From the IMG/VR virus record IMGVR_UViG_2675903352_000017, positions 1 to 6,928 of that record: a DNA stretch of 6,928 nucleotides, one strand, 5' to 3'. Origin of the DNA: a virus. Taxonomy: Duplodnaviria; Heunggongvirae; Uroviricota; Caudoviricetes. Positions 1-6,928 of the stretch are shown here, piece after piece; positions within the stretch are counted from its first letter, which is position 1; the number at the start of each line of letters is the position of its first letter. The notes below the pieces were generated by a model. That model had not been told where the DNA came from, made no database searches, and saw only the letters and a list, made by a program, of their open reading frames with translations. The translations under genes were made by a program, and so were the position numbers.

Positions 1-138
1 AAAGGCCCCATAAGGCGCTCGCGCTAATGACACCCGTGGAATATATTTTAAGAGAGAACAAAAATTGCAATATGTGGTGGACCCATACATCTCCTTGCCT
101 TTCGGCACGTAAGAGGCTAACCTACATGTGTCTAGCAT
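1..138 (-). CDS. Partial hypothetical protein, 5' end only; the frame runs off the window start
   Basis: ATG at 138..136 on the - strand, preceded by GAGG (150..147) with an 8-nt spacer and an in-frame upstream stop. The frame stays open for 46 codons to position 1 (MLDTCRLASYVPKGKEMYGSTTYCNFCSLLKYIPRVSLARAPYGAF...). No family recognised; too short for the ORF track. Confidence 0.2.
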   Translation of the reverse strand, partial: MLDTCRLASYVPKGKEMYGSTTYCNFCSLLKYIPRVSLARAPYGAF

Positions 139-202
139 GAAATTGGCCTCAGATTAATGTTAAGCGTCTTGCAGGACGCGTAATGTTAACTGGGGCTTTT
201 CT

Positions 203-238
203 CTATCTGCCGTTGGTGTTCATGCCCGAGGCAGATAG
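203..238. repeat. 9-bp perfect inverted repeat CTATCTGCC / GGCAGATAG separated by 18 bp
   Basis: Read directly: 203..211 CTATCTGCC and 230..238 GGCAGATAG are exact reverse complements. No U/T run follows on either strand, so it is not an intrinsic terminator; it could be a protein-binding site or an RNA stem. Confidence 0.35.
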
Positions 239-292
239 CCTCAAGCACCCACAGCCATTCTACTTAACTACCGTTACCTCGCCAATATGAAA

Positions 293-397
293 TCAGTCAG
301 AAAGGCGATCCATAAGAACAACAGCAAGGCAATAAATTGCCATTACAGCAGCAATAGCCAGCGCACATTTCAGAACCAGCACAATGACCTCCCACAT
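293..397 (-). CDS. Small hydrophobic peptide, about 29-42 aa with one predicted transmembrane helix; hypothetical
   Basis: - strand frame MWEVIVLVLKCALAIAAVMAIYCLAVVLMDRLSD, stop TGA at 295..293. Three in-frame starts are possible: TTG 421..419 (AGGAGG about 10 nt upstream), ATG 397..395 (no SD), GTG 382..380 (GGGAGG 393..388, 5-nt spacer). It overlaps the listed + strand ORF 287..481 antisense, so which strand codes is unresolved. Confidence 0.25.
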   Translation of the reverse strand: MWEVIVLVLKCALAIAAVMAIYCLAVVLMDRLSD

Positions 398-493
398 TTG
401 ACGTACACGTGCATGATTCAATATGTGGCAACCTCCTCCTTGCTTCAATGCAAAATCAAGTATTGTTGTATAACTATTTAACCAACTCCCTAT

Positions 494-537
494 CCCCGCA
501 TCTCAGGCGCCCAACTTATGTGTGCGGGGCGTTTTTT
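494..537 (+). terminator. Putative rho-independent terminator on the + strand
   Basis: GC-rich stem options CCCCGCA (494..500) / TGCGGGG (523..529), or CGCCC (508..512) / GGGCG (527..531), followed directly by T6 at 532..537. On the - strand the hairpin is followed by AUAGGGAG, not a U tract, so it is directional for + strand transcripts. Confidence 0.4.
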
Positions 538-543
538 AATACC

Positions 544-627
544 TTACCCCCAGCGGCAAATCAAATACACCACCAGCGCCACCGCCAGTGCAATACCTAC
601 TGTTGTGAATGCCTCAGGCCAGCTCAT
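544..627 (-). CDS. 27-aa predicted single-pass membrane peptide; hypothetical, last gene of a three-gene operon
   Basis: ATG at 627..625, translation MSWPEAFTTVGIALAVALVVYLICRWG, stop TAA 546..544. A strong SD AGGAGG sits inside the last two Arg codons of the upstream 115-aa gene, 7 nt before the ATG. Hydrophobic core with a basic C-terminus. Below the ORF-track size cutoff. Confidence 0.45.
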   Translation of the reverse strand: MSWPEAFTTVGIALAVALVVYLICRWG

Positions 628-631
628 TGAT

Positions 632-979
632 TCACCTCCTTCGTGGTTCTGGTAGCGGCATCCAGTCGGTTACATTGCGGCTCTGTGTTTCAAAAAATTC
701 ATTACCATTGCGGACAATATCGAAAAACTCACCGTCTCGATATTGCGCATGAAGAACGAATGCGCCATCACATAAAATAATTACGTGCTGACCATCACCT
801 AGCATTCGCTCACTACAGCTTATCCAACCGCCCGAAGTTACCGGAGAGTTGCCAGTCTTACGCATGGCAATCTCCACGATTTCAACCATATCTCCTGGTG
901 GAATTTTACAGTGCTGACCCAAATGCCTCTGCTGCCTGGCATACTCAAGGATGTGCTCCAGTTTGATTCGATTAATCAT
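632..979 (-). CDS. Hypothetical protein, 115 aa, second gene of the coupled operon
   Basis: Complete ORF from the track. Its ATG (979..977) overlaps the TGA stop of the upstream 135-aa gene as ATGA; GGAG lies 7 nt upstream. No family recognised from the sequence (MINRIKLEHILEYARQQRHLGQ...). Confidence 0.7.
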   Translation of the reverse strand: MINRIKLEHILEYARQQRHLGQHCKIPPGDMVEIVEIAMRKTGNSPVTSGGWISCSERMLGDGQHVIILCDGAFVLHAQYRDGEFFDIVRNGNEFFETQSRNVTDWMPLPEPRRR

Positions 980-1383
980 GATTTATCTCCCTTAAGCATG
1001 GCTGCACGACAGGCCTCTTTGAGCACCCAGTCAACCGCGTCTTTCCATGCTCCGGTTTCGACTGGCGGATTTTCACGCTTAACCTGTTCATAGAAACGCA
1101 CTGCTTTAATCAATCCTTCTGGTGTCAGTGACACAGGTGTAGCGGTGAATAGAGGTTTAGGTGTTATCTCTGCACGTTTTGCGTATGCATCAACTGTGTC
1201 AGGATTAAACAGGATTATGTTTTCGCCGTATTCCCACGCTATCGGCTCTGCTTCCAGCGATGCCAGAGCAATTTTGAATAACTCACCCTCTACTCGTGCC
1301 ACCCCTGAATTGGGGTGGCATTTCGCAATCGCTATTTTTAATTTAGCTTCTTCGATTAATTGCTCTTTTGTTAATTCAGTCAT
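976..1383 (-). CDS. Hypothetical protein, 135 aa, first gene of the coupled operon
   Basis: Complete ORF from the track (MTELTKEQLIEEAKLKIAIAKCHPNSG...). It follows a 158-bp AT-rich intergenic region and is same-strand coupled to the 115-aa gene. No family recognised. Confidence 0.7.
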   Translation of the reverse strand: MTELTKEQLIEEAKLKIAIAKCHPNSGVARVEGELFKIALASLEAEPIAWEYGENIILFNPDTVDAYAKRAEITPKPLFTATPVSLTPEGLIKAVRFYEQVKRENPPVETGAWKDAVDWVLKEACRAAMLKGDKS

Positions 1384-1392
1384 TTTTCATTA

Positions 1393-1408
1393 CCGCCCTT
1401 TCGGGCGG
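1393..1408 (-). other. GC-rich hairpin with a GAAA (GNRA) tetraloop in the 5' leader of the 135-aa gene
   Basis: - strand RNA reads AGGAGG-CCGCCC-GAAA-GGGCGG-UAAUGAAAAAUGACU. A 6-bp GC stem (1393..1398 / 1403..1408) lies between an AGGAGG motif (1420..1415) and the start codon at 1383. A 4-codon mini-ORF (ATG AAA AAT GAC TGA, from 1390) overlaps the real start. No U tract follows, so it is not a classic terminator. Confidence 0.3.
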
Positions 1409-1541
1409 CCTCCTGATGTTTTGAGGGTGCAGGAATCCCTCCTGTTAAGGATTAAATTTTATTTACAGTGCTGAGATTAATTATTCAGATTTGAATTATG
1501 TTTTCTCTTTCACTTCACGCAGTCCTGATTGTTAATTTGGC

Positions 1542-1958
1542 TCACAGTACCACCTCCTGCAAACTTCCCTTCCAGAAAGCCAGCACGCGCTGCATAGTTT
1601 CGCTCTGACGGCACTCTCGGCAAATTATGTTCTGTCTCCTGTTGTAACGGCGTATCTCGCTATCTGGCAATGAATAAACCAGGTCGGGGTCGTTCTTCTT
1701 TTTCACTGCCGCTCTCGACATTTTTTTGCAGGCTTTTATCCAGTCCTTACGAGCCTGTTCTGAAGGAAATATTCCATGGCCTGAACCATATAGCGTGCCA
1801 CTAACTACCAGCTCTTTCGCCAGAACTTCTATCAGGTGTCTCGTTGCTCCGGTTTCATCCTCCAGTTGCTTACGTGTTTTCCTCCCATCTCTGCGCACCA
1901 GTTCCACAATACGCGCCTTCAGTTGCTCCCGATATTCAGGTGTAAAAACGTTTCTCAT
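1542..1958 (-). CDS. Hypothetical protein, 138 aa from the ATG at 1958; the longest ORF begins at 2015 (157 aa)
   Basis: Track ORF 1542..2015. The internal ATG at 1958..1956 is preceded by GGTGAGG with a 5-nt spacer and avoids a 50-nt overlap with the upstream gene, so it is the preferred start. Product MRNVFTPEYREQLKARIVELVRRDGRKTRKQLEDETG...; basic, no family recognised. Confidence 0.6.
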   Translation of the reverse strand: MRNVFTPEYREQLKARIVELVRRDGRKTRKQLEDETGATRHLIEVLAKELVVSGTLYGSGHGIFPSEQARKDWIKACKKMSRAAVKKKNDPDLVYSLPDSEIRRYNRRQNIICRECRQSETMQRVLAFWKGSLQEVVL

Positions 1959-1965
1959 AAGTGCC

Positions 1966-2727
1966 TCACCTTTCCGACACAACGCGACTGGAGGAATCGA
2001 CAATCTGTCGGACAATATCCCGGTGTTTATTCAGCTCCCGCAGCGCGGCGCAGACGCGCTCCCACTTCTGGACATGATTTTTCGCCCGGCGCAGTTCGCG
2101 GTTTGCCAAATGCAGCGATGGTAAAATCAGGTCATCCGCCCGCGTTTCGGTGAACGATGGCAGCGACTGCACAATGTCCGCCACAGTTTCTGTTTTAATT
2201 TCTTCCTGTGTTACAGTTTCCTGTGCTGGTAACGCAACACCTGCTGGCTGAGGAAAGGCTTTACCATCTGTTTCCGTTACCAATGCGGCTTTCGGCTCTG
2301 CTGGTAAATTATCGTCCGGCATGCAGTAACGAAATTTACCGTTCTGATTTACGCGAATCAGGCGACCTTTGCTGATTGCCTGAGCCAACGTTGAAGCCAC
2401 TTTGCGTGATGTGATACCGAACAGCGTAGCCAGCTCATCAGCCGTTTGTGGTCCGCGTTGTTCAATCGTCGCCGTTAAATCGCACTCTGAGATTTTCGCT
2501 ACTGTTGCCGTGGTAGTTTCTTCATGAAATTCAGCCCGGGATGCTTGTTCCTGCTGAGCATTGCTACCAGCCACACGCCAGGTGTACGCGGTTTTATCAA
2601 CGAAACCAGATTTTTTCAGTTCCCACAGCTCATTCAGTACCTCTTCACGACTGATATCAAGTCGCGCAGCAAGTTCTATGGATGTGGCCTTTCCCATCGC
2701 TTTCAGTGCGTCAAAAACAGTCTCCAT
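1966..2727 (-). CDS. Hypothetical DNA-binding protein, 253 aa from the ATG at 2727; the longest ORF begins at 2778 (270 aa)
   Basis: Track ORF 1966..2778. The internal ATG 2727..2725 is preceded by GGAGG (2740..2736) with an 8-nt spacer and removes the 29-nt overlap with the DnaC-like gene. The N-terminus ([43 protein letters not shown]) and a second segment ([32 protein letters not shown]) look like winged-helix/HTH motifs; that reading is inference. Confidence 0.65.
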
Positions 2728-2749
2728 TAAAATTTCCTCCCGGTAAAAA

Positions 2750-3496
2750 TCACTTCGTGATTCCTGGCTGGACGACATTCGGGCGCCAGCTTTCCCAGTT
2801 AAAAGTCACCCAGCGCCCGCCGTTCATGGTCATGCGATCCATAATCCTCTCGCCGAGCAACGTTTTCATGGCCTCATAGTTCAGGTTTGTCAGCATCCCC
2901 ATACTGCGCATCGATGCTGTCCGGCGATCAACAATCTGATGCAGCACCACCTGCTCGTTTTTCGTCTCACGCTGAATGCCAATTTCATCAAGAACCAGCA
3001 GATCCACTTCGCACAGTTCCCGCAAAAATTTTTCGCCTGACTGCCCGTCGTCATAGCTGGCGTGCAGGGCACTCATAACATCAGCCACAGTAACCACTAT
3101 CACTGTCTGGCCGTCTTTCAGCAGGCGATTCCCGATAGCCGCCGCCAGATGGTTTTTTCCGGTACCAGGTTTTCCGCTGAACGCGAAATTTGTGCATCCG
3201 GTCATCAGTTCATCAGCGATGGATTTCGCCTGACTTAACGCGTATCGCTGGCCGTCGTTCTGTACATGGTAATTCGCAAACGAGCATTTACGGTGCAACG
3301 GCTGGATGCCTGAGCGATTCAGAATTTTTTCCACCCGCAACTGGCGATTCAGGCGGTTGATCTCCTCGCTACGCTTCTGGCCTTCAGCAAGTTGCCACTC
3401 GCGCCACTCCGCTACCGTTCTGAATGGGGCGGTTACATGTGGCGGGGTCAGTCTGCGGATACGTTCCAGAACGCCGCCTGTCGCAATATTTTTCAT
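2750..3496 (-). CDS. ydaV: DnaC-family replicative helicase loader (AAA+ ATPase)
   Basis: 248 aa. Walker [18 protein letters not shown], Walker [10 protein letters not shown], and C-terminal [21 protein letters not shown]...[10 protein letters not shown] align along the full length with E. coli DnaC as I recall it. It follows the initiator gene after a 6-nt gap. The symbol is given from family plus synteny with Rac (ydaU-ydaV). Confidence 0.92.
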
Positions 3497-3502
3497 GGTT
3501 CG

Positions 3503-4465
3503 TTACCCCCTGAACCCCGGAGGAATTTCGGTGTCCGGTTCAGAAATATGATTCACACAACGCTGTACAGGTGAACGCCCCAGGCGGATGACCAGTTCGT
3601 CCCATTTTTCGCGGAGCTTTGACGGGCTCATGATGTTTTTTACCCAGAATGGATCCCGCTGTACCCGCCCAAACATTTCGCAAATTTGTCTGTGAGTTCT
3701 GCCATCCAGCATCCGCATTGTGCGCACGTCATTGGCCCACGCGGTCCAGTTTGGTTCTTTCGGTCGCGTGATCTCGCCATCATCGCTGGCCGCCTGCTCG
3801 TAAAGACTCACGATTCGTCCCCAGATCCACTGTGCGCACGCCAAATCTTCCTGACTTCCCCACTGGCGTTTTTTCGCACTGAACACAACCGCATCAGGGT
3901 GTCGGGTTAAAAAATCCTGTTCAGCCGTCTGCGGGTCCGGTTGCGAAGCGTCCGGACAAGAAGATCTTTTATCTGATGGATCAGATTTTAATACTGACGG
4001 ATCGGGGTCAATCATCGCCCCCCTAACCGACCGTTTTTTATCAACGGTTGATCCATCAAAATTTGACGGGTCAACCGTTGAGGGGTCAATATTTGACGGG
4101 TCAACCGTTAACGGGTCATTTTTTGCCGGGCTAATTTTTCTTTTCGGTTTATATGCCTCTCGCGCCGCCGCTGCTGCAGCTTCGAGTTTTTCCACATTAA
4201 GCCGGTAGATATTGCTTACGTTACGTCCGCCAACCTTACGCTCTTCCTTTGTCAGCCAGCCGCTTTTTTCCAGTTCCGCTATCGCCGCTTTAACCGTTGA
4301 TTCACTCTTTGCCCCAATCTGACGACGAATGGTCTCTACTGCAGGCCATGACACACCTTCATCATTGCTGTAGTCTGCAAGACGAGCCATCACTGCCACC
4401 CTGGATAAGATCATGCCGGTGAAGGCACACCCTTCCCAGACAAGACCATGAAGCTTGCTGCTCAT
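3503..4465 (-). CDS. Phage replication initiator (O-like origin-binding protein; YdaU-like by position)
   Basis: 320 aa. N-terminal winged-helix pattern typical of phage/plasmid replication initiators (ILSRVAVMARLADYSNDEGVSWPAVETIRRQIGAKSESTVKAAIAELEKSGWL). Central repetitive linker PLTVDPSNIDPSTVDPSNFDGSTVD is encoded by the iteron DNA. Sits immediately upstream of the DnaC-like loader. Confidence 0.8.
   Translation of the reverse strand: MSSKLHGLVWEGCAFTGMILSRVAVMARLADYSNDEGVSWPAVETIRRQIGAKSESTVKAAIAELEKSGWLTKEERKVGGRNVSNIYRLNVEKLEAAAAAAREAYKPKRKISPAKNDPLTVDPSNIDPSTVDPSNFDGSTVDKKRSVRGAMIDPDPSVLKSDPSDKRSSCPDASQPDPQTAEQDFLTRHPDAVVFSAKKRQWGSQEDLACAQWIWGRIVSLYEQAASDDGEITRPKEPNWTAWANDVRTMRMLDGRTHRQICEMFGRVQRDPFWVKNIMSPSKLREKWDELVIRLGRSPVQRCVNHISEPDTEIPPGFRG
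3995..4155. repeat. Putative origin of replication: iteron cluster and adjacent AT-rich tract inside the initiator gene
   Basis: Perfect 19-bp direct repeat ATTTGACGGGTCAACCGTT at 4061..4079 and 4091..4109. Related partial copies: TGACGGATCGGGGTCA 3995..4010, TCAACGGTTGA 4041..4051 (inverted relative to 4071..4081), GGGGTCAAT 4082..4090, ACGGGTCA 4111..4118. An AT-rich stretch follows at 4118..4155, and several GATC sites sit at 3979..4052. Same logic as lambda ori lying inside gene O. Confidence 0.6.
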
Positions 4466-4488
4466 AAAAAACCCCGAACACCGTGCTT

Positions 4489-4914
4489 TTAGTGCATCAC
4501 CACGGCATTTCCTGCCGGGCCACCGCGATTAATCTGGTTGAAACCAGCAATTGCCACCGCAATAAAATCATCTGCATCCCTCACCAGCCGCTCCCGCGTC
4601 TCCAGCAGCTCCCGAAAATAGGCTGAACTGTGACTGCGCATTCGGGCCACCAGCAGAGGCGGCATTGCCTTTTCGATCGCAGGTAACAACGCCTGAATTT
4701 TTTTAACCGCATCAGGGGTGTCTTTCTCCACCCAGCGGAAAATTTTCTGAGTATTGCGAGCCAGGGCTTCAGGATGGCTGTCGTCATATAATTCCGGGAA
4801 CGTCATACCCAGCTCAAAATAAGCTCGGGTTATTTCAGCCGCCGGAACTTTTTCGCCATCAGGACGCGCCCAGGCATTCATCGCCATGCGGATGTGTTCA
4901 TGCTTGATTTTCAT
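4489..4914 (-). CDS. ydaT: YdaT-like protein (proposed CII-like regulator / toxic product of the Rac early-right operon)
   Basis: 141 aa, immediately downstream of the Cro-like gene and upstream of the initiator, matching the size and position of Rac ydaT (about 140 aa). Assigned by synteny and size; I cannot verify the sequence match from memory. Confidence 0.6.
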   Translation of the reverse strand: MKIKHEHIRMAMNAWARPDGEKVPAAEITRAYFELGMTFPELYDDSHPEALARNTQKIFRWVEKDTPDAVKKIQALLPAIEKAMPPLLVARMRSHSSAYFRELLETRERLVRDADDFIAVAIAGFNQINRGGPAGNAVVMH

Positions 4915-4936
4915 GAATCATTTGCCTCTTGATGTT

Positions 4937-5233
4937 TCAGGTATGATCAAATGAGGATTTGTTACTGTCATTTAGTTGCTTCACTGACATATTCTGCGAA
5001 TAACATGCCGAACGTCGTAAATATGACCAGTCAATATCAGGACGAAGTTCTTCGCACAGAACGTCACCTCTTGTTGCACGTTCAATTGCTGGACATCTCT
5101 CTGCAGGCAATTGACGTACCCCTTTGATCCATTGATTTACGCTTGGAGGTGATACACCTAAAAGCCTAGCCATTGCTGATTGCCCACCGACAACAGCACA
5201 AGCTCGCTTGAATGAATAGTTCTCTTTTTTCAT
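4937..5233 (-). CDS. ydaS: Cro/YdaS-family HTH DNA-binding protein, first gene of the early-right operon
   Basis: 98 aa; MKKENYSFKRACAVVGGQSAMARLLGVSPPSVNQWIKGVRQLP... matches my recollection of E. coli K-12 Rac YdaS nearly residue for residue. HTH motif present. GGAG sits 8 nt before the ATG. Divergent from the repressor gene across the operator region. Confidence 0.8.
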   Translation of the reverse strand: MKKENYSFKRACAVVGGQSAMARLLGVSPPSVNQWIKGVRQLPAERCPAIERATRGDVLCEELRPDIDWSYLRRSACYSQNMSVKQLNDSNKSSFDHT

Positions 5234-5259
5234 CGAATGAACTCCAAAAACACACAGAG

Positions 5260-5289
5260 ATATTAGGCGACGCCTAATGCTAATGTCAA
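5260..5289 (-). promoter_or_regulatory. pR-like sigma70 promoter for the ydaS-ydaT-replication operon
   Basis: - strand -35 TTGACA (5289..5284), 18-bp spacer, -10 TAATAT (5265..5260). The -10 and spacer overlap operator O1. The predicted transcript start is about 20 nt upstream of the ydaS SD. Confidence 0.5.
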
Positions 5290-5329
5290 TAGGCTATGCC
5301 TAATGCAGTAAGAATAGGGATTGCCTAAT
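5262..5329. promoter_or_regulatory. OR-like tripartite operator: three 17-bp palindromic sites, consensus ATTAGGC-N3-GCCTAAT
   Basis: O1 5262..5278 ATTAGGCgacGCCTAAT (perfect inverted repeat); O2 5288..5304 AATAGGCtatGCCTAAT; O3 5313..5329 AATAGGGattGCCTAAT. Centres are 26 and 25 bp apart. The sites lie between the divergent repressor and Cro-like genes. Confidence 0.6.
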
Positions 5330-5334
5330 ACAAT
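5329..5334 (+). promoter_or_regulatory. Possible -10 element of a pRM-like repressor promoter (weak or absent -35)
   Basis: TACAAT at 5329..5334 on the + strand, about 7 nt before the racR SD AGGAG (5341..5345), with no good -35 hexamer 17 bp upstream. Resembles an activator-dependent pRM-type promoter next to O3. Speculative. Confidence 0.25.
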
Positions 5335-5356
5335 GAGCATAGGAGAATATTAAGCA

Positions 5357-5833
5357 ATGCTTAGTGGTAAAGACTTAGGCCGAGCAATAGAGCAGGCCAT
5401 TAACAAAAAAATCGCATCGGGATCCGTCAAATCAAAGGCGGAGGTCGCTCGCCACTTCAAAGTCCAACCACCATCAATCTATGACTGGATTAAGAAAGGC
5501 TCCATAAGTAAAGATAAACTTCCAGAATTATGGCGTTTCTTTTCTGATGTTGTTGGTCCAGAGCATTGGGGGCTTAACGAATACCCCATACCAACCCCCA
5601 CCAACTCAGATACAAAAAGTGAACTTTTAGACATAAACAACCTTTATCAGGCAGCCTCTGATGAAATAAGAGCGATTGTAGCTTTCCTGTTATCAGGAAA
5701 TGCTACAGAACCAGACTGGGTTGACCACGATGTTCGCGCCTACATAGCAGCGATGGAAATGAAAGTTGGTAAGTATCTGAAAGTTCTAGAATCTGAACGG
5801 AAAAGCCAGAACATCACAAAAACTGGAACTTAA
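5357..5833 (+). CDS. racR: Prophage repressor, RacR-type (cI functional analogue, HTH)
   Basis: 158 aa; MLSGKDLGRAIEQAINKKIASGSVKSKAEVARHFKVQPPSIYDWIKKG... matches my recollection of E. coli K-12 RacR in sequence and length. HTH near the N-terminus. Flanked on both sides by arrays of the same operator palindrome. Confidence 0.85.
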   Translation: MLSGKDLGRAIEQAINKKIASGSVKSKAEVARHFKVQPPSIYDWIKKGSISKDKLPELWRFFSDVVGPEHWGLNEYPIPTPTNSDTKSELLDINNLYQAASDEIRAIVAFLLSGNATEPDWVDHDVRAYIAAMEMKVGKYLKVLESERKSQNITKTGT

Positions 5834-5846
5834 ACTTATATGGTCT

Positions 5847-5876
5847 GACGGAAAACTCCTGGATTCCGTTATTTAA
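5847..5876 (+). terminator. Weak candidate terminator or stem-loop downstream of racR
   Basis: GACGGAA (5847..5853) pairs with TTCCGT (5864..5869) around a 10-nt loop, followed by TATTTAAT. Stem is short and the U tract imperfect. Confidence 0.2.
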
Positions 5877-5928
5877 TCCCTCCCATCACTTTTTTCATTC
5901 GCATCACCTATTGGGTTACGCCCAGAAC

Positions 5929-5972
5929 ATTAGGCAAAGCCTATTGACAATCAATTAGGCATTACCTATAGT
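5929..5972 (+). promoter_or_regulatory. pL-like sigma70 promoter with two overlapping operator sites (OL-like)
   Basis: -35 TTGACA 5944..5949, exact 17-bp spacer, -10 TATAGT 5967..5972. Operators O4 5929..5945 (ATTAGGCaaaGCCTATT) and O5 5954..5970 (ATTAGGCattACCTATA) are 25 bp centre-to-centre and overlap the -35 and -10. Confidence 0.6.
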
Positions 5973-6071
5973 TCCAGCATGCCACCCACCCCGCCCCACA
6001 GCACGCAGGGCAATACTTCGAGTTACCAGGCAGTGGTCAGGGGTTAAGTAGCCAGCCCGAGGCGTAAGAAC

Positions 6072-6302
6072 ATGACGGCAGGGTTCAACTTTAACTATGC
6101 AGCAGGTTTTTGTTCCGCTACCCCGGCGTTAAGGGGAAATGAGGTCAGCATGGATACTATCGATCTTGGCAACAACGAATCTCTGGTGTACGGCGTGTTT
6201 CCCAACCAGGACGGCACGTTCACCGCGATGACGTATACCAAAAGTAAAACGTTTAAAACCGAAGCTGGCGCGCATCGCTGGTTAGCAAGAAACTCTGACT
6301 GA
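6072..6302 (+). CDS. Small hypothetical protein, first ORF of the early-left operon (76 aa, or 50 aa from the internal ATG at 6150)
   Basis: Track ORF. ATG 6072 has GAGG 9-10 nt upstream; the internal ATG at 6150 has GAGG 6141..6144 with a 5-nt spacer (MDTIDLGNNESLVYGVFPNQDGTFTAMTYTKSKTFKTEAGAHRWLARNSD). Rac carries small ORFs (ydaG/ydaF) in this position, but I cannot confirm the sequence identity. Confidence 0.5.
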   Translation: MTAGFNFNYAAGFCSATPALRGNEVSMDTIDLGNNESLVYGVFPNQDGTFTAMTYTKSKTFKTEAGAHRWLARNSD

Positions 6303-6313
6303 TGAGGTTGACG

Positions 6314-6928
6314 ATGGAATTTAAAGATTTACCTACTTCAATCCAGGAGATTGCAGCACACACACTTCGTCATCGTCTGAACGAACTTGCATTGGAATCG
6401 GTAACGAAAAAAGACACTGATAATATGGCTCGTAATGTGCGCGATGCGTTTACCGGATTGTATTTCTGTGCGTCTGTAAATAAACACGACTCAGAGAGTG
6501 TGGCAAATAAAATTGCAGAAACGACAGCGCAAAACATCAATACGAAACCAACGGAAGAAGAAATTGATCAGTTTGCTCATGATGCTGGTTTAAAAAACAA
6601 GAAAGAAAAATCGCCATATGCGGGGAACATGTTTGTTTATGACAATCTCATCAGAATTCGTGGCGAAATTCCGGCGGAATACCTGGCAAGAGTCCATCAG
6701 GCATTGCTTAAAAATCTGGAAACAGAATTATTTGATGGCAACACTAACGGTTTCTTCATGGTATCAGGCCTTGAGAAAGACTGGGATGCAGAAAAACGCT
6801 GGAATGTTGCTACATGGTTATTCAGTAACAGAGCCGCTGCTCTGGAAGCTTCGGCATGTATTTGCGGCCTGTTCTTAACAGACCACAAATATAATCTGGA
6901 TGTGTACAGTTATATTTACGCTGGTTAA
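6314..6928 (+). CDS. Hypothetical protein, 204 aa from the ATG at 6314 (208 aa from the ATG at 6302, which overlaps the upstream stop as TGATG)
   Basis: Complete ORF ending with TAA at the window edge. GAGG 6304..6307 lies 6 nt before the ATG at 6314. Product MEFKDLPTSIQEIAAHTLRHRLNELALESV... is hydrophilic, with no transmembrane segment and no motif I recognise. It sits in the early-left operon driven by the pL-like promoter. Confidence 0.7.
   Translation: MEFKDLPTSIQEIAAHTLRHRLNELALESVTKKDTDNMARNVRDAFTGLYFCASVNKHDSESVANKIAETTAQNINTKPTEEEIDQFAHDAGLKNKKEKSPYAGNMFVYDNLIRIRGEIPAEYLARVHQALLKNLETELFDGNTNGFFMVSGLEKDWDAEKRWNVATWLFSNRAAALEASACICGLFLTDHKYNLDVYSYIYAG

Follow-up and report, generated by a model that had tools for sequence, protein, structure and literature searches.

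A putative small membrane-protein gene attached to a disrupted hok/sok locus in a Rac-like lambdoid prophage

Features of the flagged region and its flanks

The DNA analyzed here (6,928 nucleotides, referred to as the window) comes from a lambdoid prophage of the Rac-like kind and covers its early region, with the PR operon on the - strand. Its recognizable genes include a RacR-like repressor gene (5357..5833, + strand), a YdaS/Cro-like gene (4937..5233), a YdaT-like gene (4489..4914), the genes for a replication initiator (3503..4465) and a DnaC-like loader (2750..3496), and an early block that holds DUF1627, DUF977 and DUF551 genes together with an ORF without assignment (976..1383). The region singled out by an earlier note on this DNA (293..537; the flagged region) is located directly downstream of this early gene block in the direction of PR transcription. 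A 27-aa hydrophobic ORF (MSWPEAFTTVGIALAVALVVYLICRWG; 544..627, - strand) starts 4 nt past the stop of the DUF551 gene, with its Shine-Dalgarno sequence embedded in the 3′ end of that gene, and displays 74–91% DNA identity across many lambdoid phages.

Within the flagged region, the earlier note had described a - strand ORF of 29–42 aa for a hydrophobic helix with a charged tail, and this frame is indeed found there. Its shortest form, here termed ORF29 (29 codons; 293..382, - strand), extends from a GTG (382..380) to a TGA stop codon (295..293), and its product, MLVLKCALAIAAVMAIYCLAVVLMDRLSD, consists of a single hydrophobic helix and a charged tail and contains two cysteines. The maximal - strand frame (448..293) would encode 51 aa from a TTG, with additional in-frame starts at TTG 421..419 (42 aa) and ATG 397..395 (34 aa) ahead of the GTG (29 aa). 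We rejected the 51-, 42- and 34-aa forms because the upstream TTG and ATG starts, as well as the strong AAGGAGGAGG motif, are absent in other contexts, with only the last 29 codons of the frame being conserved. The Shine-Dalgarno sequence GGGAGG (388..393, - strand), likewise reported in the earlier note, was confirmed 5 nt ahead of the GTG (393..388 and 382..380, respectively). Among 39 distinct upstream sequences, GGAGG with fixed spacing is kept in nearly all, even where the leader has diverged; the variants are GGAGA in phage HannyBb and TGAGG in locus L072. The encoded peptide would be expected to insert into the inner membrane as a single-pass protein. By the positive-inside rule, its N-terminus is predicted to face inward, with Lys5 and the acidic DRLSD tail on opposite sides of the membrane. 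We considered ORF29 as a duplicate of the 27-aa ORF and rejected this origin, as local alignment of the DNA scored no higher than shuffles and the protein score reached a p of only ~0.03.

Upstream of ORF29 lies a putative sigma-70 promoter (420..448, - strand), composed of a -35 box TTGAAG (448..443), a 17-nt spacer and a -10 box CATATT (425..420), that scores 8/12 and has the optimal spacer length. The -10 box is invariant in the distinct upstream sequences (39/39) and the -35 box reads TTGAA(G/T) in 33 of them, being destroyed in one sub-family (6/39), while the sequence of the 17-nt spacer is wholly different between contexts. On the + strand, a TTGACG-15-CAATAT site (398..424), of which TTGACG and AATATG are conserved, could by its sequence constitute an alternative, opposing promoter. 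ORF29 shares its orientation with the early PR operon and hok; its transcription would presumably come from read-through when the prophage is induced, with a probable additional contribution from the weak sigma-70 promoter (448..420) of the gene itself. The stop codon of ORF29 is located 7 nt ahead of the hok -35 box, and a search for terminator-like sites between this stop and the hok leader returned none. Given that there is no terminator before the hok leader, which begins 42 nt downstream, ORF29 transcripts should run into hok.

The adjacent segment belongs to hok/sok, a textbook type I toxin-antitoxin system. The hok promoter (257..285, - strand; -35 TTGGCG 285..280, 17 nt, -10 TAGAAT 262..257), with a start at ~250, is the sole 9/12 promoter match within positions 1..1000, abuts position 1 of the corresponding Rfam model and is kept in all aligned loci. 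It is followed by the hok mRNA leader with the mok start and the Sok target (84..250, - strand), which matches Rfam RF01794 ('sok') over the full model (1-157) with 110.3 bits as compared to a gathering score of 59 (E 3.8e-25); the match represents the hok mRNA leader in hok-sense orientation. On the opposite strand, the gene for the antisense RNA Sok, the antitoxin of hok (130..200, +), includes a terminator hairpin at about 147..205. The misc_RNA sokW of phage 933W (L092 941..1011) projects onto window positions 130..200 (+) by means of an ungapped 180-nt match of 95% identity, and the Sok RNA is predicted to fold with -30.5 kcal/mol, its terminator hairpin having a U-rich tail.

In relatives, a HokW-like 51-aa coding sequence is encoded on the same strand, 211 nt past the ORF29 stop, and a Hok coding sequence is present in 82 related loci. 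In the window, no Hok coding sequence follows the leader, which is cut at about 89/90, entering an IS481-like element at ~89. [quoted passage not shown] The part of the insertion sequence seen here (1..~89), the end of an IS481-family-like element, comes between the hok Shine-Dalgarno sequence and the ATG that opens the hok coding sequence. Matches to intact loci end at window position 90, and the same junction recurs in two other loci (L003 and L006). The element in L003 encodes a 362-aa transposase (NCBIfam IS481, 221 bits vs a cut-off of 224), with hokD located on the far side of the insertion sequence. Judged by its sequence, the flagged region borders a type I toxin-antitoxin locus of the hokW/sokW type on its upstream side.

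Substitution patterns in the opposing frames

We compared ORF29 across 92 loci, comprising the window, five annotated records, 80 viral contigs and six genome contigs. The frame is intact and starts with GTG in every one of them (92/92). Variation among its 23 haplotypes amounts to 27 variant alleles, 15 of them synonymous and 12 non-synonymous, distributed 6/6/15 over the three codon positions. This corresponds to a pN/pS of 0.27 (p 0.0008 in a binomial test that takes the share of synonymous sites as expectation), with the 27 alleles stemming from closely related sequences and being counted as alleles rather than as independent events. As a control, three pseudo-frames placed in the non-coding hok leader of the same loci gave pN/pS values of 0.88–1.5. 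For the hok coding sequence of these loci, on which mok and RNA structure impose constraints of their own, the value was 0.72. Amino-acid replacements in ORF29 are conservative (A/V/I/T, D/N/E, R/H), and one haplotype carries a TGA to TAA change that preserves the stop. Conservation of the peptide frame across related prophages, a check proposed in the earlier note, hence came out in favor of the - strand peptide, with an intact frame throughout and coding-like substitutions. By this pattern, ORF29 is a genuine gene under purifying selection and not a chance ORF, and it is probably translated.

The + strand ORF 287..481 (64 aa), which overlaps ORF29 in antisense, had been put forward as a fallback, namely that it is a real gene and the downstream hairpin simply its own terminator. 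The frame is open in the window, and equivalents of it are annotated in phage HannyBb. However, it is not conserved across loci: its variation falls mainly on first codon positions (15/6/6; pN/pS 0.71), and a CTG to CTA change that is synonymous in ORF29, defining a haplotype present in 8 loci, creates an internal stop in the + frame. Moreover, the 3′ part of this ORF extends into sequence that is unrelated among most loci, no family match was obtained for its product, and a frame antisense to an ORF rich in Leu, Ala, Val and Ile is open by default. We therefore consider this fallback hardly credible. It is the substitution pattern together with the stop in the + frame that identifies the - strand peptide gene as the real one of the two.

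A different concern is that the ORF29 sequence might be untranslated and be retained as a cis-acting element upstream of the hok promoter, or might owe its apparent conservation to recent spread of the surrounding cassette alone. Overall divergence is low (about 85–93% identity), the end of ORF29 is only 7 nt from the hok -35 box, and the PGAP pipeline leaves ORF29 unannotated in most RefSeq genomes, all of which would fit such a scenario. Yet neither a cis-acting element nor recent spread fits well with the excess of third-position changes, which yields a pN/pS of 0.27 (p 0.0008) where non-coding frames give 0.88–1.5, or with the retention of start codon, stop codon (including the TGA to TAA change) and Shine-Dalgarno spacing across diverged leaders. 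In addition, 933W-type hok promoters work without the ORF29 sequence (PMC8621323). An untranslated ORF29 is thus improbable.

Distribution, the + strand hairpin and the toxin-antitoxin question

The ORF29 region is present in 1159 of 5426 complete E. coli genomes (~21%), and the whole query used (262..632) occurs at up to four places per E. coli genome. One of the loci (L004), whose cassette lacks the hairpin discussed below, belongs to a prophage of the DH5alpha assembly NZ_CP026085.1 (near 2,583,400). ORF29 is mostly unannotated, NCBI PGAP skipping it in most RefSeq genomes, and the entries found in protein databases (29–42 aa; 'hypothetical protein' or 'putative membrane protein') derive from Escherichia only. 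Just four sequenced phages carry it. Searches for wider relatives, which rest on exact 8-residue or 5-residue words or a short tblastn match such that distant relatives could escape, returned only Escherichia, Shigella and E. coli-like metagenome-bin contigs; the species-level genome scans gave Escherichia and Shigella alone. The peptide had no family match in Pfam, PHROGs, NCBIfam or PADLOC, and a full-text literature search with its sequence retrieved no paper.

Where downstream sequence is available, ORF29 is followed by the hok leader in 90 of 91 loci, the exception being a rearranged Shigella locus. Homology between prophage contexts begins at about 449–453, just upstream of the putative -35 box. 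At the sequence level, ORF29, its putative promoter and hok/sok form one accessory cassette (window about 90..453), which in prophages of Escherichia and Shigella has become joined by recombination to no fewer than four kinds of upstream sequence. Conversely, 933W-type hokW loci (933W, VT2-Sakai) lack ORF29: their homology to the window breaks at position 269, between the -10 and -35 boxes of hok, and the 27-aa ORF of 933W stands immediately next to the hok promoter. Phage Sp5 likewise has hok without ORF29. Since hok loci devoid of ORF29 exist, ORF29 is an optional upstream extension that moves with the cassettes. Moreover, loci in which an insertion sequence or a nonsense codon disrupts hok still have an intact ORF29, and the association of the two genes could reflect common descent rather than shared function.

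The + strand GC stem and T6 run that the earlier note placed at 494..537 are present as well, with CCCCGCA (494..500) facing TGCGGGG (523..529), followed by CG and T6 (532..537). The fold of this hairpin is ordinary (-14.0 kcal/mol; z -0.81; 42/200 shuffles fold equally well), and its 7-8 bp stem encloses a loop of about 20–22 nt that is atypical for an intrinsic terminator; it was the 22-nt loop that made a generic terminator scan skip the site. By a criterion picked after the motif had been seen, a perfect 7-bp G+C-rich stem with T6 within 3 nt occurs once in the window when both strands are considered, and in ~1% of dinucleotide shuffles. In relatives, the hairpin has a longer stem (about -18 kcal/mol). 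Its U tract exists on the + strand only, and the variants favor neither strand consistently. On these sequence features, the hairpin is probably an intrinsic terminator for + strand transcripts.

The block harboring the hairpin (452..545) is found in 24 of the 5426 complete E. coli genomes, always in the context seen in the window, and the hairpin is present in 26 of the 92 loci. E. coli SMS-3-5 (NC_010498.1, near 1,185,087-1,185,180) is one strain whose cassette includes it. In L004-type loci (50/92), the equivalent 150 nt contain no + strand terminator, and L028-type loci feature an unrelated hairpin at the same position. As far as its distribution among genomes indicates, the hairpin is a rare, context-specific element and no fixed partner or antitoxin of ORF29. 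It would most likely halt + strand transcription before antisense transcripts enter the early operon, and our best guess for the source of such transcripts is read-through from Sok. A relation of the + strand element to the prophage small RNAs PasA-D was also considered and discarded, as PasA-D map near lysis genes and not at the flagged region.

These findings bear directly on the layout proposed in the earlier note, in which ORF29 is a type I toxin whose antitoxin is a + strand RNA crossing or abutting the locus and ending at the T6 run (537). In size and hydrophobicity, the ORF29 peptide resembles TisB, DinQ and ZorO-class toxins; the hairpin with its T6 run is unlikely to have arisen by chance; and the TTGACG-15-CAATAT site (398..424) would give rise to a ~105-nt RNA with two hairpins extending to 537, in a geometry relative to ORF29 similar to that of Sok relative to hok. 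However, of the roughly 1159 genomes with ORF29 only 24 also have the hairpin, as do 26/92 loci, and the L004-type majority (50/92) lacks a + strand terminator in the equivalent 150 nt. Sequence past ~453 is unrelated between contexts, which leaves no conserved body for a + strand RNA: with the cassette ending at ~453, an RNA starting at ~431 would share at most ~22 nt across contexts, and precisely these ~22 nt of shared cassette are the variable promoter spacer. Such an RNA would also miss an ORF29 mRNA starting at ~413, with no overlap between the two.

Nor does the ORF29 5′ leader contain a conserved structure that could hide the Shine-Dalgarno sequence, as RNAalifold predicted only a weak stem (-8.7 kcal/mol) without compensatory changes from 12 diverse leaders. 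Comparison of the peptide to Hok, TisB, DinQ, ShoB, Ldr, Ibs, ZorO and Fst revealed no meaningful similarity, and we dismissed ORF29 as a relative of Hok or of another known type I toxin on this basis. What stands of the earlier reading is the - strand peptide gene and the type I toxin-antitoxin neighborhood, in that hok/sok (84..250) adjoins. The pairing of ORF29 with the hairpin does not hold (24/5426 vs 1159/5426 genomes), nor does a + strand RNA ending near 537 as the partner, for no conserved antisense promoter or terminator goes with ORF29. The results argue against this layout, which we regard as highly improbable; ORF29 may still be toxic, or an RNA regulator may be encoded elsewhere. 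With respect to a toxin, ORF29 presents itself as a small, hydrophobic, conserved and coding-like ORF, for which toxic action is a candidate property.

Alternatively, ORF29 might specify either a membrane toxin or an additional, third part of hok/sok, in both cases with a different mode of control, be it by antisense read-through from Sok, by an RNA encoded elsewhere or by a protein-level interaction with Hok. This is suggested by its almost obligatory linkage to hok/sok (90/91 loci), its co-orientation with hok with no terminator in between, and the purifying selection acting on a 29-aa transmembrane peptide with two cysteines. Against it, complementarity between Sok and the ORF29 mRNA is not above shuffled controls, the duplex energies of the two RNAs being within the shuffled range, which led us to reject Sok acting in trans on this mRNA. 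Furthermore, the hokW/sokW locus of Sp5, a 933W-type locus with ORF29 absent from the DNA, is a complete working toxin-antitoxin system (PMC8621323). ORF29 also has an exposed Shine-Dalgarno sequence and a short leader, unlike tightly silenced type I toxins, and persists where hok is inactivated. Taken together, we consider a toxin or third component under such control unlikely.

The account we favor, with a probability of roughly 0.6, is that ORF29 is a selected gene within the hok/sok cassette that encodes an accessory membrane peptide, and that the hairpin is a separate element. As a best guess, this peptide would act alongside Hok or modulate it. A role as a second membrane-active toxin appears less likely than that of an accessory peptide. 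In terms of sequence and gene order, ORF29 is a companion gene of hok/sok and not a demonstrated second toxin-antitoxin pair. More speculatively, and with little confidence, ORF29 might be the third, protein component of a large prophage hok/sok subclass, a 29-aa membrane peptide transcribed together with hok and serving either to tune Hok pore formation and the timing of lysis (in an antiholin- or co-holin-like manner) or as a second toxin released on induction. If so, these cassettes would be tripartite, unlike the canonical hok/mok/sok design.

Relation to known systems

The closest known counterpart is hokW/sokW of the Stx phages 933W and Sp5 (RF01794; Takada et al. 2021, PMC8621323), and window positions 84..285 are this locus. 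Leader, promoter -10 box and Sok gene are 95% identical to those of 933W over window positions 90..269, and both loci reside in the nin-like region of a lambdoid prophage. In contrast to the window, 933W-type loci (933W, VT2-Sakai) have neither ORF29 nor the hairpin. ORF29 is also outside the defined hok, mok and sok components, and the hok coding sequence of the window is parted from its leader by an insertion sequence. Prophage copies of hok/sok were recently tied to phage release (PMC8621323). ORF29 is not described in that study of Sp5 hokW-sokW, and term searches of a large Hok survey (10.1101/2025.08.07.668861) turned up nothing on it.

The analysis thus reveals a selected 29-aa membrane-peptide gene that is joined upstream of the hok promoter in roughly every fifth complete E. 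coli genome. It also corrects how the locus is read: the true toxin-antitoxin pair adjoins the flagged region and is inactivated by an insertion, and the convergent terminator is incidental. Should ORF29 affect Hok or the membrane, experiments restricted to hok, mok and sok, as well as current annotations of these loci, would be incomplete; should it have no such effect, it would be one more uncharacterized small prophage protein.

Insertion into hok has a parallel in E. coli K-12, whose chromosomal hokA, hokC and hokE are reported by Pedersen and Gerdes (1999) to be inactivated by insertion sequences. As in those loci, the insertion sequence in the window breaks hok and leaves the Sok side intact. 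The two cases differ in that the element in the window is IS481-like, sits between the hok Shine-Dalgarno sequence and the ATG, and affects a prophage copy.

At 29 aa, ORF29 is comparable in size to the short hydrophobic type I toxins of E. coli (TisB, DinQ, ZorO, ShoB, Ibs and Ldr; 26–35 aa). It shares with them a predicted single transmembrane helix and a location on a mobile or accessory element. It differs from them in having no sequence similarity to any of them and no cognate antisense RNA that our analysis could find. Its leader, moreover, is short and unstructured, with an exposed and conserved Shine-Dalgarno sequence.

ORF29 may also be compared to prophage 'moron' genes and to small bacterial membrane proteins (PMC12648545), being itself predicted to encode a small, single-pass membrane protein. 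Like a moron, it has an apparent promoter of its own, is positioned between blocks of phage operons and is present in some prophages while absent from otherwise similar ones. Unlike a moron, it lacks a dedicated terminator and is joined directly to a toxin-antitoxin locus. In sequence terms, ORF29 is thus an uncharacterized gene for a small membrane protein that is linked to a toxin-antitoxin locus of a known family.

The hok leader and its opposite strand

The full-length leader of the hok mRNA occupies window positions 84-250 on the - strand, where it is matched by the Rfam model RF01794, and the Sok antisense gene lies within it on the + strand (130-200); the earlier note mentioned neither. 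RF01794, 'sok' by name, aligns in the hok-sense orientation across the entire leader as far as the hok start, and its match therefore denotes the hok leader strand and not the Sok strand. Two + strand ORFs run antisense to the hok leader (183-290) and to ORF29 (287-481), and the annotation of phage HannyBb lists the equivalents of both as genes (L001 1594-1883). The former, 35 aa long, matches PHROG families 7511, 19126 and 19835 with E-values as low as 1e-18; these families appear to derive from spurious reading frames lying opposite hok leaders.

Lesions in and beside hok

At the window's edge (1-89), hok is interrupted by an IS481-family-like insertion sequence, also seen in two further ORF29-bearing loci (L003 1052-2140; L006). 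The element's 362-aa transposase scored 221 bits, below the cut-off of 224. The insertion point falls between the hok Shine-Dalgarno sequence and the ATG, leaving Sok and its promoter undamaged, while the mok frame runs on into the element. One IMG/VR contig shares this exact junction, as do E. coli isolates from chickens (NZ_CP148493.1 and relatives). Three related loci carry a premature Hok stop (…VFTA*EPEE) alongside an intact ORF29. Across the related loci as a whole, the coding signal of hok is weak (pN/pS 0.72), which may stem from its overlap with the mok frame and from the demands of mRNA folding. In a single locus, that of Shigella flexneri CP182557.1 (L090), no hok promoter and leader come after ORF29; divergence begins there a few bases past the ORF29 stop, probably as the result of an IS-mediated rearrangement.

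Promoter-like elements and the immunity region

Upstream of ORF29 (window 398-425), the elements GT(G/A)TACGTC and CATATT(T/G)A are kept in all contexts. On the + strand these elements spell TTGACG-15-(C/A)AATAT, which overlaps the proposed - strand -10 and is a possible promoter pointing away from ORF29; judged by sequence, use of the conserved elements by either strand would be compatible.

The immunity region (4489-5833) is Rac-like, comprising a RacR-like repressor, YdaT and YdaS, the last of which is both a Pfam 'toxin YdaS' and Cro-like. Past the repressor, a DUF1391 protein is encoded at 6072-6302, and next to it a 208-aa ORF that reaches the window edge (6302-6928) and had no family match.

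The 27-aa ORF and its junction with ORF29

A second small hydrophobic ORF of 27 aa (MSWPEAFTTVGIALAVALVVYLICRWG) is encoded at 544-627 on the - strand, starting 4 nt past the DUF551 stop and with its Shine-Dalgarno sequence inside the DUF551 gene. In a divergent sub-family of loci (L028/L029 and L065/L066; ~77-83% identity), a hairpin, GCGCCTTGT...GCAGGGCGC (~-18.7 kcal/mol), sits between this ORF and ORF29, at the position equivalent to the window's 494-537 hairpin. The two hairpins are unrelated, and their shared position suggests that the junction favours some hairpin.

The 27-aa ORF recurs at 74-91% DNA identity across many Stx and other lambdoid phages, and in phage 933W it directly adjoins the hok promoter. 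In the study of Sp5 hokW-sokW, primer YO-432 begins at the ATG of the 27-aa ORF, and the Sp5 hokW-sokW clone thus includes this ORF (PMC8621323).

Follow-up and report, generated by a model that had tools for sequence, protein, structure and literature searches.

Genes and signals at the locus

The window analysed here is the whole 6,928-nucleotide stretch of viral DNA. Three ORFs lie on its minus strand at 976-1383, 632-979 and 544-627, where the original prediction had placed them and where the ORF list also puts them. They encode products of 135, 115 and 27 aa. The features of the locus and of its immediate neighbourhood are as follows.

84-250, minus strand: hok/sok leader region, which closes the accessory block (Rfam RF01794, 110 bits, E = 3.8e-25)
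293-397, minus strand: second small hydrophobic ORF, 34 aa from the conserved Met, a neighbour outside the trio
544-627, minus strand: predicted gene of a 27-aa single-pass membrane micropeptide (MSWPEAFTTVGIALAVALVVYLICRWG), from recurrence, homology and selection
632-979, minus strand: 115-aa gene, DUF551 domain behind a short N-terminal module, phrog_24004 (Pfam, PHROG)
635-640, minus strand: AGGAGG, ribosome binding site (RBS) of the 27-aa ORF, in the last two codons of the 115-aa gene
976-979, minus strand: ATGA overlap of the 135-aa stop and the 115-aa start, from the sequence
976-1383, minus strand: 135-aa gene, a stand-alone mosaic prophage protein of Eaa/Ead type (ORF, phrog_660, homologues)
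1392-1414, minus strand: leader of the 135-aa gene (fold prediction and recurrence)

The two junctions can be read directly in the sequence, and both are as first described. The stop codon TGA of the 135-aa gene occupies 976-978 and the ATG of the 115-aa gene 977-979, giving the ATGA overlap (minus-strand junction AAATCATGATTAAT). The 115-aa gene ends with ...CGA AGG AGG TGA, and 7 nt (TGAATCA) separate the AGGAGG within its last two codons from the ATG of the peptide at 625-627; the spacing from stop to start is TGA, 4 nt and ATG (625-634). Stop and start codons that overlap or abut, together with an RBS inside the upstream gene, are the marks of termination-reinitiation, and they are found here. 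Chance is argued against by the N-termini of the two larger proteins, which are common to many homologues. The 135-aa gene is preceded by an AGGAGG (1409-1414) and by a GC hairpin of 7 bp around a GAAA loop (1392-1409), G1409 being common to both, and 8 unpaired nucleotides (1384-1391) separate the hairpin from the ATG (1381-1383). The same leader also stands 5' of MTELTKEQ.. genes at more than 20 loci. The locus is mosaic, and no complete E. coli genome covers at least 80% of positions 400-1600 of the window.

What are the two larger products? The original prediction recognised none of the three, but both of these can be assigned. The 135-aa protein is of Eaa/Ead type and matches phrog_660 in the PHROG profile search (E = 5.7e-48), with further matches to phrog_60 (residues 1-61) and phrog_3323 (residues 1-103). 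A Pfam search gave no family for it at E up to 1, PF13935 included; this domain is carried only by longer fused relatives. It has 1704 homologues, the top one being 97% identical and from Escherichia albertii. Their names include 'Eaa protein', borne by a 64%-identical homologue, and 'Prophage protein'. Its N-terminus is a helical hairpin that closes with the ..ALASLEAEP.. motif, and at other loci this N-terminal module is joined to DUF551 or ..NGLISAEDILR modules. About 130 residues of the protein are fused to other C-terminal modules at loci L001, L037 and L094, and modules of these proteins are joined at further loci as well.

The 115-aa protein carries DUF551 (PF04448) at residues 51-112, corresponding to model positions 1-66 of 68, scoring 55.7 bits where the gathering cutoff is 22 (E = 9.1e-15); its PHROG assignments are phrog_24004 and phrog_924. 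The signature W-I-S-C-S-E-R-M ... W-M-P-L-P-E-P is retained, and W52, S54, C55, S56, E57, W106, M107, P108, L109, P110, E111 and P112 are the invariant or nearly invariant columns of the alignment (A3). The top one of its 1034 homologues is again 97% identical, from E. albertii, and has the same ..PEPRRR end, which replaces the usual ..PEPPQEVNQ because of a 1-nt deletion. AlphaFold2 models of both proteins were poor (pLDDT 68.6 for the 135-aa and 53.2 for the 115-aa protein). A Foldseek search of the PDB with the better of these two models, that of the 135-aa protein, gave nothing below E = 1, and no inference was drawn from the fold; PDB sequence searches gave only noise. Both larger proteins are homologous to ordinary lambdoid accessory genes, an outcome that the original prediction had itself named as speaking against it. 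In all likelihood they are ordinary Ead/Eaa/DUF551 accessory genes rather than members of a dedicated three-gene system.

Conservation of the 27-codon ORF

Is the 27-codon ORF a gene? Instances were collected by exact look-ups and by searching DNA with a degenerate pattern, which specified the WPEAF and CRWG motifs but neither the start ATG nor the stop. Far from being missing at homologous loci, which would have counted against the original prediction, the ORF recurs widely, and the result is decisive. It is intact in about 120 of the 126 instances, which comprise 40 protein variants. ATG is present in 122 of the 126, and a stop is found at the same position in 124, where the codon itself turns over (TAA 108, TGA 15, TAG 1). 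The gap is 48 nt in nearly all instances, with 36-60 nt allowed by the pattern. Blocks of blastn homology coincide with both ends of the ORF, and a GGAGG-type RBS is kept ahead of it in every class of upstream context. The invariance of WPEAF and CRWG is partly confirmed independently, by blastn matches and by a survey anchored on DUF551, in which the presence test for the peptide itself demanded WP[ED]AF. A form with F7L (WPEAL) was read by eye in one upstream sequence that is common to 8 loci of the hok-anchored set.

Selection can be seen at the codon level as well. In the unconstrained codons, pN/pS is 0.44 in the sense frame, a moderate value only, while the shifted frames give 0.97 and 1.79, and 29 of 65 distinct variants are synonymous, against an expected proportion of 0.29-0.30 (p about 0.006-0.009). 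The antisense frame that shares the wobble position has a pN/pS of 0.32, similar to that of the sense frame; therefore the assignment of the frame rests on the conservation of start, stop and RBS. The hydrophobic character noticed at first sight holds, with a Kyte-Doolittle mean of 2.45 over residues 6-24 of MSWPEAFTTVGIALAVALVVYLICRWG and 2.1-2.75 over the same residues across the variants. Its aromatic residues form a belt (W3, Y21, W26) and its small ones a face (G11, A13, A15, A17); WP(E/D)AF makes up the head of the peptide and CRWG the tail. With 27 aa and one hydrophobic span long enough for a membrane, it has the size and span of a microprotein.

The RefSeq annotation omits the ORF at every locus checked. 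The peptide sequence was not found in the supplements of two small-ORF studies nor in the searchable literature, and reviews of the exo-xis region make no mention of it. Judged from sequence comparison, the 27-codon ORF is very probably a real conserved coding gene, and its product is most likely a microprotein that spans the inner membrane once and is synthesised early in lytic growth.

Partners and neighbours of the peptide

The peptide is present in 1561 of 5426 complete E. coli genomes (about 29%), often in multiple copies, which amount to roughly 2400 in E. coli; one example is that of O157:H7 Sakai Sp11 (NC_002695.2, near 2194416-2194496). Other carriers are the virulent phage Av-05 and a 94-kb plasmid with ead/Ea22-like genes, and the peptide is also found in the exo-xis region of Stx2a phages. 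In one scan of a whole-genome collection, the family was restricted to Escherichia, Shigella and two short contigs in metagenome bins of Segatella and Alloprevotella, which were taken to be mis-binned; about 30 further matches had random spacing and were rejected as chance. In E. coli K-12, CPS-53 (the yfdS region) has no similar annotated feature, and no peptide match was obtained there at E up to 0.01.

What does the peptide have to do with the gene in front of it? It overlaps that gene as ATGA, whichever gene it is, at 115 of 120 loci. One explanation might be that it is a dedicated membrane anchor or partner of the preceding DUF551 or Ead-type protein, the coupling serving to match their amounts. 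Besides the overlap, it would account for the peptide lying directly 3' of 43 of the 79 DUF551 genes sampled, and for the non-homologous small hydrophobic ORFs which fill the slot behind DUF551 at two loci (L175 and L234). However, the other 36 of the 79 DUF551 genes are without the peptide, and an identical peptide follows three unrelated C-terminal modules: DUF551 (19 loci), the ..NGLISAEDILR module (20 loci) and a zinc-ribbon/coiled-coil protein (6 loci). In Av-05 it is preceded by a protein without DUF551. As the membrane span leaves only about 5 and 4 residues at its two ends, there is also little surface for a soluble partner. Apparent fusions of peptide and DUF551 in the databases, in a cluster with 121-aa DUF551 proteins, were annotation artefacts in which partial proteins at contig ends had been mislabelled DUF551. 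The peptide is independent of the upstream domain, and it is unlikely to be a dedicated anchor.

Do the three genes form a unit of another kind? In the neighbourhood survey the trio occurred at only 3 of 128 peptide-bearing loci, which does not agree with a functional unit. Downstream, the hok/sok leader region has a promoter-like site at 257-285 (consensus scan), and the Hok coding sequence is found in a sister contig (L245). Hok/sok lies 3' of the peptide at 69 of 122 loci (57%). The 34-aa family (MSDDISLAMEGALAVIAVVGVYCLVVFLMDRLGN / MWEVIVLVLKCALAIAAVMAIYCLAVVLMDRLSD), whose members are named 'hypothetical' or 'putative membrane protein', lies 3' of it at 32 of 122; in E. albertii records this ORF is called as 42 aa (293-421). 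The slot behind the accessory genes and ahead of hok/sok is also filled by other small hydrophobic ORFs, namely the 34-aa family, MFGHINALFLGVFMAVMCIEYWR and MMPPVKVVIITLVMIVIARIMSGEIGWIW.

Such surroundings recall the reading first given to the locus, in which the trio, or the peptide with its upstream partner, is a prophage module for toxin-antitoxin, superinfection exclusion or abortive infection, with the peptide as its membrane effector. The size and composition of the peptide are indeed like those of type I toxins and small exclusion proteins. It is often beside addiction modules, with hok/sok as the usual neighbour and ParD/ParE near at two loci (L004 and L127), and in DUF551-anchored loci hok lies at most 900 nt away in 30 of 40 with the peptide and in 0 of 34 without it. 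But hok is found without the peptide and the peptide without hok, and for this reason the association was judged to be probably positional rather than functional. PADLOC gave no match for the 135-aa and 27-aa products and only noise (E = 0.044) for the 115-aa product, and none of the three matched a toxin-antitoxin family in Pfam or NCBIfam. A consensus scan of the minus strand over 544-1541, weak evidence as such scans are, gave no sigma-70-like site ahead of the genes. An Rfam search gave no match over 544-627, the sok/hok leader at 84-250 being the only one, which argues against an antisense RNA of the peptide's own. The same peptide stands behind unrelated partners, and a virulent phage carries it too. 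Moreover, it depends on the translation of an early lytic gene, and should therefore be silent in a repressed lysogen. A defence or toxin-antitoxin module of this kind is thus quite improbable. Of the original prediction, the coupling, the hydrophobicity and the conserved 27-aa gene stand; the unrecognisable products, the unit and the defence or toxin-antitoxin reading are not supported.

It might also be that the translation of the short ORF matters and not its product, for example by retaining ribosomes at the 3' end of the early message or by shaping read-through into hok/sok. This ORF always comes last among the reading frames of the block; it is coupled by reinitiation and often ends 25 nt before the hok promoter box. 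This is nevertheless very unlikely, as amino acid sequence, length and hydrophobic character are kept, replacements are conservative and synonymous changes are enriched, and the ORF is also found where hok is absent, preceding terminators, ParDE or xis/int. That the ORF arose by chance, or that the real gene is on the opposite strand, is effectively refuted. Of the antisense frames, one is free of stops in 59 of 60 variants, but its low pN/pS is expected because it shares the wobble position with the sense frame. Antisense starts, stops and lengths are scattered, and the antisense gene was dropped for having no fixed start or stop. The sense ATG, stop and RBS are fixed, and the other two frames of the sense strand are interrupted by stops in 57 and in 59 of these 60.

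Proposed mechanism and comparison with known systems

How could such a peptide be made and maintained? The gene order, from Pfam, PHROG and Rfam, is cro-like, YdaT-like, O-like, DnaC-like, DUF1627, DUF977, the three ORFs and hok/sok. The locus would lie at the distal end of the early rightward operon in a prophage of Rac/lambdoid type, probably from Escherichia albertii. Both larger genes are most likely pieces of one hyper-mosaic phage accessory family, in which N-terminal modules of Eaa/Ead/Ea22 type are combined with DUF551 as a portable C-terminal domain; the modules form a single polypeptide in other phages, and here they are split and would be translated in tandem through the ATGA overlap. 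The 27-codon ORF appears to be a separate, self-contained cassette with its own RBS and no promoter of its own, which would ride on the 3' end of whichever accessory gene is last. It would be co-transcribed from the early promoter and expressed by termination-reinitiation, mostly through ATGA and here across a 4-nt spacer left by the 1-nt deletion. The product would insert into the inner membrane as a single-pass microprotein, probably N-out/C-in, and its helix may pack against a host or phage membrane protein during early lytic development. On balance we favour this explanation as a whole, with early-operon accessory genes followed by an autonomous, reinitiation-coupled membrane microprotein cassette that acts by helix packing. 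The helix-packing step, taken by itself, is only a tentative proposal. It is rather unlikely that the peptide is a phage membrane effector with a specific target and that the small hydrophobic ORFs in the same slot belong to the same hidden class; possible roles of such an effector are modulating Hok-type toxins, a host transporter or division protein, or superinfection.

The two larger genes have close relatives among studied proteins. DUF551 is also found in YfdS of prophage CPS-53 and in the C-terminal domain of the Stx-phage Ea22 variant V2. As a portable module at the C-terminus it is joined to many N-terminal partners (PMC10834534), and it behaves in the same way in the loci compared here. 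Compared with these proteins, the 115-aa protein has a short N-terminal module (phrog_24004) and ends with ..PEPRRR. For YfdS, the only links are with sensitivity to peroxide and, when the yfdQRST cluster is overexpressed, with inhibition of replication (PMC4776307). With Ead, Ea22 and Eaa (lambda Ea22, P22 Ead/EaA), the 135-aa protein has in common the helical N-terminal module that closes with ..ALASLEAEP.., and it recombines with the same set of modules. The Ead/Ea22/Eaa genes of lambdoid phages are early-expressed accessory genes located between exo and xis, whereas the 135-aa gene follows the replication genes, and its product has neither the C-terminal domain nor the long coiled coil that lambda Ea22 possesses. 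Ea22 of lambda and of Stx phages favours lysogeny (PMC7093339, PMC10834534).

For the peptide, the nearest likeness is to the class of KdpF, AcrZ, MgtS and CydX, which also have one span, flanking aromatics and small-xxx-small spacing and are conserved though tiny. The matches to KdpF and to a glycine-zipper family are weak, sub-threshold and compositional. Unlike this class, to which it has no sequence homology, the peptide is encoded by phages and prophages and would be made by reinitiation behind an unrelated gene. Hok, a type I toxin, is likewise small, hydrophobic and found in prophages. The peptide differs from it in having no predicted promoter, antisense RNA or leader fold of its own and no homology, in being coupled to an early lytic gene and in occurring also where hok is absent.

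What does this mean for the biology of these phages? The two larger genes, shuffled accessory genes of the usual Ead/Eaa/DUF551 kind, offer nothing new. The 27-codon gene, widespread in E. coli, Shiga-toxin phages included, has been missed by standard annotation, and no curated family includes its product. The gene overlaps the stop of others that are under study for their effect on the choice between lysis and lysogeny, and constructs or deletions of the latter may unknowingly bring in or take out the peptide as well. Given the ATGA coupling of the peptide to Ead/Ea22/DUF551 genes, the phenotypes obtained by cloning or deleting them could, in some phages, partly reflect the peptide. The gene would also be a clean natural example of a mobile cassette which carries only its own RBS and relies on reinitiation.

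Setting and coupling of the three genes

The window corresponds to the part of a Rac/lambdoid-type prophage that covers immunity, replication and accessory genes; its early rightward genes are encoded on the minus strand. An exact sequence look-up located it on contig BBVQ01000060.1 (assembly GCA_001514805.1). By Pfam and PHROG assignments the early rightward genes run in the order Cro/YdaS-like, YdaT-like, O-like initiator, DnaC-like loader, DUF1627, DUF977/Ren-like and then the three genes under study; past these, a short spacer and a further small ORF lead up to the hok/sok leader. The nearest homologues of all products are from Escherichia albertii. The longest ORFs of DUF1627 (270 aa) and DUF977 (157 aa) overlap by 50 nt at 1966-2015 (-), an overlap which disappears because the gene calls of the source contig take later starts (253 and 138 aa).

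Features of the window (coordinates, strand, description)
5357-5833, plus: repressor-like gene (Pfam and PHROG assignments)
976-1383, minus: 135-aa gene
632-979, minus: 115-aa gene
544-627, minus: 27-codon ORF, whose product is called the peptide
293-397 or 293-421, minus: second conserved small hydrophobic ORF MWEVIVLVLKCALAIAAVMAIYCLAVVLMDRLSD (34 aa from a conserved Met, or 42 aa in the E. albertii gene calls)
84-285, minus: hok/sok leader (Rfam sok RF01794, 110 bits)

All three genes are real, share one orientation and are arranged for coupled translation. The original prediction had these features right: the end of the 135-aa gene and the start of the 115-aa gene share ATGA, the 27-codon ORF begins 7 nt past the AGGAGG in the last codons of the 115-aa gene (CGA AGG AGG TGA), and the peptide is hydrophobic. 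Analysis places the strongly hydrophobic stretch at residues 6-24. Compared with most genes of its DUF551 family, the 115-aa gene has a 1-nt deletion at 632-645 (-), changing ..GAACCGCCGCAGGAGG.. to ..GAACCACGAAGGAGG.., which is common to its E. albertii relatives. In these sequences the deletion shifts the frame, giving a protein end ..PEPRRR and not ..PEPPQEVNQ, and puts a 4-nt spacer where the peptide gene would otherwise overlap as ATGA. The leader of the 135-aa gene, at 1392-1414 (-), places AGGAGG 25 nt ahead of the ATG, with a 7-bp GC hairpin closed by a GAAA loop between them. Folding of this hairpin would leave about 8 nt between AGGAGG and the start codon, which amounts to a split ribosome-binding site. 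More than 20 loci have this leader ahead of MTELTKEQ.. genes, and its variants show no clear compensatory changes. No promoter-like site was found ahead of the cluster, nor between it and the replication genes. Transcription of the three genes would start at the rightward early promoter, making them delayed-early lytic genes comparable to the lambda nin region.

Known families and the question of a three-gene unit

Do the three genes form a dedicated system? The larger products had been taken as unrecognisable, but both belong to families already known. The 115-aa protein carries a DUF551 domain at residues 51-112 (Pfam, E 9e-15), preceded by a short module, phrog_24004 (PHROG). The 135-aa protein has no match in the Pfam search; it matches phrog_660 (PHROG, E 6e-48) and has 1704 relatives, prophage proteins of E. 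coli, E. albertii, Salmonella and Citrobacter, some of which bear the name 'Eaa protein'. DUF551 is described as a portable domain, present in the Stx-phage Ea22 variant V2, in YfdS and in MazZ-like pyrophosphohydrolases (PMC10834534, PMC4776307), and Ea22 is reported to favour lysogeny (PMC7093339). The larger products would fall into a family of accessory proteins of which a single member has been studied, one that biases the lysis-lysogeny decision.

The genes immediately upstream of the peptide were read in 120 related loci. A limited repertoire of modules makes them up. It comprises a helical hairpin at the N-terminus with the end ..ALASLEAEP.., several central pieces, a ..WNACRAAML.. junction and, at the C-terminus, either DUF551 or a ..LPDKAMDYLKRNGLISAEDILR module. 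The modules occur in dozens of combinations, and the resulting proteins range from 52 to 308 residues. In locus L001 a 187-aa protein carries roughly the first 130 residues of the 135-aa protein in front of the ..EDILR module, and in two other loci (L037 and L094) DUF551 is joined to the N-terminal module of the 135-aa protein. Since the same modules are fused elsewhere into a single polypeptide, the two genes of the window represent a split version.

The proposed unit itself does not hold up in the neighbourhood survey. Full-length relatives of both larger proteins were found in just 3 of 128 peptide-bearing loci, one of them a near-identical sister contig, and no complete E. coli genome gave coverage of 80% or more of the 1.2-kb region. 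The structural route was uninformative, with pLDDT of 68.6 for the 135-aa and 53.2 for the 115-aa protein and no fold match. The suggested toxin-antitoxin or phage-defence role received no signal in PADLOC, Pfam or NCBIfam. It is very likely that these are ordinary Ead/Eaa/DUF551 accessory genes and not a dedicated three-gene system.

Conservation and contexts of the 27-codon ORF

Is such a short ORF a gene? A degenerate DNA pattern that fixed W3-F7 and C24-G27 alone and allowed any gap of 36-60 nt between them matched more than 119 viral contigs. Together with six further loci and the window, 119 of these contigs make up a set of 126 instances, and the gap is exactly 48 nt in nearly all. When one genome per species was scanned (185,579 species), this spacing appeared only in E. 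coli, Shigella flexneri and two short contigs that we take to be mis-binned; about 30 other matches had random spacing and thus represent the chance background of the pattern. Outside the pattern, the start codon is ATG in 122 of the 126 instances and GTG in 2, and a stop directly follows codon 27 in 124, its identity turning over among TAA (108), TGA (15) and TAG (1). Over codons 8-23, which the pattern leaves unconstrained, pN/pS is 0.44, compared with 0.97 and 1.79 for the shifted frames, and 29 of 65 distinct variants are synonymous versus an expected proportion of 0.29-0.30 (p 0.006-0.009). Replacements are conservative (I/V, A/S/T, L/F, Y/F), with G11, A13, A15, A17, Y21 and I23 near-fixed. 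One antisense frame also has a low pN/pS, because the wobble position is common to both frames; an antisense gene was rejected, its starts, stops and lengths being scattered. We are confident that the 27-codon ORF is a real conserved coding gene.

The 84 nt of the ORF match 2429 places, 156 of them on plasmids, in 1561 of 5426 complete E. coli genomes. In E. coli genomes blastn matches often run from the final base of the stop codon to the A of the ATG; this coincidence with the ORF ends is the mark of a mosaic module. RefSeq annotates the ORF at none of the chromosomal loci inspected, one RefSeq entry is a 45-aa version extended upstream, and in a few GenBank submissions the ORF is entered as a hypothetical protein. 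An apparent peptide-DUF551 fusion among protein database entries (P0013, P0017-P0019, P0314) was dismissed as an annotation artefact: these are contig-end fragments of the peptide's reading frame mislabelled 'DUF551 domain-containing protein, partial', and through them the 27-aa peptide falls into one cluster with DUF551 proteins of 121 aa.

In 115 of the 120 loci the peptide ATG forms an ATGA overlap with the stop of the gene before it, and a GGAGG-type site 7-12 nt upstream is kept in each context class. The upstream partner is DUF551 in 65 loci, ..NGLISAEDILR in 46, a zinc-ribbon/coiled-coil protein in 7 and another in 2; the commonest peptide variant, identical in sequence, stands behind three of these classes. 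In a survey anchored on DUF551, the peptide followed 43 of 79 genes and was missing behind 36. Given these varied partners and the DUF551 genes lacking it, the peptide is tied neither to DUF551 nor to the three-gene set. In Stx2a phages its gene lies in the exo-xis region, immediately ahead of xis and int.

Further loci with an ATGA-coupled peptide gene
KM190144.1, near 74412-74493: virulent phage Av-05 (Vequintavirinae; L129), where the preceding protein ends ..WNACRAAMLKKKGMNQ
NZ_CP010173.1, near 65809-65892: 94-kb plasmid with ead/Ea22-like genes (L326)

Downstream neighbours and possible role of the peptide

Several kinds of neighbour lie behind the peptide gene: the hok/sok promoter in 69 of 122 loci and a second small hydrophobic ORF in 32 of 122; a terminator and a convergent ParDE pair also occur in this position. 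In the DUF551-anchored sample, hok was present in 30 of 40 loci with the peptide versus 0 of 34 without. As hok also occurs without the peptide and the peptide without hok, we read this strong association as positional. The window's hok/sok leader region contains a promoter-like TTGGCG-17-TAGAAT at 257-285 (-); the hok coding sequence lies beyond the window end, and at that place a 51-aa HokD-like gene is found in the sister contig (L245).

The second ORF has homology to a 34-aa protein MSDDISLAMEGALAVIAVVGVYCLVVFLMDRLGN that is widespread under the label 'hypothetical/putative membrane protein'. Where the second ORF follows the 27-codon ORF, it usually lies 35 nt downstream with its own AAGGAGG site; its start in the window is ambiguous among TTG 421, ATG 397 and a GTG behind GGGAGG. 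A terminator-like hairpin that reads only on the plus strand (494-537, CCCCGCA...UGCGGGG plus a U run) separates these two ORFs and faces the early operon; it could halt antisense transcription from the hok/sok side, and it folds no better than shuffled sequence. Non-homologous small hydrophobic ORFs were also observed in the same slot: MMPPVKVVIITLVMIVIARIMSGEIGWIW, ATGA-coupled behind DUF551 (L175 and L234) and present in 293 contigs as 'Uncharacterised protein', and MFGHINALFLGVFMAVMCIEYWR, upstream of hok in several of loci L246-L325. An F7L form of the peptide (WPEAL) was read by eye in one upstream sequence common to 8 loci of that set.

What might the peptide do? It would count among the phage and bacterial membrane microproteins; it is in no curated family, and no paper on it was found. 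It would be a single-pass protein of the inner membrane, with its sole charges, E5 and R25, suggesting an N-out/C-in orientation. The fixed head and tail, together with a face of small residues, point to packing of its helix against a membrane protein; that the peptide is an effector acting by this specific mechanism is a tentative proposal, and rather doubtful. Since the same peptide stands behind unrelated genes, in temperate and virulent phages, it probably has its own target and is not a subunit of the upstream protein. The main import of the peptide gene is an annotation gap in a much-studied phage group, and it may be a confounder for studies of Ea22/DUF551 genes.

Follow-up and report, generated by a model that had tools for sequence, protein, structure and literature searches.

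A phased repeat array inside an O-like initiator gene as candidate origin iterons of a Rac-immunity-type lambdoid prophage

Analysis of the 6,928-nt window (the whole stretch of DNA studied here), which covers the region for immunity and replication in a lambdoid, Rac-immunity-type prophage that may be defective, points to a replication origin lying inside the gene of the replication initiator. We propose, with a probability of about three in four, that the repeat array at 4048-4134 and the related sites at 3973-4011 are the cognate iterons of the N-terminal domain of the initiator and that, together with the AT-rich tract at 3958-3997, they make up the prophage origin. An origin inside the O gene is a textbook concept. 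An earlier note on this DNA had read the repeats as origin iterons that lie, as in lambda, within the initiator gene, and our computational tests, which support such an assignment, agree with it in the match of the initiator to PHROG 391, the codon interval occupied by the array, the constraint at the DNA level, the cassette-like exchange of the repeats and the allelic variants that differ by whole units. The comparisons also support placing the array, with a site type and a spacing of its own, within the well-known class of origins in lambdoid initiator genes.

The coordinates of the genes, domains and candidate origin elements are listed in Table 1. The initiator and its loader belong to a minus-strand operon that ends, after the DnaC/IstB-like gene, with genes for DUF1627, DUF977 and DUF551 proteins. 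The presence of a loader gene next to the initiator, in the early-right order after cro- and cII-like genes, is a feature of the lambda-type origin class, although the loader is of the DnaC/IstB type and not of the lambda P type. Transcription from the predicted pR-like promoter would run over the cro-like, cII/YdaT-like, initiator and loader genes and would thereby pass through the array. About 28% of complete E. coli genomes (1520/5426) have the replication module, its carriers including prophages of O157:H7 and O104:H4 strains, and relatives occur across the Enterobacterales. The Rac prophage of K-12 was considered as a possible case of the same module, its RacR/YdaS/YdaT/YdaV neighbours being alike, but its initiator, YdaU, is a DUF1376 protein and a different initiator, and therefore the oriJ literature is not applicable to the window.

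Table 1. Genes, protein domains and candidate origin elements in the window
Feature	Position	Strand	Basis or remark
RacR-like repressor gene	5357-5833	+	Divergent from the minus-strand operon
pR-like sigma-70 promoter (predicted)	5260-5289	-	TTGACA-18-TAATAT, 10/12 matches
YdaS/Cro-like protein gene	4937-5233	-	First in operon
YdaT-family (cII/YdaT-like) protein gene	4489-4914	-	Second in operon
Initiator ORF, 320 aa, O-like replication initiator	3503-4465	-	PHROG 391, Pfam HTH_36
N-terminal winged-helix DNA-binding domain, codons 1-104	4154-4465	-	AlphaFold2, Pfam HTH_36, Foldseek
AT-richer tract of the earlier note, upstream of the array in the direction of the gene	4110-4159 (4115-4154)	unstranded	GC 0.375-0.40, z about 1.5-1.8
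Sixth in-phase unit TTGCCGGGCTAA, degenerate, 3 mismatches	4123-4134	unstranded	12-mer core scan
Core array of candidate iterons, five 12-bp near-palindromes at exact 15-bp phase	4048-4119	unstranded	Codons 116-140
Outlying related sites CTGACGGATCGG and GATCGGGGTCAA	3994-4011	unstranded	Encode DPDPS; conserved in relatives
Outlying related palindrome CTGATGGATCAG	3973-3984	unstranded	Encodes DPS; conserved block GAT CCA TCA GAT AAA in relatives
Proposed unwinding element, least stable DNA in the gene	3958-3997	unstranded	GC 0.28, dG z 2.5, rank 43 of 6889
C-terminal domain, aa 182-293	3587-3922	-	BLASTP to lambda O and phi80 gp15; pLDDT 74-97
C-terminal tail VQRCVNHISEPDTEIPPGFRG	3506-3568	-	Resembles last 21 residues of E. 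coli DnaT
DnaC/IstB-like helicase loader gene, directly downstream of initiator	2750-3496	-	Pfam IstB_IS21 2e-19; PHROG 50 'DnaC-like helicase loader' 2e-83

The initiator aligns over its entire length (residues 1-320) with positions 1-298 of 298 of the PHROG 391 profile, 'replication initiation O-like' (2e-115). The AlphaFold2 model consists of an N-terminal domain (residues 1-104) with helices and a beta-hairpin wing (pLDDT 71-88) and a helical C-terminal domain (178-297), linked by residues 109-173, which are predicted to be disordered (pLDDT about 30). Pfam HTH_36 (PF13730), at residues 25-71, is the sole family detected in the N-terminal part. A Foldseek search with the whole initiator model returned PadR, MarR, the N-domain of DnaD and TubR with weak E-values (0.03-0.2), weak because the disordered linker was included in the model; these hits support a winged-helix fold for the modelled N-terminal domain and nothing more specific. 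The C-terminal domain is 39% identical to residues 171-270 of lambda O over 112 aa (BLASTP, E 3e-25) and 36% identical to phi80 gp15 (BLASTP, E 3e-26). BLASTP detects no similarity between the N-terminal half of the window initiator and that of either protein, and Phage_rep_O (PF04492), which both lambda O and phi80 gp15 match, has no match in the window initiator. phi80 gp15 was accordingly rejected as a member of the family, the C-terminal domain being all that is common to both; P22 gene 18 was also rejected, as P22 is absent among the matches listed (60 of 68 from tblastn). A Pantoea homologue carries the name 'Replication protein 15', which reflects its phi80-gp15-like C-terminal domain. 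Brezellec et al. (2017, PMC5509034) used HHpred to assign an HTH_36-like fold to O-like proteins, and remote homology of the HTH_36 domain with their N-domains is therefore possible. The C-terminal tail is predicted to be disordered, and its resemblance to DnaT comes from phmmer matches to the PDB chains 2ru8, 6aep and 9zbt (E about 1e-3).

The array is the strongest repeat in the entire window, with none other comparable. The perfect 19-mer ATTTGACGGGTCAACCGTT described in the earlier note is present twice on the plus strand, at 4061-4079 and 4091-4109, with a start-to-start distance of 30 bp, and 200 dinucleotide shuffles gave zero matches. A third copy, inverted and with 3 mismatches, is located at 4043-4061. 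With up to 3 mismatches allowed, the 12-mer core TTGACGGGTCAA recurs in phase at 4048, 4063, 4078, 4093, 4108 and 4123, so that these six positions and the inverted copy account for the at least four degenerate or inverted relatives that had been reported. Over the entire window the core has 15 matches against 6.0 +/- 2.7 expected. The formal repeat search that had been suggested as a check also finds the periodicity: Tandem Repeats Finder gives a period of 15/30 over 4041-4130 with scores up to 108, and a second repeat search finds 5 copies spaced 15 bp apart, together with inverted repeats that overlap. The tandem array at 4041-4130 is a run of six phased TTGACSSGTCAA-like palindromes. On the coding strand, inverted half-sites follow each other in strict alternation (TTGAC-2 bp-GTCAA-3 bp-TTGAC and so on), with half-site centres 7-8 bp apart and an array period of 15 bp (about 1.4 helical turns). 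The span given before, 3995-4155, includes this array, but its start cuts through the related sites at 3973-3984 and 3994-4011. As had been claimed, the repeats lie inside the initiator ORF and are translated as a repetitive linker, which reads ...NDPLTVDPSNIDPSTVDPSNFDGSTVDKK... / ...DPLTVDPSNIDPSTVDPSNFDGSTVD... within the 320-aa ORF. Hence at least four related dyad-symmetric sites (six units, 4048-4134) are present inside the ORF between the N- and C-terminal domains, which is a further feature of the origin class.

The architecture is closest to that of ori-lambda, where dyad-symmetric repeats likewise lie inside the initiator ORF between the N- and C-domain. The lambda iterons (39034-39118) correspond to O codons 117-145 and the window array to codons 116-140; a modestly AT-rich tract, the candidate unwinding element, lies downstream by transcription, the C-domains are homologous and the gene stands in an early-right operon with the loader gene next to it. 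The parallel with lambda that had been drawn previously holds in the O-like C-domain, the codon interval and the presence of a loader gene, but not in the N-domain, which is HTH_36 in the window and Phage_rep_O in lambda. The two also differ in that lambda has 4 sites of 18-19 bp at 20-24 bp, whereas the window has 5-6 sites at a 15-bp phase; the site sequences are unrelated, the window sites occur in both orientations, and the P loader of lambda stands against a DnaC/IstB-type loader plus an extra DnaT-like C-terminal tail. The origin in phi80 gene 15, with four annotated gp15-binding sites at about codons 122-147 (JX871397 36663-36739), shares the architecture, the related C-domain and the alignable AAAAGATCTTC ('KRSS') DNA after the AT-rich tract. 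It differs in its Phage_rep_O N-domain, in its TTCCCGAAAACGGGAA-type iterons at 21-bp spacing and in its lambda-P-type partner.

Origins with six iterons in O have been described for the Stx phages 933W and P27, with binding demonstrated by EMSA and footprinting (Kozlowska et al. 2020, PMC7466680). As in the window alleles, the number of iterons in O varies there and alters the length of the linker, but those O proteins and iterons are of the lambda type and footprinted, whereas the window sites are known from their sequence. The Stx-phage modules 'Eru8/Eru11', defined as gene-content classes with YdaT-like and HTH_36 proteins (Fagerlund et al. 2022, PMC8951638), resemble the window by their described gene content, which comprises a cI-type repressor, a YdaT-family protein and an HTH_36 protein. 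That work differs from the present analysis in that it classified gene content and described no origin or iterons.

Scoring of 30-40-mers across the window by nearest-neighbour dG indicates that the likelier candidate for the unwinding tract is 3958-3997. This tract sits downstream of the array by the direction of transcription, as in lambda, at about 50 bp from the last phased unit; it itself holds two related sites and has GATC at 3963 and 3979. In lambda and phi80 the AT-rich region ends in a segment with which the KRSS-encoding DNA that follows the tract can be aligned. The AT-richness of the tract is modest, with a GC content of 0.28 over its 40 bp where lambda has about 0.23. The earlier note had placed an AT-rich tract after the repeats. 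The DNA following the repeats on the plus strand (4110-4159) is indeed AT-richer, but only moderately so, and the tract that corresponds in position to the lambda unwinding region is 3958-3997, on the other side of the array. In addition, the tract at 4115-4154 is absent from the Citrobacter phage phiNP, and in L007 and the clade-B loci, the relatives examined, the same position lacks AT-richness.

GATC is enriched in this part of the genes of the family (10.9 versus 4.0 per kb), and the window has four in 3963-4053. The segment GATCTTTTATCTG (3963-3975) was considered as an oriC-like 13-mer and rejected, as its GATC is not conserved in relatives such as L017. Iteron plasmid origins such as those of pSC101, R6K and P1 (oriR) combine tandem repeats, a cis-encoded winged-helix binder and an adjoining AT-rich region. 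The window differs from them in having its sites inside coding sequence, and assignment to the DnaA-dependent iteron plasmid class was rejected: the DnaA box TTWTNCACA has a single match, at 4188-4196, against 0.72 expected by chance, which is not conserved in phiNP, and no IHF consensus is present within the window.

The sites might be bound by the initiator or by another protein for autoregulation, as a roadblock to transcription or translation of the initiator and loader, or for 'handcuffing' in copy-number control, while replication starts elsewhere, for example at 1333-1505. Plasmid iterons are known to serve in control as well as in initiation, and the intergenic DNA at 1333-1505 is the least stable of the window overall, which makes such a division of roles conceivable. 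However, the 12-mer core has no copy near 1333-1505 and no cluster elsewhere in the window, the array, between the N- and C-domains, falls codon for codon where the origins of lambda and phi80 have been mapped, and the AT-rich tract and the KRSS-encoding DNA align with those of both phages. We therefore give an exclusively regulatory role of the sites a small probability.

Variation among close alleles and more distant phages is consistent with the sites being iterons of the initiator. Alleles of 320, 315, 310 and 305 aa differ by the deletion of one, two or three 5-aa (15-bp) units within the array, so that copy number and linker length change together by whole 15-bp units among homologues, a comparison that had been proposed with the first description of the repeats. 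The variation parallels that between the four iterons of lambda and the six of Stx-phage origins (PMC7466680). In a further class of alleles 7 aa (21 bp) are missing, a length equal to the distance between the two outlying sites; this natural deletion takes out exactly one of the two outlying units (3994-4011). On a larger scale, lambda, phi80, HannyBb and the window have four different N-domain/repeat cassettes on homologous C-domains. HannyBb and mEp460 are 90% identical to the window in the C-domain, but this identity ends at about position 3970, and HannyBb has upstream of it a third, unrelated N-domain and a 23-bp repeat of its own in 3.7 copies. The cassette joint thus falls right after the array, at about window position 3970. 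Because homology to HannyBb stops there and both N-domain and repeat differ upstream, the two appear to travel together, and comparison of these phages indicates that N-domain and repeats are exchanged between phages as one cassette. Joint exchange of N-domain and repeats is the classical hallmark of lambdoid phages that recognise their origins type-specifically. Clades A, B and C of the HTH_36 initiators also have different cores (GACCCNTCA, GACGCATCA and CAGAATCTG), which provide only a few independent contrasts.

Constraint on the array was analysed in relatives from 80 loci (one-genome-per-species contigs, N-domain identity 53-77%), which give 78 distinct full-length ORFs. A homology search with the N-domain alone returned mostly truncated proteins, and genome loci and a full-length search were used instead. 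In all 78 distinct Enterobacterales ORFs the N-domain is followed at once (about codons 95-140) by some 3-8 units that repeat with a period of 15 bp. In codons 96-180 the density of the core TGAYNNNTCA is 14.6 per kb, 50-fold above the 0.29 per kb of the other 389 kb; the core is always in the identical codon frame in the linker, and by far its commonest spacing there is 15 bp. Codon usage in the linker is skewed in the direction demanded by the motif. Among Ser codons, TCA makes up 51% in the linker versus 17% elsewhere and TCT 31% versus 12% (together 82% versus 29%); Lys is encoded by AAA in 93% versus 61%, and the share of TCA is raised in 77 of the 78 ORFs. In the window clade, GACCCCTCA (DPS) and its exact in-frame reverse complement GAGGGGTCA (EGS) are found 8 times each. 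Such a flip between DPS and EGS fits a palindromic protein-binding site, because a selected peptide repeat would not flip in this way.

Third-position divergence was compared with four close relatives, namely the E. coli alleles of O104:H4, O157:H7 and STEC17-183 and phiNP. The respective values are 0.05, 0.06, 0.125 and 0.32 in codons 101-180 and 0.23, 0.23, 0.40 and 0.62 in the N- and C-domains on either side, so that divergence in the linker is 3-5x lower than in the folded domains (Fisher p 2e-4 to 2e-6). Conservation thus peaks in the linker, which is predicted to be disordered and hence is the least constrained part of the protein. Judged from the aligned genes, selection acts on the DNA of the array and not on the peptide, because the phasing, the codon skew, the in-frame reverse complements and the low third-position divergence coincide in a disordered linker. 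Recombination mosaicism and homogenisation of the repeats by slippage could have inflated the low synonymous divergence and the codon skew, but they do not explain all of the DNA-level signals together.

These observations also bear on the view that the repeats are a by-product of a slippage-prone pentapeptide linker, (DPSxx)n, selected as a peptide or neutral, with no function of the DNA in cis. The linker is of low complexity and predicted to be disordered, and the number of units varies among alleles as slippage would give. A repeat at the peptide level does not, however, predict a strong codon skew, exact reverse-complement units that encode different peptides (DPS versus EGS) or reduced third-position divergence, nor does it predict that palindromic cores are kept at the 15-bp phase in 78 ORFs while the peptides drift (SDASK, DPSNI, PESGG). 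We consider a by-product origin of the repeats very improbable. That the TTGAC repeats are internal promoters or a structured RNA element of the mRNA is hardly credible: TTGAC, found on both strands, covers five of the six positions of the sigma-70 -35 consensus, but a promoter scan finds no -35/-10 pair in 3900-4250, no Rfam family matches at the array, and the two orientations with strict 15-bp phasing fit protein-binding arrays better than promoters.

If the sites are origin iterons, a lambda-like pathway of binding, unwinding and loading can be inferred for the window initiator. Derepression would allow transcription from the pR-like promoter through the cro-like, YdaT/cII-like, initiator and loader genes. 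Dimers of the initiator would then fill the closely packed sites by means of their winged-helix domains, and the resulting nucleoprotein complex would destabilise the adjoining AT-rich tract, probably aided by transcription from pR. The lambda-O-like C-domain, possibly with the DnaT-like tail, would recruit the host DnaB by way of the DnaC-like loader of the phage. As the sites occupy codons of the disordered linker, the requirement of the DNA would fix the peptide, a site being read as DPS in one orientation and as EGS or DGS in the other.

The spacing of the sites (15 bp) differs from that in lambda and phi80 (20-24 bp). TubR and ParR, winged-helix or RHH proteins, form filaments on the tightly packed repeats of tubC and parC, and the window array resembles these sites in its tight packing. 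The 15-bp phase and the half-site separation of 7-8 bp may reflect a continuous filament of the initiator that alternates between faces of the helix. It is conceivable that HTH_36-type O-like initiators represent a distinct origin design, with half-sites that nucleate a filament and a DnaT-like tail that recruits DnaB-DnaC, though we regard this as rather unlikely. In such a design, alternating TTGAC/GTCAA with 2/3-bp spacers and a period of 15 bp could nucleate a continuous filament, unlike the O-some of lambda on well-separated iterons; in-frame sites would give an acceptable linker peptide in either orientation; and the DnaT-like tail (..SEPDxxIPPGFRG) could recruit the host DnaB-DnaC directly. 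Lambdoid replication modules that have O only, without a loader gene, have been reported as not understood in a 2025 survey (PMC12315714), and direct recruitment by the tail, if true, would explain their replication.

In the literature searched, we found no description of iterons or of an origin for HTH_36-type O-like initiators and no binding, unwinding or initiation experiments on them. Papers on non-lambdoid Stx replication regions, including the 'Eru' modules with YdaT and HTH_36 proteins, do not mention iterons or origins. In their treatment of the domesticated DopC, which deals with O-like proteins, HTH_36 and the C-terminal motif of DnaT, Brezellec et al. (2017, PMC5509034) found no iterons. 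The array described here offers a concrete candidate origin for a module carried by more than a quarter of complete E. coli genomes and by Enterobacterales relatives. How such prophages replicate governs their induction and, in the case of Stx phages, the output of toxin (PMC7466680). The array would also be a natural case of dual coding, in which an array of DNA sites dictates the sequence of a disordered linker and is readable in both orientations, as DPS or EGS.

The last 21 residues of the O-like initiator match the C-termini of E. coli DnaT chains in the PDB (2ru8, 6aep and 9zbt), and the initiator gene with this DnaT-like tail is followed by a dnaC-like gene, mirroring the gene order of the host dnaT-dnaC operon. 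In the Enterobacterales loci encoding relatives of the initiator N-domain (L007-L086), tails ending in W..(V/T)L accompany a lambda-P-like downstream gene, and those of the ..GFRG type are found, in 18 of 19 cases, with neither a DnaC-like nor a lambda-P-like gene downstream. It is possible that the tail is used as a handle for the host DnaB-DnaC. The features located in the window are listed in the table.

Features of the window other than the main array of proposed iterons
Feature	Position	Strand	Remarks
Initiator C-terminal tail, VQRCVNHISEPDTEIPPGFRG	3506-3568	minus	close match to the very end of the E. coli DnaT C-terminus
Four GATC (Dam) sites	3963, 3979, 4000, 4050		within 90 bp, adjoining and inside the array
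DnaA-box consensus match, TTTTCCACA	4188-4196		about 55 bp from the array; sole match in the window
22-nt inverted repeat, TGTCAATAGGCTATGCCTAATG	5284-5305 and 5928-5949		arms 95% complementary; flanks the RacR-like repressor gene
sok antitoxin RNA	84-250	minus	full-length Rfam match RF01794, 110 bits
DNA with the lowest stability and highest AT content in the window	1333-1505		GC about 0.20; in and around the gap between ORFs 976-1383 and 1542-2015

Across the same family (L007-L086), GATC is enriched 2.7-fold in the linker part of the initiator gene, and the cluster of these sites may be a sign that the proposed origin is controlled by methylation or SeqA. Alternatively, the enrichment may be a mere consequence of the GATCC(G/A)TCA variant of the site. 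The single DnaA-box match in the window is no more than chance would give (0.72 expected); the Citrobacter phage phiNP, which encodes a related initiator, has no conserved copy of it. A motif search of the window found no iteron-like motif in its most AT-rich segment. At the left end of the window, the sok match implies a hok/sok-type toxin-antitoxin locus; hokD is annotated nearby in the near-identical JP538 prophage.

One arm of the 22-nt inverted repeat shares bases with the -35 hexamer (TTGACA) of the pR-like promoter, and the immunity module probably has its two operator/promoter regions at these arms. The Rac prophage of E. coli K-12 (NC_000913, 1417000-1425000; L001) has RacR/YdaS/YdaT/YdaV neighbours in common with the window. 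However, ydaU, which occupies the initiator position in Rac, encodes a DUF1376 protein; the initiator cassette has thus been swapped within otherwise similar modules.

The O-like gene of phage HannyBb (L089; 2501-3466) has a C-domain 90% identical to that of the window initiator, but its N-domain is unrelated and it carries 23-bp repeats of its own. The mosaic joint lies near window position 3970, just past the iteron and AT region. Downstream of this gene a Ren-like gene is present and a loader is absent, which makes this an 'O-only' module. A third N-domain clade (MSSKLLGHVWEACA...; L070, L076 and L082) carries a palindrome, CCAGAATCTGG, that differs from those of the other clades and is read as PESG; here the site has changed while the 15-bp phasing is retained.

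Follow-up and report, generated by a model that had tools for sequence, protein, structure and literature searches.

Three genes of the Rac prophage of E. coli K-12, racR, ydaS and ydaT, have been studied in detail, as has a related set in another E. coli prophage. In K-12, a racR deletion was obtained only in a ydaS-T deletion background, overexpression of YdaS inhibited growth, and overexpressed YdaS is itself toxic according to two studies (PMC5700373). The operator motif of RacR, WTAGGC-n3-GCCTAW, and its footprints come from the same strain, for which YdaS was reported not to repress racR (PMC9638921); the hexamers and spacing of the PydaST promoter (PMC9638921, PMC11879457) and the hexamers of the reverse promoter PracR4 (PMC11879457) have been mapped as well. 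YdaS triggers Rac excision, and it is YdaT, not YdaS, that was found to lower viability, with YdaT toxicity eased when rcsA is inactive (PMC11014345). Rac YdaT activates PracR4 and binds both a site called the YdaT-box and DNA upstream of the host gene rcsA (PMC11879457). The cryptic prophage CP-933P of E. coli O157:H7 has a paaR2/ydaS/ydaT locus whose YdaT is tetrameric and carries a POU-like HTH domain; its footprint covers TTGATT-N6-AATCAA where ydaS meets ydaT (PMC9986795). No toxic effect of this protein was detected by Jurenas et al. (PMC8630535), a contrast with K-12 YdaT that is explicitly noted in PMC11014345. It activates the Rac YdaT-box/PracR4 promoter but not the host rcsA promoter, and is reported not to bind its own repressor–cro intergenic region (PMC11879457). 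A Cro/CII interpretation of YdaS and YdaT has been argued (PMC5917428), and the summary of this literature in an earlier note on the present DNA, that racR is deletable only without ydaS-T and that toxins and Cro/CII-like regulators are both under discussion, is accurate (PMC5700373, PMC5917428).

The DNA analysed here is a viral stretch of 6,928 nucleotides (the window), which matches part of L005, a 26-kb contig of assembly GCA_001514805.1, at 100% identity. The divergent layout that had been described for it was confirmed: ydaT and ydaS are both minus-strand ORFs at the coordinates in Table 1, racR lies opposite, and the ORF listing places 123 bp between ydaS and racR. The genes follow the lambdoid order: a repressor, then cro-like, cII-like, iteron-bearing O-like and DnaC-like genes. 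We consider it very likely that the RacR/YdaS/YdaT region is the CI/Cro/CII-type switch of a Rac-type lambdoid prophage, that this switch is chimeric, and that its proteins are regulators, not a toxin–antitoxin pair.

Table 1. Genes, sites and modules of the racR–ydaS–ydaT region (positions in the window)
Feature	Position	Strand	Description
ydaT	4489–4914	minus	141 aa; CP-933P-class CII-analogue transcription factor, not the K-12 Rac allele
ydaS	4937–5233	minus	98 aa; Cro analogue
racR	5357–5833	plus	158 aa; CI-analogue repressor
YdaT-box	4904–4921	minus	ATGATTCATGAAAATCAA; overlaps the ydaT start codon
PracR4 (reverse, PRE-like; inside ydaS)	5111–5143	plus	TTGACG 5111–5116, TACGCT 5138–5143
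PydaST (PR-like)	5260–5289	minus	−35 TTGACA 5284–5289, −10 TAATAT 5260–5265, 18-bp spacer
OR-like array	5263–5364		four RacR inverted repeats, WTAGGC-n3-GCCTAW motif
PL/OL-like unit	5930–5972	plus	promoter TTGACA-17-TATAGT 5944–5972 and two RacR-consensus repeats
Rac-type immunity cassette, exchangeable	4923–5974		ydaS, OR, racR, OL/PL; breakpoints vs L004
O-like replication initiator	3503–4465	minus	320 aa; Pfam HTH_36
ydaV, DnaC/IstB-like helicase loader	2750–3496	minus	248 aa; Pfam IstB_IS21 70 bits

The earlier note had treated the three ORFs as counterparts of the K-12 Rac proteins. Alignment upheld this for RacR (157/158 residues identical, 99.4%) and YdaS (95/98, 96.9%) but not for YdaT, which shares 47 identities with K-12 YdaT in a 144-column alignment (32.6%); low identity to a Rac protein is what the note itself had named as counting against its reading. 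In Pfam, RacR gave only a weak HTH_17 match and no match to an S24 peptidase domain, while YdaS matched YdaS_toxin at 105 bits (cut-off 30) and P22_Cro at 35.5 bits, and also matched the Cro structure 3bd1 in the PDB (E=5e-10). By blastn against the Rac region of K-12 MG1655, DNA homology is confined to window positions 2278–3539, 4891–6137 and 6159–6283, and there is none over 3540–4890. The central segment, 95.4% identical at the DNA level over 4891–6137, spans racR, the intergenic region, ydaS and the ydaS–ydaT spacer, and reaches 24 nt into ydaT before it ends at 4891.

Every cis element mapped in K-12 was found in this shared part, namely PydaST, PracR4, the YdaT-box and the four operators. 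The sequence around PracR4 is identical to that of K-12, and the YdaT-box agrees at 18/18 positions with the footprinted K-12 site (PMC11879457). The operators had been called intact, and this proved correct: four copies of the RacR motif lie in the intergenic region (5263–5277, 5289–5303, 5314–5328 and 5350–5364, the last spanning the racR ATG), and in the nucleotide alignment their half-sites are identical to those of K-12, with substitutions confined to spacers and linkers. Across the whole window, at no more than two mismatches, the motif matched 7 times against 1.86 expected, a count that takes in two sites downstream of racR and that was reached in 1/200 shuffles.

The ydaT product matches Pfam family YdaT_toxin (PF06254) at 38.9 bits (cut-off 21), and is 93% identical to PDB entry 3c4r (131/141, E=9e-88) and 83% identical to CP-933P YdaT in PDB entry 8bt1 (116/140, E=5e-79). 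The differences from 8bt1 fall mostly in the C-terminal tetramerisation helix; residues 1–97, the DNA-binding domain, contain 8 differences from CP-933P (~92% identity). No residue differs from CP-933P YdaT in the long HTH loop and the recognition helix (…HPEALARNTQKIFRW…), and the recognition-helix segment NTQKIFRW includes the conserved Arg-Trp of the YdaT family (KIFRW motif). The window therefore holds a CP-933P-class YdaT behind a Rac-class RacR and YdaS and, judged by its sequence, is without the YdaT allele to which the K-12 toxicity was assigned. For DNA binding, cross-activation, non-toxicity and lack of rcsA activation, we draw on the literature on the closest alleles, and the window YdaT is 83%, not 100%, identical to the CP-933P protein from which the published activity data come.

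The inverted repeat WTGATT-N6-AATCAA is present at the cro/ydaT junction and is the predicted site for the window YdaT. When the whole window was searched for additional TTGATT-N6-AATCAA sites with up to three mismatches, there was no enrichment (2 matches vs 5.4 expected), and the matches were the start-codon box and one site with two mismatches at 2344–2361. Since YdaT of the CP-933P class can drive the PRE-like promoter of Rac, the chimeric switch should be regulatorily coherent. The branch of the K-12 circuit in which YdaT binds over PydaST may be missing here, as CP-933P YdaT is reported to leave its own repressor–cro region unbound. An OOP-like antisense RNA was considered and rejected: the terminator scan gave one plus-strand hairpin inside ydaT (4680–4695), 1 vs 2.0 expected.

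An exact-protein look-up recovered the identical YdaT, together with the identical O-like protein, behind an unrelated immunity pair in four other assemblies. The alternative pair, which belongs to a prophage adjoining ompW, comprises a P22_Cro-type gene of 71 aa and an HTH/Peptidase_S24 repressor of 238 aa. Compared with locus L004, which has this alternative repressor, the window is 99.1% identical over 995–4922 and 95% identical over 5975–6333, with no homology between. The left breakpoint (4922) is immediately beside the YdaT-box and the right one (5975) is 3 nt past the −10 of a promoter-like site; against K-12, the breakpoints are at 4891 and 6137. The YdaT-box itself does not differ by a single letter between the window, K-12 and L004, and its flanks are unrelated on one side or the other. 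From the L004 and K-12 breakpoints it follows that ydaS goes with racR in the exchangeable cassette and that ydaT goes with the replication module. The YdaT-box is the joint between the two, and the exchange of the cassette follows the classical lambdoid 'imm' substitution pattern. The O-like initiator is co-linear with the identical YdaT in loci L004 to L008, and travels with this ydaT allele.

This separate inheritance, in which ydaS stays with racR, ydaT stays with the replication genes and recombination occurs at the YdaT-box, argues against YdaS and YdaT being a genuine type II toxin–antitoxin pair, as does the presence of an identical YdaT behind unrelated cro genes. The names of both proteins point the other way, since the Pfam families are called YdaS_toxin and YdaT_toxin and the RefSeq/PGAP product names, already in place alongside racR, are 'toxin YdaS' and 'toxin YdaT family protein'. 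Both nevertheless bind DNA through an HTH, have defined operators and have had their structures solved (PMC9986795), the published experiments speak against such a pair (PMC8630535, PMC5700373, PMC5917428), and neutralisation of one protein by the other is denied in PMC8630535 and PMC5700373. We regard a toxin–antitoxin pair as extremely improbable.

The same joint recurs in other viral DNA. A survey of viral contigs, which required an exact match to the 24-nt YdaT-box-plus-start sequence and so shows that combinations exist, not how frequent they are, gave at least 119 loci. Among the matches listed, 24 YdaT proteins belong to the K-12 class, 95 to the CP-933P/window class and 3 to others, counts that also include the reference loci and the window. 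The Cro-like ORFs upstream form at least 12 clusters at 60% identity among the matches listed, most of which occur with two or more YdaT classes; the partners of the Rac-YdaS cluster there are 14 K-12-class and 3 window-class YdaT proteins. At one locus (L087, 5883–6053), the Cro-like ORF upstream of a window-class ydaT is 80% identical to YdaS over its C-terminal 61 residues; RacR was not detected at this locus, and the ORF may be a recombinant cro.

Among 5426 complete E. coli genomes, the K-12 trio was found at ≥80% coverage in 555 and the window trio in 529–530, so the arrangement of racR-ydaS with a CP-933P-class YdaT is common, not rare. About 26 of the window-trio genomes, among the best matches, are ~95% identical and include O121:H19 STEC and porcine ETEC, with strain N18-04097 a further carrier of the trio at this level of identity; the remainder are ~87–90% identical, with O157:H7 at 87% among those sampled. 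No record in the complete E. coli genomes or the phage collection covered ≥80% of the whole window in one place. Among the matches listed, the junction sequence stays the same whether it adjoins one or another of at least 12 unrelated Cro/repressor cassettes, and also between YdaT classes that are only ~33% identical. Tentatively, and with somewhat more doubt than confidence, we propose that the ydaS/ydaT junction (the 24-nt box and first codons) is a standardised lambdoid interface, serving both as an operator for any YdaT allele and as a recombination joint at which immunity cassettes and cII-plus-replication modules are shuffled.

Beyond the four intergenic operators, two further repeats of the RacR consensus lie downstream of racR. 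The first, TAGGCAAAGCCTA at 5931–5943, is a perfect match ~100 bp past the racR stop, and the second, TAGGCATTACCTA at 5956–5968, departs from the consensus at one position. The pair adjoins the −35 and runs into the −10 of the promoter at 5944–5972, which agrees with the sigma-70 consensus at 11/12 positions, and the PL-like block with its two extra repeats is conserved in K-12 (L001, around 6041). In K-12, ydaF, ydaG, kilR and their neighbours rose 40–70-fold upon expression of the C protein, which lowers RacR (PMC11014345). The RacR papers cited here describe the four intergenic operators only, so we describe the 5931–5972 block as probably an OL/PL analogue, to which RacR would be predicted to bind. 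Downstream of this promoter and beyond the right end of the window, the parent contig carries defence-type genes (L005 1680–7286): a GajA split into pieces of 488 aa and 176 aa, a GajB shortened to 367 aa, which the following gene overlaps, a PDC-S71 candidate of 554 aa (E=4e-111), and a 335-aa protein with a weak JetD-like match.

On the other side of the cassette, YdaV is 94.8% identical to K-12 YdaV, and the O-like initiator is 19.6% identical to K-12 YdaU. Iteron-like tandem repeats with a period of 15/30 and a unit of about TTGACGGGTCAACCG occupy 4041–4130 inside the O-like gene, where they encode a repeated DPS..VD peptide. The repeats resemble an origin, which would lie inside the initiator gene as it does in lambda. 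The O-like protein and K-12 YdaU (285 aa), otherwise unrelated, share their last residues (…PD..IPPGFRG), and homology to K-12 DNA resumes inside the 3′ tail of the initiator gene (window 3503–3539), beside the DnaC-like gene; the initiator tail is a second conserved joint and possibly a loader contact surface. Farther along, a DUF1627 (YdaW-like) gene at 1966–2778 on the minus strand is full length (Pfam 316 bits), while its K-12 copy is annotated as a truncated pseudogene. The early-right operon of the window prophage is less decayed than that of K-12 Rac.

These genes bear on whether the region could be the decayed remnant of a prophage switch that no longer regulates anything. Rac of K-12 is cryptic and defective in replication (PMC11014345), and the source prophage of the window is known from a 26-kb contig only, both of which would fit a remnant. 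In the window locus, nevertheless, no ORF is broken and all mapped promoters and operators are conserved, the DUF1627 gene has kept the length that it lost in K-12, and the module set in L004 runs on into antiterminator, holin, lysozyme and Rz-like genes. A remnant of this kind is very improbable in our view. At the left end of the window, Rfam identified a sok antitoxin RNA at 84–250 on the minus strand (110 bits, gathering score 59); it is the sole Rfam match in the window, with nothing within 4489–5233. No hok ORF was seen in any frame of 1–330, so the hok toxin gene presumably lies past the left window edge.

In the CI/Cro/CII-type switch that we propose, RacR would keep the strong leftward promoter PydaST shut off and would autoregulate racR, and would probably also occupy the two repeats at the PL-like promoter just downstream of racR. 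If RacR were to drop, PydaST would transcribe ydaS, and YdaS would dampen PydaST and favour the lytic or excision state. Readthrough from PydaST would continue through ydaT and the O-like initiator gene, which contains the iteron origin, into the DnaC-like loader gene and those after it. As a tetrameric CII analogue, YdaT is predicted to bind the YdaT-box over its own start codon and to activate PracR4 inside ydaS, and transcription from PracR4 back towards racR would re-establish repression. The switch would thus be a natural chimera, with the Rac immunity cassette joined at the YdaT-box to a CP-933P-class ydaT-plus-replication module.

The earlier note had gone further, and expected the addiction-like dependency of K-12 to apply here. 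On such a reading, racR could not be deleted since de-repressed YdaS and/or YdaT would be lethal or would arrest growth in their own right. PydaST, the operators, YdaS and RacR indeed hardly differ from those of K-12, where racR is deletable only without ydaS-T and excess YdaS, 97% identical to the window protein, inhibits growth (PMC5700373), so that YdaS might impose a dependence like that of K-12. Full-length racR was also found at every listed locus that has a full Rac-type ydaS and room for racR; this constant company of an intact racR, among the loci listed, would suit an addiction module, but is equally expected for a CI/Cro cassette. The YdaT of the window, however, is only 32.6% identical to that of K-12 and belongs to a class for which no toxicity was found (PMC8630535) and which cannot activate PrcsA (PMC11879457), and a K-12-like addiction inference is therefore unsafe here. 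Furthermore, the toxicity of K-12 YdaT is eased by loss of rcsA, and YdaS was found to be non-toxic in the same study (PMC11014345). Taken with the YdaT allele present, we consider a K-12-type addiction module unlikely, and by analogy with CP-933P, the K-12 killing route, from Rac YdaT through host rcsA to filamentation, is not expected.

A dependence on racR is nonetheless plausible, as for any prophage repressor, through products other than the K-12 YdaT route, and we think it somewhat probable that loss of RacR would be harmful for some reason. Among the genes of the de-repressed operon are a full-length DUF1627 gene, one for a DnaC-like loader, and one for an initiator that looks intact and contains iterons. 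When a trapped lambdoid origin fires in situ, the outcome is known to be lethal, an effect called 'replicative killing' in lambda. If racR should prove indispensable, it is more likely that de-repressed replication from the trapped origin, products of the PL operon or an excess of YdaS would be the cause.

All components of this region and the logic of the circuit have already been published; what is new is the specific combination and the YdaT-box as a shared recombination joint, both of them small additions, and the locus is an ordinary, well-studied, textbook lambdoid immunity region. Its interest lies in the 'toxin' labels on ydaS and ydaT and in the ease with which findings from K-12 are extended to every racR locus, although E. 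coli genomes that combine racR-ydaS with a CP-933P-class YdaT are about as many as those with the K-12 trio (~530 vs ~555/5426). Strains with a CP-933P-class YdaT are ready-made material for finding out which of YdaS, YdaT and de-repressed replication makes racR essential. If the junction is the standardised interface suggested above, the window would be a natural allele swap that joins Rac immunity to a non-toxic YdaT, and YdaS and YdaT could be separated as causes of racR essentiality without engineering.

Compared with known systems, the window shares RacR, YdaS, the four operators, PydaST, PracR4, the YdaT-box and the PL-like promoter with two extra RacR sites with K-12 Rac, and differs from it in YdaT (32.6% identical), in the initiator (19.6%) and in an intact DUF1627 gene. 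With CP-933P it has in common the class of YdaT and an identical recognition helix, and the site is of the same type and at the ydaS/ydaT junction in both (TTGATT-N6-AATCAA in CP-933P, ATGATT-N6-AATCAA in the window). Unlike CP-933P, it has RacR instead of PaaR2, the Rac YdaS as its Cro analogue, and no paaA2-parE2 genes after the repressor. The window proteins have no detectable sequence homology to CI or CII of lambda, RacR is without the S24 self-cleavage domain that the alternative repressor of L004 has, and there are four OR sites in the window compared to three in lambda. YdaT also differs in acting ~190 bp from its promoter (PMC11879457), as does YdaS in being reported not to repress racR (PMC9638921). 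The likeness to lambda is one of organisation: a repressor and a cro gene diverge, several operators between them overlap promoters, a further group of operators appears from its sequence to lie at a PL-like promoter, and a cII-like activator follows cro and is itself followed by O/P-type replication genes, with the origin inside O. As in lambda, the cII analogue drives a reverse promoter located within the cro gene, and the cassette is bounded exactly like an imm substitution.

Follow-up and report, generated by a model that had tools for sequence, protein, structure and literature searches.

We conclude with high confidence that the 6,928-nt stretch of DNA analyzed here (the window) is the immunity region of a lambdoid prophage of the Rac type and that the three palindromes between its divergent regulatory genes are operators of the repressor RacR. 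A 1.2-kb region of the window matches E. coli chromosomes with an identity of up to 96.8%, and the matched genes are annotated as racR, ydaS, and ydaT; the identity is 96.1% to K-12 derivatives and 87% to an O157-type variant. As in a Rac-type immunity region, racR and ydaS–ydaT are divergent, with a gap of 123 bp between the racR and ydaS ORFs (Table 1), one of the dyads lies over the racR ATG, and the ydaS promoter is overlapped by the best operator. The published elements of the K-12 locus that are described below are all present in the window at the expected places.

The operators, their half-site, and the ydaS promoter are already known, as they were published in 2017–2025 for the Rac prophage of E. 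coli K-12, and the initial annotation is therefore a correct rediscovery. The published work on K-12 Rac covers the repeats, promoter hexamers, EMSA, DNase I footprints, the ATTAGGC motif, "four operators," and the RacR octamer (PMC5700373, PMC9638921, PMC11014345, PMC11879457). To this picture we add an analysis of natural variants, the fixed positions of the motif in six genera, and a conserved OL/PL-like cassette downstream of racR. The cassette and an apparent swap of repressor domains are modest leads beyond the published work.

Table 1. Features of the Rac-type immunity region, in window coordinates.
Feature	Position	Strand	Description
ydaT	4489–4914	-	141 aa, CII-like regulator; Pfam YdaT_toxin
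YdaT-box	4904–4921	-	ATGATTCATGAAAATCAA; spans the ydaT start codon; exact match to the published K-12 site
ydaS	4937–5233	-	98 aa, Cro-like HTH protein; Pfam YdaS_toxin and P22_Cro
PydaS(T)	5260–5289	-	-35 TTGACA (5289–5284), 18-nt spacer, -10 TAATAT (5265–5260)
O1	5262–5278		ATTAGGCGACGCCTAAT, ATTAGGC-GAC-GCCTAAT, 0 mismatches, palindrome around GAC; between the PydaS -35 and -10
O2	5288–5304		AATAGGCTATGCCTAAT, AATAGGC-TAT-GCCTAAT, 1 mismatch; left edge overlaps the PydaS -35 by 2 bp
PracR2 -10	5307–5312	+	AGTAAG; minor racR promoter; hexamer match, K-12 mutagenesis
O3	5313–5329		AATAGGGATTGCCTAAT, AATAGGG-ATT-GCCTAAT, 2 mismatches
PracR3 -10	5343–5348	+	GAGAAT; hexamer located, function from K-12
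O4	5349–5365		ATTAAGCAATGCTTAGT, ATTAAGC-AAT-GCTTAGT, 3 mismatches; racR ATG in the N3 spacer
racR	5357–5833	+	158 aa, CI-like repressor, N-terminal HTH; ORF, Pfam, orthologue annotation
Lone half-site	5375–5380	+	TTAGGC, inside racR; a dyad there would centre 25 bp from the O4 centre
OL2-like dyad	5929–5945		ATTAGGC-AAA-GCCTATT, 1 mismatch; shares its last two bases with the start of the -35 TTGACA
PL-like promoter	5944–5972	+	TTGACA (5944–5949), 17 nt, TATAGT (5967–5972); 11/12 consensus, best match in the region
OL1-like dyad	5954–5970		ATTAGGC-ATT-ACCTATA, 3 mismatches (poor match); between -35 and -10, overlaps -10
ydaG-like gene	6072–6302	+	DUF1391; first gene of the PL-like operon; Pfam, orthologue annotation

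Operators and promoters between ydaS and racR

The initial annotation had described three sites of the form ATTAGGC-N3-GCCTAAT, one a perfect palindrome and two with one or two mismatches, spaced by 25–26 bp and overlapping a leftward TTGACA-18-TAATAT promoter of ydaS. All of this is borne out by the sequence and by a pattern search: O1, O2, and O3 have 0, 1, and 2 mismatches, their centre-to-centre distances are 26 and 25 bp, and O1 lies between the hexamers of the promoter while O2 touches its -35. A fourth dyad, O4, had been overlooked; it is the site named "O3" in the 2022 paper, and with its three mismatches the match to the consensus is graded across O1–O4. O4 also overlaps an off-target site of C.Csp231I, the 23-bp sequence containing this C-protein off-target site being at 5343–5365. 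In K-12, a single site corresponding to the lone half-site inside racR has been noted; its conservation is inseparable from the coding constraint. On the minus strand, O2 reads as the K-12 OL2 site, ATTAGGCATAGCCTATT.

When up to three mismatches are allowed, the window contains seven matches to ATTAGGC-N3-GCCTAAT, compared to a mean of 0.30 and a maximum of two in 200 dinucleotide-preserving shuffles of the window; hence the array exceeds what is expected by chance. A three-mismatch match at 6696–6712 (ATCAGGCATTGCTTAAA) falls within a 208-aa ORF and was not accepted as an operator; with ∼0.3 such matches expected per window, it is taken as a probable chance match.

The predicted function of the palindromes as repressor operators with an ATTAGGC half-site agrees with the published RacR EMSA, footprints, and logo for the K-12 orthologue, which is ∼96% identical. 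In K-12, three GCCTAA/TTAGGC repeats yielded three RacR–DNA complexes in EMSA, and a fragment with one repeat yielded a single complex (Krishnamurthi 2017). In the DNase I footprint, the lowest concentration of RacR was enough to protect the PydaST region, and higher concentrations were needed for the racR promoter region (Wisniewska 2022). In the same study, ATTAGGC was derived as the site of a monomer and (T/A)TAGGC-N3-GCCTA(T/A) as the operator, of which one copy spans the racR ATG (Wisniewska 2022). In subsequent publications, the same (Mruk) group reports four inverted repeats or operators, a RacR octamer, and a recognition helix at residues 38–47. In the 2023 paper, which says nothing of looping, the octamer is taken to consist of four dimers bound to the four intergenic repeats.

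The ydaS promoter of K-12 has been mapped by primer extension as a single one, with -35 TTGACA and -10 TAATAT, and was abolished by a substitution in the -10 (Wisniewska 2022). For racR, three promoters were mapped in the same study, including PracR2 (-10 AGTAAG) and PracR3 (-10 GAGAAT). PracR3 is the main and strongest racR promoter of K-12, producing a leaderless mRNA that starts at the ATG, position 5357 here (Wisniewska 2022). The possible weak rightward promoter of racR proposed in the initial annotation has to be modified accordingly: racR promoter elements are indeed present, but in K-12 there are several promoters, the main one leaderless, instead of a single weak one. From the published -10 boxes, we infer that O3 is located immediately past the PracR2 -10 and overlies what is likely the -35 region of the leaderless promoter. 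The published hexamers of PracR4, TTGACG and TACGCT, are found within ydaS (window positions 5111–5143), where they are 21 nt apart, an unusually long spacer.

In the mechanism that we propose, RacR dimers would read the TAGGC/GCCTA half-sites of the 17-bp dyads by the recognition helix PPSIYDWIKK. O1 within the PydaS core and O2 on its -35 would both occlude the strong promoter of ydaS–ydaT; since the best site, O1, is in the PydaS core and O2 on the -35, low levels of RacR should be sufficient to silence both the Cro-like and the CII-like gene. O3 (-35 region) and O4 (start point), which are weaker sites, would cover the leaderless PracR3, leading to negative autoregulation, so that higher levels of RacR could limit racR itself. 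With the K-12 orthologue, binding to the intergenic region and repression of PydaS have been shown experimentally, the PydaS core being the first part to be protected, and the promoters have been mapped. As protection in the 2022 footprint extends over broad areas and does not resolve into discrete 17-bp windows, the picture of one dimer per dyad is a model.

Conservation of the dyads in natural variants and in other genera

We compared 88 Escherichia-type loci, which comprise 41 distinct intergenic sequences, counting one sequence per variant. Columns varying in at least three variants make up 1 of the 35 non-coding core positions (TAGGC/GCCTA) and 22 of the 52 linker and N3-spacer positions (Fisher p = 1.7e-5); this test concerns differences in rate between columns, as the variants share ancestry and the events are not independent. 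The TAGGC/GCCTA cores of O1 are invariant in all 41 variants, and variation is greater in the two outermost bases of each dyad than in the cores. This supports selection on the half-site cores; that is, natural variation points to the 5-bp cores as the bases under selection, and not to the outer bases or the N3 spacer. For the window, such conservation also lends indirect support to the dyads being bound by RacR and to its repression of PydaS. Among the promoter elements, the GAGAAT block (PracR3 -10) is invariant in the 41 variants, and the AGTAAG hexamer (PracR2 -10) varies.

The intergenic sequence of the window is a unique allele among the 88 loci. It shares with K-12 Rac the genes and their order, the ATTAGGC half-site, the PydaS hexamers with the 18-bp spacer, the GAGAAT and AGTAAG -10 boxes, the dyad over the racR ATG, and the YdaT-box, the DNA being ∼96% identical. 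By contrast, O1 is a perfect palindrome here, while in K-12 it ends in ...CCTAAC; the left half of O3, AATAGGG, is nearer the consensus than GGTAGGG of K-12; and the N3 spacers and linkers differ. These differences are allelic only.

RacR-like repressors were also found in Mixta, Morganella, Klebsiella, Proteus, Achromobacter, and Pigmentiphaga, where they are 72–82% identical to RacR over the first ∼79 residues. In these six genera, the dyads are centred at -60, -35, and 0 relative to the repressor ATG. Of these sites, the one at -60 falls within a divergent TAATAT/TTGAC(A/C) promoter, the -35-centred site AATAGGAATTGCCTAA is the orthologue of O3, and the dyad over the repressor ATG is present in all six distant loci, nearer the consensus than in Escherichia. 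Most of the distant loci carry a YdaS homologue on the opposite strand.

While the distant loci have three dyads, Escherichia Rac has four, at -87, -61, -36, and 0. The simplest account is that the extra Escherichia site probably arose by duplication of one 25–26-bp unit, and the units 5288–5312 and 5313–5337 are 76% identical. Both observations would also fit the repeats being a relic of tandem 25–26-bp duplication, or chance palindromes, with no present function. We consider this explanation extremely improbable, and already refuted to the extent that sequence evidence allows, in view of the excess over the shuffled sequences, the nearly invariant cores next to drifting linkers, the positions kept across bacterial orders, and the direct RacR binding data for K-12.

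The repressors of Achromobacter (L010:1501-2598) and Pigmentiphaga (L011:1501-2400) combine a RacR-like N-terminal domain (∼75% identity over 77 aa) and the same operators with a C-terminal Peptidase_S24 domain. E. coli RacR does not have this domain: a Pfam search with the RacR of the window yielded a weak HTH match alone, with Peptidase_S24 not found. This suggests that C-terminal domains may have been exchanged on a constant module of DNA-binding domain and operators. A PDB sequence search with RacR gave no match at E ≤ 1, and RacR was accordingly assigned to no structural family.

A candidate OL/PL-like cassette downstream of racR

Two further dyads, 25 bp apart and also overlooked previously, are situated downstream of racR together with a PL-like promoter, which reads away from racR into the ydaG-like gene. 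The PydaS module, taken on the minus strand (ATTAGGCATAGCCTATTGACAttagcATTAGGCGTCGCCTAATAT), and the module downstream of racR (ATTAGGCAAAGCCTATTGACAatcaATTAGGCATTACCTATAGT) have the same design, with a dyad, TTGACA, a second dyad, and the -10 in this order. The dyad cores and promoter hexamers of the downstream cassette are invariant in 30 Escherichia variants, and the cassette recurs just past the repressor gene in Mixta, Morganella, Proteus, and Achromobacter.

In K-12, the PL-like promoter is followed by ydaG, ydaF, kilR, ydaE, racC, and recE, and lowering RacR has been reported to raise ydaG, ydaF, kilR, racC, and recET 40- to 70-fold or more. The leftward early operon, in which kilR specifies an inhibitor of cell division and recET function in recombination, appears to have its own pair of RacR operators. 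We infer that RacR represses the PL-like promoter at the predicted OL sites: when bound to OL1 and OL2, it would occlude the promoter and would most likely silence the leftward early operon (ydaG, kilR, recET). On the other hand, the derepression of the ydaG–kilR–recET genes upon the loss of RacR could be partly indirect or Rho-dependent. In the literature searched, which did not extend to subscription journals or EcoCyc/RegulonDB, we found no description of an OL/PL operator of RacR or of a link to sbcA.

As RacR is an octamer, the cassette, ∼670–690 bp away, may pair with the intergenic array by DNA looping. If true, the OL-like pair would offer a direct mechanism by which a drop in RacR derepresses the operon, as well as a partner to which the octamer could loop. 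In the combined reading, 5929–5945 and 5954–5970 are a true OL, a ∼0.7-kb loop joins OL to the intergenic array through the RacR octamer, in contrast to the 2023 proposal that the octamer just fills the four intergenic dyads, and, across Enterobacterales and Burkholderiales, the N-terminal module and its cassette recur in combination with interchangeable C-terminal domains, either S24 or RacR-type; taken jointly, we regard these propositions as evenly balanced between right and wrong. If they hold, Rac would be a natural case of a CI-like repressor that lost SOS inducibility by a domain swap.

A possible third OL site at 5910–5926 was not counted, as it has five mismatches here and four in K-12. 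Just upstream of OL2, the block CATCACCTATTAGGT at 5903–5916 is invariant in the other 29 variants, the window alone having TTGGGT. This block includes a 5-bp inverted repeat resembling the half-site, ACCTA-T-TAGGT, and may represent a third, degenerate OL site.

The leader of the PL-like transcript (5977–6094) matches ∼3,700 E. coli genomes, most of them without an annotated feature there. Within its first 32 nt, C makes up 53% and T occurs once. As Rho and NusG silence kilR, the leader could be a Rho loading site. Folding of 5979–6075 gave z = +0.75, with no structure signal in this segment, and an Rfam search of 5830–6130 at E ≤ 1 yielded chance-level matches only, so that the region is accounted for by no known RNA.

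Other readers of the dyads and related switches

The palindromes could also be sites of the CII-like YdaT, whose footprint in K-12 covers -60 to +40 of the ydaS ATG, including the -35 and -10 of PydaST and taking in O1 and O2. This means that more than one factor occupies O1/O2. However, the defined YdaT site, ATGATT-N6-AATCAA, is unrelated in sequence to the dyads; it is found at the YdaT-box over the ydaT start, which has itself been footprinted in K-12. Moreover, the authors saw no clear motif in the intergenic YdaT footprint, binding takes hundreds of nM to µM, and the dyads track the RacR N-terminal domain across genera. We therefore rejected YdaT as the reader of the dyads, its role as such being very unlikely, and retain RacR.

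YdaS is a further candidate. The dyads may be shared operators, with YdaS binding the ATTAGGC-N3-GCCTAAT sites of RacR in a different order of preference, like Cro and CI in lambda and 434. This is compatible with RacR binding, as it concerns additional readers of the same sites, and we consider it possible, though with the balance somewhat against it. YdaS and the N-terminal domain of RacR resemble each other locally in the HTH (41% over 29 residues, ARxxxVxPPSxxxWIK, pairwise E = 2e-5), spanning 5384–5494 and 5209–5123 (minus strand), respectively, and RacR-like proteins weakly match the YdaS_toxin model; RacR and YdaS may be distant paralogues reading similar DNA. In addition, YdaS homologues accompany the motif in five of the distant loci, YdaS of K-12 autorepresses PydaS, and the footprints of YdaS and the repressor overlap in the related CP-933P switch. 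Yet YdaS has been reported not to repress racR, despite O3 and O4 on the racR promoters, and, as RacR and YdaS are co-inherited, conservation does not distinguish between the two as readers of the sites. In the literature searched, we found no footprint of YdaS for Rac.

The initial annotation had compared the array to the OR1-OR2-OR3 logic of lambda. This comparison stands for the layout. Similar to lambda OR, divergent repressor and cro-like genes flank an array of 17-bp dyads ∼25 bp apart, with the presumably strongest site in the core of the lytic promoter and the presumably weaker sites on the repressor promoter. Also like lambda, Rac has a leaderless repressor mRNA, an octameric repressor, and a candidate second operator–promoter cassette beyond the repressor gene. 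Unlike lambda, Rac has four dyads plus a half-site instead of three dyads, a different half-site sequence, and a candidate OL ∼0.7 kb away compared to 2.4 kb. The C-terminal fold of RacR differs as well, and a LexA-like S24 autocleavage domain, which allows RecA-dependent induction in a lambda-type switch, is missing from RacR by Pfam. In layout, the Rac system works like lambda OR/OL; with no S24 domain in RacR, four dyads rather than three, and a Cro-like protein that reportedly behaves differently, it does not strictly belong to the CI family.

Another known switch close to that of Rac is found in the CP-933P prophage of E. coli O157:H7 (PaaR2, YdaS, YdaT), whose architecture is the same: it encodes homologues of YdaS and YdaT, its repressor gene is leaderless and its repressor octameric, the intergenic region contains four repeats, and OL sites accompany a PL-like promoter. 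It differs in immunity specificity, the consensus of its repeats being GTTTAGTAA and not ATTAGGC, and its repressor operon carries a toxin–antitoxin pair.

At gathering thresholds, an Rfam search of the whole window yielded nothing besides a sok antisense RNA at 84–250 on the minus strand (110 bits, E = 3.8e-25), which indicates a hok/sok-type module at the left end of the window. Finally, a 5.2-kb contig binned as 'Candidatus Nanosynbacter' (JARKOR010000130.1) carries an E. coli Rac immunity region with RacR 99% identical, most likely a binning or contamination artefact.

Follow-up and report, generated by a model that had tools for sequence, protein, structure and literature searches.

Downstream of the repressor gene racR in a Rac-type lambdoid prophage, we found a pair of RacR-type operators lying on a near-consensus promoter. 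This element is very probably the OL/PL of the RacR immunity group, at which RacR would occlude a strong sigma-70 promoter driving the early-left operon. The DNA analysed here (6,928 nt, positions 1 to 6,928 of the IMG/VR record IMGVR_UViG_2675903352_000017; hereafter the window) is such a prophage's immunity and replication region; the closest complete E. coli genome shows 92.7% DNA identity to the window, and none is identical to it. The anatomy of the element, its departure from chance, its mirror-image likeness to the promoter PydaS, its conservation and its position at a mosaic boundary were established in this work, while the RacR consensus, the OR footprints, the RacR octamer and the derepression data were taken from the literature. 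The features of the region are listed in Table 1.

Table 1 Features of the window around racR and the OL/PL element.
Feature	Coordinates	Strand	Remarks
DnaC-like gene		-	
Replication-organiser gene	3503-4465	-	
ydaT	4489-4914	-	
ydaS, Cro-like regulator	4937-5233	-	PF15943 (P22_Cro)
PydaS, PR analogue	5260-5289	-	TTGACA, 18-nt spacer, TAATAT; mapped experimentally in K-12 (PMC11879457, PMC9638921)
OR operator O1, TTAGGCGACGCCTAA	5263-5277	.	perfect match; over PydaS -10 and spacer; published RacR footprints (PMC9638921)
OR operator O2, ATAGGCTATGCCTAA	5289-5303	.	abuts PydaS -35
Additional OR operator, ATAGGGATTGCCTAA	5314-5328	.	
Operator, TTAAGCAATGCTTAG	5350-5364	.	overlaps racR start codon; described in PMC9638921
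racR, repressor gene, 158 aa	5357-5833	+	between OR and OL; 99% amino acid identity to E. coli RacR; RefSeq names
OL2, promoter-distal operator, TTAGGCAAAGCCTAT	5930-5944	.	final base is first T of -35 hexamer
PL -35 hexamer, TTGACA	5944-5949	+	TTGAC invariant in 7 loci
OL1, promoter-proximal operator, TTAGGCATTACCTAT	5955-5969	.	spans spacer and first 3 nt of -10
PL -10 hexamer, TATAGT	5967-5972	+	17-nt spacer; TAATAT or TACTAT in homologous loci
Predicted PL start, A	5979	+	7 nt past -10, placed by spacing; K-12 equivalent ~1,419,619, minus strand
PL transcript leader, ~170 nt, predicted	5979-6149	+	C-rich start
First early-left gene, DUF1391 (YdaF/YdfA family), 50 aa	6150-6302	+	RefSeq: 153 nt in H1
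Second early-left gene, 204 aa (phrog_2151, 'Ybl81')	6314-6928	+	starts 11 nt past DUF1391 stop

The RacR operator is known from footprints as a 15-bp inverted repeat, (T/A)TAGGC-n3-GCCTA(T/A) (PMC9638921, PMC5700373). Against the published consensus WTAGGCnnnGCCTAW, OL2 shows no mismatch and OL1 a single one, which marks both, by sequence, as operators of the RacR type; against TTAGGCnnnGCCTAA the mismatches number one and two, respectively. The two sites are spaced by 25 bp from start to start and also, just as the original prediction had read them, from centre to centre, and its coordinates for the element (5929-5972) were right to within one base. The + strand promoter that it placed over these operators, TTGACA and TATAGT separated by 17 nt, was confirmed at 5944-5972: its hexamers agree with the consensus at 11 of 12 positions, and it is the top promoter-like site within 4400-6928. 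Chance expectation was assessed with 2000 dinucleotide shuffles of the window. Five operator sites with at most one mismatch are present in the window (at 5263, 5289, 5314, 5930, and 5955), against a mean of 0.03 in the shuffled sequences, and a pair of operators 20-30 bp apart appeared in 0 of the 2000 shuffles. A promoter of at least 11/12 arose somewhere in the shuffled sequence in 11% of cases, so the promoter match by itself is not significant; the evidential weight lies in the fixed register of the hexamers with the operators and in their conservation, rather than in the promoter score.

Across racR, PydaS shows an arrangement of which the OL/PL element is the mirror image. The first T of its TTGACA is the final base of one operator, and another operator, 26 bp further on, provides the first three nucleotides of the -10; PL copies this arrangement, with the same overlaps between operators, -35 and -10 and a spacing of 25 bp. 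Moreover, the composite of operator and -35 recurs as a 22-nt inverted repeat (5284-5305 versus 5928-5949) that is 95% complementary. Work on K-12 has mapped PydaS with its operators and footprinted them with RacR (PMC9638921, PMC11879457), and because OL/PL mirrors this footprinted promoter, RacR is expected to contact the DNA at OL with the same geometry. The published OR sites O1-O3/O4 (PMC9638921, PMC5700373) likewise share with OL the 15-bp consensus, a spacing of 25-26 bp and the overlap with a near-consensus promoter; they differ in that they have been footprinted and lie upstream of racR, whereas the OL pair lies downstream of racR and is unmentioned in those two papers. Operators on both sides of the repressor gene, as originally proposed, are thus found as adjacent pairs flanking racR (OR at 5263 and 5289, OL at 5930 and 5955), which is the layout of a lambda-type loop.

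The element is conserved far beyond the window. The Rac prophage of K-12 carries a single change in OL/PL, located in the non-contacted central spacer of OL2; over 148 nt there are 11 differences, mostly within the 95 nt upstream of OL/PL. Loci encoding RacR homologues (57-75% identity) in Mixta, Morganella, Proteus, an Achromobacter MAG and Pigmentiphaga all possess an operator pair 25 bp apart, 3' of the repressor gene, in which TTGAC comes directly after the first operator and the second extends into TAATAT or TACTAT. When seven loci were compared without gaps, the conserved columns proved to be confined to the half-sites, the -35 and T-A-...-T within the -10, the flanks being unalignable, and OL2 was kept in all seven. 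In the Klebsiella locus, no operator pair was found within 2.5 kb; ydaS is also absent there, and the locus looks decayed. The DNA-binding domain of the RacR type is almost invariant among the homologues. In the betaproteobacterial loci of Achromobacter (L011 2501-3598) and Pigmentiphaga (L012 2501-3406) this domain (~75% identity across 77 aa) is fused with a peptidase domain of the S24 (LexA/CI) type, in place of which the enterobacterial RacR has an unrelated C-terminal domain, and the same operators are present at OR and OL. The operator pair accompanies the RacR DNA-binding domain into other genera, as expected of an immunity module, and the S24 domain swap should alter how the switch is induced. 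In Pigmentiphaga, two or three additional genes stand between the repressor gene and the operator pair, much like rexAB between cI and OL in lambda.

Viral contigs gave the same picture. A scan for the operator joined to TTGACA returned at least 190 copies in at least 119 contigs. Among the matches listed, a second operator followed 24-26 bp downstream in 186 of 190 copies, and all 76 PL-type copies carried TATAGT. In at least 71 contigs, two divergent copies were found 643-647 bp apart, corresponding to a pair of PR and PL. Across complete E. coli genomes, the intergenic segment that holds OL/PL was present in 582 of 5426, and in none of these was a feature annotated on it. Within 12 kb of the K-12 Rac prophage (intR-ydaW), OR and OL are the sole clusters of the operator motif, and from ydaG to intR nearly all genes lie on the PL strand, with the exceptions of sieB and the ralA RNA.

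The end of this conserved arrangement coincides with a mosaic junction. The alignment of the window to the phages Tritos and Evi, which have other repressors, starts only at ~5982; upstream of that point, both phages carry their own inverted repeats and promoter-like hexamers at the equivalent place. Because the homology to Tritos and Evi begins at ~5982 with their own operators upstream, the operators belong to the immunity cassette. The junction falls right after the -10, with conservation setting in where the transcript is predicted to start, as expected of PL.

Published data on K-12 agree with a RacR-controlled promoter at this place. When RacR was lowered, ydaF, ydaG, ydaE and racC rose ~40-fold and kilR more than 70-fold (PMC6765115), and xisR and intR rose ~100-fold, though they are 'far away' from racR (PMC11014345). 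Taken together, RacR depletion in K-12 derepresses ydaG, ydaF, kilR, racC, recET, xisR and intR (PMC6765115, PMC11014345, bioRxiv 10.64898/2026.09.06.749655), and zygotic induction of the Rac recombination genes has been known since 1973, according to the passage on it in PMC5917428. Part of this response of the left genes to RacR loss could come about indirectly: YdaS/YdaT or excision of the prophage might contribute, as might transcripts running on from the racR promoters, a read-through that Rho ordinarily keeps in check (PMC4150792). RacR binding work covers the racR-ydaS intergenic region only (PMC5700373, PMC9638921, PMC11879457), and a search of the accessible literature found no description of operators or a promoter downstream of racR, no RacR ChIP-exo or SELEX data, and no footprint or transcript-start mapping of OL/PL. 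Overall, the claim that OL-type operators sit on an outward early-left promoter 3' of racR is supported by the PydaS mirror, the phylogenetic footprint spanning genera and classes, the mosaic junction and the published derepression in K-12.

The genes and the leader downstream of PL are arranged as an operon. The end of racR (5833), PL (5944-5972) and the two early-left genes (6150-6302 and 6314-6928) are all co-directional, in a layout shared with K-12 and H1, which is where OL/PL is expected to lie. The first 32 nt of the leader contain 17 C and 7 G, and this C-rich start appears rut-like in sequence. Lambdoid phages whose repressors differ, among them Tritos, Evi and many more, share this leader at more than 90% identity; its conservation exceeds that of the protein genes after it, and its C-rich tract occurs in two sequence variants. 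As a structured RNA element, the leader found insufficient support: its single-sequence fold was no more stable than that of shuffled sequences (z=+0.86), and RNAalifold on 32 leader variants gave a covariation term of -1.36, with double changes in two pairs only. One pair, ACCCC/GGGGT versus ATCCC/GGGAT, is possibly compensatory. A scan of the whole window against Rfam gave no match near OL/PL or in the leader; its sole match was sok at 84-250.

Downstream of PL, neither an N-like antiterminator gene nor a nut site was found, the first genes being those for the DUF1391 protein and the phrog_2151 protein. Because the N gene and nutL are absent, OL/PL works like PL but does not head a left operon of the lambda N type. 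The ATG at 6150 has a GAGG ribosome-binding site in front of it. A 76-aa ORF from 6072 was rejected, since it probably arises only from an upstream ATG that happens to be in frame: in K-12 a stop codon interrupts 6072-6149, and RefSeq annotates the 50-aa gene only. No promoter-like or terminator-like site was seen between PL and the gene at 6314-6928. Because the genes are tightly packed in one direction with no such site intervening, the simplest reading of the sequence is that this gene would be co-transcribed from PL and hence silent in the lysogen.

The 204-aa product of this gene had no Pfam or PADLOC match, and its PHROG match is a family of unknown function. All of its 155 homologues are called 'hypothetical' or 'Ybl81' and come from Escherichia and Salmonella; the family is variable (65-98% identity), and tblastn against phage records gave matches confined to the N-terminal 86 aa. 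The AlphaFold2 model reached a pLDDT of 68 and a pTM of 0.44, and a Foldseek search of this model against the PDB returned nothing below E=1e-3. The label 'cargo', given to this gene (as 6302..6928) in the original prediction, is doubtful, since it has the look of an early-left accessory gene and not of a self-expressed moron. Two further observations concern this protein: it ends in ...YIYAG, where most homologues (208-212 aa) continue ...YIYAEHYPLWINW, and its N-terminal ~75 aa are common to several other PHROG families with different C-termini.

From these data, we infer RacR occupancy at OL, a transcript start near 5979, cooperativity, and a loop of ~0.65 kb between OL and OR. In the lysogen, RacR dimers would fill OL2, which abuts the -35, and OL1, which covers the spacer and half of the -10, and would thereby keep RNA polymerase off the promoter. 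Binding at the two sites is probably cooperative because their 25-bp spacing resembles the 24 bp of lambda. When RacR falls, PL would fire together with PydaS; starting at about A5979 and pointing away from racR, it would produce the 170-nt leader and then transcribe the DUF1391 gene and the gene for the 204-aa protein. In relatives, the early-left operon continues into kil or dicB, a recET-type exonuclease, xis and int. Later, YdaS, the Cro analogue, would probably bind the same OL sites; that it is a second binder of OL is made probable by analogy with the YdaS of CP-933P, which acts on PL933P (PMC8630535).

The paired sites on both sides of racR, together with an octameric RacR, make looping between OL and OR across ~0.65 kb plausible, and we hold it as a tentative proposal whose chances fall somewhat short of even. 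In its specific form, a pre-formed RacR octamer, assembled through a C-terminal oligomerisation domain that has no relation to the one in lambda CI, might bridge OL1-OL2 and OR O1-O2 and loop out racR, with the operator that overlaps the ATG acting as an OR3-like site; we lean slightly against this version too. The octamer has been observed by size-exclusion chromatography and was assigned by the authors to four adjacent OR sites (PMC11014345). If the octamer-bridge reading were true, this published model would need revision, OL would be the missing link that explains how xis and int, 7 kb away, respond to RacR, and the Rac switch would be a convergent re-invention of the six-operator logic of lambda.

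Could the OL sites be auxiliary operators only, with hexamers that form no working promoter? They might anchor an octamer that loops to OR for tighter PydaS repression or racR autoregulation, or they might act as a roadblock to read-through coming from the racR promoters. The octameric state of RacR in size-exclusion chromatography (PMC11014345) suits this idea, as do the appearance of an 11/12 promoter by chance in 11% of the shuffles and a search that found no intrinsic terminator between racR and the OL sites, where just a weak, non-significant hairpin (5846-5871) is present. However, the register of TTGAC and the -10 is unchanged throughout the seven loci, even though those letters of the -10 that the operator does not cover could vary freely, and the PL-type copies have TATAGT in every one of the 76 cases among the matches listed. 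Furthermore, phages of other immunity likewise place a promoter at the junction, and the downstream genes are co-directional and, according to the literature, derepressed when RacR falls. The roles of anchor and promoter are also compatible with each other, and we consider it improbable that the sites are auxiliary operators alone.

Similarly improbable, by a slightly wider measure, is a PL that is real but controlled mainly by a factor other than RacR (e.g., YdaS, H-NS, or Rho targeting the C-rich leader), the operator motifs being relics that a duplication of the PR region left behind. PydaS shows hardly any activity in vivo even in a host deleted for rac, a hint of additional silencing (PMC9638921), the start of the leader is C-rich and G-poor, and Rho silences the Rac kil gene (PMC4150792). 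Yet relics would not keep both half-sites over a repressor divergence of 25-43% while the flanks randomise; the half-sites co-vary with nothing but the invariant recognition region of RacR, and extra layers of control would add to that of RacR, not replace it. As for mere chance resemblance of the motif copies and hexamers, the modest significance of the promoter score taken alone is all that speaks for it, and it is already refuted by the complete lack of operator pairs in the 2000 shuffles and by the conservation in other genera and in at least 119 viral contigs; we give it almost no credence. An OL/PL element repressed by RacR thus stays by far the most probable reading.

The element resembles several known systems. 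Like OL/PL of lambda, it lies 3' of the repressor gene, faces outward and carries operators of the OR class over the -35 and -10; adjacent sites are ~24-25 bp apart (24 bp in lambda), the element marks the left edge of the immunity-specific segment, and the repressor is reported to octamerise. The differences are that Rac OL has two clear operators (and at most a degenerate third at 5911-5925), whereas lambda has three; that OL and OR are ~0.65 kb apart with no rexAB-type genes between them, compared with ~2.3 kb in lambda; that the C-terminal domain of RacR is unrelated to CI and without an S24 autoprotease; and that, in place of an N gene and nutL, neither of which was found at Rac PL, there is a 170-nt leader common to several immunity types.

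PL933P of the related cryptic prophage CP-933P (OL1-OL3), which had been recognised in a like manner, belongs to a layout of the same prophage family: a gene for the repressor, ydaS-ydaT in divergent orientation, and a further promoter similar to PR in its -35 and -10 and bearing operators of the repressor type (PMC8630535). GFP fusions showed that PL933P is repressed by PaaR2 and YdaS, and PaaR2 octamerises (PMC8630535, Jurenas et al. 2021). In contrast to Rac, CP-933P has a repressor of another family and three proposed operators that are 18-bp GTTTAGTAA-type repeats, and its paaA2-parE2 toxin-antitoxin pair sits between the repressor gene and PL; the Rac PL is known from sequence. In the Qin prophage, dicA is followed by an outward promoter (TTGACC-17-TAATCT) with DicA-type operator repeats; ydfA, the gene that comes first, is a homologue of the DUF1391 gene, and Qin and Rac have the final ~40 nt of the leader in common; the repressor and operators differ, and the C-rich part of the leader is absent in Qin. 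The two Qin repeats, TGTTAGCTATAGCATAC and TGTTAGTCATGGCTAAT, flank the promoter upstream of ydfA (K-12, L019 2370-2440), a promoter that was likewise read from the letters alone.

These results indicate that OL/PL is a real, conserved and canonical lambdoid 'left' switch of Rac-type prophages that has apparently never been annotated, although roughly one in ten complete E. coli genomes, that of K-12 included, contains Rac. A PL under RacR control supplies a mechanism for the response of the distant kilR, recET, xisR and intR, which recent work, regarding RacR as a repressor of ydaS/ydaT confined to the racR-ydaS intergenic region, has reported without one, while OL offers the RacR octamer a concrete second DNA partner and OL/PL defines the left edge of the RacR immunity cassette. 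In practical terms, engineering or deletion of racR in K-12 unmasks a near-consensus promoter aimed at kilR. The logic is that of the textbook lambdoid phage and not new biology.

Some minor observations were made in and around the window. A degenerate operator-like sequence, TTGGGTTACGCCCAG, occurs at 5911-5925 and may, judged by its letters, be a vestigial OL3, recalling the 20-bp OL2-OL3 spacing of lambda; with four mismatches and a distance of 19 bp upstream of OL2, it was rejected as a confident third operator. At the same position, a locus of Escherichia ruysiae has TTAGGTTACGCTTAA, with two mismatches. On the OR side, Escherichia Rac contains an extra operator unit of ~26 bp, which results in four sites (5263, 5289, 5314, and 5350), whereas the loci of other genera (L007, L008, L010-L012) have three, namely O1, O2 and the site overlapping the ATG; from O2 to the latter, the distance amounts to 61 bp in Escherichia, against 35 bp in those loci. 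The left end of the window gave an Rfam match to the sok antitoxin RNA (RF01794; 84-250, - strand, 110 bits, E=4e-25), which indicates a putative hok/sok-type toxin-antitoxin locus there. The replication-organiser gene contains, at 4041-4130, five iteron-like direct repeats that overlap one another and recur every 15 bp (TCAACCGTTGAGGGG / TCAATATTTGACGGG); by analogy with lambda, whose ori sits within gene O, they are probably the prophage origin.

Follow-up and report, generated by a model that had tools for sequence, protein, structure and literature searches.

A 3'-truncated copy of the orphan prophage gene family phrog_2151, joined to defence-island DNA, and the convergent small gene that accompanies its intact relatives

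Introduction

What is the gene that lies just beyond the repressor and early-left promoter of this prophage fragment, and what might its product do? The stretch analysed here (the window) is 6,928 nucleotides of DNA of a Caudoviricetes virus (positions 1 to 6,928 of IMG/VR record IMGVR_UViG_2675903352_000017, equivalent to positions 2-6929 of the source contig BBVQ01000060.1). It closes with an open reading frame (ORF) that a preliminary description, prepared from the sequence by itself, could place in no family and took to be the main cargo of the early-left operon, a possible bearer of a new function of the kind represented by rexAB and sieB. For this window the outcome is mostly a correction: the unassigned cargo belongs to an orphan family already in the catalogues, and the copy here is truncated. 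The intact family is a real, selected gene with a conserved neighbour.

The open reading frame and its start

The ORF is real and has the extent first described (6302..6928, + strand), with 208 codons from the ATG at 6302 or 204 from the ATG at 6314 (Table 1). Translation most likely starts at the second (MEFKDL), because it is preceded by GAGG, the PHROG profile match begins at M5 of the 208-aa translation, and MEFKDL is the start used by RefSeq (and by the source record's own gene call); nothing comparable to a Shine–Dalgarno sequence is found before ATG 6302. The TGATG by which the gene had been thought to be coupled to a small upstream ORF is indeed present at 6300-6304, but probably as an unused start. 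The upstream ORF exists too, not as the 76-aa ORF but as a 50-aa DUF1391 protein, the Pfam match running from residue 2 to 49 (profile positions 1-48 of 48), with 94% identity to YdfA and 82% to YdaF. A DUF1391 gene lies directly upstream of the phrog_2151 family gene in every one of 61 loci.

Table 1. Features of the window bearing on the terminal ORF (window coordinates)
Feature	Position	Strand	Basis or remark
Three OR-like operator palindromes, TAGGC-N3-GCCTA	5264-5276, 5290-5302, 5315-5327	.	Between cro-like gene and racR
racR repressor gene, 158 aa	5357..5833	+	NCBIfam RacR equivalog, E 6.4e-73, above curated cut-off
OL/pL-like control region	5931..5972	+	Operators 5931-5943 and 5956-5968 overlapping/flanking promoter
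5' leader of early-left transcript	5973..6149	+	Conserved in relatives with other repressors, along with downstream genes
DUF1391 (YdfA/YdaF-type) gene, 50 aa, first gene of unit	6150..6302	+	PF07151, E 3.5e-29
Shine–Dalgarno GAGG for ATG 6314	6305..6308	+	Read from sequence
Native part of phrog_2151 coding sequence	6314..6923	+	Residues 1-203 and first base of codon 204
N-terminal helical domain, residues 1-90	6314..6583	+	Predicted helices 8-24, 32-55, 60-74, 81-90
Conserved C-terminal α/β domain, residues 100-189, ββαββα	6611..6880	+	Alignments, model, dN/dS
Start of jetC remnant (putative deletion junction)	6924..6928	+	Gives last two bases of codon 204 (Gly) and TAA stop

The protein is hydrophilic, as had been judged (GRAVY -0.44, best 19-aa hydropathy window 1.16, pI 5.4), and the view that it is not SieB-like also holds: it has no hydrophobic or transmembrane segment, no Pfam match and no similarity to Rac SieB. 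The impression that the region is richer in AT than the replication genes, but no more so than the rest of the immunity region, is borne out by the GC contents: the gene has 41%, close to the 43% of racR and cro, and the replication genes have 51-54%.

A catalogued family, interrupted in the window

Although no characterised family accommodates the protein, as a sequence it is not novel, and in that respect the preliminary description overstated the case: residues 5-207 of the 208-aa translation match positions 1-203 of the 212-position profile of phrog_2151, an orphan PHROGs family of unknown function (E 1.4e-137). The native protein has 212 residues, and relatives are 98% identical in protein and 99.6% in DNA sequence. 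An intact gene is available in, for example, E. coli E24377A (NC_009801.1). Of 5426 complete E. coli genomes, 587 (c. 11%) contain the 3' end of the gene, and the family, at least 95% of whose sampled copies are intact, is common in E. coli, STEC and ETEC strains included. Neither a characterised phage family nor a home outside prophages, either of which the preliminary description had said would tell against a new function, came to light: homologues are confined to prophages.

Up to base 6923 the gene is 99.6% identical to the copy in E. coli 377323_2f, but from 6924 the window consists of interior sequence of jetC, a mukB-like gene. Where the family reads on GAA CAC GGT (EHGPLWIDW*), the window instead follows position 14001 onward of the locus L011, so that the stop codon of the ORF is out-of-frame jetC DNA and a G-stop replaces the family's last nine residues. 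The lost tail, E-H-x-P-L-W-I-x-W (profile positions 204-212), is nearly invariant in phrog_2151, and its W209 is kept even in the Salmonella relatives discussed below. Comparison with strain DETEC-P881, whose island is intact, places the junction at about codon 1293 of the 1527 codons of jetC, and the source contig continues with the JetC remnant, a JetD-like gene, PDC-S71, GajB and GajA. That contig was identified by exact look-up of the protein; a scan of genome contigs for exact matches to the junction gave nothing. A deletion has thus evidently joined codon 204 to the interior of jetC in the adjoining Wadjet/Gabija defence island; to judge from other strains, roughly 20 kb would have been removed. 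Missing from the source contig are the convergent small gene, dicF, dicB, kil, the exonuclease gene, xis and int, a loss that we infer from comparison with intact relatives. The window copy is, on this comparison, evidently a 3'-truncated relic in a decaying prophage. Through this event a Rac/Qin-like prophage seems to have become continuous with the island, and both were apparently inactivated: the prophage is left without int, xis and dicBF, and Wadjet without jetA, jetB and 85% of jetC.

Could the junction be an artefact of assembly, the gene being intact in the real genome? The source assembly (GCA_001514805.1) is a draft, its 26-kb contig begins inside hok, and frameshifts in gajA could be sequencing errors. 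Nevertheless, we consider an artefact highly improbable. The same junction and 204-aa product recur in an assembly at NCBI and in one that Logan made independently from run DRR017189, three contigs carrying the junction, and the join is clean and co-linear, in the orientation expected if one simple deletion in the chromosome had brought together a prophage at the tRNA-Ser/mtfA site and the tRNA-Asn island.

Control region and operon context

The positions of the repressor and promoter were correctly recognised at the outset. The repressor is a homologue 99.4% identical to K-12 RacR, and the OL-like region holds a strong promoter (TTGACA-17-TATAGT at 5944-5972, matching the consensus at 11 of 12 positions) with two RacR-type operators (TAGGC-N3-RCCTA, at 5931 and 5956). 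This motif has 10 strand-matches in the window against 0.38 expected, a number reached in none of 200 shuffles, and is confined to the racR/cro intergenic region and the OL-like site. Relatives with other immunity types begin to match the window at 5975-5984, just past the -10 hexamer. The family gene follows RacR-, DicA- and CI/LexA-type repressors in different loci, and we found no correlation between N-domain allele and immunity type, one allele following RacR, DicA-like and CI/LexA-like repressors alike. The leader RNA (5979-6152) had no Rfam match and folded no better than shuffled sequences (z +0.86).

The gene is expected to be silent in the lysogen, because it lies behind the operators and has no promoter of its own (a promoter scan found none, own or internal); the protein would then be made only once the repressor is lifted, by induction or derepression. 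Some read-through in the lysogen is conceivable, as racR is followed by a weak hairpin but no canonical terminator.

Intact relatives give the fuller context. There, the gene is the second of a pL-like unit, lying between DUF1391 and DicF/DicB, and the operon runs on through DicF (Rfam scores of 76 and 67 bits), DicB, Kil/DUF1482, an 823-aa exonuclease, xis and int. It was therefore an effect of the window's end that a truncated relic looked like the operon's main cargo. Of the features of a dicBF-type operon, the window has the repressor-operated promoter followed by a first gene of the DUF1391/ydfA type; the DicF sRNA and dicB are absent from the source contig, the window itself ending at the junction. 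The native gene is the second cistron of an early-left dicBF-type unit of Qin/Rac-like lambdoid prophages. The order ydfA-ydfB-ydfC-dicF-dicB in K-12 Qin (PMC5069750, PMC10448788) matches the relatives' layout, a repressor-controlled promoter and DUF1391 gene being followed by small uncharacterised proteins and then by DicF and DicB. However, YdfB (42 aa) and YdfC (72 aa) show no similarity to the much larger, two-domain phrog_2151 protein, and Qin has no convergent small gene at the corresponding place. The family is of some interest for its place in an operon whose products DicF and DicB are known to affect division, metabolism and phage resistance. In the literature on the dicBF operon ydfABC are treated as uncharacterised. 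(No mention of 'Ybl81' was found in the literature, and a paper on the sRNA svsR concerns a different locus.)

The Rac early-left region (racR-ydaG-ydaF, convergent sieB, kilR) is close in another way, sharing the nearly identical RacR and the same DUF1391 gene, and having a convergent gene (sieB in Rac, and phrog_4274 in phrog_2151 loci) directly adjoining the last of the promoter-proximal genes. The phrog_2151 protein is nonetheless without sequence similarity to SieB, YdaG or KilR, and the comparison with K-12 Rac early-left proteins that had been proposed, widened to those of Qin, showed no likeness to YdaF, YdfB or YdfC either.

Might the protein, then, protect the lysogen, blocking superinfecting phages as Rex or SieB do, or as DicB does when expressed? 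Genes of the rexAB, sieB and BstA types are found next to immunity regions, as is this ORF, and the high proportion of intact copies and the conceivable read-through from racR speak for such a role. DicB, from an operon of the same type, does guard against some phages when expressed (PMC6832061). We regard this as distinctly unlikely, and the early analogy with rexAB and sieB as weak. The lysogen expresses rexAB and sieB, whereas the ORF has only an operator-covered promoter upstream; the protein has no membrane segment; PADLOC gave no match, even for the Salmonella relatives; the neighbouring genes of the unit are lytic or host-takeover genes; and the 'sieB slot', the position of a lysogen-type gene, is held by the convergent small gene instead.

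Domain architecture and searches for function

The family protein has two domains under different constraint, with dN/dS at 0.62 in the N-domain but 0.22 in the C-domain, values that mark a real, selected gene. Its first 55-60 residues are shared by other prophage proteins whose C-termini differ, and residues 5-55 to 5-79 also match phrog_1363, 9419, 6937 and 33007. Proteins of the phrog_1363 type (in Stx and PPompW phages; PA2 gp25, 147 aa) share the first 55-80 residues (MEFKDLP...NVRxAFxGLY) and an early-left or exo-xis location, but their C-terminal parts are unrelated and their function likewise uncharacterised. The helical N-domain may therefore be pictured as a shared module attached to different C-termini. 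In the C-domain the FDGxxNGxF loop is invariant, and the remaining invariant residues in the alignment are mostly hydrophobic.

Only 55 matches were found among 1.84 billion sequence representatives. Apart from the family itself, the C-domain was represented there only by two Salmonella prophage proteins, P0140 and P0153; most of the other matches were to the N-domain alone, many of them fragments, and P0141, a 5212-aa eukaryotic repeat protein, was a low-complexity artefact. Many of the clusters that seem to consist only of an N-domain are frameshifted fragments.

The absence of any characterised family, as first stated, was upheld in all the searches made. Pfam, NCBIfam and PADLOC gave no meaningful family match for the window protein (a P33MONOX match at E 0.13 is noise); PADLOC-DB v2, which includes Rex, Abi and PD-lambda systems, returned no family for the window protein, a full-length relative or a Salmonella relative; and neither the protein itself nor the profile of its family matched any PDB sequence. 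Foldseek comparison of the AlphaFold2 model, which is only of moderate quality (pLDDT 65, pTM 0.45), with PDB and BFVD gave nothing at E<=0.001. The IPxxY...NG motif suggested immunity-type domains of the SUKH (SMI1-KNR4) kind, but no such Pfam match was found at E<=0.5-1. Membership of a type II toxin-antitoxin system was likewise discarded, there being no match to a toxin or antitoxin family and the partner gene being convergent rather than co-directional.

The two Salmonella proteins, P0153 (220 aa) and P0140 (286 aa, annotated as 'helix-turn-helix domain-containing protein'), share the C-domain at 24-28% identity over the whole alignment, including the FDGxxNGxF loop and other invariant residues, and are followed by a homologous convergent small ORF. 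They differ from the E. coli family in their N-terminal region, which comes with or without a DicA-like helix-turn-helix, and in location: the E. coli gene belongs to a lambdoid early-left operon, whereas these are found behind cox, within a P2/186-like switch of the order int-C-cox.

These relatives raise the idea of a developmental regulator, a transcription factor that would oligomerise or sense through its C-domain and would tune the early operon or the choice between lysis and lysogeny, in the manner of N, CII or an anti-repressor. Like N in lambda, the gene is promoter-proximal. In P0140 a DicA-like helix-turn-helix (Pfam HTH_3, E 8e-6; NCBIfam DicA, E 2e-11) lies between the N-terminal region and the same C-domain, the Salmonella genes directly follow cox, and the nearest folds to the model are oligomerisation or regulatory domains (all of them non-significant matches). 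Nevertheless the idea is an unlikely one, as neither the E. coli family nor P0153 has a DNA-binding domain, the combination of the gene with many unrelated repressors means that it is not immunity-specific, and there is no similarity to CII of phage 186 (BLASTP E 1.8, hhalign probability 0.1%).

The convergent small gene and a possible role

In intact loci the family gene meets, tail to tail, a gene for a 69-aa protein (phrog_4274), the two 3' ends abutting or overlapping. Both were present in all 58 loci found from the side of the small gene and in 58 of 60 found from that of the large one (the small gene being missing from the other two), but the E. coli loci are near-identical and so not independent, and the case for a pair rests mainly on one comparison between E. 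coli and Salmonella. The Salmonella small ORFs, in their int-C-cox context, are 44-52% identical to that of E. coli, and both match phrog_4274, which has as narrow a host range as the family gene and is itself conserved (dN/dS 0.18-0.27). With other variants of the N-domain, the convergent small ORFs are different ones. No convincing promoter was found for the small gene. Although it occupies the place that sieB has in Rac, its product differs from SieB, being a soluble, basic helical hairpin and not a membrane protein. It may be that the linkage reflects only a variable DNA segment between conserved, recombination-prone flanks.

Taking these points together, the explanation that we prefer, and to which we would give an even chance, is that the window carries a truncated phrog_2151 copy whose native protein is a lytic-phase, non-enzymatic binder paired with the small gene. 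The native protein would be cytoplasmic, with two domains, and probably not an enzyme, since its invariant residues are mostly hydrophobic, together with the FDGxxNG turn, and no catalytic family is matched. The α/β C-domain would be a module for binding a specific partner or for oligomerisation, and the likeliest partner would be the phrog_4274 product; its gene accompanies the C-domain in Salmonella as well as in E. coli, and lies in the position of Rac sieB. The protein could thus be an early modulator or antagonist of a small factor encoded on the opposite strand, or of a host target, with an accessory function outside the core lytic machinery.

The same pairing could be read as that of a toxin and its antidote, in which a growth-inhibitory C-domain expressed leakily in the lysogen is neutralised by the convergent small protein or by an antisense transcript. 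The C-domain co-varies with its cognate small ORF across genera, other variants having other ORFs; the genes abut or overlap at their 3' ends; the layout, with its conserved N-terminus, variable C-terminus and adjacent small gene, recalls polymorphic toxin/immunity cassettes; and this operon class is rich in toxic products (DicB, DicF, Kil and YdfD: PMC5069750, PMC8835842). But no toxin-like fold, motif or family (nor an antitoxin family) is apparent, the hydrophobic character of the invariant residues does not suggest a toxin, the antidote would come from a convergent gene and not from the same transcript, and the gene is absent from the inhibitors of division or growth reported in the screens consulted, UTI89 having ydfABC instead (PMC6206680). 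A toxin seems improbable, at much the same level as a developmental regulator.

A more elaborate form of the preferred reading, that of a binder paired with the small gene, makes the C-domain and phrog_4274 an unrecognised cassette of two genes occupying the 'sieB slot' of lambdoid early-left operons. Several such cassettes would be interchangeable, all flanked by the MEFKDLP N-domain and, at the other end, by the dicF leader. In this one a small factor, possibly expressed in the lysogen, would be matched by an early-expressed cognate binder, for exclusion and escape (as with SieB and Esc) or as toxin and antidote. In this full form the proposal is rather doubtful. In P22, Esc is an early-expressed partner beside the lysogen-expressed SieB, an arrangement to which the phrog_2151 locus may be analogous. 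The pairing, conserved across E. coli and Salmonella, is at least a concrete hypothesis that could be tested cheaply, and so a modest lead.

Family membership and the truncated 3' end

The protein encoded behind the repressor and the early-left promoter, at first assigned to no recognised family, matches phrog_2151 (E 1.4e-137), which is catalogued with function unknown; searches of Pfam, NCBIfam and PADLOC gave no family for it, and we found no paper that mentions it. Though common, the family is narrow. Among 5426 complete E. coli genomes, 587 contain the last 229 nt of the gene; the protein relatives (annotated 'hypothetical', occasionally 'Ybl81') belong almost entirely to Escherichia, Salmonella supplying a few; and when 1.84 billion representatives were searched with a profile, only 55 hits were obtained, the full-length family forming a single 50% cluster.

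The preliminary description had seen something real, though partly mis-described, and its interpretation is partly supported, in that the protein's unassigned status stands but the suggested exclusion or host-takeover function is conjectural. The ORF is where it was placed, downstream of a RacR homologue and a promoter; its product is indeed hydrophilic (and acidic), with no membrane segment such as a SieB-like protein would have; and its GC content (41%) is, as had been judged by eye, like that of the immunity region and unlike that of the replication genes. As to the proposed coupling to a small upstream ORF through a TGATG overlap, the upstream gene (DUF1391) is real, but the overlap is probably not the start in use, since a Shine-Dalgarno-like GAGG (6305-6308) precedes ATG 6314, nothing comparable precedes ATG 6302, and the PHROG profile, relatives as annotated in RefSeq and the gene call of the source contig share the MEFKDL start at ATG 6314. 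The two cistrons are 11 nt apart. The DUF1391 protein shares 94% identity with Qin YdfA and 82% with Rac YdaF.

The window (positions 2-6929 of contig BBVQ01000060.1, GCA_001514805.1) holds a truncated member of this orphan family, in a decaying prophage. All E. coli relatives end ...YIYA-EHGPLWIDW-stop (212 aa); the window copy reads ...YIYA-G-stop, after which the window ends, and so lacks nine residues that are nearly invariant across phrog_2151 (W209 is kept even in Salmonella relatives). The match to the phage gene runs through base 6923, and from 6924 the sequence is that of jetC, entered out of frame near codon 1293 (of 1527), so the stop codon is fortuitous jetC sequence. In strain 377323_2f, a prophage with the family gene occupies the tRNA-Ser/mtfA site and has the same orientation, with tRNA-Asn, shiA and amn just downstream of it; one deletion of ~20 kb between such a prophage and the tRNA-Asn island would give exactly the window junction. 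The junction is found in both the NCBI and the Logan assemblies, which argues against an assembler artefact. In two IMG/VR loci (L130 and L147) the family protein ends ...WIDWFKG; the small convergent gene is missing there, and the convergent ORF downstream is a different one, of 172 aa. With the window junction, these loci suggest that recombination recurs at the 3' end of the gene.

Beyond the junction, the source contig has three co-directional genes (an ORF of 219 aa bearing an SbcC/Rad50 Walker-B motif, a JetD-like gene and a PDC-S71 candidate defence gene, E 4e-111), then a convergent Gabija pair, in which gajB is truncated by a second deletion, of 1.29 kb, and gajA is frameshifted. The next protein, of ~1470 aa, fits no known family. 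This stretch (contig locus L009, 6925-16929) is a decaying defence island, which opens with what is left of a mukB-like jetC, its final ~235 codons. An intact version lies at tRNA-Asn in E. coli DETEC-P881, in the order mukE-/mukB-like jetB and jetC, jetD, a hypothetical gene, gajB, gajA and further genes; a hypothetical gene just upstream of jetB/jetC is probably jetA. At the other end of the window is a sok antitoxin RNA (84-250, minus strand; Rfam RF01794, 110 bits) of a hokD-type locus, found at the same place in the related prophages L001 and L002; window and contig both begin inside hok, which is therefore incomplete.

Control of the early-left transcription unit

The window repressor is 99.4% identical to K-12 RacR. 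Five copies of the palindrome TAGGC-N3-GCCTA, spaced ~25 bp apart and found nowhere else in the window, are presumably RacR operators: three lie between racR and the divergent cro/ydaS-like gene and two around the early-left promoter. The motif gave 10 strand-matches against 0.38 expected, equalled in 0 of 200 shuffles, and with the near-consensus promoter this placement makes the 'OL-like promoter' of the preliminary description well supported. No canonical terminator was found between racR and this promoter, so read-through from the repressor transcript is possible; 3' of the racR stop there is a weak hairpin (5846-5871, UGACGGAA...UUCCGUUA; -10 kcal/mol, z -1.1) followed by UUUAAU.

Features of the early-left region, the family protein and the convergent gene
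Feature	Position	Strand	Remarks
TAGGC-N3-GCCTA, three copies	5264, 5290, 5315 (span 5264-5327)		between racR and divergent cro/ydaS-like gene
TAGGC-N3-GCCTA, two copies	5931, 5956 (span 5931-5968)		around the 5944 early-left promoter
Promoter	5944-5972		TTGACA-17-TATAGT, between racR and family gene
DUF1391 gene	from ATG 6150	+	50 aa; GAGG upstream
Family ORF	6302..6928	+	208 aa from ATG 6302; 204 aa from ATG 6314
N-terminal region	residues 1-90		four helices
Linker	between N-terminal region and C-domain		charged
C-domain	residues about 100-189		ββαββα; low-confidence tail after
phrog_4274 gene	L001 12980-13189; L006 8611-8820; L007 8851-9045	-	64-69 aa, tail to tail with family gene

Homology to prophages of other immunity types starts at 5975-5984, just after the -10 hexamer, which puts the mosaic joint between immunity and early-left modules at the transcription start. 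The block of leader, DUF1391 and family gene is found behind RacR-type, DicA-type and CI/LexA-type repressors, DUF1391 being upstream in 61 of 61 loci; given this and the breakpoint, the block is a transcription-unit module that many immunity regions have acquired. Intact relatives have the order repressor, promoter, leader, DUF1391, family gene, convergent 69-aa ORF, DicF (Rfam 76 and 67 bits), dicB, kil/DUF1482, 823-aa exonuclease, xis and int. This is the plan of the Qin dicBF operon (PMC5069750, PMC10448788), except that the family gene stands where Qin has ydfB and ydfC, to neither of which its product has sequence similarity. With operators, no promoter of its own and lytic or host-directed neighbours, the family protein would be made only after derepression, an expression logic that we consider well supported; that it is instead an exclusion protein expressed in the lysogen seems quite improbable.

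Architecture of the protein and the gene convergent to it

What might the protein do? PDB sequence searches gave no match, nor did Foldseek against PDB and viral structures at E<=0.001. Phage 186 CII was considered as a relative and rejected, being unrelated on comparison. Alignments and an AlphaFold2 model (pLDDT 65, pTM 0.45) give three parts, two regions and the linker that joins them. Residues 1 to 55-60 (MEFKDLP...NVRxAFxGLY) are shared with other prophage proteins whose C-termini are unrelated, among them phrog_1363, 9419, 6937 and 33007; examples are gp25 of Stx-phage PA2, from the exo-xis region, and, in PPompW phages, a 135-aa protein that occupies the same slot. Outside the family, the C-domain is confined to two Salmonella prophage proteins, P0153 (220 aa) and P0140 (286 aa), whose N-terminal region differs from that of the E. 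coli family, P0140 adding a DicA-like HTH insert. As in the Salmonella relatives that bear an HTH, the C-domain might serve a developmental regulator as its oligomerisation module, but we think this unlikely. Selection is purifying (dN/dS 0.22 in the C-domain, 0.62 in the N-domain). The residues kept invariant in both genera are for the most part hydrophobic, with an FDGxxNGxF turn besides, and no catalytic-looking constellation is among them; on the preferred reading the protein would act by binding rather than catalysis.

Tail to tail with the E. coli family gene is an ORF of 69 aa, phrog_4274. The Salmonella C-domain genes, in another prophage type (int-C repressor-cox-gene), are likewise followed by a convergent 64-69-aa ORF, overlapping their 3' end and 44-52% identical to that of E. 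coli (phrog_4274 match E 1.5e-20). Within each genus its dN/dS is 0.18-0.27, and synonymous sites are saturated between genera, evidence in sequence for a real gene. Its host range, Escherichia and Salmonella, is that of the family gene, and the two occur together in all 58 loci reached by way of the small gene and in 58 of the 60 reached by way of the large one; most of these loci are near-identical, so most weight falls on the cross-genus case. In its model (pLDDT 81) the small protein is a two-helix hairpin, and its tail is basic and disordered. On the preferred reading the C-domain would be the specific module of the family protein and would most likely bind the convergent small protein, a host target being the alternative; this choice of partner, taken by itself, is tentative. 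That the family protein is a toxin with a convergent antidote is an unlikely reading.

Other N-domain variants have other convergent small ORFs, as if what lies between N-domain and dicF leader were an exchangeable cassette: a 112-aa variant (L132, 3001-3340) with a 68-aa ORF ('MEDKMSEQELK...'), and the PPompW 135-aa variant (L005, 5010-5628) with the 77-aa phrog_10348, both with the MEFKDLP N-domain. In Rac, sieB is convergent at exactly the position of phrog_4274, overlapping ydaF, and the cross-genus C-domain/phrog_4274 cassette at this sieB slot is the transferable lead. In the Salmonella loci L006 and L007, an unusually long Cox-family protein (167-168 aa; L006 7466-7972, L007 7450-7953) directly precedes the C-domain protein in an int/C-repressor/cox switch, and further downstream is an Exonuc_VIII gene resembling that of the E. 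coli loci; these loci are hybrids of a P2-like switch and Rac-like early genes.
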